A DNA stretch of 35,886 nt from a virus. Its lineage: Duplodnaviria; Heunggongvirae; Uroviricota; Caudoviricetes. A program made the translations under genes and the position numbers. Location of the stretch: the IMG/VR virus record IMGVR_UViG_3300031998_000037. One strand, 5' to 3'. The notes under the pieces were generated by a model. It was not told the DNA's origin, did not search any database, and worked only from the letters and a program-made list of their open reading frames with translations. Of the stretch, positions 1-35,886 are shown one piece after another. Within the stretch, counting starts at the first letter, position 1, and every line of letters begins with the position of its first letter.

Positions 1-273
1 GACGGCATATTCAAGGTCAAGCGTCTGCTCTTTCCACTCCTTTATACAAAAGTATGTGTCCCAGTCGTCATAGACAAGAACTTTGCCGCGCCGTCTATGT
101 TTGATCTTAGGGGCAACGTAGTTGATATCTTGCTTTTCTATGTCCGCCCATGTTAAGGCAGTCCTAAAGTTCTGCGGCGGCTCATCACGCAACATTTCGT
201 GCCATCCAAACTTAGAGACAATAGTTTTACCATTTCTTATAAGCGAATACTTTGCCCTATAAAATTCTAACAT
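1..273 (-). CDS. Hypothetical protein, 3' end outside window (MLEFYRAKYSLIRNGK...)
   Basis: Manual translation: open from ATG 273 to window edge, GAGGTGG SD upstream. Confidence 0.75.
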   Translation of the reverse strand, partial: MLEFYRAKYSLIRNGKTIVSKFGWHEMLRDEPPQNFRTALTWADIEKQDINYVAPKIKHRRRGKVLVYDDWDTYFCIKEWKEQTLDLEYAV

Positions 274-356
274 CTCATTTCCACCTCACAAAATCATAGC
301 GAATATTATATAACCTTCCACATAAATCGCGTTTTTTATTTCACTTAAAACCTACA

Positions 357-542
357 TTATCGCGTTTTTCTTAGCCATTCTCTCGCTTGTACATCTGTTA
401 CTTTATCAAAGTCAAAATCCATTACTTCGTAATATGCGAACATTTGACGCAAAGCAGAGCCTTTACTGTCACCAGCTTTCAACACTTTCTTTATTGTATC
501 TAACGTTATCTTATTATCATTAGTACATCTTTCGAGTCCCAC
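357..542 (-). CDS. Hypothetical protein
   Basis: ORF track, GTG start near GGAGGTGA, co-oriented with operon. Confidence 0.55.
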   Translation of the reverse strand: MGLERCTNDNKITLDTIKKVLKAGDSKGSALRQMFAYYEVMDFDFDKVTDVQAREWLRKTR

Positions 543-709
543 TCATACGCATTCACCTCCAGATCATAGCTGTAGAAACTTCCGTCAATTGCAATAAACC
601 TATTGTCGGCATAATAGCAGCCGCCTACAAATATAAGCCCATCGCCCCAACGTTCATATTCTTTTATACGGATATTATTCTTGCCTTTAAGAATTTCACG
701 TAACGTCAT
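506..709 (-). CDS. Hypothetical protein
   Basis: ORF track, 4-bp overlap coupling with upstream gene. Confidence 0.75.
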   Translation of the reverse strand: MTLREILKGKNNIRIKEYERWGDGLIFVGGCYYADNRFIAIDGSFYSYDLEVNAYEWDSKDVLMIIR

Positions 710-1188
710 ACCTTAAACTCCTCCTTTAAAATCTCAAATATAATTGCATCGTGATACTTGCCATCAAAATATGAGCTTCTTGTAAGACAACCAACTTGTC
801 TGCCACCATAGCATTTTATAAATCTCTGATAGATACGTAGCACGGGGTTGTCCGCATAAACAAAGAACTCAGCTCTTTGCGCTATACTCCCAAGCATTTC
901 TTTCATATGTTCCTTTACATCAGCAACTAAGGCACTACCGTTTTCAGCAAAGCTTACCAGCCCAAAATTTCGCATTGATTTATCAGTCTCATTAAAGGCA
1001 TAGCCAAAGTAGCCGTCACATTCGCCCTCGCTATTTATATGGGCGTAGTCTCTGCGCCAGTAGCCGTTGTCTGCTAATTCAAAATGATTGTACTCACCTG
1101 AAAAATAATATGAATATTTAGGTTGATACCAACAGGCTATAAGCCCAGTCTGTATTTCTTCTTCATAAAGCTGTGCAGGTACTAACAT
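706..1188 (-). CDS. GNAT (RimJ/RimL-like) N-acetyltransferase
   Basis: C-terminal V..DNP..Y and DGKYHDAIIFEILKEEF pattern typical of the RimJ/RimL family. Confidence 0.7.
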   Translation of the reverse strand: MLVPAQLYEEEIQTGLIACWYQPKYSYYFSGEYNHFELADNGYWRRDYAHINSEGECDGYFGYAFNETDKSMRNFGLVSFAENGSALVADVKEHMKEMLGSIAQRAEFFVYADNPVLRIYQRFIKCYGGRQVGCLTRSSYFDGKYHDAIIFEILKEEFKV

Positions 1189-1508
1189 TATTCTTTCTCC
1201 TTACCCCATATTTTCAATAGCGTTTTGCCAAAAAATGTTTTGATATCCCCCAGAAGTTCAGTTTCATTCTCCATGTTGTGTGCAATAAAAATAGTTGAAA
1301 TATCGGCATGAGCAACAAGTTCCAAGTCCTCTAAGAAAACAACATATCCACCCCAGTCTCCAAAACGCACCTCAGCCGAGTCTTTTTCAGAGGGGTTATT
1401 AAAATTCCATAAGCCCTGATAAATACCTATTTCGCCAGCATATCTGCCGTGTGATATATCTTCTTCCGAAACATTTTTAAGCCGTACTAAATCTCCTACT
1501 TCAAACAT
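1188..1508 (-). CDS. Hypothetical protein with SH3/KOW-like N-terminus
   Basis: MFEVGDLVRLK start motif, GGAGA SD. Confidence 0.7.
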   Translation of the reverse strand: MFEVGDLVRLKNVSEEDISHGRYAGEIGIYQGLWNFNNPSEKDSAEVRFGDWGGYVVFLEDLELVAHADISTIFIAHNMENETELLGDIKTFFGKTLLKIWGKEKE

Positions 1509-1529
1509 TCAATCATCTCCTTTAAAGTT

Positions 1530-1760
1530 CTATGTTTCGTTACCAGTAAATTCACACACAACATATCTGTGCTTTTTCTTTATGAACGGCAACCACTTTT
1601 TGATAGCAATTTTCTTTTCTTCTACTCTTATTGGCTTAAATTGCTCACAAATTAGTTTGAAAGCAAGAAAGTCTAATGCCATTATATCTACGGCAATTAT
1701 GTCTCCTTTTTTGGGGAGATATGCTCTCGCCAAATTATTCTGCTCCCTCTTAAATTCCAT
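1530..1760 (-). CDS. Hypothetical protein
   Basis: ORF track, GGAGGTGA SD. Confidence 0.75.
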   Translation of the reverse strand: MEFKREQNNLARAYLPKKGDIIAVDIMALDFLAFKLICEQFKPIRVEEKKIAIKKWLPFIKKKHRYVVCEFTGNET

Positions 1761-1791
1761 CTAATCACCTCCGATAAAAAGAACCGTTTTG

Positions 1792-2130
1792 TTAAGTTGT
1801 TTGCATATTAGCACCGCACTCAAAACAGAAAGGAGTTTTTACGCCACTAATAATACTACAATTACTACAAACGAAATAAAAACCACGCTTATCATCATAT
1901 CTGGGCAGCCACTCCCCACAATGCACAGGTTGCATATCTACTGTTGGCATTTCATCAATCGCTTCTTGTATCTCAAACAAGTTGAGTTCCCATGATTCAC
2001 CCAACTTATACCTCGTAGAGCGTTGCCCTTTTTCAAGTAATGCAAGCACAACTTCACCCTTGCTTACATAGTTATTCTCATTTGCTTTGACATAAGCCTT
2101 TTTCATATTGTCTGCGCTGATTGCTGACAT
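1792..2130 (-). CDS. Phage zinc-ribbon protein
   Basis: PTVD..PV..GEW...CSNC...FCFECGANM; GGAGGTG SD. Confidence 0.75.
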   Translation of the reverse strand: MSAISADNMKKAYVKANENNYVSKGEVVLALLEKGQRSTRYKLGESWELNLFEIQEAIDEMPTVDMQPVHCGEWLPRYDDKRGFYFVCSNCSIISGVKTPFCFECGANMQTT

Positions 2131-2174
2131 TTTAACACCTCCAATAAAAGAACCATTTTATAATCCACTTAATA

Positions 2175-2387
2175 TCAATCATCGTCTATTGTTATTTGGT
2201 AATACTCTTTTTCGTCAGCAGGTATATCTCTAAGAGTCATCACTAAATCCCTATATTTTTCATAAAAGGCTTCACAAGCTTTATAACCATTGATATAAGC
2301 CATACACTCTTTCTCAGAATATTTATATGTTTGGCGCAGCCATTGACACACCGCTTGTATTGCATGAGCTTCTATGCTACTATCCAT
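2175..2387 (-). CDS. Hypothetical protein
   Basis: ORF track; start moved to ATG behind GAGGTGA SD. Confidence 0.7.
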   Translation of the reverse strand: MDSSIEAHAIQAVCQWLRQTYKYSEKECMAYINGYKACEAFYEKYRDLVMTLRDIPADEKEYYQITIDDD

Positions 2388-2417
2388 ATTTTTCACCTCT
2401 ACAAAATTCGTCTTTCA

Positions 2418-2672
2418 TTAATCCCCAAAGATTACAACACCAGTAACTTTGCCGCCAAAAGGGTAGTCAGCCAAAGCATAATCGTCATAGTAGTCATTTA
2501 TAAAATCAGCATATTCAAATACAGCCGCCTCTAAGTCATCAAGATTATCCCTTGTAACTATCGTGTCCGACGCATATTCGTAATGCTGACCATGATCCGC
2601 CTTTATAATTATCTCAGCATCATCGGGGATATCATTTTCTAAAAGACAATCTTTAAATTCTCCGACAGTCAT
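2418..2672 (-). CDS. Acidic hypothetical protein
   Basis: ORF track, translationally coupled. Confidence 0.75.
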   Translation of the reverse strand: MTVGEFKDCLLENDIPDDAEIIIKADHGQHYEYASDTIVTRDNLDDLEAAVFEYADFINDYYDDYALADYPFGGKVTGVVIFGD

Positions 2673-2866
2673 TCTTTTCCCTCCATATCATCATAAAGTA
2701 TTATAAAAGCCTGATCGCTGCAATTTGGACACTTATTAACTTTTGTCTCATACACAGTTATAATTTTACAGCCCCATTTGTCTTGTATGATTTCCAACCA
2801 TTGCCGCAATTCATCTGCAACAGGGGTATAACTATTTATTTGTTTTACTGTCTTGGTACAAATCAT
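2669..2866 (-). CDS. Hypothetical protein (CxxC)
   Basis: ORF track, ATGA overlap. Confidence 0.7.
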   Translation of the reverse strand: MICTKTVKQINSYTPVADELRQWLEIIQDKWGCKIITVYETKVNKCPNCSDQAFIILYDDMEGKE

Positions 2867-3123
2867 TTCATCAGTTCCTCCAGTCGTAGCTTTGCGGCGT
2901 AAGTGCTCACGTTACTTGGACAGCCCTTATCCGATACTACAAAATAGAAAGGACATAGTGAACAATCCGCGTCGCTGCCCATAATGCAATCACAAGCTTT
3001 GCGCAAAAAACCTATAAGCTCCGCCTTGTATGCATCACGTTCTTCTTCAAGTTGTTTGACCAAAGCTTGCATCTCGCATTCCTCGTACCACTTGCCTTTA
3101 ATATACACAACACCACTTCCCAC
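2863..3123 (-). CDS. Cys-rich hypothetical protein
   Basis: ORF track, coupled to neighbours. Confidence 0.65.
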   Translation of the reverse strand: MGSGVVYIKGKWYEECEMQALVKQLEEERDAYKAELIGFLRKACDCIMGSDADCSLCPFYFVVSDKGCPSNVSTYAAKLRLEELMK

Positions 3124-4061
3124 TACATATTATTTGTCAAGAGGGTAGAATTATCCTTGACCTCAAACTCATCAAGGATATTCAGCATTTCCTCTTTGCT
3201 TATATAACCTGCATAGAATTGCGGATTAACCAAAACAAAACTACGCAGTACATCGTTCTTACTATCTACAAGGCATAGTAGAACACTTCTTTTGTCACCC
3301 TTCTTGTCCACAAAAACAAGCTTGCGCAGAATATGTTTCATAAACCGCACAACTTGTGTATCGTCAACTCCAAGTATGTGACACATATCCCTTGCTGTCA
3401 TCCTCACAATTTCGGACTTATCCGTTTCCAACGGGTTTTGGCACAGCACATTGTAGCGCAAATTTATATACGGGATTAGCCTAAACAGATAGGCGATATA
3501 CTGGTGTGACCGCACATCTATATTCTCGTACATATACCGCACCGCATGAGTGAATACTTTCATTGCCGCCTTGTTCTTTCGCGTAAGACTGCCCTTACAA
3601 AACAATGGGCTTACTCGCAGCTTGCCGTCAGGCTCTTCCACTATAATACCCGTAGCAAGCATTTCTGTCCAGAACTTATTGAACTTAGTCCTGTAAAGGC
3701 GTATCACACTTGCCACATCCTTTTTAAGCATAGGACGCTTTGGGGAAGTAGAACTGTCCTGTACAACCAAAAGATTAGTCTCGTAATCCATGTAGGTTAT
3801 AAGGTACACTATCTTGGCAAGCAAGCTGTCCGACACTTCAGGGTAGTATTCTTCGCGCACATCAAATAGCGTCCAGTAGAAGTCGCCACACAATTCTTTT
3901 TGTGTCTCCACATTTTCCCGTAGTTCCGTACTCTGTTCTACTTTGCGCTTATAGCCTTCACGTTCCTCTACGCCCATAATCGTTGTGTTGGCTGCCACAG
4001 GCACAACCTCGCCCGTTGTTCCGTCCACATAATAACCGTCATTTACCGTTCTTGTTGGCAT
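3123..4061 (-). CDS. Putative tandem winged-helix, RepL-like replication initiator / DNA-binding protein
   Basis: Start at ATG 4061 behind AAAGGAG; two HTH-like segments each ending in a RepL-like motif (LRVSPLFCKG, VLVNPQFYAG); direct repeats immediately upstream. Confidence 0.5.
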   Translation of the reverse strand: MPTRTVNDGYYVDGTTGEVVPVAANTTIMGVEEREGYKRKVEQSTELRENVETQKELCGDFYWTLFDVREEYYPEVSDSLLAKIVYLITYMDYETNLLVVQDSSTSPKRPMLKKDVASVIRLYRTKFNKFWTEMLATGIIVEEPDGKLRVSPLFCKGSLTRKNKAAMKVFTHAVRYMYENIDVRSHQYIAYLFRLIPYINLRYNVLCQNPLETDKSEIVRMTARDMCHILGVDDTQVVRFMKHILRKLVFVDKKGDKRSVLLCLVDSKNDVLRSFVLVNPQFYAGYISKEEMLNILDEFEVKDNSTLLTNNM

Positions 4062-4077
4062 CGCATCATCTCCTTTA

Positions 4078-4150
4078 CGACATCGAGGGAACAGGTTGTT
4101 CGACATTGAGGGTACATTTTGGGGCATTTTCACGACATTGAGGGTACATT
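4078..4150. repeat. Three iteron-like direct repeats CGACATYGAGGGWACA
   Basis: 18-bp perfect copies at 4101-4118 and 4133-4150; 2-mismatch 16-bp copy at 4078-4093. Confidence 0.85.
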
Positions 4151-4240
4151 AAAAATGGCAGTTCTGCCCGATATATCGCCAAAGTAACCCAAAGTGCTCT
4201 TCTCTATCTCTATGCAACCACTTCTCTTTTCTCTATCAGC

Positions 4241-4269
4241 ATTATATCACACTACATATTATTTGTCAA
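4241..4269 (-). promoter_or_regulatory. Sigma-A promoter of leftward operon containing ATGTAGTGTGAT box
   Basis: TTGACA-17-TATAAT on minus strand. Confidence 0.9.
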
Positions 4270-4825
4270 GCCCTAATTTCACACTTCGTATTATTTGCCT
4301 GTTTGTTGCCCCTTACCGAGCCTCCCCCTCATCTCTGCGCCATACCCTTGCCTGTCACCCCAGTCCCCGTTCAGGGCGACGATAGGGGAGATGGTCGAAA
4401 TCCGACACGACGGTTTTGGGGAGGATGAATAAGAGGGATGACCTTTACCTTTATTCTGTGCTGCTGATCCCTGCCCGAATGTAAACCCACCGCCCAGATA
4501 GGTTAAGCCGCAAAAGGCTATATTTCGGCATTTAAAAGATTAAATTAATTATTTACCCAAACAAATTAATTTATACAATAAACGAATTAAAAATAAATTA
4601 AAAGATGAGCAGCAACATTTCTTTTTCTTTATAATGTATTAAAAGAGTTTGCATTCGATAACAACCAAATGAGAAGTAGTGTGAAAATGCCGTGATATCC
4701 CTTATTCCCCCACATTTTCCCCACATCTCGACTTCTCCCCAAAATTGCCCACATTCCGCATGATCTCGCCCAGTCCTGCTCATTCCTGTATACTGCCGTG
4801 CATCTGGTGACGTTTTGACCATGCA

Positions 4826-5100
4826 TGAAAACAGCCCATAAACGCCGAAAAATAGGCGAAAACAAGCTAAAAACCGCCCAAAATGTAAAACGATATTTTT
4901 TTATTGTTTATCAATAATTAAATATCGAAAAACGAACGAAATGAGCAGGAGGTATGGTGTATAATTTTGGGTTGATTATACGGAATGTAATTAAACTGCT
5001 GTCAAATCAATTAACTATCTAATTTTTTTTGCCGAGTTATAGCCTTTTGTCGATTTTACATATGTTTTGAAAAATTTCTGCTGGTTTTGTTTTGATTTGG
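4826..5100. other. Helically phased A-tracts (4828-4883) and T-tracts (5045-5098); predicted bent DNA
   Basis: Tract starts spaced about 10-10.5 bp. Confidence 0.55.
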
Positions 5101-5137
5101 CATAATGCACAAAGAGCAGCAAAATGGCGATAAACGC

Positions 5138-5335
5138 CTATTTATAGCCTTTAATGTCGATTTTTTCGTCAATTATGTATTTTGCAGCATTATTGAAAAA
5201 TTCACTAACTGACAAGCCATTGAACTGGCAATAATCGTCTATTCTACGGTATAAATCCAACTTTGTGCGGATCGTACTTTTTTTGTAATTTAATTTTTCA
5301 TATTCTCTGATATATTCTTTTTGATTAAAAGACAA
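5138..5335 (-). CDS. Arc/ribbon-helix-helix DNA-binding protein
   Basis: TTG start behind AAGGTGA; SFNQKEYIREYEKLNYKKSTIR...GLSVSEFFNNAAKY resembles the Arc/RHH pattern. Confidence 0.65.
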   Translation of the reverse strand: MSFNQKEYIREYEKLNYKKSTIRTKLDLYRRIDDYCQFNGLSVSEFFNNAAKYIIDEKIDIKGYK

Positions 5336-6155
5336 CAAAATCACCTTATTTCTCGAAATATAGCCAAATATAAGCAATGTGGCAAAATGCACAAAATAGC
5401 AAAATGCACAAAAAGAGGGGGAGTTGAACATTCGCAGCGTATGCCGTATACTGGTGTCAACACGAACGACAACGGCAGCGATAACGCCGAGGGGAGAACA
5501 GGAAGCCCTGAAGCGAAGCCTACGGGCAGTATATACGGGCAGGATGTCCTGCAAGTATACGCGAAGAGAATATACACATACGGACGCGGAGGTAACTATG
5601 CGCGTATAAGGAGGCGTGCAGAATCCTCAAAACGGCAGCGAAAAAATGTCAAGATACTACAGGTATATCTTGAAAAAAGCTATATCTGCAAGTCGGTATA
5701 AGGGCGTGAGCGCACTGGTCGGAGTACTGCCATAGCACGGACACGCCTACTGCTTTTAAGCAGTGAAGCAGAACTGGATGGGGAGTCTATGACTGTCGTG
5801 AGATAGACATAACTGCGCCCATCTACAGTATGCAGCCATCTCCGTAGACAGGATATGACGAAGGGTAAAACGTGTGCATATTTTAAAGGGAATATGCTAT
5901 AGCTGGTCTTTGATCCCAGCTAAAGGACAACTAAAAAGAACTGCGCAGTTTCTGTCAGGCTTCTGCGTTGCAAATGTCATAAAAAGCACACTTTGTAGGA
6001 CATCCTGCGAAGTTCGCCATCCACTAAAGGAAGGCTTTTGCGCGGCTGTTCACTGCGCTTTTTGCCGTTCAAAAAATGCTCAAATTTTTGCATCGCTATA
6101 ATACGCGGATTTTGATATTTTGCCGCGTTAAATATTAAAAAGTTCGAGCATCCCT

Positions 6156-6184
6156 ATTATAGCATAAACAAGTCAAGCGGTCAA
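6156..6184 (-). promoter_or_regulatory. Leftward sigma-A promoter with extended -10
   Basis: TTGACC-17-TATAAT with TG at -15/-14. Confidence 0.7.
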
Positions 6185-6207
6185 TAGTAATGTTGACCGC
6201 TTTTTGT
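6175..6207 (+). terminator. Intrinsic terminator-like hairpin
   Basis: AAGCGGTCAA/TTGACCGCTT followed by T-tract. Confidence 0.6.
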
Positions 6208-6268
6208 TGTTATGTCAGTGCAACGATCTGGCAGACAGCACCGTAACTTGTGTAAGGAGGCGTATTTT

Positions 6269-6530
6269 ATGAATATCTATAAAAATGAGCGTATGTTTAT
6301 AATCTGGCATGATAACGCCACTGGCGATCATTCCAACATTGGCTATACAGAGTATAGCTTGTCAGAAGTATGGGCAAAAGGCGGCATCAATTGATAAGGC
6401 ATATGATTATGTCTGGAATTGGTGTGACAATCCTGAAGAGTGCGACACTGACACTGGATTTGATTTTTCAAATGCATCATGGGGAACGTCAGCACAAAAC
6501 ATTATTGAGTATCTGGAAACTTTAATTTGA
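6269..6530 (+). pseudogene. Frameshifted small early gene
   Basis: Strong SD and ATG 6269; frames join by removing one A in AAAA at 6376-6379. Confidence 0.5.
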
Positions 6531-6542
6531 GGAGGTTTTAAT

Positions 6543-6920
6543 ATGGCAGGTTTACACATCACTTTCACAAACGGTTCAAATCCGTGGCTTATGTACAGTG
6601 ATTCTGATAGGAAAATTCAGAATGCGATTCGCAGATGGAAAAGAAATTTCCGCATAGTTGATAGATATGAGGAAAATGATAATATCTATCTTACAATTAC
6701 GGAAAAAACAGGAGAGGAGAAGTATGTTATGAAAGAGAAGAATAAGGAAATGTATCTCAGGGGGAAAGCAAGTGCAAGAGATAAGGCGATTGAGTGGCAG
6801 CTTGAAACAATGGAAATGTCATTAAGCTATGAAGGACTTATGATAGCTCAGAACTATTTCCAGAAGCTTGGAAAACGTTATGGGCTTCTGACTGAGTTTA
6901 GAGAAAACGGAATTTGCTAA
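6543..6920 (+). CDS. Hypothetical early protein
   Basis: ORF track, GGAGG SD. Confidence 0.8.
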   Translation: MAGLHITFTNGSNPWLMYSDSDRKIQNAIRRWKRNFRIVDRYEENDNIYLTITEKTGEEKYVMKEKNKEMYLRGKASARDKAIEWQLETMEMSLSYEGLMIAQNYFQKLGKRYGLLTEFRENGIC

Positions 6921-6933
6921 GGGAGGTTTGATT

Positions 6934-7311
6934 ATGGGATATGAAAGTAAATTGATAATCGCAAAGCGTGATGTTTGGACGCGGTGCGGCTTAGTATGGT
7001 TTGAAAAGTTAGCTGAAATCAACATGAGTGTGTGCGGATCGGACTTCCGTCATATCTTTATGACGGAAATTGAATCGGACATTCACGGCGATGGATATGA
7101 AAAGGGTAGCACAGAGGACAGTTATGTTATGACAGAAGATAAATACGGCGAGGTTTGCAAGTACACGGATTTGCAGACCGTCATTGACTATATGGAAAAG
7201 GCGGAGGAAAAAGAACATTACAGACGATATGCTGTTGCGCTTGCAATGCTGAAGGCGTTTCAGGCGGAAGAGTGGGAAAGTCCCTTAGTCGTTATTCACT
7301 ATGGATATTAA
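6934..7311 (+). CDS. Hypothetical early protein
   Basis: ORF track; ATG behind GGAGG. Confidence 0.8.
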   Translation: MGYESKLIIAKRDVWTRCGLVWFEKLAEINMSVCGSDFRHIFMTEIESDIHGDGYEKGSTEDSYVMTEDKYGEVCKYTDLQTVIDYMEKAEEKEHYRRYAVALAMLKAFQAEEWESPLVVIHYGY

Positions 7312-7833
7312 GGAGGTTTGATTATGGGAAACTACATTTTGGAAAGCGGATTATTATAGGAGGCGATGATTAATGGCAAGGAAACCCAAGCGTTATAAAG
7401 TATTCTATTATGCAAAAGGAGAGGAAACGGAAATGCCAAAGTCAATAATGATAATGGCTCAGAATAAAGAAGAAGCCGTGGAAAAATGCAAAGATGAGGT
7501 CAGAGCTTGTACAGGTAAAAGAGTGGTCAAAGCTGTGCCGCAGTCGGTTTCACTTGTCACAAATTTAGAAAAGAAAAAACAGATTGCAGACGAGTTTGAA
7601 CAGTTCTTGTTTGAGCGCGGAGAGTATGACTACCCAAAAAATGACTCTGTAAAGTGGATAATTAGTGAGGACAGATATGAAGTCGCTGACGGAATTTTAA
7701 AGGACATTTTAAATGTCGGCATGGTCGGGATCAGACAATATATTGAAACGGAATTAATGTTTATGGACAGGGAAGATCAGACAAAGCTTCTCGGAAAGAA
7801 AATTTTGGAACTTATTAAGGAGGTTTGATTATG
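7306..7833 (+). repeat. 21-bp direct repeat TATTAAGGAGGTTTGATTATG at 7306-7326 and 7813-7833
   Basis: Exact match; a 15-bp core also occurs at 6922-6936. Confidence 0.9.
7373..7828 (+). CDS. Hypothetical early protein
   Basis: ORF track, GGAGG SD. Confidence 0.8.
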   Translation: MARKPKRYKVFYYAKGEETEMPKSIMIMAQNKEEAVEKCKDEVRACTGKRVVKAVPQSVSLVTNLEKKKQIADEFEQFLFERGEYDYPKNDSVKWIISEDRYEVADGILKDILNVGMVGIRQYIETELMFMDREDQTKLLGKKILELIKEV

Positions 7834-8010
7834 AAATTACAAGAATTATTAAATAGGCTGATAGCTATTCATAGTGAGTACGGAAATCTCACTGTACAAG
7901 GTTATTGTGACGGCTTTTGGGTTTCTGATTTGGATTTAAGCGTTGATGGCGATTATCTCCACTTAAATCCTATGCCCAATAAGGAAGAAGAAAAGGAAAT
8001 TTATGGATAA
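7831..8010 (+). CDS. Hypothetical early protein
   Basis: ORF track, GGAGG SD. Confidence 0.75.
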   Translation: MKLQELLNRLIAIHSEYGNLTVQGYCDGFWVSDLDLSVDGDYLHLNPMPNKEEEKEIYG

Positions 8011-8025
8011 TATGGAGGTTTAATC

Positions 8026-8295
8026 ATGGAGAAAATTGCAAAGAATTATGATGAATTTGTTGATAAGGTGACAACAGCGTTAATGAATACGCTTAACACG
8101 GAAACTGGACAGGAACTCACACAGCAGCTTCTTAAATTGAAGTTGACTGAGAACCCTGACTTGACACCAGAACAATGGAAAGATACAAAAGCGCAGTTTA
8201 TGACATACTTATTCTGTATGTTTGTTACGGATTGCCCTGAAGCTAAACAGGAAATTGCGGAGCACGTATGGAATGAACTTAATAAGGAGGTCTAA
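8026..8295 (+). CDS. Hypothetical early protein
   Basis: ORF track, GGAGG SD. Confidence 0.8.
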   Translation: MEKIAKNYDEFVDKVTTALMNTLNTETGQELTQQLLKLKLTENPDLTPEQWKDTKAQFMTYLFCMFVTDCPEAKQEIAEHVWNELNKEV

Positions 8296-8297
8296 AT

Positions 8298-8549
8298 ATG
8301 TTAATCACTTTTGATATGGAAAAGTTAAAACGAAACTTTGCGTTCACAAATTGCGACGACCTGCTTTCAACTCTTAAAATTGCGGCTGGCAAATTAACAC
8401 ATGACCGCAGCAATTTCACTGCTGAACAGGAAAGATCGGCACGTATGCTGGCATTGTTTATTAATTGTCTGGAAGTTCGTGACTCGGAAATAAGTAACAC
8501 GCTTGCAAACCTTATTGAGCTTACAAAAGAAAAGTCCCCATCTGTATAA
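8298..8549 (+). CDS. Hypothetical early protein
   Basis: ORF track, GGAGG SD. Confidence 0.75.
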   Translation: MLITFDMEKLKRNFAFTNCDDLLSTLKIAAGKLTHDRSNFTAEQERSARMLALFINCLEVRDSEISNTLANLIELTKEKSPSV

Positions 8550-8564
8550 GAGCAATGGGGACTT
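8532..8564. terminator. Hairpin at end of early operon
   Basis: AAGTCCCCAT/ATGGGGACTT inverted repeat. Confidence 0.55.
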
Positions 8565-8575
8565 CATCTCATATA

Positions 8576-8612
8576 TCGCATTGCAGGGTTCAAATCCTTG
8601 CCCGTGCGACCA
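8576..8612 (+). ncRNA. tRNA minihelix-like fragment (acceptor stem + T-arm + ACCA)
   Basis: TCGCA/TGCGA stem, GCAGGG-TTCAAAT-CCTTGC arm, 3' ACCA. Confidence 0.5.
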
Positions 8613-8688
8613 ATGATATTTTATAAAGGACGGTGATGATTATTGAACGGGAAGAATTTAAACTGATCGCTTGACTTGTTTGAAATGG

Positions 8689-8714
8689 AAAAAGCCTCCG
8701 TGAAATACGGAGGC
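8689..8714 (-). terminator. Intrinsic terminator (minus strand)
   Basis: GCCTCCGT/ACGGAGGC hairpin with U-tract on minus strand. Confidence 0.7.
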
Positions 8715-8787
8715 AAATCCACAACGGAACTTTTATGCTTTAATGATTATAATAGCACACTTGACTGGAAATGTCAGGTGGAAATTC

Positions 8788-8816
8788 TTGACTTATTTTT
8801 TGAACTGTGCTATAAT
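8788..8816 (+). promoter_or_regulatory. Sigma-A promoter
   Basis: TTGACT-17-TATAAT, extended -10. Confidence 0.85.
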
Positions 8817-8877
8817 ACAGAACAAGAATATTAAATAAACGGTAGACGGTAAAAAGAAATAACCGCCTCTCTGGAAT

Positions 8878-8906
8878 AGTATAGCACACTTGATCGGAAA
8901 TGTCAA
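8878..8906 (-). promoter_or_regulatory. Antisense sigma-A promoter (duplicated at 8749-8777)
   Basis: TTGACA-17-TATACT; 25-bp copy with 2 mismatches gives CTGACA-17-TATTAT. Confidence 0.7.
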
Positions 8907-8929
8907 GGGCAAGGAGGATATGATGCTAT

Positions 8930-9121
8930 ATGAACAACAATGGGGAAATTCAGGTGTACGCCTTTGAGCCTATTGCAGAAGGCGGTACATATTTGTTTGA
9001 GATCAGAGAGTTCTTTCAGCGGAAAGAGCTTGAACGAAAAGTTTATTTTGACCGTGAGGCTGGACTATATATAATGTATAAGGGTAAGCGGTATTATGAG
9101 TATGAGTTTATATATAGATAG
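8930..9121 (+). CDS. Hypothetical protein
   Basis: ORF track, AGGAGG SD. Confidence 0.75.
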   Translation: MNNNGEIQVYAFEPIAEGGTYLFEIREFFQRKELERKVYFDREAGLYIMYKGKRYYEYEFIYR

Positions 9122-9132
9122 GAGGTGTAATA

Positions 9133-9282
9133 ATGGGCGATAATTATGAAACATATTTAGACGAAATTTATGATGATGGCGACGACTATGAAATGTGCTG
9201 GGAACACGGAGCATACAATGGTCAATATTGCCCTTGCTGCCCACACAATAGCGAATGCAGCGGTGCTGATGACGAGGATTAA
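9133..9282 (+). CDS. 49-aa very acidic Cys-rich protein
   Basis: Manual translation MGDNYETYLDEIYDDGDDYEMCWEHGAYNGQYCPCCPHNSECSGADDED; GGAGGTG SD. Confidence 0.75.
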   Translation: MGDNYETYLDEIYDDGDDYEMCWEHGAYNGQYCPCCPHNSECSGADDED

Positions 9283-9294
9283 GGAGGAAAATTA

Positions 9295-9750
9295 ATGCGA
9301 TTATGGCATAGGGATTTATTGCCAGTTCTGCCGCGACAACAGCTTCTATCGCAGTGGCGTGAATGTTGCGGAATTGTCAAAGACATAGTAAAATATGGAA
9401 ATCCACACCATATTCTTGTCAATCGGATCATGGACTATCCCGTTTTTCATTTTGAATATTATGTACAAGAGGTTCTGAAGGAAATGCACGAACGCGGATA
9501 TCAGATATCAGATAAAGCCTATCAGAAATATTCGGAAAGACTATCAAAGATACGGGAAAAATTCACTAAAGTTCAAACAGCTTATGATGGATTTGTTCTG
9601 TTTTCCGATTGGCATAATGACATTTATCTCAGGCAATGCCTCTACAATTTAGAGGAAAAATACATATGTGGTGGCATTCCTGATGACGAATGGGATCGCA
9701 TATGTTGTAAGTTTACAAACTACAATCTATATAATAAGAAGCCGCATTGA
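9295..9750 (+). CDS. Pyrimidine-dimer glycosylase / T4 DenV-like (TIGR02328-type) protein
   Basis: MRLWH..L...LPRQQLLSQWRE N-terminal signature. Confidence 0.75.
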   Translation: MRLWHRDLLPVLPRQQLLSQWRECCGIVKDIVKYGNPHHILVNRIMDYPVFHFEYYVQEVLKEMHERGYQISDKAYQKYSERLSKIREKFTKVQTAYDGFVLFSDWHNDIYLRQCLYNLEEKYICGGIPDDEWDRICCKFTNYNLYNKKPH

Positions 9751-9779
9751 TTTTTTTTCGATTGCGGCTTCAAAACATC

Positions 9780-9808
9780 TTGACAAATAAAATGTAGTGT
9801 GATATAAT
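9780..9808 (+). promoter_or_regulatory. Sigma-A promoter containing ATGTAGTGTGAT box
   Basis: TTGACA-17-TATAAT. Confidence 0.9.
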
Positions 9809-9879
9809 AAAGATAGCATCACGCTACCTTGTATTTAAACGCTGGTTTTATAACAAACAGTGGGAAAGGAAAAGAGATA

Positions 9880-10101
9880 ATGAAACGATATCATTTAAAG
9901 AAAACTTTTTTACTTAGACTACAGGGTGTAATATTATTATTATTAGGTTATGCCTCACATAACCTGAATGCTGACGATGCGGCACTGTTTTTCGTCCTTT
10001 TCGGGTGCATAATGGTGTTCTCTAATATAGAATTTATATCACGGGGTATATACAAGTTATCAAAAAACATATATCGTAGGGGTAGGTGGAGGGAGTTTTA
10101 A
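9880..10101 (+). CDS. Small two-TM membrane protein
   Basis: Two hydrophobic segments; ATG behind AAAGGA. Confidence 0.65.
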   Translation: MKRYHLKKTFLLRLQGVILLLLGYASHNLNADDAALFFVLFGCIMVFSNIEFISRGIYKLSKNIYRRGRWREF

Positions 10102-10182
10102 CACTCTTGCATTTTTGTGCAATATGCACTGTTTTTTTTTTTTTTTGAAAGCCGATTTATAGATTAAATCATCAAAAAAACG

Positions 10183-10211
10183 TTGACTTGACATTCAATT
10201 TGTGATATAAT
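10183..10211 (+). promoter_or_regulatory. Sigma-A promoter of recombinase-MazF operon
   Basis: TTGACT-17-TATAAT. Confidence 0.75.
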
Positions 10212-10289
10212 CTAAATATCACATGAGCAAGGTAATTTTTTTGTGTAATGTTTTACGCGAATTATACATAATGTAAAAGGAGGAATAAA

Positions 10290-11297
10290 ATGTTCGCTGA
10301 AAAATGTCATGTGATTGATATTTCCCAAAAGGAAATTTCAGTGGAGTACGACTTTGATAGTCTTATTCCTGAAACCGAGTGTGACGACTTGGAAGAACTC
10401 GTTGAACTTGCTACAAAGCAAAAGCAAAGTCAGGGTATGGACGTTTTACCGCTTGACCTTTATAATCAAATGCTGGAAAATTGTCTTTCTCGCTCTGATT
10501 ACAGAACGTCATTCTGGCTAACCGCTATGAGCAATTTCGGATTGAGATATTCTGATGTCGTAAACCTGCGCCGTATTGATCTTATTGATGAAAACAACAG
10601 GCTTAGAGATAGGGTTCTATTACAAGAATCAAAGACTTCAAAACAGCGTGTGGTCTTTATAAATAAAGCTGTAAAAATGGCTCTTCTTATGCATCTATGG
10701 CATAGTGACATAACGCCTACGGATTATTTAATTACCTCAAACGGCAGACGAAAAGGTTATCTTATGGAAACTTACATTGACTCGAATGGCAAGGAAAAGG
10801 CTGTCAGGATCAATGGCAAGTACGTATATAAAACTGATGATAAAGGAAACAAAATTCCTAAGCCGTTATCACGTTCAAGTTCGGAAAAAATAATGAAGCA
10901 TATTATTATAGATAATCTTGGTGTTGCAATTGCAAATGATACACGTTGCAAAAATGTACATGATTGCATAGGAAAAATCTGTACTCATTCAATCCGTAAG
11001 CTTTACGGATGGGCGATTACAGAAGCCTTTATCAATCAGTTTGATAGTGACGAAGCATACGCACACGCCGCAGCTCTAAGTTTCTTGTCTCAGGATTACG
11101 GACATAGTTCTGAAGCGATGACATTGCATTATAGTAAGGATTTTGAGAACCAGAAGAAAAAAATTGTAATGAATATGAATATCGGATTATCAGTGCTGGA
11201 AAAGTATTTCAATCAAGAATACGAAAACAGAGGGGGAGGCAATAAGTGTCCCGTAATTACAAACGATGGTCAGACGACGAAAAGGAACACGCTTTAA
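10290..11297 (+). CDS. Tyrosine recombinase (catalytic domain intact, short N-terminus)
   Basis: R (GLRYSD), K (ESKT), HxxR (HSIRK), H (YGH), Y (LHY). Confidence 0.9.
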   Translation: MFAEKCHVIDISQKEISVEYDFDSLIPETECDDLEELVELATKQKQSQGMDVLPLDLYNQMLENCLSRSDYRTSFWLTAMSNFGLRYSDVVNLRRIDLIDENNRLRDRVLLQESKTSKQRVVFINKAVKMALLMHLWHSDITPTDYLITSNGRRKGYLMETYIDSNGKEKAVRINGKYVYKTDDKGNKIPKPLSRSSSEKIMKHIIIDNLGVAIANDTRCKNVHDCIGKICTHSIRKLYGWAITEAFINQFDSDEAYAHAAALSFLSQDYGHSSEAMTLHYSKDFENQKKKIVMNMNIGLSVLEKYFNQEYENRGGGNKCPVITNDGQTTKRNTL

Positions 11298-11944
11298 AAT
11301 TGGTTGATAAGTTTGGCGTAGAAAAGACTTCGAGAAAGTTAGGTATTGCTTCGTCAACTATTCACTACTGGAAATCGCAAAGAAATAAAAAAGAAGTTAA
11401 GAAAACCTCAATGATTATACAGCCGATTGATCCCAACAAAGAATTAAAGGACAATCCGAATATTACTTTTCAATCTCAGGGTGCAGACCGTCAATTTAAA
11501 CGTGGCGAGATTTACTATGTTTCGCAACGTCCTTCTGTTGGCGTTGAAATGGTGGCTGGCAGACCAGCCGTTATTGTATCGAATGACAGATTGAATGAAA
11601 ATTTAAGTTGTGTTGAGGTCGTTTATTTGACTACTAAAACAAAATGTATCGCACCTGAACATATAAGCATAAGATCATCTGGAGTCTTAGCAACAACTAT
11701 ATGTGAACAGATTACCACTATAGATAAAAGCAGAATAAGAGAATTTGTCGGGGAATGTACCCCTATAGAAATGAAGCTGATTAATAAGGCATTGTTGTAT
11801 TCACTTGGCTTAGGGGAATATGTCAAGGAAACAATGGGCGATGATGAAATAGTTGCAAGAATTTCATCTGTAGTTGCTGAAAGAAATGCCTATCAGGAAT
11901 TAACCGAACGTTTATTAGATCGGCTTATGGAGAAAAAGAAATAA
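11246..11944 (+). CDS. HTH-PemK/MazF-family endoribonuclease fusion
   Basis: N-terminal HTH (..KLGIASSTIHYWK); RGEIYYV..GRPAVIVSND..CEQITTIDKSRI MazF fold; C-terminal coiled coil. Confidence 0.85.
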   Translation: MSRNYKRWSDDEKEHALKLVDKFGVEKTSRKLGIASSTIHYWKSQRNKKEVKKTSMIIQPIDPNKELKDNPNITFQSQGADRQFKRGEIYYVSQRPSVGVEMVAGRPAVIVSNDRLNENLSCVEVVYLTTKTKCIAPEHISIRSSGVLATTICEQITTIDKSRIREFVGECTPIEMKLINKALLYSLGLGEYVKETMGDDEIVARISSVVAERNAYQELTERLLDRLMEKKK

Positions 11945-12025
11945 GGGAGGTATGTGATATGGGCTATAACATGAGCCTACCTTAGTCTCATCACACGGCT
12001 ATCACAGTGAACACAAAACGTTCAC

Positions 12026-12054
12026 TTGACAAGTCGGAACAAATGTTCTATAAT
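12026..12054 (+). promoter_or_regulatory. Sigma-A promoter with Firmicute LexA (SOS) box
   Basis: TTGACA-17-TATAAT with GAAC-AAAT-GTTC at 12037-12048 abutting -10. Confidence 0.8.
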
Positions 12055-12092
12055 AGTGATATCAAAAGAACATTTTTATTTAGGGGTGAGAA

Positions 12093-12461
12093 ATGATGAG
12101 TGCAGAAGTCTTTGCATTACTGGGTATGATAATTGACACAACTGTATCGGACGAGCCTGTATTTTTTCCATCATGGGAAAATGGTGTTCTCTTTGTTGAG
12201 TGTTACGATACAGATATCATAACAAGAATGATTTTACCGTTGTGTTATAAAAAGGTTTATCAGTTTTTGGAAAATTGTAACTGGTTCGTGGCGATCATAA
12301 AGATTTCGCAGCAACAAATTGCCGAGATAGTCTTTGAAAATGACACGGGGGAGTCATGCGTTTGTCAAATAGGGGACAACCTACTTGATAAGCTTGCTGA
12401 TCGTGGCATGGATGACACATATTTTAAATTTTGTCAGGAGATTACAGAAAAAATTATGTAG
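12093..12461 (+). CDS. Hypothetical protein under SOS-box promoter
   Basis: ORF track, GGGGTGA SD. Confidence 0.75.
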   Translation: MMSAEVFALLGMIIDTTVSDEPVFFPSWENGVLFVECYDTDIITRMILPLCYKKVYQFLENCNWFVAIIKISQQQIAEIVFENDTGESCVCQIGDNLLDKLADRGMDDTYFKFCQEITEKIM

Positions 12462-12495
12462 TGTGATTGACAAATATAATGTAGTGTGATATAAT
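12456..12495 (+). promoter_or_regulatory. Sigma-A promoter with two ATGTAGTGTGAT boxes
   Basis: TTGACA 12467-12472, TATAAT 12490-12495; boxes at 12456-12467 and 12479-12490. Confidence 0.9.
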
Positions 12496-12529
12496 GTATG
12501 CAGTCTAATGAAAGGATTGGGTGTAATTT

Positions 12530-13579
12530 ATGTTATACTTAATAGATGAGTACAGTAAACAATATCCACACAGAAGGACTTTGGAACTTCAAAGGTTCGA
12601 GAAAACTGAGTCCTTTTTGCACGAAATGACAATTGAAGAAGTAAACAAGGAGTGTGCAAATTGGGAATCGGTGAGCAATGAAACAGCCGCTAATACAAAG
12701 CGTAAGATTGCTCAATATCTTAACTGGCTTGCGGATCTGGGTTGTACTGTTAAATTTAATGCTGCGGATATAGTTTTGCCTGTAAAGGAGGAGATTGTTC
12801 CGCAAATTTATTCAACAAGTGATATTCACAAATATTATGACATTTTGGGAAAAGCACTTGAAAGACAAGCTATTTTGAACGGGAATAATGCATCTATGTT
12901 TTTCTTGAATATGGCACACGCCGCTGGCATATTGTCATTTTATGGGCTAACGGAAAGTGAATTTCTCAGTCTTAGTTTATCCGACATTCAATTTGATGGT
13001 GTCAGAGGTTATGATCTGCCATTAACAAATGACGACTTAGATGTACTAATGACCTATAAATATCAATCAAAATGTGACAATAACCATACTTTAAAAGGCA
13101 CTAAATATTTTAGAAGTGCAAGTGAAATAAAGGTTGTTAATGCAAGTTATATCAATCGTCCATTAACACTTATAGATGTTGAGGAAGAGTTTCAGTATTT
13201 AAAAACTATTCTCAGAACCTCTTATCTTAATCTTTGTGGTAAATTTAATCGGGCGTACCATGAAGAAAAGGCTACTGGGCAAATGATAGTTTGCAGTTCG
13301 GTAACACCTCAGTGGTTCTTGGACATTTTTCAAGTAAGTAAGAACATGATTGCAAGGCGTAAGAAAGAGTATGTTGCTTATCGCAATCAGCGCAATAAAT
13401 ATGAGTCTGAAAATCCCTCCGCTAACGTTGCACCTGTGTTGTCTAAGAATGCTATTCTAAACAAGATTTCGCTTATTCAAGACAACATTGAAAAACTAAA
13501 CCAAGAGTCGCAAGAACAAATCAATAAGTTTAATCAAGAAGTAGAAGAACTTCGTAGTCAGCTACAGCAGTATAACTGA
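12530..13579 (+). CDS. Tyrosine-recombinase-fold protein with degenerate active site; putative repressor (MrpR/YopR-like)
   Basis: Core-binding-like N-terminus (TAANTKRKIAQYLNWL); box I reads FYGLTESEFLSLSLSDI (Arg replaced by Thr); no HxxR. Confidence 0.6.
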   Translation: MLYLIDEYSKQYPHRRTLELQRFEKTESFLHEMTIEEVNKECANWESVSNETAANTKRKIAQYLNWLADLGCTVKFNAADIVLPVKEEIVPQIYSTSDIHKYYDILGKALERQAILNGNNASMFFLNMAHAAGILSFYGLTESEFLSLSLSDIQFDGVRGYDLPLTNDDLDVLMTYKYQSKCDNNHTLKGTKYFRSASEIKVVNASYINRPLTLIDVEEEFQYLKTILRTSYLNLCGKFNRAYHEEKATGQMIVCSSVTPQWFLDIFQVSKNMIARRKKEYVAYRNQRNKYESENPSANVAPVLSKNAILNKISLIQDNIEKLNQESQEQINKFNQEVEELRSQLQQYN

Positions 13580-13583
13580 TATG

Positions 13584-13614
13584 AAGGGAGAGGATTTCTA
13601 CCTCTCCCTTTGTT
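13584..13614 (+). terminator. Terminator-like hairpin
   Basis: AAGGGAGAGG/CCTCTCCCTT. Confidence 0.65.
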
Positions 13615-13626
13615 ATACCCTTTTTT

Positions 13627-13700
13627 TGGGATATAGCCAAGTGGTAAGGCACAGGATTTTGACTCCTGCATCGTGAGTTCAAATCTCGCTATCCCAACCA
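13627..13700 (+). tRNA. tRNA-Gln(TTG)
   Basis: Canonical cloverleaf, TGGGATA/TATCCCA acceptor, anticodon loop TT-TTG-AC, encoded CCA. Confidence 0.95.
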
Positions 13701-13705
13701 ATCAA

Positions 13706-13853
13706 CTGAACTTAGCTTAATTACAAAGCACTATTATCAATTTCAATCTTCCTCAGTAATCCCCTTTACTTCTGAGAATTTTGCTACAAAGGCATTTGTT
13801 TGAATGCTATTTGATATATAGAGATATAGGTGCAAGTCCTGTAGTTCAGACCA
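13706..13853 (+). ncRNA. tRNA-like RNA with about 70-nt structured insertion replacing the anticodon loop
   Basis: CTGAACT/AGTTCAG + ACCA, D-arm GCTT/AAGC, T-arm ATAGG-TGCAAGT-CCTGT. Confidence 0.7.
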
Positions 13854-13854
13854 T

Positions 13855-13913
13855 TCGCATTGGTAGTGCTTTCCTTTCAGCACTGGGATTAAATTCCCAC
13901 GCCAATGCGATCA
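13855..13913 (+). ncRNA. Minimal three-way tRNA-like element
   Basis: 9-bp TCGCATTGG/CCAATGCGA stem enclosing two hairpins, ends ATCA. Confidence 0.5.
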
Positions 13914-14096
13914 TTAATACTCCGTTTCTACTATAGATTTTTGACCTGAGTAAGTCATAAACTGCTCATTCTTTTTAAAAAGTTCCTGTTCGTTGCCATA
14001 GTGACGAACCTCCTAATGCCCATCGTGGATGGGCAAATATGCCGATGAACCGTTCATGTCGGAAACTCGACACCATATCAGAAAGGAATGAATTAA

Positions 14097-14942
14097 ATGC
14101 CTTCAAAAAAAGAATTGATAGTAACTACAAATGATGGTGATATGCGAATTGTTGTAATGGATATCACTCCGCGAAAAGCAAGCGAATTGCTGGATAAAAA
14201 CACAAGCAATCGTAACCTGAGACAAGGCAGAGTTAGTATGTACGCATCTGAGATGAAAAATGGGAACTGGAAATCTAATGGTGTTCCAATAATCATTGGT
14301 GATGATGGCATTCTAAAAGATGGGCAGCATAGATTATGTGCTTGCGTAAAAGCAAATGCCACTATGAAAAATGCTGTAGTAATCTACTTGCCCAAAGCTC
14401 AAACAAATTGTTACGATATCGGAGCAACAAGAACTGCTGTAGATGTTGCAAAGTTTATGGGAATTGACGACCATCCATATTTAAGATCAAACGCTATATT
14501 TGCTTCTGTTAATCTTGCAATCACTGGAAGATCAGACGGTTATCGTTCTTACTCTAAAATCGGTCTTGTTAAAGAGATACAGAAACATCCAGAAGCTTGC
14601 GAATTTATATATTATAAGATACTATCAAATGGCGCAGCACAAAATCTAAAATTCCGCAAATCTGGATTTATGGCTGCAATATTCAATGCTTTTCTCGTAG
14701 GTTATGATAGAGAAAAGCTGGAGAGATTTTGTACTGTTCTTATTCATGGCATAGTAAGAGATGAAGCCGAAATTCCAATCATCAAGCTTAGGGATCAGAT
14801 TTTGAATATAAGTGCGCAGTCAAGAAGGGATAAGCTTGTTCTGTATTTCCAGACGCAAGCTGTACTTAAAGCCTACGAAATGAACAAAACAACTGTTGAT
14901 TTAAAAAAGGCAGATAAAGAATATTATTCCTATCCGAAATAA
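14097..14942 (+). CDS. ParB-like / DGQHR-motif protein
   Basis: ITP..A..LL..N..NR.L...V..YA..M..G.W....PII....G.LKDGQHRL. Confidence 0.75.
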   Translation: MPSKKELIVTTNDGDMRIVVMDITPRKASELLDKNTSNRNLRQGRVSMYASEMKNGNWKSNGVPIIIGDDGILKDGQHRLCACVKANATMKNAVVIYLPKAQTNCYDIGATRTAVDVAKFMGIDDHPYLRSNAIFASVNLAITGRSDGYRSYSKIGLVKEIQKHPEACEFIYYKILSNGAAQNLKFRKSGFMAAIFNAFLVGYDREKLERFCTVLIHGIVRDEAEIPIIKLRDQILNISAQSRRDKLVLYFQTQAVLKAYEMNKTTVDLKKADKEYYSYPK

Positions 14943-14952
14943 AGAAGTTATA

Positions 14953-15155
14953 TACACGCCTGATATTTGCGGTTATGATTATGTCCTTTCGTAGAATAAA
15001 AAGACATCTGATTAATGGTCTTAAAAATCGGACTTCCCTTTGCAAAATTCTGTCGCAACAAGAATATGCACAAAATAGTGCTTAAACTGGGTTGTAGCAA
15101 GGTTCTTTTTAATTTGAGTCCATCAATTCACATAACCGCAAATATCAGGCGTGTA
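14953..15155. repeat. Perfect 25-bp inverted repeat enclosing 153 bp
   Basis: TACACGCCTGATATTTGCGGTTATG at 14953-14977 and its reverse complement at 15131-15155. Confidence 0.95.
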
Positions 15156-15171
15156 GGAAAGGTTGATAATA

Positions 15172-16125
15172 ATGGCTATTATGAGCAAGCGCATTGATAT
15201 GCACGTAGCCGAAAAAATTCATATGGTCAATTCCGACAATATGGTACTGCTTGATAAATATATGATAGACTTATCATTGCGCGAAAGAGCAGAGACTACA
15301 CAATATGAATATTTGACCAGCTTAAAGCAATGGTTCGTATACATATTGGAGCATCAAGATAATCGTTCTGTATTGGACATGATTGATGATGACATTACAG
15401 AATTTCTTTTCTGGTGTAAAACGCAAGGGAACAATGCCGCCCGTATGCGTTTCCGCACATCTGCCATATCAGCGTTTTATAAATTTCTGCGTAAGAAAAA
15501 ATATATGACCGCCAACCCTACAGAGTTTATTGAGCCGCCGCGAAAAACAACTCCTATAATTACACAAACTTTCCTAACTTCGGAGCAAGTTGCCATAATG
15601 CGAGAACGCTTGATTGAATGCGGTGACTTGCAATTAAGACTGTATGCGATGTTGTCCTTGTCAACAATGGCAAGGCTCAACGCCATTGCTTCACTAAGAT
15701 GGGATCAAGTTGACTGGCAAGAATGCACTATTCGTAACGTTCTTGAAAAAGAAGGCAAGATCGTGGATATCTTTTTCAATGACGAGGTAAAGCAATTGTT
15801 ACTAAAGCTCAAAGAAGAACGTGAGGATAAGAAGAAAAACGACCACGGCTGGCTGTTTTATACAGGACGTTGTACAGACGAGAAGCATATCAGTAAAACG
15901 ACTTTAAGTGAATGGTGTAAGAGAATTGGTAGAATGATTGATGTACCTACGTTACATCCTCACGACTTCCGACATAGCGGAGCGACCATGCTGCGTAGGG
16001 CTGGTATGGATATAGAGGATGTATCCACATTGTTGAACCATGAGAGTACCAGCACAACTATGAAATATTATATAAAGCAAGACACAGACCGTATTAACAA
16101 CATAAAGAACAGGTTGAACTACTAA
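15172..16125 (+). CDS. XerC/XerD-like tyrosine recombinase
   Basis: Core-binding domain plus R (TMARLNA), K, HxxR (HDFRH), H (LNH), Y (MKYY). Confidence 0.92.
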   Translation: MAIMSKRIDMHVAEKIHMVNSDNMVLLDKYMIDLSLRERAETTQYEYLTSLKQWFVYILEHQDNRSVLDMIDDDITEFLFWCKTQGNNAARMRFRTSAISAFYKFLRKKKYMTANPTEFIEPPRKTTPIITQTFLTSEQVAIMRERLIECGDLQLRLYAMLSLSTMARLNAIASLRWDQVDWQECTIRNVLEKEGKIVDIFFNDEVKQLLLKLKEEREDKKKNDHGWLFYTGRCTDEKHISKTTLSEWCKRIGRMIDVPTLHPHDFRHSGATMLRRAGMDIEDVSTLLNHESTSTTMKYYIKQDTDRINNIKNRLNY

Positions 16126-16179
16126 GATTTTGGTTTAGGAACTCAGTTCCTTTTTCAAAAAAACAGAGGTGCATGAACT

Positions 16180-16530
16180 ATGAGTGAATGTAAAAGCTGC
16201 GAAAACTTTGATTTGTCAACCAACAAATGTTTAGTTGATGGCTCAAAGGGTTATGTAGATCAGAAATGTTTGCATTATAATTGCGATAAATATGTTGTTG
16301 GCAAATGGGGTACAAATGAAGATGAGCGTATACCATTTTATGATGACGGCAAAATCCAAGCAACAGTAGTTGTAAATTGGGGCGATAGTATACCGCCTTG
16401 TAAATATATGAACGATGATAAAGTGTGCAAGCTTTTTACTGGAATTTGCAAGCGGCGCGATTATGCGGAACTGCTTAAAATTCCTGTAAGATATTGCTGC
16501 CCTGAGTATGAATCATATGGAAAATCGTAA
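16180..16530 (+). CDS. Cys-rich hypothetical protein
   Basis: ORF track, GAGGTG SD. Confidence 0.7.
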   Translation: MSECKSCENFDLSTNKCLVDGSKGYVDQKCLHYNCDKYVVGKWGTNEDERIPFYDDGKIQATVVVNWGDSIPPCKYMNDDKVCKLFTGICKRRDYAELLKIPVRYCCPEYESYGKS

Positions 16531-17023
16531 TATCTGGTTTACTTCCGATACTCATTTTGGACACGCAAAAGTAATTGAATATTGTGACCGCCCATTCACT
16601 GATATCCACGAGATGGATAATGAACTTGTAAAAAGATGGAACGCAAAGGTCAAAAAAGGCGATTTAGTTTGGCACTTGGGCGACTTTGCTTTAGCCTCTA
16701 AAGAATATGTGGCGGACATTGTATCACAACTTCATGGTGAAATCAGACTTATTAAAGGCAATCACGACACAAGGAGCAGCCAATGGTTTAGGGATATTGG
16801 CTTCTCTCAGGTGTACGATTATCCTATAATAGTTGATGAGTTTATTGTACTATCACATAATCCGATGCCGTTTGTACCGTCAACAGGAATGATAAATCTG
16901 TACGGGCATATACATAATAGTTTAATGTTTGAGACTTGGGGTAAGCGGTGCGCGTGTATGTGTGTGGAGCGACATAATTACGCTCCAGTACATATGAAAG
17001 AAATTGCAGCGAGGTACGGCTAA
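16508..17023 (+). CDS. Calcineurin-like metallophosphoesterase
   Basis: SDTHFGH, LGD, GNHD, SH, GHIH motifs. Confidence 0.9.
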   Translation: MNHMENRNIWFTSDTHFGHAKVIEYCDRPFTDIHEMDNELVKRWNAKVKKGDLVWHLGDFALASKEYVADIVSQLHGEIRLIKGNHDTRSSQWFRDIGFSQVYDYPIIVDEFIVLSHNPMPFVPSTGMINLYGHIHNSLMFETWGKRCACMCVERHNYAPVHMKEIAARYG

Positions 17024-17106
17024 TGGAATGGATTTTAGGAACTTTGATAGGGTTGTTGCTTTGCAAGCTTGCAGATTTAAAGGATAGGGGTTACAATGGA
17101 GATTAA
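17023..17106 (+). CDS. 27-aa membrane peptide
   Basis: MEWILGTLIGLLLCKLADLKDRGYNGD, TAATG coupling, GAGG SD. Confidence 0.55.
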   Translation: MEWILGTLIGLLLCKLADLKDRGYNGD

Positions 17107-17302
17107 TGTTGGTGATAAATTCATCCTCCACGACACAAGCGGCTATGATTATAGCTTTGAGATCATTAATATCAACAACTTTAGAGAACCATCTATGCGA
17201 TATGCTGTACAAGCTTATGATCCGTATGGTGAACCATGTGACGGACTTTATTTTATAGGTGATGATTTCTTTACAACACGCAATTGGTCAAGAAGTGAAT
17301 AA
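17096..17302 (+). CDS. Hypothetical protein (SH3-like)
   Basis: ORF track. Confidence 0.75.
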   Translation: MEINVGDKFILHDTSGYDYSFEIININNFREPSMRYAVQAYDPYGEPCDGLYFIGDDFFTTRNWSRSE

Positions 17303-17601
17303 AAAAAAGGAATGTTGGCTTCAAGGCAGCCATCATCTAAGGAGTGTAGACTGGCTAAACGAACATCGTGAGTGGGACGCAAAACGTCATAGCGAATGTT
17401 CGCGGATAGATGACTTGATTTTATCAAGGCTTAGACCAAAGGCATGGTTAATGGTATACATCTATTCCGATCCCAAATCGGGTTTGAGCACCGAGCAATG
17501 TTAGATTAATAGCGGTATATAATAAGCTGACATTGTGGGGTAAGCAATACCGCCTCCTCGACTTTGGCGTAATAGCACACCTTTTTATAGGAGATTTTAA
17601 A

Positions 17602-17700
17602 ATGAAAGCAATAATACTTCTTTTATTTTCGGGACTTACATTATGGGTTTGTGCAGCCGTGGGCTGTCAGCAAGATAAAAGACGAGAGGATGAACGTTAA
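17602..17700 (+). CDS. 32-aa membrane/secreted peptide
   Basis: MKAIILLLFSGLTLWVCAAVGCQQDKRREDER, AGGAG SD, TAATG coupling to next gene. Confidence 0.65.
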   Translation: MKAIILLLFSGLTLWVCAAVGCQQDKRREDER

Positions 17701-18191
17701 TGTCTTTATTAATTTTCAGAGGCGTAAGTGTGGCTAATGATAAATATGTCACAGGACTGCTTGCCTTAAAAAACGGCAATGCATATATCAATAATTGTGA
17801 AGTCAAGCCTGAAACTGTTGGTCGTTGCTCAGGAATGTTTGACCGTAATCATACAATGATATATGAGGACGATTTAATTGCTCATGGCAAACTTGTTTAT
17901 AGGATTTGCCGCAAACCTCATACTGATTCTCTGGGCAAGCTTCTTTTATTTGATTTAGTCAGGCATTCAGATAATGCTACAGCACTTAAATTACACAAGC
18001 CTTTGATACCTCTTGACAAACTGCTTGACCACATAGAGGATTTTGACAGAGACTTTATAAGAAATTCAGAATTAGTGGGCGATCTTTATACCTTTAAAGA
18101 TAGGATGCAGACAATAGATGTATCTAAGGTCAAAGGAGATAAAGATGCCTTTATAGATAAAATGATAACTAAAGCAGCAAACGGTGAGTAA
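17700..18191 (+). CDS. YopX-family protein
   Basis: IFRG...YV.G...EV.PETVG..SG..D.N...IYEDD. Confidence 0.75.
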   Translation: MSLLIFRGVSVANDKYVTGLLALKNGNAYINNCEVKPETVGRCSGMFDRNHTMIYEDDLIAHGKLVYRICRKPHTDSLGKLLLFDLVRHSDNATALKLHKPLIPLDKLLDHIEDFDRDFIRNSELVGDLYTFKDRMQTIDVSKVKGDKDAFIDKMITKAANGE

Positions 18192-18574
18192 TGATGATTG
18201 ACTATTTAGATAAGCAAAAAGTCATGGCAATGCTTTTTGATAAAGCTATGGACTCATCTCGGTTAGACGAGCCAATATTCTACCATCAAATCAGGCGCGA
18301 CTCTTTTGAGAAGGCAAGACTTGCAGTCAGTGATATGCCGCCAGATAATATGTGGATTTCATTTGATGACAAATTCCCCCAAAAGGGTTCTCATATTTGT
18401 GTCTTTAAAAAAGGTGGCAAAACTCTATCAGGGAATTGTGCGTTTGCTCTGTATGGCAGGGACGGCAAACTGTATATCTATGATGACCTTTGTGGTTTCA
18501 GTAATATAACAGAACGTTATTCACACTGGTTTTATATACCTGAAAGACTGCCAGAGGAGAACAAAAATGGATGA
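18191..18574 (+). CDS. Hypothetical protein (DUF551-like C-terminus)
   Basis: WIS..DK.P....SHW..IPE pattern. Confidence 0.65.
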   Translation: MMIDYLDKQKVMAMLFDKAMDSSRLDEPIFYHQIRRDSFEKARLAVSDMPPDNMWISFDDKFPQKGSHICVFKKGGKTLSGNCAFALYGRDGKLYIYDDLCGFSNITERYSHWFYIPERLPEENKNG

Positions 18575-18842
18575 AGAAATTTTGGAACAAGTTGAAAAGA
18601 TCAATAACGAAAAGCTTTGGGAGATAAATTACAAAGCAAGCAAGCAAATGAAGAGACTTGGCATAGCTTGCCTATCGCTTATTTTGCTTGATATCTTGAT
18701 TGCAACCTTTGTTACAAGGTTTAGTCTCCCAATGATTTTCAGCATAACAGTTTGTTCTTTGACAGCCGTATTTGATTTCTATAAGTCAAAGTCATTTGCA
18801 AAAGAAGCCCATAAATATAAAGGAGATTGTGAATATGATTAA
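18567..18842 (+). CDS. Two-TM membrane protein
   Basis: Hydrophobic segments. Confidence 0.75.
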   Translation: MDEEILEQVEKINNEKLWEINYKASKQMKRLGIACLSLILLDILIATFVTRFSLPMIFSITVCSLTAVFDFYKSKSFAKEAHKYKGDCEYD

Positions 18843-19041
18843 AATAAAAGCTGATAAAGGAGCAGTTGAACTGCATACAGAAGGTTCGACTTTAGTTCTG
18901 ACAGCCGAAGCGGTTGGTTCAAGTATGGCTTTAGTAAGTGCTATAGCCAAAATACGCGATGTCTCATTTGAAAATGCTGCTTTATATTTAATGCAAGAGT
19001 CAATCAAGTGTCACTCTATGGCACAAGAGGTTGAATTATGA
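18835..19041 (+). CDS. Hypothetical protein
   Basis: ORF track; start behind AAGGAG. Confidence 0.7.
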   Translation: MIKIKADKGAVELHTEGSTLVLTAEAVGSSMALVSAIAKIRDVSFENAALYLMQESIKCHSMAQEVEL

Positions 19042-19466
19042 TTCCCAATGCAATGAATGCACAAAAGGTGTTGCGAGGTGCATTTGATATTGAGCTACAC
19101 AAGATTACCTTTATTGATTATCTGGAGGTTGTGATCTCTCCTGACGGTGTGGTTGAATATGCTGTACCTTCACACGTTGAAAAGTTATTGCATATTTATA
19201 TGTTGCAAAACAGCATTACAGACCGAGAAGAAGCTATGTCACTATTAGAGGAAGAATCGTTCCGTATAGGATATATAGAATGCCTCTCAAAACAAACTGG
19301 CTATATATCTGTGTGGAATGCTAACTATGTTACAGGTTGTAAACCAACACAGAAGCAGCTTAATACCCTTAAAACCTTAAAACTAAATGGTTTATATCAT
19401 GGATGTATTGACGACATTTTTACACCACGACAAGAGTTATTGAAACAATTTTGGGAGGTAATGTAA
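19038..19466 (+). CDS. Hypothetical phage protein
   Basis: ORF track, coupled. Confidence 0.8.
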   Translation: MIPNAMNAQKVLRGAFDIELHKITFIDYLEVVISPDGVVEYAVPSHVEKLLHIYMLQNSITDREEAMSLLEEESFRIGYIECLSKQTGYISVWNANYVTGCKPTQKQLNTLKTLKLNGLYHGCIDDIFTPRQELLKQFWEVM

Positions 19467-19870
19467 TGTGTACTGAGCTTTGCCCAATGTGCAAGAAGCA
19501 TGATGCTATCATAATAAAGGAATGGACTTCTACAGAAAAGAATGGTTTGCCTGTGGAATATGAGGATATAACTTACTTCTGTTCTACTCTTGGCAAGGAC
19601 GATCCTGATGCTTATTTTGTTCCGCCAAAGGCTATGGATGAAAATTTGCGTAGAATGAACGAAGCATTTGATAAATTAAAGTATCTTGAGCTTTGTCCGT
19701 TCTGTGGAGGCGAGGCTTACTATCATCGTGGCAATGACAATATTGATGCTGATGAAATGAAAGTCAGCACAAACACTGTACACTTTATAATGTGTAGTGG
19801 TTGTAGCGCATTAGTTGCAGCCGCTACTGAGGAAGAAGCATTTGCGTCATGGAATAGGAGAATACGATGA
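19466..19870 (+). CDS. Zinc-finger + Lar (restriction alleviation)-family fusion
   Basis: N-terminal CPMC...C; C-terminal LELCPFCGGEA...CSGC...EEAFASWNRR. Confidence 0.7.
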   Translation: MCTELCPMCKKHDAIIIKEWTSTEKNGLPVEYEDITYFCSTLGKDDPDAYFVPPKAMDENLRRMNEAFDKLKYLELCPFCGGEAYYHRGNDNIDADEMKVSTNTVHFIMCSGCSALVAAATEEEAFASWNRRIR

Positions 19871-20307
19871 CTCTAACAATTGAAAAACGCGACTTATTTA
19901 CAGTTCCACAAGACTACTATCTTTGCCATTGCATTTCAGCCGACTTCGCTCTTGGTGCAGGTATCGCCAAAAAGTTTGCGGCTCTTGGAGTAAAAGATGA
20001 GCTTATGAAATATTATAATGTATACGTTTGGCTCGGCTGCGGACAATGCCTCTATACTCATGCAACTGGATGGGCTGGCGAGTATAACCTTGTGACTAAA
20101 AAGAACTACTGGCATAAACCAAAACTTGAAGCCTTGCATGAAGCTTTGTTATCTTTGAAAAGACATCCGAATGCTAATGGCAAACTGGCAATGCCTAAGA
20201 TCGGCTGCGGTTTAGATAATCTTAATTGGCAAGACGTTGAACAATTGATACGAAAAGTGTTTGCAGATACAGATATCGAGATTTTAGTATGTGACTTTAA
20301 GGGATAA
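19867..20307 (+). CDS. Macrodomain ADP-ribose glycohydrolase (TARG1/OARD1/Poa1-like)
   Basis: DLF, HCISADFALGAGIA, NLVTK, AMPKIGCGLD.LNW. Confidence 0.9.
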   Translation: MTLTIEKRDLFTVPQDYYLCHCISADFALGAGIAKKFAALGVKDELMKYYNVYVWLGCGQCLYTHATGWAGEYNLVTKKNYWHKPKLEALHEALLSLKRHPNANGKLAMPKIGCGLDNLNWQDVEQLIRKVFADTDIEILVCDFKG

Positions 20308-20310
20308 GAT

Positions 20311-20733
20311 ATGGACAAATACAACAATAAATATTTTGATGCTATAGGATATAAAGGCTCTTGTACGCAAGATTTATTTTATGAGATGCAGCAAGATAAG
20401 CGCAACGATATGTGGGCAGAGCAACGCAAAATCTGCGGTGGTTACGATGAAAGAGCATCATGGAATTTGAATACCTTTATGGTTGAACAGATTTTTACAT
20501 GGCTGCATATCTATCTTGATAACGCTGATGGGTTTATTGATCTGACGTTTTATAAATTTGACATCGACGACGAAGAGCTTACAGAGAAAGATGCTATTCT
20601 GAAAGCTCTATCCAATCTTGAATTTTATTTAAAGTATCAAGATAGTGATAATGAAACCGAAAAAGAATGTCTATCTAAAATTCAAGAAGCATTTAATATT
20701 ATAGGACTTATTTTTCCTACATTGTGGTGGTAA
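20311..20733 (+). CDS. Hypothetical phage protein
   Basis: ORF track. Confidence 0.8.
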   Translation: MDKYNNKYFDAIGYKGSCTQDLFYEMQQDKRNDMWAEQRKICGGYDERASWNLNTFMVEQIFTWLHIYLDNADGFIDLTFYKFDIDDEELTEKDAILKALSNLEFYLKYQDSDNETEKECLSKIQEAFNIIGLIFPTLWW

Positions 20734-20737
20734 TTGT

Positions 20738-20929
20738 ATGGCAAGACCTAAAAAAGAAAATCGGTATGAGGTACGGACATCTATTATTCGCCTTCGCGTA
20801 AACGCACAAGAGGAAATGATACTTAAAGATAGGGCGGCTAAAACTGGATGCAAGACAGTAAGCCAGTACATTAGATTGAAGTGCTTGAATGACAATAAAA
20901 AAGATGTAATAATTGATTACGATGAATAA
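20738..20929 (+). CDS. MobC/CopG-like ribbon-helix-helix protein
   Basis: IRLRVN..E...L...A...G..TVSQYIR. Confidence 0.7.
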   Translation: MARPKKENRYEVRTSIIRLRVNAQEEMILKDRAAKTGCKTVSQYIRLKCLNDNKKDVIIDYDE

Positions 20930-21146
20930 TGTAGAAATGATATGGGTTGATGAGCACGTTGATTACAACTTACATCTATGGGTTGCTAAATGCTCAAATT
21001 GTCATATAACCACAAGTTGTTCCTTTACAAAGGTCAGCATTGACTATGAGTTTTGTCCGCATTGTGGTGCTAAAGCAAAGACACATGGCAACAGGGGATA
21101 TGATAAGGCAGATGAAGTCAATTTGGAGGGCGGAGAAAATGTATAA
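20922..21146 (+). CDS. Phage zinc-ribbon protein
   Basis: CSNC...FCPHCGAK. Confidence 0.75.
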   Translation: MNNVEMIWVDEHVDYNLHLWVAKCSNCHITTSCSFTKVSIDYEFCPHCGAKAKTHGNRGYDKADEVNLEGGENV

Positions 21147-21291
21147 AGGAATTGATACAACTACAGGTAAGTGGGTATATGGCGAGATATATCCACATTA
21201 TGAGCAGCGTTTTATTCTTTCGGTTGATGGATATATCCATGAAGTAAGACCTGACACGCTCATAGTTTGTGAGGATGAGAGAAATGGCTGA
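21139..21291 (+). CDS. Short YopX-like protein
   Basis: YKG.D..TGKWVYG...EVRPDTL; GGAG SD. Confidence 0.6.
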   Translation: MYKGIDTTTGKWVYGEIYPHYEQRFILSVDGYIHEVRPDTLIVCEDERNG

Positions 21292-21613
21292 CTTCATCTG
21301 CCGCATTTGCAAAAGACATTGCCCTGATACAGTAGCCAGCTTGTCTCCAGATTTTCGGGACGTTTGTTTAAGTTGTATTTTAGACACGTTATGCGAAAAT
21401 AAAACATCTAAATTTAAAGAGGGAGAATATATAATTTATCAGAATGGTGACAGCTTTGAGATTGGTAAGATCAAACGACTTACTGATGACGGAGCTTTTG
21501 TATATTACCATGATGGTGATACAGCCGCATTGACTCCCTTTGATTGTATGCATAAGATAGTCAATGCTTATACAATTAAAAGAACGTCATTGGGCGGCGA
21601 AGATAAAGAGTAA
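21284..21613 (+). CDS. Hypothetical protein (CxxC + SH3-like)
   Basis: ORF track, coupled. Confidence 0.75.
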   Translation: MADFICRICKRHCPDTVASLSPDFRDVCLSCILDTLCENKTSKFKEGEYIIYQNGDSFEIGKIKRLTDDGAFVYYHDGDTAALTPFDCMHKIVNAYTIKRTSLGGEDKE

Positions 21614-21666
21614 TATATTGATTGTTATAGGGCATTTTTCCCTTTAAAATATAAGGAGTTAGTTGT

Positions 21667-21993
21667 ATGAATTTTGATGACCTCTTGAAAATGGGATATA
21701 AAGAATATACACCATCACCTCTCTATTATGCCACAAGAGCTTGTCAAAAGCGCATTGATGATAGTGAGGGTAATATCCTTTACTTCTTATCTGTGTACTA
21801 TTATCGACATGAATTTGACCATCACGATAGGTATGAAGTTCATATACAGTTCTACCAAAAAGACACGCACAATCCTTTAGACCTTAATTTCTTTGGTGAT
21901 TGGAATATACACGATGTTGAATGTTATGCGGATATGCTTTATTATACAGGCGTTGTGCAAATTTTTGAACCTTATGAAACAAAAAGTTGTTAA
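21667..21993 (+). CDS. Hypothetical protein
   Basis: ORF track, AAGGAG SD. Confidence 0.8.
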   Translation: MNFDDLLKMGYKEYTPSPLYYATRACQKRIDDSEGNILYFLSVYYYRHEFDHHDRYEVHIQFYQKDTHNPLDLNFFGDWNIHDVECYADMLYYTGVVQIFEPYETKSC

Positions 21994-22012
21994 TAGTAAA
22001 GGCGAGCAAAGA

Positions 22013-22351
22013 ATGATAGCTAATGAATACATAAGCAAAGATACGATTATAAAAAAAATTGCCAAAGAACAGGATAAAGCGGCAACAGGCATTGAAGATG
22101 TAACATACTATCGTGCTATAAAAATTATCAAAGAAGAACCAGCCGCAGACATACAAGAAAAGAAATATTGTAAAATGATACCGCTTGGATCTGATTGTCG
22201 CGGTTATACAGATGTATTTATATGCACAAATTGTCATCAGCACGTACATCTTGGCTTTGTCCGAAAAGAATATAGCGGAAGTTTCTGTCTTGAATGTGGG
22301 GCAGAAGTTAAGGATGGTGATATAAATGGATGTTTTTCTGTCAAGGGGTGA
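22013..22351 (+). CDS. Phage zinc-ribbon protein
   Basis: EYISK...PAAD...CTNC...FCLECGA. Confidence 0.75.
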   Translation: MIANEYISKDTIIKKIAKEQDKAATGIEDVTYYRAIKIIKEEPAADIQEKKYCKMIPLGSDCRGYTDVFICTNCHQHVHLGFVRKEYSGSFCLECGAEVKDGDINGCFSVKG

Positions 22352-22356
22352 TAATA

Positions 22357-22602
22357 ATGGAGTATTTAGACGGCGGCTATATCAGAGGTTTCACTGCTGG
22401 GTTGCAGAAAGCGCAGGAAATTATAAAGTATATTGATCTTGACATGAAACTTCATAAGCGTAGATTAAACGCCAAATCACTTGCAGAGATATTTGACATT
22501 GCCATTAAAGATAGAGAGAAACTGCGAGAAAATCCAGAAGCCTTTATTCGCTGTTTGAGCAGTGGTGGATATGAAGTATACGAACCCAATAGGAGAAAGT
22601 GA
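22357..22602 (+). CDS. Hypothetical protein
   Basis: ORF track, GGGGTGA SD. Confidence 0.75.
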   Translation: MEYLDGGYIRGFTAGLQKAQEIIKYIDLDMKLHKRRLNAKSLAEIFDIAIKDREKLRENPEAFIRCLSSGGYEVYEPNRRK

Positions 22603-22605
22603 AAG

Positions 22606-23301
22606 ATGATTTATATTACAGGTGATATGCATGGTTCTCTTGCGCCAATATACAATTTCTTTGATGAATATAAACCAGAGCCAAATGACATTTTAGTTGT
22701 TTTGGGCGATGTTGGTCTGAATTATCATGGCACGATTGATGACATTCGCATTAAGCGCATCGTAAATAATTACATGGATAAGTTCGGCATGACATTTTTC
22801 TGTATTCATGGCAACCACGAGAACCGTCCGCAAAACATTTCTTCCTATGAAGAAAAAGAATGGTGCGGAGGTCGCGTTCTTTATGAAGAAAGATTTCCGC
22901 ACATTTTGTTTCCTGTTGATGGGGACATTTTTGATATTGAAGGAGCAAAATGCATAGTGATCGGCGGAGCTTATAGCGTTGACAAGTATTACCGACTTGA
23001 AAACGGTCATAACTGGTGGTCTGACGAGCAGCCATCGCCTGAGATAAAAACTTATGTAGAAAAACAATTATCAAATAATAAGGTTGATATTGTTTTTTCT
23101 CACACTTGCCCTGCAAAATATATTCCTACTGAATGTTTTCTGCCAATGATAGATCAGTCAACAGTAGATAACAGCACAGAACAATGGCTTGATAAGGTCG
23201 AAGATGATCTTGATTATAAGGCATGGTATTGTGGACATTGGCATACTAATAAGCGCATTGATAAGATGCATTTTCTTTATCACGATGTAGAAGTGTTGTA
23301 A
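22606..23301 (+). CDS. Calcineurin-like metallophosphoesterase
   Basis: GDMHG, LGD, GNHE, SH, GHWH motifs. Confidence 0.9.
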   Translation: MIYITGDMHGSLAPIYNFFDEYKPEPNDILVVLGDVGLNYHGTIDDIRIKRIVNNYMDKFGMTFFCIHGNHENRPQNISSYEEKEWCGGRVLYEERFPHILFPVDGDIFDIEGAKCIVIGGAYSVDKYYRLENGHNWWSDEQPSPEIKTYVEKQLSNNKVDIVFSHTCPAKYIPTECFLPMIDQSTVDNSTEQWLDKVEDDLDYKAWYCGHWHTNKRIDKMHFLYHDVEVL

Positions 23302-23319
23302 ATTGCGGAGGTGCAAACT

Positions 23320-23532
23320 ATGGGTAAATATATGATGGAGTTTCGGACAACTCGATTGTCGAGCGATAGAGAAGTTCAAAGAGCGATTGATGTTATTAAT
23401 ACAGCTATAAGAAACGGTTCATTAGTTTACTTATACGAACTTAATAATGTCAATCGCAGCATTAAACTTAAAAACCCAATAGGTATAACTATGGTTGATA
23501 TGCCAGAAGTGGAGGATAAAGGCAATACCTGA
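23320..23532 (+). CDS. Hypothetical protein
   Basis: ORF track, GGAGGTG SD. Confidence 0.75.
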   Translation: MGKYMMEFRTTRLSSDREVQRAIDVINTAIRNGSLVYLYELNNVNRSIKLKNPIGITMVDMPEVEDKGNT

Positions 23533-23845
23533 GTATATAAGCAGAGAAGCAATAAAACAAGTGCTTTATGGAATAGCAAATGGTGTATCTGTTGGTGAAG
23601 CCGAGGCTTTAAAAACAAAAGATATAAAAGCACTATATAAGATAAAAGGTGCTAAAGAAATATTAAACGCTATTGATAATGATTTATGCTTTATTCCTGC
23701 CACAGACGTACAGCCTATTGTCTACGCTCATAAAACAATCAACGTAGGCAAAAGAAGCTATTGTAGCAATTGTGGCAAGTTGGCTATTATGGAAGATTTT
23801 TGCTCTAAATGTGGGGCAAAAGTAAAGGACGATGATGCGGAATGA
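23525..23845 (+). CDS. Phage zinc-ribbon protein (start codon unclear, possibly ATA)
   Basis: PEYISREA...PATDVQP...CSNC...FCSKCGAK. Confidence 0.65.
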   Translation: MPEYISREAIKQVLYGIANGVSVGEAEALKTKDIKALYKIKGAKEILNAIDNDLCFIPATDVQPIVYAHKTINVGKRSYCSNCGKLAIMEDFCSKCGAKVKDDDAE

Positions 23846-24459
23846 CTTATAAAACCGCAAAAGAATTATTAATAAACTTACAATGCACAGATCAAAAAAT
23901 TACAAAGTGTCAAAATGACACTTTAAGATGTGTTATTTCTATTTTAGATGATTTGATTGTTCAGTGTGATAGAGGCAATCATGGTCTTGAAAAACACATG
24001 ATAAAGAAAGCTCATCCCGATTATTCAGATAAAGAAGTCGAGGCTTATATTAAAGGTTATGAAGAAAAAGAACTTGAAATATATAATAAAGTAATGGAAG
24101 ATAAAGCAGAAGAAACAGGTTTGCATTTAAGTATTTATACGAACAACAATGCAGAATACTTAATAAAAAAAGATGTAGAAAACGTATTACAAGACTGGGC
24201 ATTAAAGGCATGGAAGGATGAATGGAAACCGACATGGGAAAGTATAAGAGGAGATACTTTTATGGAGGCAAAATTAATTGTAATGGATTTGCCGCCTATA
24301 AATATGAGCAATTTTATAAACAAAGAAGATGTATTGAGAATAATCGAGTCTTTTAAAGTCGGGGGCAACCAAAAATTGTCAAAGGAAGAGTTTGAGCGCA
24401 ACAATACTTTGCAACTTATACAAGACGAAATACAAGGCATAAATGGTTTTGAGAGGTGA
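23842..24459 (+). CDS. Hypothetical protein
   Basis: ORF track, ATGA overlap. Confidence 0.8.
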   Translation: MTYKTAKELLINLQCTDQKITKCQNDTLRCVISILDDLIVQCDRGNHGLEKHMIKKAHPDYSDKEVEAYIKGYEEKELEIYNKVMEDKAEETGLHLSIYTNNNAEYLIKKDVENVLQDWALKAWKDEWKPTWESIRGDTFMEAKLIVMDLPPINMSNFINKEDVLRIIESFKVGGNQKLSKEEFERNNTLQLIQDEIQGINGFER

Positions 24460-24465
24460 AATAAA

Positions 24466-24813
24466 ATGAAAAAACTAAAAGGCGTAACAGTAATTCAAGT
24501 TATTGTAGCAATAGCTATTGTAGCTATTCTGGTAATAATACCAATCGCGCAAAGGGCAAGCCAAACCATTGTTACTTTCACAGTCGAAGATAAAGCCATT
24601 AAAAGATATGACAAGGACGACAAATATCTTATTTACACTGATAATGGCACATATGAAATTACAGATTCTCTTACGTATTGGAGATGGGACAGCTCAGATT
24701 TATATGGAAAGATCAAGGTCGGCAAAACATATAGAGCGAAAGTATATGGTTGGAGAATACCTTTTCTTTCATCATATAAAAACATTGTTTCCGTGAAGGA
24801 GATGATTAAATGA
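24466..24813 (+). CDS. Membrane-anchored DUF1523-like phage protein
   Basis: N-terminal TM then TV.DK...KYLIYTD...DS.....DSSD.YG..K.G..Y.....GWR.PFLS.Y.NI. Confidence 0.75.
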   Translation: MKKLKGVTVIQVIVAIAIVAILVIIPIAQRASQTIVTFTVEDKAIKRYDKDDKYLIYTDNGTYEITDSLTYWRWDSSDLYGKIKVGKTYRAKVYGWRIPFLSSYKNIVSVKEMIK

Positions 24814-24920
24814 ACAGAGAAATCCTCTTTAAAGCAAAAACAACAGCAACTAAAGAATGGACATATGGGCATTTTGCAAAACAGTACGATATTCTTGAAA
24901 ATATGCCTTTTAGGAATTAG
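24810..24920 (+). pseudogene. Truncated YopX N-terminus (36 aa)
   Basis: MNREILFKAK....EW.YG then early TAG. Confidence 0.55.
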
Positions 24921-24932
24921 GAGAGTGAACTA

Positions 24933-25433
24933 ATGGACTGTAAAGAATGCAAGAACTATTTCCGAAATCACAATGATAAAAGTCATTGTGGTGGCAATTT
25001 TGAAAACTTAGAATGCGAAGATTTTGAACAAATCCCCTATAAAGAGATTATGAAAGTTCGACCTGATAGCCTATGTGTATCACCCAACATCACGGTCGGT
25101 ATGAGTTCTGTATTATGGAGAAGTGAAAATAAATTTGCTCTTTTCATGTTTAAACAGTTATATAGCAAAACAAATAATGATGATGGCAAACCATATACTG
25201 AGGTGTATCAACATGAAATTAAAGAACTTATGGATAATATGTATATCGGACTAAGTATTATTTTAAAAATATTTGATGAATATACAATTGATGATGTTAT
25301 CAAAATATTCACAATAAATTTTTGGGAAACTAAAAGAATTATTGATTGTGATTTTGAAACACTCACTGAAATAGCTTATAAGTATGATGAATTATATGGC
25401 GACAGTATAGGTGATAAACCTACATTTGGGTAA
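24933..25433 (+). CDS. Hypothetical protein
   Basis: ORF track. Confidence 0.8.
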   Translation: MDCKECKNYFRNHNDKSHCGGNFENLECEDFEQIPYKEIMKVRPDSLCVSPNITVGMSSVLWRSENKFALFMFKQLYSKTNNDDGKPYTEVYQHEIKELMDNMYIGLSIILKIFDEYTIDDVIKIFTINFWETKRIIDCDFETLTEIAYKYDELYGDSIGDKPTFG

Positions 25434-25445
25434 AAGGTGATAATA

Positions 25446-25784
25446 ATGAACTTGTATAATATTCCGCGACATAAAAACTGTAATAACTGTGGAATGTGTT
25501 GCGGTCTTATTCCAGCCACTCACGAAGAGCTTAATGATATACACGCTTATATAAAAGCAAATAAAATAAAACCTATAAAGCATCCTGATAAATTAACTTG
25601 CCCGTTTCGAGACAACAAGAAAAAGCGGTGCAAAATTTATCCTGTGCGACCAACAATTTGTAGACTAATGGGCGTTACCAAAGGAATGCAATGTCCAAAT
25701 GGCAACACTTGTGAGATTGATGGTAGTAAATTCATTCCAAATGATATTTCAACCTCAAAAGTAATTAATTTTATTGAATGGTGA
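25446..25784 (+). CDS. YkgJ-family Cys-cluster (Zn/Fe-chelating) protein
   Basis: CxxCGxCC...CPF...CKIYPVRPxICR. Confidence 0.85.
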   Translation: MNLYNIPRHKNCNNCGMCCGLIPATHEELNDIHAYIKANKIKPIKHPDKLTCPFRDNKKKRCKIYPVRPTICRLMGVTKGMQCPNGNTCEIDGSKFIPNDISTSKVINFIEW

Positions 25785-25788
25785 TGTT

Positions 25789-26064
25789 ATGATTAAGTAC
25801 AGACCGCACAAAGCATACCTTGATGACGCAATGGCTGAGATGAAAACCTTTAACACAGTTGACGAAATGTTTGAATATATTGTTCAGGATTGGCATGGAT
25901 ATCTTAGCAAAGAGGATTTAAGTGTTACTGATAATTTAGGTAAAGATCAACGCATTGACTGGGAAGAGACTCGCTATGTTTGCACAAAAAAAATTGGCTT
26001 AGAGATGTATGAAACGCCTCAATGCATAGGAATGTGCAGTATTGAATTGAAAGTGGGTTTATAA
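25789..26064 (+). CDS. Hypothetical phage protein
   Basis: ORF track. Confidence 0.8.
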   Translation: MIKYRPHKAYLDDAMAEMKTFNTVDEMFEYIVQDWHGYLSKEDLSVTDNLGKDQRIDWEETRYVCTKKIGLEMYETPQCIGMCSIELKVGL

Positions 26065-26447
26065 TGACGGAAATGGTTTATTTTAACAAACGTTTTAATA
26101 AAGGTGTTATCCTTGAACAAGGCAATAAAGGCGGCTTTAATTATTGGGTTTTAAATTTGGGAACTCATCCTTGCTGTTATGTTGAAATCCCCAAAGGTCA
26201 CAAGTATTATAATGTTGGTTATGATGAAATTAATGTGAACTGTCATGGCGGTTTAACATATAGTAACAGTTACTTGAAAGGTGTTACAGGTGACGAGCCT
26301 ACAGACCGATGGTTTATAGGCTGGGACTATGCACATTATGGTGATTTTTGTGGATATTATATCGAGCTGTCAATAAGGAATCAAGAGCACAGATATACTA
26401 CCAAAGAATTGGTGCGCGATTGTCTGGAGGTTATAGAACAGTTATGA
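26064..26447 (+). CDS. Conserved phage hypothetical protein
   Basis: HPCCYV...CHGGLTYS...IGWDYAH. Confidence 0.8.
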   Translation: MTEMVYFNKRFNKGVILEQGNKGGFNYWVLNLGTHPCCYVEIPKGHKYYNVGYDEINVNCHGGLTYSNSYLKGVTGDEPTDRWFIGWDYAHYGDFCGYYIELSIRNQEHRYTTKELVRDCLEVIEQL

Positions 26448-26790
26448 AAATGTGTGAAGAAATGCAAAAGCTCAGGGATCGTCTTGATAAAATTGGTATA
26501 GTATGGGAAGATGCCAGCTCGTCTACTCCAGAGCCTATAATCGAAAAATGGTACGTGATGGTTTTGAAAGACGTTATTGCGATGTAACTATTTATCGTAC
26601 ACACTTTACTATAAATGATATCAATTATAGTGTCATTTATGGCTATGGTACTTATGGCGGTTATGATCCTGTGTTTGACAAAGATAGTGGATTGCTTGAA
26701 CTATGGGCAAAGAATTATAACAATGATGAGCCTTGCGGTTATATGACAGCCGACAATGTAATAAAGGCAATCTTTGGGGAGGTCAAATAA
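26444..26790 (+). pseudogene. Frameshifted phage hypothetical gene
   Basis: Two overlapping frames join by adding one A to AAAAA at 26544-26548. Confidence 0.6.
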
Positions 26791-27564
26791 ATGCTTTTGA
26801 AAATAACTGAGAAATGCTCAATGGGTTGCAGTCATTGTATGAATAGTGCAACTGAGAACGGTGAGCATATGTCTCTTGATACCTTTAAAGATGCAATTGA
26901 CTTTATAATCCGTAACAATACTTACCATAGTATTTTTATATCTGGAGGCGAACCAACAGAGCATCCAATGTTTCCTTTTTTTATGGGTTATCTGCTTGGC
27001 GAGTTGACTAAGAGAAATCTTAAATCTATGGTCACTATAGCAACTAACGGCTTTTGGATTATAGAAAATGAAGAGAACATGAAGTGTGCTAAGGACATTG
27101 CTGCTGGCTATAAAGATGTTAAATTTCAGTTTCAAGTGTCTACGGACTCACGTTATTATCCTAAGAAACTTGATACCACAAAGCGTATCTGGCGCGAGGA
27201 AGGTTTTACTCTTTGCAAGGACTGTGTTGAGTTTATGTACCCACAAGGACGAGCCAAAGAAAATAACCTTACACCGTGGAAGTTCACAGCATCTAAATGT
27301 TTTAATGTCAGAGCTACCACAAAGCAATTGCCTGATCCGACAATTGAAAACGTAATAATGACCTTGCTTCAAAGAGGTAAATTCTGTACACCATCTATAC
27401 GCATTGATGGCAGTATTAGTTTGGGTGAGTCTGATCTATGCCCTAAGTGCGCCTCAATATATGACAAAGAAGAAGAAATCATACAAAAAATTAAGGATTT
27501 TAAATGCAACGGCTGCTATCCTCTAAACGAGAATTTGCCGCCACAGTACAAACAATTTCTATAA
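26791..27564 (+). CDS. Radical SAM enzyme
   Basis: CxxxCxxC (CSMGCSHC), SGGEPT, TNG, extra C-terminal Cys. Confidence 0.9.
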   Translation: MLLKITEKCSMGCSHCMNSATENGEHMSLDTFKDAIDFIIRNNTYHSIFISGGEPTEHPMFPFFMGYLLGELTKRNLKSMVTIATNGFWIIENEENMKCAKDIAAGYKDVKFQFQVSTDSRYYPKKLDTTKRIWREEGFTLCKDCVEFMYPQGRAKENNLTPWKFTASKCFNVRATTKQLPDPTIENVIMTLLQRGKFCTPSIRIDGSISLGESDLCPKCASIYDKEEEIIQKIKDFKCNGCYPLNENLPPQYKQFL

Positions 27565-27575
27565 AGGGGAAGGGT

Positions 27576-28055
27576 ATGAGATATATTATTGTAATTACGC
27601 CTGATGACAAAATCAAGCTTGAACCTTTCAAGGATTATCAATCAATCAGAGATTGTGTCGGTGGCTTCTTTGAACTTTGCGGTCACTTGCCAACTGCCGA
27701 CGGCGGTATGTTTGATATTTATTGCTATGAAGAGTATCTGCTGCATGATGAATATAAGTTCAATGCATTTGCAACATTTCTACTTTCAAGAATTATTTAT
27801 GGCAACATAGCCATATTGATTCGTGGCTGGAATGAAGATCACGAGCTTGACTCATTACCTTTAGACGAAGAACGAGCTGTTGCTGTCGTGAGTAAGCTTG
27901 AAATGTTCCGCGAAAATTTTGCAGCAACATTGTCACTATTACATGAATGGTACGATGATGCACCAAAGCCCGAACCGTCTTTTCAGTTTGTCGCCATGAC
28001 AGAAGATGAGTTAGCAAAAACTTTTGGAGTTGATAAAAATGAAGATAGTAATTAA
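27576..28055 (+). CDS. DUF3846-like phage protein
   Basis: YQSI...VGGF.E.....EE.LL....N..AT....IYGN. Confidence 0.65.
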   Translation: MRYIIVITPDDKIKLEPFKDYQSIRDCVGGFFELCGHLPTADGGMFDIYCYEEYLLHDEYKFNAFATFLLSRIIYGNIAILIRGWNEDHELDSLPLDEERAVAVVSKLEMFRENFAATLSLLHEWYDDAPKPEPSFQFVAMTEDELAKTFGVDKNEDSN

Positions 28056-28248
28056 GTTTAAAAATGGTAAAGCAAAAATCTATAGCAAAGATCAATGGGA
28101 TGAACAAGGATTTGTCGGGGACTTTTATTGCATAAAAAAAGATGGTATATTTATTGGCTATTATAACAACAACGAAATTTTCTCTGTAGAGCTTTTAGAA
28201 GATACGTTCCCTGTAGAACTTATAATTGACAAAATATCTCCGCTGTGA
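28039..28248 (+). CDS. Hypothetical protein
   Basis: ORF track, coupled. Confidence 0.7.
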   Translation: MKIVIKFKNGKAKIYSKDQWDEQGFVGDFYCIKKDGIFIGYYNNNEIFSVELLEDTFPVELIIDKISPL

Positions 28249-28254
28249 TATAAT
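28226..28254 (+). promoter_or_regulatory. Toxin promoter
   Basis: TTGACA-17-TATAAT. Confidence 0.85.
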
Positions 28255-28319
28255 TATCAGCGGAGCATCGAATTAGCGGCATGGCGGTTAATTTGCGCCC
28301 TCAGAAATGAGGGATAGTT

Positions 28320-28400
28320 ATGAGCACATTAGAACTTCTCACTTTACTTAGTGTGATAATTTCTATCATAAAGCTTTCTAACAACGCAAAAAAGAAATAA
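28320..28400 (+). CDS. Type I toxin peptide (holin-like toxin type)
   Basis: MSTLELLTLLSVIISIIKLSNNAKKK: single TM, basic tail; SD within CCCTCA-GAAA-TGAGGG hairpin. Confidence 0.8.
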   Translation: MSTLELLTLLSVIISIIKLSNNAKKK

Positions 28401-28480
28401 TCGCCCGACCTGCAAGTTAAGCGATTAATTCTTTAATTATTCACTTATGAGGGCAACCGCTATGTCACGGTGCTCTTTTC
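28388..28480 (-). ncRNA. Antisense antitoxin RNA (about 90 nt)
   Basis: Minus-strand TTGACA-17-TATAAT at 28487-28515; TAATCGC/GCGATTA terminator overlapping toxin stop. Confidence 0.75.
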
Positions 28481-28527
28481 ATTTATATTATAACACTGAA
28501 ATTTTAATATGTCAAGAGGTGAAGAAA

Positions 28528-28740
28528 ATGACTAATCGTAAATGGATAAGCAGTATGGCTCTTATAGACTTTATTAAATGCATAATACAGGGCAGCGATC
28601 AATGTTTTTTAGAAATGCTTGACGTTCCTATTGATATTGGTCGCTGTAGCAAATACTATCAGGAAGGCAAAGACCTTGATGAGATGTGCTATGATTGTGT
28701 AAGTAATTGGTTAAATGAAAAATATAAGAAGAAATTTTAA
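28528..28740 (+). CDS. Cys-containing hypothetical protein
   Basis: ATG behind GAGGTGA. Confidence 0.7.
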   Translation: MTNRKWISSMALIDFIKCIIQGSDQCFLEMLDVPIDIGRCSKYYQEGKDLDEMCYDCVSNWLNEKYKKKF

Positions 28741-28748
28741 TTTTTCTC

Positions 28749-28836
28749 TTGACAAATAATATGTAGTGTGATATAATAAGTACATAATCCCAATGTGGAT
28801 AAAATTTTAGTCTTAGCAAATAATATGTAGTGTGAT
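28749..28836 (+). promoter_or_regulatory. Promoter of recombination/replication operon with two 20-bp CAAATAATATGTAGTGTGAT boxes
   Basis: TTGACA-17-TATAAT at 28749-28777; boxes at 28753-28772 and 28817-28836. Confidence 0.9.
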
Positions 28837-28863
28837 TTAGAAATTTGTATACTTCCTTTCTCA

Positions 28864-29073
28864 ACGGGGCATAGTCCCCGTAACGACCACCAGATAGCAA
28901 GGCTGCTCGTGCCGTGGTTGCTTTAACTGATGTGCTATCACAATTGTATAGTTTTGTAGTTGTGACTATAAATTCTCTTATAGCTGCAACGTTTTTGATA
29001 TTCTTTGTTTATATAAAGTTGCAATTACTCTTATCGTTATGATAAGTTGTGGTTGCAACTACAAGGCTATACA
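28864..29073 (+). ncRNA. Structured 5' leader (hairpins + multibranch with 22-bp helix)
   Basis: 28945-28966 pairs with 29052-29073 using four G-U pairs. Confidence 0.6.
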
Positions 29074-29111
29074 TAAATACGGCGATGCCGTTAAAATAAA
29101 GGAGGAATTAT

Positions 29112-29825
29112 ATGCCAGAACCAAAGAACAAAAAAGTATTTGAAACAGGATTAGCAACTGATGTAAGTCCGTATCTTTTTGAAAAGAATGGGCAAAAGTA
29201 CCTTCCGTGGTCAAAGGCAATTGAGCTTATGAAGCTCAATTGGTCTGATGCTAAGATCATAAAATGTACTTTTAAAACGAAAAAAGTTATATCAACTCTT
29301 TTGTCAGAAACACCAGAGGGCAAGACTTACGAAAATACTATTGATGAAGTCGAAATGCCTTATTTCACTGACGGCAATACGTGTTATGTTATGACTAAGC
29401 TTGAAATTCCGTCACAAGGCATTGAAGAATATTGCACATTGCCTGTAATGGATTATAAGAACCAGTGCATACCAGCAAACAAAATTACTATGGCTGATGT
29501 TAATAAATCTCAGCAGCGTTGCATGACTAAAAATATTGCAATGACAACTGGTATAGGCTTGACTCTTTGGCACAAGGAGGACATATCTGAAACTGCAAAA
29601 GAGCAAAAGATTATTACTAATCTTGAACAGAATGATGCAATTGAAAAGTTCAAGGCTCTTGTTAGCAAAGGCTTTGATCGTAATAAGCTTGCGGCATGGC
29701 TGCAAACTAATTTCGGCACAAACAATCCAAGAACTATTAAGTCCGAAGAAATACTTGCAAGACTTTCAGAAGAGCTTGACAAGCTTGACATAAAGGACTT
29801 TCAACCCGACAAGAAAACAAAGTAA
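29112..29825 (+). CDS. Sak3/DUF1071-like single-strand annealing protein
   Basis: KYLPWSKA...YF.DG.TCYV....LPVMDYKNQ.I....VNKSQQRC..KNIA..GIGL.L; upstream of ssb. Confidence 0.75.
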   Translation: MPEPKNKKVFETGLATDVSPYLFEKNGQKYLPWSKAIELMKLNWSDAKIIKCTFKTKKVISTLLSETPEGKTYENTIDEVEMPYFTDGNTCYVMTKLEIPSQGIEEYCTLPVMDYKNQCIPANKITMADVNKSQQRCMTKNIAMTTGIGLTLWHKEDISETAKEQKIITNLEQNDAIEKFKALVSKGFDRNKLAAWLQTNFGTNNPRTIKSEEILARLSEELDKLDIKDFQPDKKTK

Positions 29826-29840
29826 AGGAGAAAACAAGGT

Positions 29841-30263
29841 ATGAATAAGGTAATTTTAGTAGGCAGACTTACAGCCGATCCAGAACTCAGACAGACTCAA
29901 AGTGGTATTGCGTCTTGCAGATTTACTGTTGCGGTTGATAGACAGTTCTCAAACAAGGAAACAGGTGAGCGCGAAGCAGACTTTATAACTTGTGTTGCAT
30001 GGCGTAAAAGTGCAGAGTTTGTTAGTAAATATTTCACTAAGGGCAAGATGATTATTGTTGAAGGTTCAATGCGTAATAACAATTATCAAGACAAAAATCA
30101 TAGTGATGTTATGCACCACACAACTGAAGTACAGGTTGATAATGTAGAGTTTGCTGGTGACGGCAAATCGGGAGGCAACAACTCCGCACCTCAACAGTCA
30201 GCTCCACCACAGTCTGATAATGTAGAGATTGAAGTTGTTTCTGACGGCGACATCCCATTCTAA
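29841..30263 (+). CDS. ssb: Single-stranded DNA-binding protein
   Basis: MNKVILVGRLT.DPELR; acidic DIPF tail. Confidence 0.95.
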   Translation: MNKVILVGRLTADPELRQTQSGIASCRFTVAVDRQFSNKETGEREADFITCVAWRKSAEFVSKYFTKGKMIIVEGSMRNNNYQDKNHSDVMHHTTEVQVDNVEFAGDGKSGGNNSAPQQSAPPQSDNVEIEVVSDGDIPF

Positions 30264-30979
30264 TGGATTTAACAAAAAAGAAATGGTCTTTTAGTTCCGT
30301 CAAACTATTTGAGCAATGCCCATATGCATTCTATCTTAAATATGTCAAAGATAAAGTCGAAGAAGAAAATGCCTTCGCACAGCATGGCAAGTTTGCCCAT
30401 AAATTATTAGAACGCTGTCTAAAAGGTGAACTTACAGCTTTTGAATTGGCGGATGTATATGAGAGCGAATATTACAACAATGTTACTAAACGTTTCCCAT
30501 ACGCAAATATAGCAAAGTCTTTCTATGACAAGACGCTTCAGTATTTCTTAGAATACGATGGCTTTATAGGGGAAGTTGTCAGTGTTGAAGAAGAATTACA
30601 AACTAAATTTGGGGATTATGATTTTATAGGTTACGCAGATTTAATTATGCGTGATGATAAGGGGATATATATTGTAGATCATAAATCTCATGCCGCCTTT
30701 AAGAGTAAGAAAGAACGTGAAGAATATTATAGACAGCTTTATCTTTATGCTGAATGTATAAAGCGTAAGTATGGTGAGTACCCATATAAGCTTGTTTTTA
30801 ATATGTTCCGTATTCCTAAATTAGAGGTGGAGCTATTTGCACCCTCGCAAATAATACGTAGTGGGATATGGCTTAATGATAGTGTAACAAACATCTTGCA
30901 TACTACAAACTGGGAGTGCAAGGTTGACAACTGGTATTGCTCAAATCTTTGCGGAATGGATTGTGTTTTCAGGGGGTGA
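30263..30979 (+). CDS. PD-(D/E)XK nuclease (RecB/Cas4-like)
   Basis: WSFS...CPY...GYAD...IVDHKS...QL.LY; C-terminal CxxxC. Confidence 0.85.
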   Translation: MDLTKKKWSFSSVKLFEQCPYAFYLKYVKDKVEEENAFAQHGKFAHKLLERCLKGELTAFELADVYESEYYNNVTKRFPYANIAKSFYDKTLQYFLEYDGFIGEVVSVEEELQTKFGDYDFIGYADLIMRDDKGIYIVDHKSHAAFKSKKEREEYYRQLYLYAECIKRKYGEYPYKLVFNMFRIPKLEVELFAPSQIIRSGIWLNDSVTNILHTTNWECKVDNWYCSNLCGMDCVFRG

Positions 30980-30983
30980 AGCA

Positions 30984-32939
30984 TTGATAATAGAGAATGA
31001 CAAAATCGAAGAAGCAAAGGTTAAACTGGGCGATAAAACTGCGGATATGATTGCTGACATTTTGGGGATTGAGCAATATGACGCACACAATCATAAAGGA
31101 CTTTGCCCGTTTCATAATGAAAAAACACCGTCGTTCATCTTCAACCCAAAGACCAATAAATATCATTGTTTCGGTTGCAATAAAAGCGTAGATATTATTG
31201 ACGCTCTTGTGTACAAAGGTAACACATTTACGGAGGCGGCAAGTAAGCTGTTTGAACTCGCAGAAATGCCATTTAGTATAGGTGAGCATAAAGTTCAGAC
31301 AAAGGCTTCTTACCGCTATCCGAAGCCTGTAGAATGTCAAGACAAGTCAAAAGTATACGAATATTTTGCCACACGAGGCATAAGCCAAAAAACAGTTGAT
31401 TATCTTGATATCAGACAAGACGAACACGGCAATGCTGTATTTAACTATTATGATACTAACGACGTTCTTACTCTTGTAAAATACAGACCGAGCCGCAAGA
31501 TCAATAAGGCTAAAGGCGATATAAAGTGCTGGTGTCAAAAAGGAGCAGACACAACTCCTTTACTCTTTAATATGAACCGCATAAATACAACAGCACCTTT
31601 GCTGATTTGTGAGGGTGAACCTGATGCAGCGGCGGCTATTGAGTCGGGATTTTCAAATACTGTTTCCGTTCCTTTAGGTGCAAACAATTACGGATGGATT
31701 GAAGAAAACTGGGAATGGCTTGAACAATTTGAAAGCATTATAATTTGCTCAGACAATGATGAAGCTGGAGAACGTATGCGAAAAGAATGCATCTATCGTC
31801 TTGGCACATGGCGATGCAAGACTGTACAAATACCTTCCCTTATTGAGAAAGATGGCAAGAATATAAAGGTAAAGGATTTAAACGAAGTATTATATTTGTG
31901 TGGCAAAGCAAAGGTTATGGAACTTATATCAGATGCAGCGGACACTCCTGTTGATAGTGTTTCAGATTATGCAGATATAAAAAACATTGATCTTGATGCA
32001 ATTGACGGCATAAAGACGGGCTTTTATGAGCTTGACAAAAAGCTTATGAAACTATTCTTCTCAACCTTTAATATCTTGACTGGTGTAAATGGCAGTGGTA
32101 AAAGTTCTTTTATATCTCAGCTTGTATGTCAGGCAGCGGAACAAGGTCACAATACATGGTATTATTCAGGTGAATTACCAAATTTCCAATGCAAGAATTG
32201 GCTTAATTACATCTTTGCTGGTCAGCACAATATCTCTCAGGAGAACTATGGCGACACTGAGTTCTGGAGGGTGAATAAATCTGCACAGCGCGAAATGGAC
32301 AGTTTTTACAGGGAACATATTTACATATATAAAGACGGCAAGTCTCATAAGGTCAATGATCTGCTTGAATCAATGGTTGAATGCATACGCAAGTATGGTG
32401 CTAAACTTTGCATTATTGACAACCTTACGTCGGTCAACCTTGAATGTAATGAAAACAATAAGTACCAAAAACAAGAAGAGTTTGTGTCACGCTGCATTGA
32501 TATAGCAAAAAAATACAATGTTGTTATTATCATGGTAGTGCATCCGCATAAGATCGAAGCAATGCGCAGACTTTCAAAAATGGACGTGCAAGGTATATCC
32601 GCTATCATTGATTTAGCTCATAGAATCATAAGCCTTTACAGAGTAACCTCTGATGATAAAAAGGGAACGCCAAAGCGCAATGGTAAAGGCTGGATCAAAG
32701 AGCCTATAAAGTATGATGTCTTGTGTGATGTATTAAAGGACAGAATGATGGGGTTTGAGGGCAGCACAGTAGGGTTGTATTATGACAAGCCTTCACGCCG
32801 CTTCTTTGCAAACGAGCGCGATTTAAGATATCAGTACGCTTGGGATAAGCGAGTGTATGACAAGACCTTGCCGTTTCCACCAAAGCAATTACTAAATGAT
32901 ACACGAGAAGTCTTTGGTGAGGTGAGCAATAGTGCATAA
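30984..32939 (+). CDS. Bifunctional primase-helicase (CHC2 zinc finger, TOPRIM, DnaB/SF4 helicase)
   Basis: CPFH.EKTPSF...CFGC; CEGEPD; SDND; Walker A TGVNGSGKS; IIDN; TTG start behind GGGGTGA. Confidence 0.92.
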   Translation: MIIENDKIEEAKVKLGDKTADMIADILGIEQYDAHNHKGLCPFHNEKTPSFIFNPKTNKYHCFGCNKSVDIIDALVYKGNTFTEAASKLFELAEMPFSIGEHKVQTKASYRYPKPVECQDKSKVYEYFATRGISQKTVDYLDIRQDEHGNAVFNYYDTNDVLTLVKYRPSRKINKAKGDIKCWCQKGADTTPLLFNMNRINTTAPLLICEGEPDAAAAIESGFSNTVSVPLGANNYGWIEENWEWLEQFESIIICSDNDEAGERMRKECIYRLGTWRCKTVQIPSLIEKDGKNIKVKDLNEVLYLCGKAKVMELISDAADTPVDSVSDYADIKNIDLDAIDGIKTGFYELDKKLMKLFFSTFNILTGVNGSGKSSFISQLVCQAAEQGHNTWYYSGELPNFQCKNWLNYIFAGQHNISQENYGDTEFWRVNKSAQREMDSFYREHIYIYKDGKSHKVNDLLESMVECIRKYGAKLCIIDNLTSVNLECNENNKYQKQEEFVSRCIDIAKKYNVVIIMVVHPHKIEAMRRLSKMDVQGISAIIDLAHRIISLYRVTSDDKKGTPKRNGKGWIKEPIKYDVLCDVLKDRMMGFEGSTVGLYYDKPSRRFFANERDLRYQYAWDKRVYDKTLPFPPKQLLNDTREVFGEVSNSA

Positions 32940-35886
32940 ATATTTCTGTTATCATAAACATACGGACTATAGTTTGCTTGATAGCTGCACAAATTATAAG
33001 GACTATATAGACTATGAAGTAAGTCTTGGGCATACCGCTACAGCCTTTACAGAGCATGGTAAACCATCAGGCTGGGTAAAGAAAAAGATGTACTGCGACG
33101 AAAAAGGCATCAAGTATATTCACGGTGTTGAATGCTATCTCACTGAAAGTCTTGAAAACAAAGTGCGTGACAACTATCATACTGTTTTGCTGGCACGAAA
33201 TTTAGATGGTGTAAAAGAAATAAATGCTCTCATATCAAAGTCAACTCAGGCAGATCATTTTTACTACACAAACCGTGTCACGTTTGATGAGTTTTTATCT
33301 TTATCAGATAATGTCTTAAAAATAAGTGCGTGTTTGGCATCTCCTCTCAACGAGTTTGATAGGCAAAATCCTATATATGACAAGCTTGCTGCGGCTTATG
33401 ACTACTATGAGATACAATATCACGACTGCCCAGAACAAAAGGAATATAATATATATCTTAGCCAATTGGCTAAAAAGTATGGTAAGAAGCTTATTGCGGC
33501 TACCGACACCCATAGTCTAAATAAATATAAAGCAGAGTGCAGAAAGATATTGCTGATCTATAAAGACAAAAGGTACGGCAATGAAGATAATTTTGATTTG
33601 TCCTATAAGACATACGATGAACTTGTTGCAGCTTTCAAGAAACAAGATGCTTTGTCTGAGGATATATTCTTAGAGGCAATAGAAGAAACCAATAGACTTG
33701 CTGACAGTATAGAGGACTTCACTCTTGATACAACAGCAAAATATCCAATATTGTACGGCACAGTCGAAGAGGACAACAAACGTTTTGTTGAATGCATTGA
33801 TTCATATTTCAACACAAAGCTCAATAATCGCATAATATCTATTGATAAGTCAGCCGAATATAGGGCGGCAATTGACGAAGAATTACGTGTATTCAAGAAA
33901 TTACAGATGTGTGGCTTTATGCTGTCAATGTCCGAGCTAATAAGTTGGTGTAAAGAAAATGATATACCAGTAGGAACGGGGCGCGGCTCGGTATGTGGTT
34001 CAGTTATAGCTTACCTTACAAATGTTACAGACGTTGATCCTATAATCTGGCATACAGTGTTCTCGCGTTTTTGCAATGAGGACAGGCAGGAGTTGGGCGA
34101 TATAGATACTGATGTTATCGCTGAGGATAGACCGCGAATTTTTGAGTATGTAATTGGCAGATTTGGCATTGAAAAGACGGCAAGAGTTCCTTCTTACGGC
34201 ACTTTAAAAGATAAGGCTGTTATTGACGGTATCTGCAATGCTCTTGATAAAATCTGGTTTGCTGAACACAACAATCATTTATACACTCTTGATAAGGTTA
34301 AGGGCATAAAGAAGGAATTTGAAAAAGACTCAGAAGCAACCAAGAAAAAATATCCCGATATATTCTATTACTTTGACGGTTTGCTTGATACTAAAATTTC
34401 TCAGTCAGTGCATCCAGCAGGTATGGTCATAAGTCCTATAACATTGGCAGATAACTATGGTACATTCCTTAAAGACGGCGATGTTTGTCTGATGATTGAT
34501 ATGGACGAGTGTCACGATGTAGGACTTGTCAAGTATGATTTTCTCATTCTTAAAACGCTTGGCGTTATTTCTGATACCTGTAAATTTGTCAGTGAGCCTT
34601 ATCCGCAAGCGCATCAAATCAACTGGGACGATCAAAAAGTATGGGCAGATATGACTAAAAATCCAGCAACTATATTTCAGATGGAGAGTGAGTTTGCCTC
34701 TAAATCATTAAGACAGTTTAAGCCAAAGTCTATTTTTGATATGTCACTGGTTACAGCGGCTATCAGACCGTCAGGAGCGTCTTATCGTGATGATTTAATG
34801 CAGCATAAGGTTCATAAAAATCCGTCAATTATGATTGATAAACTGCTCGAAAATGATTATGGTTATCTTGTATATCAGGAATCAATCATTGCATTTCTAC
34901 AGCAAATTTGTGGGCTTTCAGGAAGTGAAGCTGACACGGTGCGTCGCGGTATAGCAAAAAAGAAAATGGATTTGCTTGAAAAGTGGATGCCTAAAATTCT
35001 TGACGGTTATTGTAGTAAGTCTGATAAACCGCGAAACGTTGCTGAAAATGAGGCAAAAGAATATCTGAAAGTTATAGAGGACGCATCGGCGTATATGTTT
35101 GGGCTAAATCATTCTATCGCTTATTGCATGATTGGTTATTACTGTGCTTATTTTCGCTATTATCATCCTCTTGAATATGTTACGGCATTTTTGAATAACG
35201 CTGCCAACGAGGAAGATATTGTGAATGGTACGGAGCTTGCAAAAGAATACAAGATCACAATTACTCCCCCAAGATTTGGCGAGTCGGCTGCAAAATATAT
35301 GCCGCACAAAGAGACTAACTCAATATCAAAAGGTATCGCAACGGTCAAATACTTAAATGATACGGTTAGTGATGAGCTTTATGAAATGAGCAAAAAAGGA
35401 TATTACAATTTCCTTGACATCCTTTATGACTTACAAAATACAAGCCTCAACTCTCGTCAGTTGCAAGTGCTGATAAAAATCGGCTACTTTGCAAACTATG
35501 GCAATATAAGAGAGCTGTTAAGAATGATTGATATATTTGAGTATTTTAAAGGCGGTACTCTTTCAGGCATAAAGACAGAGGACATGGCAAAAGCTTGGTG
35601 GGCAGATATTGCGAAAAAGTATTCCTCTAATATAGGTAAGAAGGGCAATGAACTAAAAACCTATAAGATACATGATTGCAAGGCTATACTCCGCGAATGT
35701 TTTGATGCGATACGTCAGCTCGGTCTTACTGATCTTGACGATAAGTTAAAAATGGAGGGACAAAAAGAATATCTTGGTTATGTTGATTTGACTACAGGCA
35801 AGGAAGAAGATAGGCGTAAGCTGCTTATTGAAAACATTTATCCTTTACGAAAAGCTGGAGAAGAACCGTGGGGATATGCAGCATTC
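32932..35886 (+). CDS. dnaE: DNA polymerase III alpha subunit (DnaE-type), runs off window
   Basis: PHP motifs HKHTDYSLLD and TEHG; GTGRGS; GDIDTD; YMFGLNHSIAY; same frame at all checked positions. Confidence 0.95.
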   Translation, partial: MHKYFCYHKHTDYSLLDSCTNYKDYIDYEVSLGHTATAFTEHGKPSGWVKKKMYCDEKGIKYIHGVECYLTESLENKVRDNYHTVLLARNLDGVKEINALISKSTQADHFYYTNRVTFDEFLSLSDNVLKISACLASPLNEFDRQNPIYDKLAAAYDYYEIQYHDCPEQKEYNIYLSQLAKKYGKKLIAATDTHSLNKYKAECRKILLIYKDKRYGNEDNFDLSYKTYDELVAAFKKQDALSEDIFLEAIEETNRLADSIEDFTLDTTAKYPILYGTVEEDNKRFVECIDSYFNTKLNNRIISIDKSAEYRAAIDEELRVFKKLQMCGFMLSMSELISWCKENDIPVGTGRGSVCGSVIAYLTNVTDVDPIIWHTVFSRFCNEDRQELGDIDTDVIAEDRPRIFEYVIGRFGIEKTARVPSYGTLKDKAVIDGICNALDKIWFAEHNNHLYTLDKVKGIKKEFEKDSEATKKKYPDIFYYFDGLLDTKISQSVHPAGMVISPITLADNYGTFLKDGDVCLMIDMDECHDVGLVKYDFLILKTLGVISDTCKFVSEPYPQAHQINWDDQKVWADMTKNPATIFQMESEFASKSLRQFKPKSIFDMSLVTAAIRPSGASYRDDLMQHKVHKNPSIMIDKLLENDYGYLVYQESIIAFLQQICGLSGSEADTVRRGIAKKKMDLLEKWMPKILDGYCSKSDKPRNVAENEAKEYLKVIEDASAYMFGLNHSIAYCMIGYYCAYFRYYHPLEYVTAFLNNAANEEDIVNGTELAKEYKITITPPRFGESAAKYMPHKETNSISKGIATVKYLNDTVSDELYEMSKKGYYNFLDILYDLQNTSLNSRQLQVLIKIGYFANYGNIRELLRMIDIFEYFKGGTLSGIKTEDMAKAWWADIAKKYSSNIGKKGNELKTYKIHDCKAILRECFDAIRQLGLTDLDDKLKMEGQKEYLGYVDLTTGKEEDRRKLLIENIYPLRKAGEEPWGYAAF

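Follow-up and report, generated by a model that had tools for sequence, protein, structure and literature searches.

The locus examined here raises the question of what a tRNA-shaped element is when it has every arm of a tRNA except the anticodon loop, and why such an element should persist. It lies at positions 13706-13853 on the plus strand of the window, by which we mean the whole 35,886-nt stretch of DNA that was analyzed, itself part of a 58-kb IMG/VR viral contig of a rumen phage that is about half complete. The original prediction described a tRNA whose anticodon loop is replaced by a two-hairpin domain, and offered two explanations: an unusual tRNA intron or a non-decoding tRNA mimic. 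Comparison with related phages indicates that the element is a tRNA-derived module that no longer decodes and has nonetheless been kept.

Results

A cloverleaf frame with an insert in place of the anticodon loop

The acceptor 5' strand, CTGAACT (13706-13712), pairs at all seven positions with the 3' strand AGTTCAG (13843-13849), which was read directly from the sequence. It is followed by U8A9 (13713-13714), a 4-bp D stem (GCTT/AAGC, 13715-13718 and 13726-13729) closing the 7-nt loop AATTACA, A26 (13730), and the first strand of a 5-bp anticodon stem (CTATT/TATAG, 13731-13735 and 13817-13821). This 5' half of the frame (13706-13735) was recognized in the sequence, in the predicted fold, and by the scanner described below. 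The 3' half (13817-13853), recognized in the sequence, runs from the second strand of the anticodon stem through the 4-nt variable loop AGAT (13822-13825), a T arm with a 5-bp stem and a 7-nt loop (ATAGG/CCTGT and TGCAAGT, 13826-13842), and the acceptor 3' strand to A73 and an encoded CCA (13850-13853). The minimum free energy fold of the element is a cloverleaf, so that the acceptor, D, and T arms, the variable loop, the discriminator, and the 3' CCA all occupy canonical tRNA positions, as had been proposed; the start 5 nt after the preceding tRNA-Gln, which ends at 13700, was likewise borne out.

Missing from the element is the 5-bp stem with a 7-nt loop bearing U33, an anticodon, and purine 37 that a decoding tRNA has. 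In its place is an insert of 81 nt (13736-13816), whose first 5 nt (13736-13740) and last 6 nt (13811-13816) lengthen the anticodon stem to 10 bp with one bulged T at 13817 (13731-13740 paired with 13811-13821), in agreement with the predicted length of about 10 bp. The elbow nucleotides G18G19 and T54-Psi55-C56 are also not all in place: the D loop has no G, and in the T loop, UGCAAGU, T54 and A58 are present and position 55 is G.

Standard tools did not recognize the element. ARAGORN gave no credible call in its default mode, in its intron modes, or at lowered thresholds, and in Rfam searches of the region, at the gathering threshold and at E values up to 10, tRNA-Gln alone was matched; both were checks proposed with the original prediction. 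A custom cloverleaf scanner that tolerated any insert of 8-150 nt between the anticodon-stem strands returned one match in the real window, the 13706-13853 element. In 200 shuffled windows it returned 0.3 matches each, with CCA in 0 of 59. When about 1 Mb of other loci was scanned on both strands, every match with both U8A9 and ACCA fell within the homologous tRNA array, and the remaining matches, about 10, had neither.

Several known RNA classes were considered and rejected. A tRNA carrying a group I intron (RF00028) is similarly interrupted in the anticodon loop, but the insert has no P3-P8 core, the ligated exons make no anticodon loop, and insert length is inconsistent among relatives. An archaeal-type tRNA intron, with its bulge-helix-bulge motif, does not fit a stem that is continuous with one 1-nt bulge, and the contig has neither PF01974 nor RtcB. 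The ARAGORN tmRNA search found none, and pair 3-70 is G-C rather than the tRNA-Ala-like G3:U70. The C4 antisense RNA of P1/P7 (RF01695) had no Rfam match at E values up to 10 between 13550 and 14100.

The element is one module of an array upstream of a ParB-like gene

The element is located in a lysogeny-type block, whose genes run in the order tyrosine recombinase, HTH-MazF-like gene, 122-aa gene, 349-aa gene, tRNA-Gln, element, Y element, leader, ParB-like gene, and a second tyrosine recombinase. The first array module is a tRNA-Gln(UUG) with an encoded CCA (13627-13700, plus strand), identified by ARAGORN and by Rfam with a tRNA score of 69.2 bits and found in nearly all relatives. The contig also encodes a tRNA-Glu(UUC).

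The Y element (13855-13912, plus strand) begins 1 nt past the CCA of the tRNA-like element and consists of a 9-bp closing stem and two hairpins, with a fold z score of -6.5 and, in the alignment of relatives, compensatory changes in the stem. One of its hairpin loops, UUUCCUUUC, is complementary to the Shine-Dalgarno sequence GAAAGGAA (14081-14088) of the ParB-like gene. The Y element could be a C4-like RNA that masks the ribosome binding site. The leader (13988-14036, plus strand), upstream of the same gene, is an invariant block of the alignment made up of a hairpin with the loop TGCCATAGTG, the anti-Shine-Dalgarno-like motif CCTCCT, and a second hairpin, GCCC...GGGC. It is kept in all relatives, being seen for example in L008, L016, L020, and L180, has no Rfam match, and probably controls translation of the ParB-like gene. 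That gene (14097-14942, plus strand) encodes a 281-aa protein of PHROG 5931 with 69 homologues, among which the DGQHR motif is conserved. A simple scan found no promoter or terminator between the array modules.

Elsewhere in the window, at 8576-8612, is an acceptor/T-arm minihelix of 37 nt that has the T loop TTCAAAT and a terminal CCA; it could also be an attP core. The slot after the ParB-like gene is variable among relatives. Several have an RNA ligase (PF09414) and a Thg1-like gene (PF04446) two genes downstream (L209:3402-5211, L210:3402-5211, L016:5759-5846, L003:5165-5846), while L002, L004, L006, L007, L012-15, and L207 have TnpB there and the window has its tyrosine recombinase.

Relatives share the architecture and differ in the filling

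The ParB-like gene served as the syntenic anchor in the search for relatives, and its 69 homologues led to about 40 syntenic loci on contigs from rumen and gut metagenomes and in prophages of Ruminococcus/Eubacteriales metagenome-assembled genomes. By contrast, blastn of the region against GenBank phages matched tRNA-Gln only, and exact-pattern scans of IMG/VR for the T arm and the leader motif, together with a single-protein locus search, returned nothing. In all relative loci the array is a series of abutting modules on one strand, in the order tRNA-Gln, often a stem-closed element, often a tRNA that we call tRNA-X, often tRNA-Lys(UUU), then Y and the leader.

Split frames recur in these arrays with inserts of 12 to 333 nt that have no common core. 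The frame type of the window is found with a 73-nt insert in L208, whose ParB-like protein is 89% identical, and with a 333-nt insert in L002, L006, and L007. Frames of other lineages are quite different in sequence and identical in architecture, with inserts of 209 nt (L016-19), 207 and 250 nt (L209/210), 133 nt (L008), 78 nt (L100 and L180), and 38 nt (L020 and L101). A further split tRNA-like element at L008:326-430 has a 34-nt insert, CAA instead of CCA after A73, and the T loop TGCAAAT, the same unusual loop as in L002. The junction with Y is the most telling comparative feature: across 17 distinct arrays, Y comes directly after an ACCA end, and that end belongs either to a split frame or to an ordinary tRNA-Lys. 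In L182 the slot before Y is occupied by an acceptor/T minihelix, to which the minihelix at 8576-8612 of the window is similar.

Modules with terminal stems of 10-13 bp also abut the preceding CCA. One of these, L214:1734-2024, has an ACCA end and an antisense fragment of the family described in the next section, and has no D arm; similar stem-closed elements lie directly 3' of tRNA-Gln in L003, L016, L020, L100, L180, and L207.

Candidate origins of the insert and of the frame

The 333-nt insert of L002 contains an 89-aa open reading frame on the opposite strand which, in an all-against-library HMMER comparison, matches residues ~124-198 of a family of ~300-aa proteins (P0071). Sequence searches of Pfam, PHROGs, and the PDB returned nothing for these proteins; the ESM Atlas, using features and predicted structure, grouped them with the Rep_trans/Phage_CRI rolling-circle replication initiators, and it was the one resource to give this lead. 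The full-length family member in L206 lies in an ordinary operon and is not embedded in a tRNA. Further pieces of the family occur in L016b (residues ~169-207), in L209b (residues ~78-112), and in the stem-closed, ACCA-ended module of L214 (residues ~134-174), antisense in every case. As the long inserts hold antisense fragments of this Rep family, the filling is leftover foreign DNA, neither an intron core nor a designed domain, and the long inserts are what is left of a Rep gene that was inserted and is decaying.

The 81-nt insert of the window resembles the 333-nt insert at its ends only. The similarity of the L208 insert to that of L002 is significant (4 of 500 shuffles) and is confined to the 5'-proximal 15 nt, and for the window and L002 inserts the internal similarity lacks significance, its score being reached by 47 of 500 shuffles. 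The inserts of the window and L208 are thus likely to retain only the ends of a former Rep-bearing insert, and that of the window is likely a deletion derivative of a longer one; the alternative is a later insertion into a short ancestral cargo. No Rep homologue of the P0071 family was found in the 58-kb contig, nor any complement to the cargo beyond chance 12-mers. The two hairpins that had been predicted are present in the window sequence, hairpin 1 at 13752-13776 and hairpin 2 at 13792-13807, but they do not make up a conserved domain: the fold of the insert is no more stable than that of its shuffles (z -0.6), and hairpin 2 is absent from L208, the closest relative. Hairpin 1 differs between the window and L208 by two double changes. 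Several inserts have short direct repeats on either side, namely CTATT (window), CCCTTT (L016b), and ATTATTTT (L020). We do not claim a target-site duplication, as the canonical arrangement of a 5-bp stem and a 7-nt loop is not obtained when the insert is taken out together with one repeat.

The nearest intact-looking kin of the frame appears to be tRNA-X of sister phages. The acceptor of the window element, CTGAACT/AGTTCAG-A-CCA, is one compensated pair away from that of L180 tRNA-X, CTGAACG/CGTTCAG-A-CCA, and the differences in the D and anticodon stems are also compensated pairs. The determinants of bacterial tRNA-Pro are C1-G72, A73, G35, G36, and G37 (PMC9976931), all of which tRNA-X has, whereas the window element lacks those of the anticodon. 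By this comparison the ancestor of the element was a phage tRNA whose acceptor end was of the proline type (C1-G72, A73). The frames of the L016b type have instead an acceptor and anticodon stem like those of the neighboring tRNA-Lys, and their insert starts after CUUUU. Because the two frame types resemble tRNA-X and tRNA-Lys, respectively, two different tRNA genes would have been hit in the anticodon loop.

tRNA-X is kept in seven distinct phage lineages (L003:1894-1976, L016:1864-1946, L180:1742-1822, L207:2078-2157, L209:1823-1902, L214:1650-1733, and L215:1833-1916). Its D and T loops are canonical, and it carries the proline identity marks, with xGG-G immediately ahead of the 3' stem strand, but its anticodon loop is 12-15 nt long, being extended by 5-8 nt at the 5' side. 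ARAGORN labels it inconsistently as Phe, Ser, Ile, Gln, or ???, and the L003 copy has an Rfam tRNA score of 52 bits. The accompanying tRNA-Lys(UUU) has the canonical loop CUUUUAA in L003, L207, and L213 and the loop CCUUUAA, with C32 and C33, in L180 (1906-1981) and L100 (1920-1995); the latter may be a variant that evades anticodon nucleases.

Conservation of the frame relative to the insert

Between the window and L208, tRNA-Gln is 97% identical and the frame of the element is equally conserved, at 65 of 67 positions (97%), with both changes structure-neutral (36/36 in the 5' piece and 29/31 over 13823-13853). Identity is 88% in the leader, 87% in the Y element, and 86.5% in the ParB-like gene, and it falls to 64%, with 22 gap columns, in the insert. 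Deletions never enter the frame.

Pairing is maintained across the family, which was a further check proposed for the cloverleaf: of the 399 stem cells in 19 frames, 388 hold standard pairs, with two to five pair types at each acceptor position. Since frames of different origin share a tRNA fold trivially, a test inside one descent group was added, using L016b, L017b, L180b, L100b, and L209b, whose insert ends are common by descent. In this group six of seven variable stem pairs are still paired, two of them through double changes (binomial P ~0.007 against a neutral rate set generously at one third). Variation in the frame type of the window is limited to two stem pairs, one of which is preserved while the other is broken in L208 and L002, so the case for selection in that lineage is one of rate contrast and not of covariation. 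Taken as comparative sequence evidence, these results argue that the cloverleaf body is under selection while its filling drifts. Of the two explanations first offered, the non-decoding tRNA mimic is therefore the one that agrees with the data, the anticodon loop being gone and unrestorable and the frame, but not the filling, conserved.

Discussion

A possible role as tRNA-type processing punctuation

We favor, with confidence that is about evenly balanced, the reading that the former tRNA body is kept as punctuation for RNase P and tRNA processing in a co-transcribed array. The anticodon loop of a proline-type phage tRNA would have been destroyed by an insertion of foreign DNA, of which the 81-nt remnant is left in the window, and selection would since have held the cloverleaf body while the filling drifted. 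The tRNA-Gln, the tRNA-like element, the Y RNA, the leader, and the ParB-like gene would be transcribed together. RNase P would then cut at 13705/13706, on the 5' side of the element, an event that would also free the 3' trailer of tRNA-Gln, and the boundary between the ACCA end and Y would set the 5' end of an RNA containing Y and the leader. Processing would also yield a stable tRNA-shaped by-product of 148 nt.

The element presents an acceptor/T-arm coaxial helix with a 3' NCCA at an RNA boundary, a position kept in the 17 arrays. The slot before Y can be filled by a split frame, a tRNA-Lys, or a minihelix; what these have in common is the minimal substrate for tRNA end processing, which favors punctuation. 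More generally, the comparative data point to a role that needs the acceptor/T-arm end alone. Known substrates of RNase P include polycistronic tRNA transcripts (PMC2190699), the tRNA-like t-elements and mascRNA (PMC4919922), and, on the account given in PMC4919922, phage regulatory RNAs such as C4. Against punctuation, the elbow is changed at nucleotides that RNase P and tRNA enzymes contact (G18G19 absent, G55). Another endonuclease could instead separate the structured Y stem from the encoded CCA. Punctuation also leaves the retained D arm and the long anticodon helix unexplained, as a minihelix suffices in L182.

Other explanations of the element

The intron reading holds that the element is a functional tRNA and that its intron, of a novel type, is removed to yield a decoding tRNA. 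The insert does occupy the anticodon loop, the site of bacterial group I tRNA introns, relatives encode an RNA ligase, and a MazF-like RNase is nearby. Even so, inspection of the junctions of the window, L002, L016b, L180b, and L020 revealed no excision that would leave a U33/R37 loop on a 5-bp stem, which agrees with the original observation that no simple excision restores one. Moreover, the inserts vary over the 12-333-nt range around no conserved core, the long ones are gene fragments, Rfam found neither a group I intron nor a small ribozyme in the window, L002, or L003, and the D and T loops lack the tertiary nucleotides of a decoding tRNA (G18G19 and Psi55 equivalents). A splicing endonuclease, RtcB, RNA ligase, and Thg1 were all sought in the half-complete contig and not found. 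On these grounds we consider an intron very improbable.

Destruction of the anticodon could also have left a neutral relic, a tRNA pseudogene killed by the insertion and still intact because too little time has elapsed. The lost anticodon, the degenerate tertiary-interaction nucleotides (a D loop with no G, and G55), the shrinkage of the insert through deletions in different lineages, and the stem pair mismatched in L208 and L002 would all be expected of a relic. It is nevertheless an unlikely one, given that the frame is 97% identical beside an insert at 64% and flanking functional regions at 86-88%, that no deletion enters the frame and several deeply diverged frames keep all their stems, and that substitutions in the L016b group preserve structure.

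Two further explanations give the processed RNA an activity of its own. An anticodon-independent decoy or carrier would be bound or modified by a factor that reads the acceptor/T-arm end, such as the CCA-adding enzyme, a synthetase, a phage RNA-repair enzyme, or a host toxin directed at tRNA 3' ends, with the effect that real tRNAs are protected or regulated. The frame with its encoded ACCA is conserved like a true tRNA, and the array has tRNA-Gln(UUG), relatives have tRNA-Lys(UUU), in some with C32-C33, and the contig has tRNA-Glu(UUC). Anticodon nucleases typically target these isoacceptors. In relatives, RNA ligase and Thg1-like enzymes are encoded two genes downstream, but the contig of the window has no ligase, Thg1, or RtcB, and the fact that a normal tRNA-Lys can fill the same slot is better suited to a generic role than to a specialized decoy; we judge this reading somewhat unlikely. 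Decoys for anticodon nucleases, T-boxes, or RelA, which had also been suggested, are hard to reconcile with the element because all three read the anticodon loop that is missing here, and with the proline-type determinants G35, G36, and G37 (PMC9976931) gone, charging by ProRS is unlikely. Alternatively, the frame might be a scaffold and the cargo its active part, such as an antisense RNA or a small regulatory RNA that the tRNA body stabilizes and matures. The cargo is exchangeable inside a constant frame and is antisense to the Rep gene in L002, L016b, and L209b, hairpin 1 has its two double changes between the window and L208, and, as presented in PMC4919922, the C4 RNA of P1/P7 is a precedent for a phage antisense RNA matured by RNase P. 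The Rep-antisense part, however, is lost from the window cargo, the contig offers neither a Rep homologue nor a complementary target beyond chance 12-mers, and the cargo is not stably folded and is the fastest-evolving of all segments, which makes a scaffold quite unlikely. We attach just as little probability to a broader version, in which phages of this group use tRNA bodies as scaffolds that express and stabilize exchangeable cargo RNAs and the Rep fragments are captured antisense weapons; these would be aimed at a rival rolling-circle replicon, whether satellite, plasmid, or ssDNA phage, and the window copy would be a spent or retargeted one.

Comparison with known systems

With canonical tRNAs (RF00005) the element shares the 7-bp acceptor, U8, D loop ends of the A14/A21 type, the 4-bp D stem, the 5-bp T stem, the 7-nt T loop with T54/A58, A73, the encoded CCA, and a position in a tRNA array, and with bacterial tRNA-Pro it shares C1-G72 and A73 (PMC9976931). 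It differs in having no anticodon loop, no G18G19, and no Rfam or ARAGORN call, and in having G55; it cannot decode.

The literature searched held no description of this family of tRNA look-alikes. The nearest described counterparts are the T4 species 1 and 2 RNAs, C4 RNA, and tRNA-like processing signals. Species 1 and 2 (rnaC/rnaD) are stable non-tRNA RNAs of the T4 tRNA cluster with no known function, and they have tRNA-like paired ends and tRNA-type processing. Compared with them, the element keeps a full cloverleaf, and its filling is variable leftover DNA.

C4 RNA of P1/P7 is an RNase P substrate (Hartmann et al. 1995, as cited in PMC4919922) and, like the RNA proposed here, is a small phage RNA cut from a longer transcript via tRNA-like features and lying upstream of a candidate controlled gene. 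C4, however, has no D or T arm and the element has no Rfam match to C4, and an antisense function of the C4 type suits the neighboring Y element better. Plant mitochondrial t-elements and the MALAT1 mascRNA are non-decoding tRNA shapes that direct cleavage by RNase P and RNase Z (PMC4919922), and there too a small tRNA-like by-product is released from a longer transcript. They are eukaryotic or organellar, whereas the element is from a phage and evidently arose by insertion into a real tRNA gene. Finally, integrating elements create partial or non-canonical tRNA genes (PMC9897764), again tRNA genes altered by mobile DNA and misjudged by standard tRNA finders. Those cases involve duplicated pieces of a tRNA at the borders of an element; in the present one the two halves remain in register around a small remnant and show signs of purifying selection.

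To these systems the present case would add a proline-type frame, a filling that can consist of leftover gene fragments, and a slot that a real tRNA or a minihelix can fill instead. The presence of Rep-gene fragments cautions against reading each structured tRNA-like insert as a designed domain. As tRNA finders and Rfam miss these elements, such arrays are probably under-annotated in gut and rumen viromes. The comparative series offers a testable model of tRNA-type punctuation in phage regulatory transcripts. The element itself suggests that a phage tRNA gene whose anticodon was lost to an insertion can yet stay under purifying selection of the strength seen on a tRNA, and hence that the tRNA body would have a selectable job apart from decoding.

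Follow-up and report, generated by a model that had tools for sequence, protein, structure and literature searches.

Does a perfect inverted repeat directly upstream of a tyrosine recombinase gene mark a segment of DNA that is flipped by this recombinase, or do its two arms serve another purpose? The question arose from a stretch of 35,886 nucleotides (referred to as the window) of an IMG/VR virus record of 58,345 bp (IMGVR_UViG_3300031998_000037; CheckV completeness of 52%), in which a reading made from the sequence alone had proposed an autoregulatory phage inverton served by the neighbouring recombinase. The runs containing this sequence are bovine gut metagenomes, and the host is probably a clostridial Ruminococcus; a homolog of the gene upstream of the repeat is annotated in Ruminococcus sp.

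Anatomy and surroundings of the inverted repeat

The two 25-bp arms noted in that reading are indeed 100% complementary (14953–14977 versus 15131–15155) and lie 153 nt apart. Together with the neighbouring genes and the subdivisions of the interior, the locus comprises the following features (strand is given where one applies):

14097–14942, plus strand: upstream gene of 281 aa (phrog_5931, function unknown), with its stop codon 10 nt before the left arm
14953–14977: left arm of the perfect 25-bp inverted repeat, TACACGCCTGATATTTGCGGTTATG, identical in L104 and L004–L007
14978–15028: conserved left inner end of 51 nt, with 0/51 differences from L104 and 4/51 from L004
15024–15122, minus strand: remnant NUMOD4-HNH_3 open frame of 33 codons, in which the ..HILVATEFCKG.. 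segment before the HNH motif survives and the catalytic motif is deleted
15029–15110: variable middle, which differs from L104 at 14/82 positions and by a 33-nt indel, is replaced by unlike sequence in the L004 type and contains the weak promoter-like motif of the sequence-only reading
15111–15130: conserved right inner end of 20 nt, forming the right half of an imperfect inner stem, with 1/20 differences from L104 and 5/20 from L004
15131–15155: right arm, the exact reverse complement of the left arm (perfect 25-nt match)
15156–15162, plus strand: Shine-Dalgarno-like GGAAAGG of the recombinase gene, as read from the sequence, abutting the right arm
15172–16125, plus strand: XerC-like tyrosine recombinase of 317 aa (Pfam Phage_integrase, 1e-26; SAM-like N-terminal domain)
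16137–16155, plus strand: likely terminator downstream of the recombinase stop codon, judging from its sequence of a small hairpin, AGGAACT-CA-GTTCCT, and an ensuing T run; also kept in L104 and L106

Arm pairs of this kind are not expected by chance, even when up to three mismatches are allowed (0 expected; 100 dinucleotide-preserving shuffles). The repeat is the sole spaced perfect inverted repeat of at least 15 nt in the whole 58,345-bp record, which has one 14-nt pair elsewhere; a further arm-like sequence is absent from the record even with eight mismatches allowed. In wider searches, a 23-mer of the arm had no matches in viral contigs and none in JGI metagenome contigs, and a 19-mer had four scattered single matches in 185,579 genomes, which is about the chance expectation. 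Likewise, 21-mers of the left interior and of the middle each yielded no matches in viral contigs, and blastn of positions 14000–16200 against phage records gave matches that were confined to the recombinase gene, in the Clostridium phages c-st and D-1873.

The placement of the arms is equally exact. As had been pointed out, the right arm adjoins the Shine-Dalgarno sequence of the recombinase gene: it ends at 15155, GGAAAGG follows from 15156, and the ATG lies at 15172. When 14953–15155 is taken out, the stop codon of the upstream gene, 10 nt, the Shine-Dalgarno sequence and the ATG form a tight junction. The repeat is formed by both ends of a lineage-specific insert that sits exactly between the phrog_5931 stop codon and the recombinase ribosome-binding site.

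Further upstream, a tRNA-Gln(UUG) gene (13627–13700) is located between a gene for a 349-aa protein and the phrog_5931 gene, and an open frame at 11246–11944 of the window has a PemK/MazF toxin domain preceded by an HTH (HTH_Tnp_1-like) region at the N-terminus. PemK-like genes beside the recombinase were also observed in other phages of the family (L101 and L102).

The insert exists independently of the recombinase

In the recombinase, all catalytic residues are conserved (R168, K193, H264, R267, H290 and Y300), and 2188 homologs were recovered, many of them on contigs of 100–157 kb. Approximately 100 loci with such homologs were fetched, about 90 of which (46–85% identical) lie outside the nearest relatives of the window. 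The arm was absent from all of these ~90 loci within ~1 kb of the recombinase gene, even at up to six mismatches, and in 0 of 45 scanned loci did an exact inverted repeat of at least 13 nt occur near the recombinase, a loopless palindrome in L008–L011 excepted. Loci with an 85% or 78% identical recombinase have just 52 or 15 nt, respectively, of unrelated sequence upstream of it. The loopless palindrome is a perfect one of 28 bp (L008:3964–3991, also in L009–L011), composed of ACTAAAATTTCTTT and its reverse complement. It is located 10 nt after the stop codon of the 85%-identical recombinase, precedes a T run and a promoter of consensus type, TTGACA...TATAAT, and is probably a terminator rather than a recombinase site.

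The element is known from the nearest relatives only, where it occurs in three lineages with interiors of 153, 186 and 249 nt. L004–L007, with a 95% identical recombinase, have the same arms around an interior of 249 nt, and contigs of run X5 carry this L004-type interior as well. L104, which was found via the upstream gene (protein 89% identical), has the same arms around an interior of 186 nt. In this locus the arms are kept exactly, although no more than ~34 nt at the start and ~30 nt at the end of the recombinase gene survive. This natural deletion (L104:3050–3110) fuses the start region, with its ATG changed, to the last ~30 nt of the gene, and retains the terminator hairpin. These data show that the insert exists independently of the recombinase and that the repeat and the recombinase have separate histories. 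They also add a caution for genome scans, namely that a perfect inverted repeat beside a tyrosine recombinase is insufficient to call an inverton.

The proposed autoregulatory inverton therefore found no support, since the repeat is not tied to the recombinase family and is perfect in the recombinase-deleted L104. Nor did related phages show the flipped interior that was looked for: the orientation-informative assemblies (window/X1, X3, L104, L004–L007 and X5, or eight samples and three lineages) were alike in 8/8 cases, and the conserved 51-nt end lay beside the left arm in every assembly with a flank. No strand-changing joint was present in the contigs of three DNA runs, bearing in mind that Logan contigs drop rare variants. 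One X3 contig (depth 3–4) crosses the left arm unbroken and without a branch. Breaks between X3 contigs at the right arm (14690–15155 and 15132–15477) were considered as alternative junctions and set aside, because a strain mixture explains them equally well.

The minus-strand promoter that had been suspected inside the interior, TTGCTA (15100–15095) followed at 17 nt by TATTTT (15077–15072), is present as described. However, it matches the consensus at 8/12 positions, is not listed by the promoter scan and falls in the non-conserved middle, and it is absent from the L004-type interior. Inside the interior, the promoter and terminator scan revealed nothing above background. Two other candidate signals were discarded: a promoter-like TATACA-17-TATGAT (9/12) over the left arm, facing right, was not relied on, and a core-type site in each arm (ATACACGCC, a 7-nt spacer and TGCGGTTAT; 6/9 dyad) was indistinguishable from chance.

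Inversion might also be driven by a tyrosine recombinase other than the adjacent one, such as the product of an integrase-like gene at 10290–11297 or a host enzyme in trans, and would in each case alter the leader of the recombinase operon. The anatomy suits such a switch, with 25-bp arms and a 153-nt interior in a leader position, 16 nt upstream of the ATG of a catalytically intact recombinase; invariant arms and conserved inner flanks are as expected of recombinase binding sites, and the probable host is a clostridial Ruminococcus. Moreover, the flagellar switch of Clostridioides difficile is served by a recombinase in trans and has its promoter outside the invertible segment (PMC7446863), so that neither the L104 deletion nor the absence of an internal promoter excludes an inverton, and we keep this rival under consideration. 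Against it stand the single orientation in eight assemblies from eight samples and three lineages, the X3 contig that passes through the left arm without a branch, and the ~90 homologous recombinase genes, including the 85% and 78% identical ones, without arm-like sequence within ~1 kb. In addition, the arms enclose a decaying gene whose length varies instead of a conserved regulatory segment, and pairing goes on inside the arms, where an inverton does not need it. All in all, we regard inversion, by whichever enzyme, as rather improbable. If an inverton driven in trans were nevertheless true, the locus would be a phase-variable phage switch, which would be the more interesting outcome.

The distribution of the insert also revealed what else can occupy its position. 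The element is absent from L105–L109, L155 and L156, all of which have the upstream gene, and the same slot is filled there, from 15 nt past the stop codon, by a TnpB/Cas12f-like gene or by other genes; this makes the slot a hot spot for mobile cargo. In no relative examined was the upstream gene joined directly to the recombinase gene, as an empty site would be.

In L105, L106 (3362–5232), L108, L155 and L156, the gene that replaces the repeat element encodes a Cas12f1-like_TNB (TnpB/Cas12f-like) protein of 412–417 aa. Downstream of this gene, L106 carries four 31-nt direct repeats, TTGCAACTTACTTATATGCATACAYTGTGAG, at a spacing of 67–70 nt and between two copies of an 85-nt repeat, an arrangement that looks like a phage-borne guide-RNA or mini-array cassette. 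Its last, degenerate repeat runs into ACATAACCGC and then TTTCGTAGAATAAAA (L106:4985–5010), which correspond to a 10-mer of the window arm and a 15-mer of the conserved left inner end, respectively (blast E 0.004–0.013).

The interior as a nuclease gene relic

The nature of the interior was most apparent in the L004 type, of which the minus strand holds a frame of 83 codons. This frame matches Pfam HNH_3 at 1e-4 with 22.3 bits, under the curated cut-off of 24.8, as well as HNH genes of Lactococcus phages, and an exhaustive HMMER search matched it to full-length proteins of 136–159 aa, mostly of the NUMOD4 plus HNH_3 type. Aligned to the NUMOD4-HNH_3 family, the L004-type relic gave an hhalign E of 6e-18 at a probability of 99% over 43 columns. 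The window relic aligns to the same family columns as the L004 type (hhalign E 9e-4), and the L104 relic does so with an E of 0.014, the window and L104 representing a diverged and more deleted allele than the L004 type. By these profile and protein comparisons, the interior is a decayed small NUMOD4-HNH homing-endonuclease gene, lying antisense to the surrounding operon.

Part of what the window has lost could be read from a contig of an RNA library. This contig (rec4, 522 nt) contains the equivalent of window positions 15028–15103 in foreign flanks (69/76 identical), and its loose end, in the frame of the relic, reads on into GAEVHHRNT, which is the VHHxN catalytic motif lost from the window. 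Furthermore, the FCKG codons differ between the window and the L004-type interior by synonymous changes only, indicating that both nuclease alleles were once functional. All three interior variants now carry stops and deletions, with no intact reading frame in any of them, showing that the nuclease gene is dead. The 58-kb record contains no intact HNH_3 gene, and neither a nuclease-free hairpin nor an intact nuclease cassette with these arms was found.

The sporadic distribution of the insert between conserved genes of close relatives is as for free-standing HNH homing-endonuclease genes. In the hhalign comparison, similarity to the nuclease family does not reach the conserved left end, and the idea that this end is the C-terminal coding part of the nuclease was accordingly dropped. 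The arms may thus either have arrived together with the nuclease gene or have been invaded by it. Among 25 distinct distant nuclease homologs in viral contigs, none had a flanking repeat of at least 13 nt, and end-to-end pairing across these homologs was mildly better than in controls.

A motif ATATT(T)GCGG, which is the core of the window arm, was observed just upstream of distant NUMOD4-HNH genes in two other lineages (L112:2461–2482, and ~50 nt upstream in L122/L123). This motif could serve the nuclease family as a common promoter or target, or the resemblance could be due to chance. Together with their counterparts at the L106 array end and near the HNH genes of L112–L117, these arm-like motifs (E 0.004–0.15) were taken as suggestive and given no further weight.

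Constraint, folding and likeness to known systems

Sequence divergence around the insert provided a yardstick for its conservation. Third codon positions differ at 79/282 (28%) in the upstream gene between the window and L104, and at 88/318 (28%) in the recombinase gene between the window and L004. The arms, by comparison, showed 0/50 differences in each of the three pairwise comparisons, and we calculated that fifty unchanged positions at 28% neutral divergence have a probability of ~7e-8 for one pair. Between the window and L104, the ends differ at 1/121 positions versus 14/82 in the middle (Fisher p 1.5e-5). Since its own middle has diverged, the element is not simply young. Judged by these comparisons, the 25-bp arms and the inner ends of ~51 nt on the left and 20 nt on the right are under constraint, and the middle is not.

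The manner in which the arms are conserved bears on what recognizes them. Across the three variants they never vary, with neither G-U pairs nor compensatory changes, and such invariance of sequence is no less compatible with a DNA site recognised by a protein than with a stem in RNA. Readings in which the arms are transposon ends or recombinase sites are therefore kept alive. The same invariance would suit paired binding sites of a DNA-looping protein, such as a repressor, partition or replication protein. However, the record contains the arm sequence at no other site, and relatives with all of the neighbouring genes lack the arms, which renders looping sites the most improbable of the explanations that we weighed.

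Alternatively, the arms might be the terminal inverted repeats of a tiny mobile HNH cassette or of a MITE-like derivative, with ends that serve as DNA sites for its mover. The insert is sharply delimited between two genes, its slot accepts other mobile genes as well, and its exact ends are perfect 25-nt repeats, in the manner of terminal inverted repeats. Conservation is confined to its ends, the middle having decayed or been lost, and the differing interiors of 153, 186 and 249 nt can be read as internal-deletion derivatives, as in Ac/Ds-type families. TA at both ends is compatible with a target duplication of the IS630/Correia type, although this TA is also part of the palindromic repeat, and an arm-like GATATTGCGGTTATGG lies ~20–40 nt upstream of the start of distant nuclease homologs in L112–L117 (E of only 0.15). 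On the other hand, the element is present as a single copy in the 58-kb record, every copy lies at the same orthologous site, and neither an empty site nor an unambiguous target duplication was found. The arm 19-mer is at chance level in 185,579 genomes and the 23-mer is absent from viral and JGI metagenome contigs. To our knowledge, there is no transposase for such ends, nor do HNH enzymes act on terminal repeats, which we also count against mobility. We consider a mobile cassette unlikely, though the likeliest of the rival explanations.

Folding predictions extend the pairing well beyond the arms. In the window, the element has an MFE of -69.8 kcal/mol (z = -6.0 versus shuffles), and the L004 element a z of -5.1, values that largely restate the repeat. 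Both strands are predicted to fold as a rod, in which a 25-bp stem (28 bp on the minus strand) leads to an asymmetric internal loop with a small hairpin and then to an inner stem (imperfect, ~14 pairs) that ends in a variable tip. The left inner end (14978–15028) supplies the left half of the inner stem as well as the small hairpin, ATGTC...GACAT, whose minus-strand version is the stronger one. The basal architecture is common to all three variants and to both strands, the minus strand being slightly more stable in each. On that strand the former start ATG of the nuclease, 7 nt inside the right arm, falls in the predicted inner stem. The inner pairings listed in the sequence-only reading (GGACTT/GAGTCC and GCAC/GTGC) are found as an imperfect extension of the arm stem, and its alternative of a rod-like fold is nearer to the explanation favoured by the evidence than its inverton is. 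That reading missed that the interior is a decayed HNH gene. Among the three variants, the inner stem has two one-sided changes, one of which (C-to-T) retains a G-U pair on the plus strand only.

Transcription of the region was approached via a rumen metatranscriptome (RNA run X24), in which contigs cover the interior in at least three sequence variants; these contigs show neither strand nor ends. One of the X24 variants has 83 unrelated letters in its middle, which occur in no fetched locus. RNase III leaves a 2-nt 3′ overhang, and contig ends at 14976 and 15134 would give such an overhang. We nevertheless rejected the X24 contig ends (starts at 14976, ends at 15134 or 15139) as signs of RNA processing, as contig ends are not RNA ends. 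That X24 has no contigs covering the outer arms or the upstream gene was not counted as evidence either.

It could be argued from these contigs that the interior is a stand-alone structured RNA gene that acts in trans, for instance in regulation or anti-defence; the arms would then be the base of its stem or a signal for its processing, and the homology to nucleases a fossil. Three interior variants are represented in the metatranscriptome, at a contig depth above that of the recombinase contig (a weak indication), the rod has a conserved base and a variable tip, and the C-to-T difference in the inner stem keeps its G-U pair on the plus strand only. However, Rfam gave no match inside the element at E values up to 10, the contigs cannot show strand, ends or level and such libraries can contain DNA, the middle tolerates both sequence changes and the loss of 100 nt, and nothing similar occurred in the viral, genome or JGI metagenome contigs that were scanned. 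We thus hold a trans-acting RNA gene to be very unlikely.

Because the repeat encloses a gene relic, persists without the recombinase and was never found flipped, a hairpin-forming element is likelier than a recombinase-driven switch. We infer that the conserved ends work together as a hairpin, most likely in RNA, and our favoured explanation, to which we assign a probability of roughly 45%, is a conserved hairpin-forming cis element that brackets a dead homing-endonuclease gene and probably acts in RNA. In RNA transcribed across the insert from either side, the arms would snap into a duplex of 25–28 bp, continued by the imperfect inner stem. This duplex would loop out the insert of 150–250 nt and so restore the proximity of the upstream stop codon to the ribosome-binding site downstream. 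It would also offer a double-stranded target of the kind that RNase III cuts, directly upstream of the next ribosome-binding site, and on the nuclease-sense strand the former start codon would be buried in the stem, comparable to the hairpin silencing of homing-endonuclease genes in T-even phages. By looping out, by providing an RNase III target and by burying the start codon, the element would hence insulate the operon from a selfish insert, without any switching by inversion.

If this leading reading is true, a phage operon can tolerate a selfish insert by virtue of perfectly pairing ends, the ends of such an insert stay under selection long after the death of its nuclease, and insulation at the RNA level is added to the known ways in which homing-endonuclease genes and their hosts coexist. 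A further-reaching and doubtful extension is that the hairpin is a functional module in itself, a perfect long-range clamp that substitutes structurally for an intron, tolerates an antisense nuclease gene and is needed even after decay of the latter; the insert would then stand for a class of hairpin-bracketed self-insulating cassettes.

Among known systems, the free-standing phage HNH genes (NUMOD4 plus HNH_3, of the I-HmuI/T4 Mob type) resemble the element in that they are small, lie between conserved genes, occur sporadically and are often decayed. In contrast to these genes, the relic described here is antisense to its operon and its repeat is still constrained after the death of the nuclease, whereas distant homologs have no such repeats. 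In T-even phages, RNA structures sequester the ribosome-binding sites of homing-endonuclease genes (PMC2988022). The likeness to these hairpin-silenced genes lies in the former start codon inside a predicted stem; silencing there involves a local hairpin over the ribosome-binding site, whereas here a perfect 25-bp repeat surrounds the whole gene.

The flagellar switch of C. difficile spans 154 bp and is served by a recombinase in trans, with a promoter outside the switch and regulation in the leader (PMC7446863). This switch and the RecV invertons are similar to the present element in size (154 bp versus 153 nt), in being flanked by inverted repeats, in their position in an operon leader and in a clostridial host. 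However, the C. difficile switch depends on a tyrosine recombinase, whereas the repeat described here does not co-occur with the recombinase family. Both orientations of the C. difficile switch are documented and its repeats are imperfect, as opposed to one orientation in assemblies and perfect repeats here, where the interior is moreover a gene relic of variable length.

The Correia elements of Neisseria and the MPME elements of mycobacteriophages are MITE-like, and their long terminal repeats form hairpins once transcribed. The insert resembles them in its length of ~200–300 bp, its terminal repeats of ~25 bp that start with TA, its intergenic location, its internal-deletion variants and the potential for an RNase III-type stem in read-through RNA. 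In these families, however, there are multiple copies, target duplications are clear and empty sites exist, whereas the element described here is known as one copy at one site, with arms that were seen in no other searched genome.

Finally, RNase III processing hairpins of the T7 R1.1 type and lambda sib occur between the genes of polycistronic phage mRNAs, and the element shares with them a long double-stranded stem between two cistrons, directly upstream of a ribosome-binding site. Those are local hairpins of ~20 bp with small loops or bulges, whereas the stem predicted here closes a loop of 150–250 nt that contains a dead gene.
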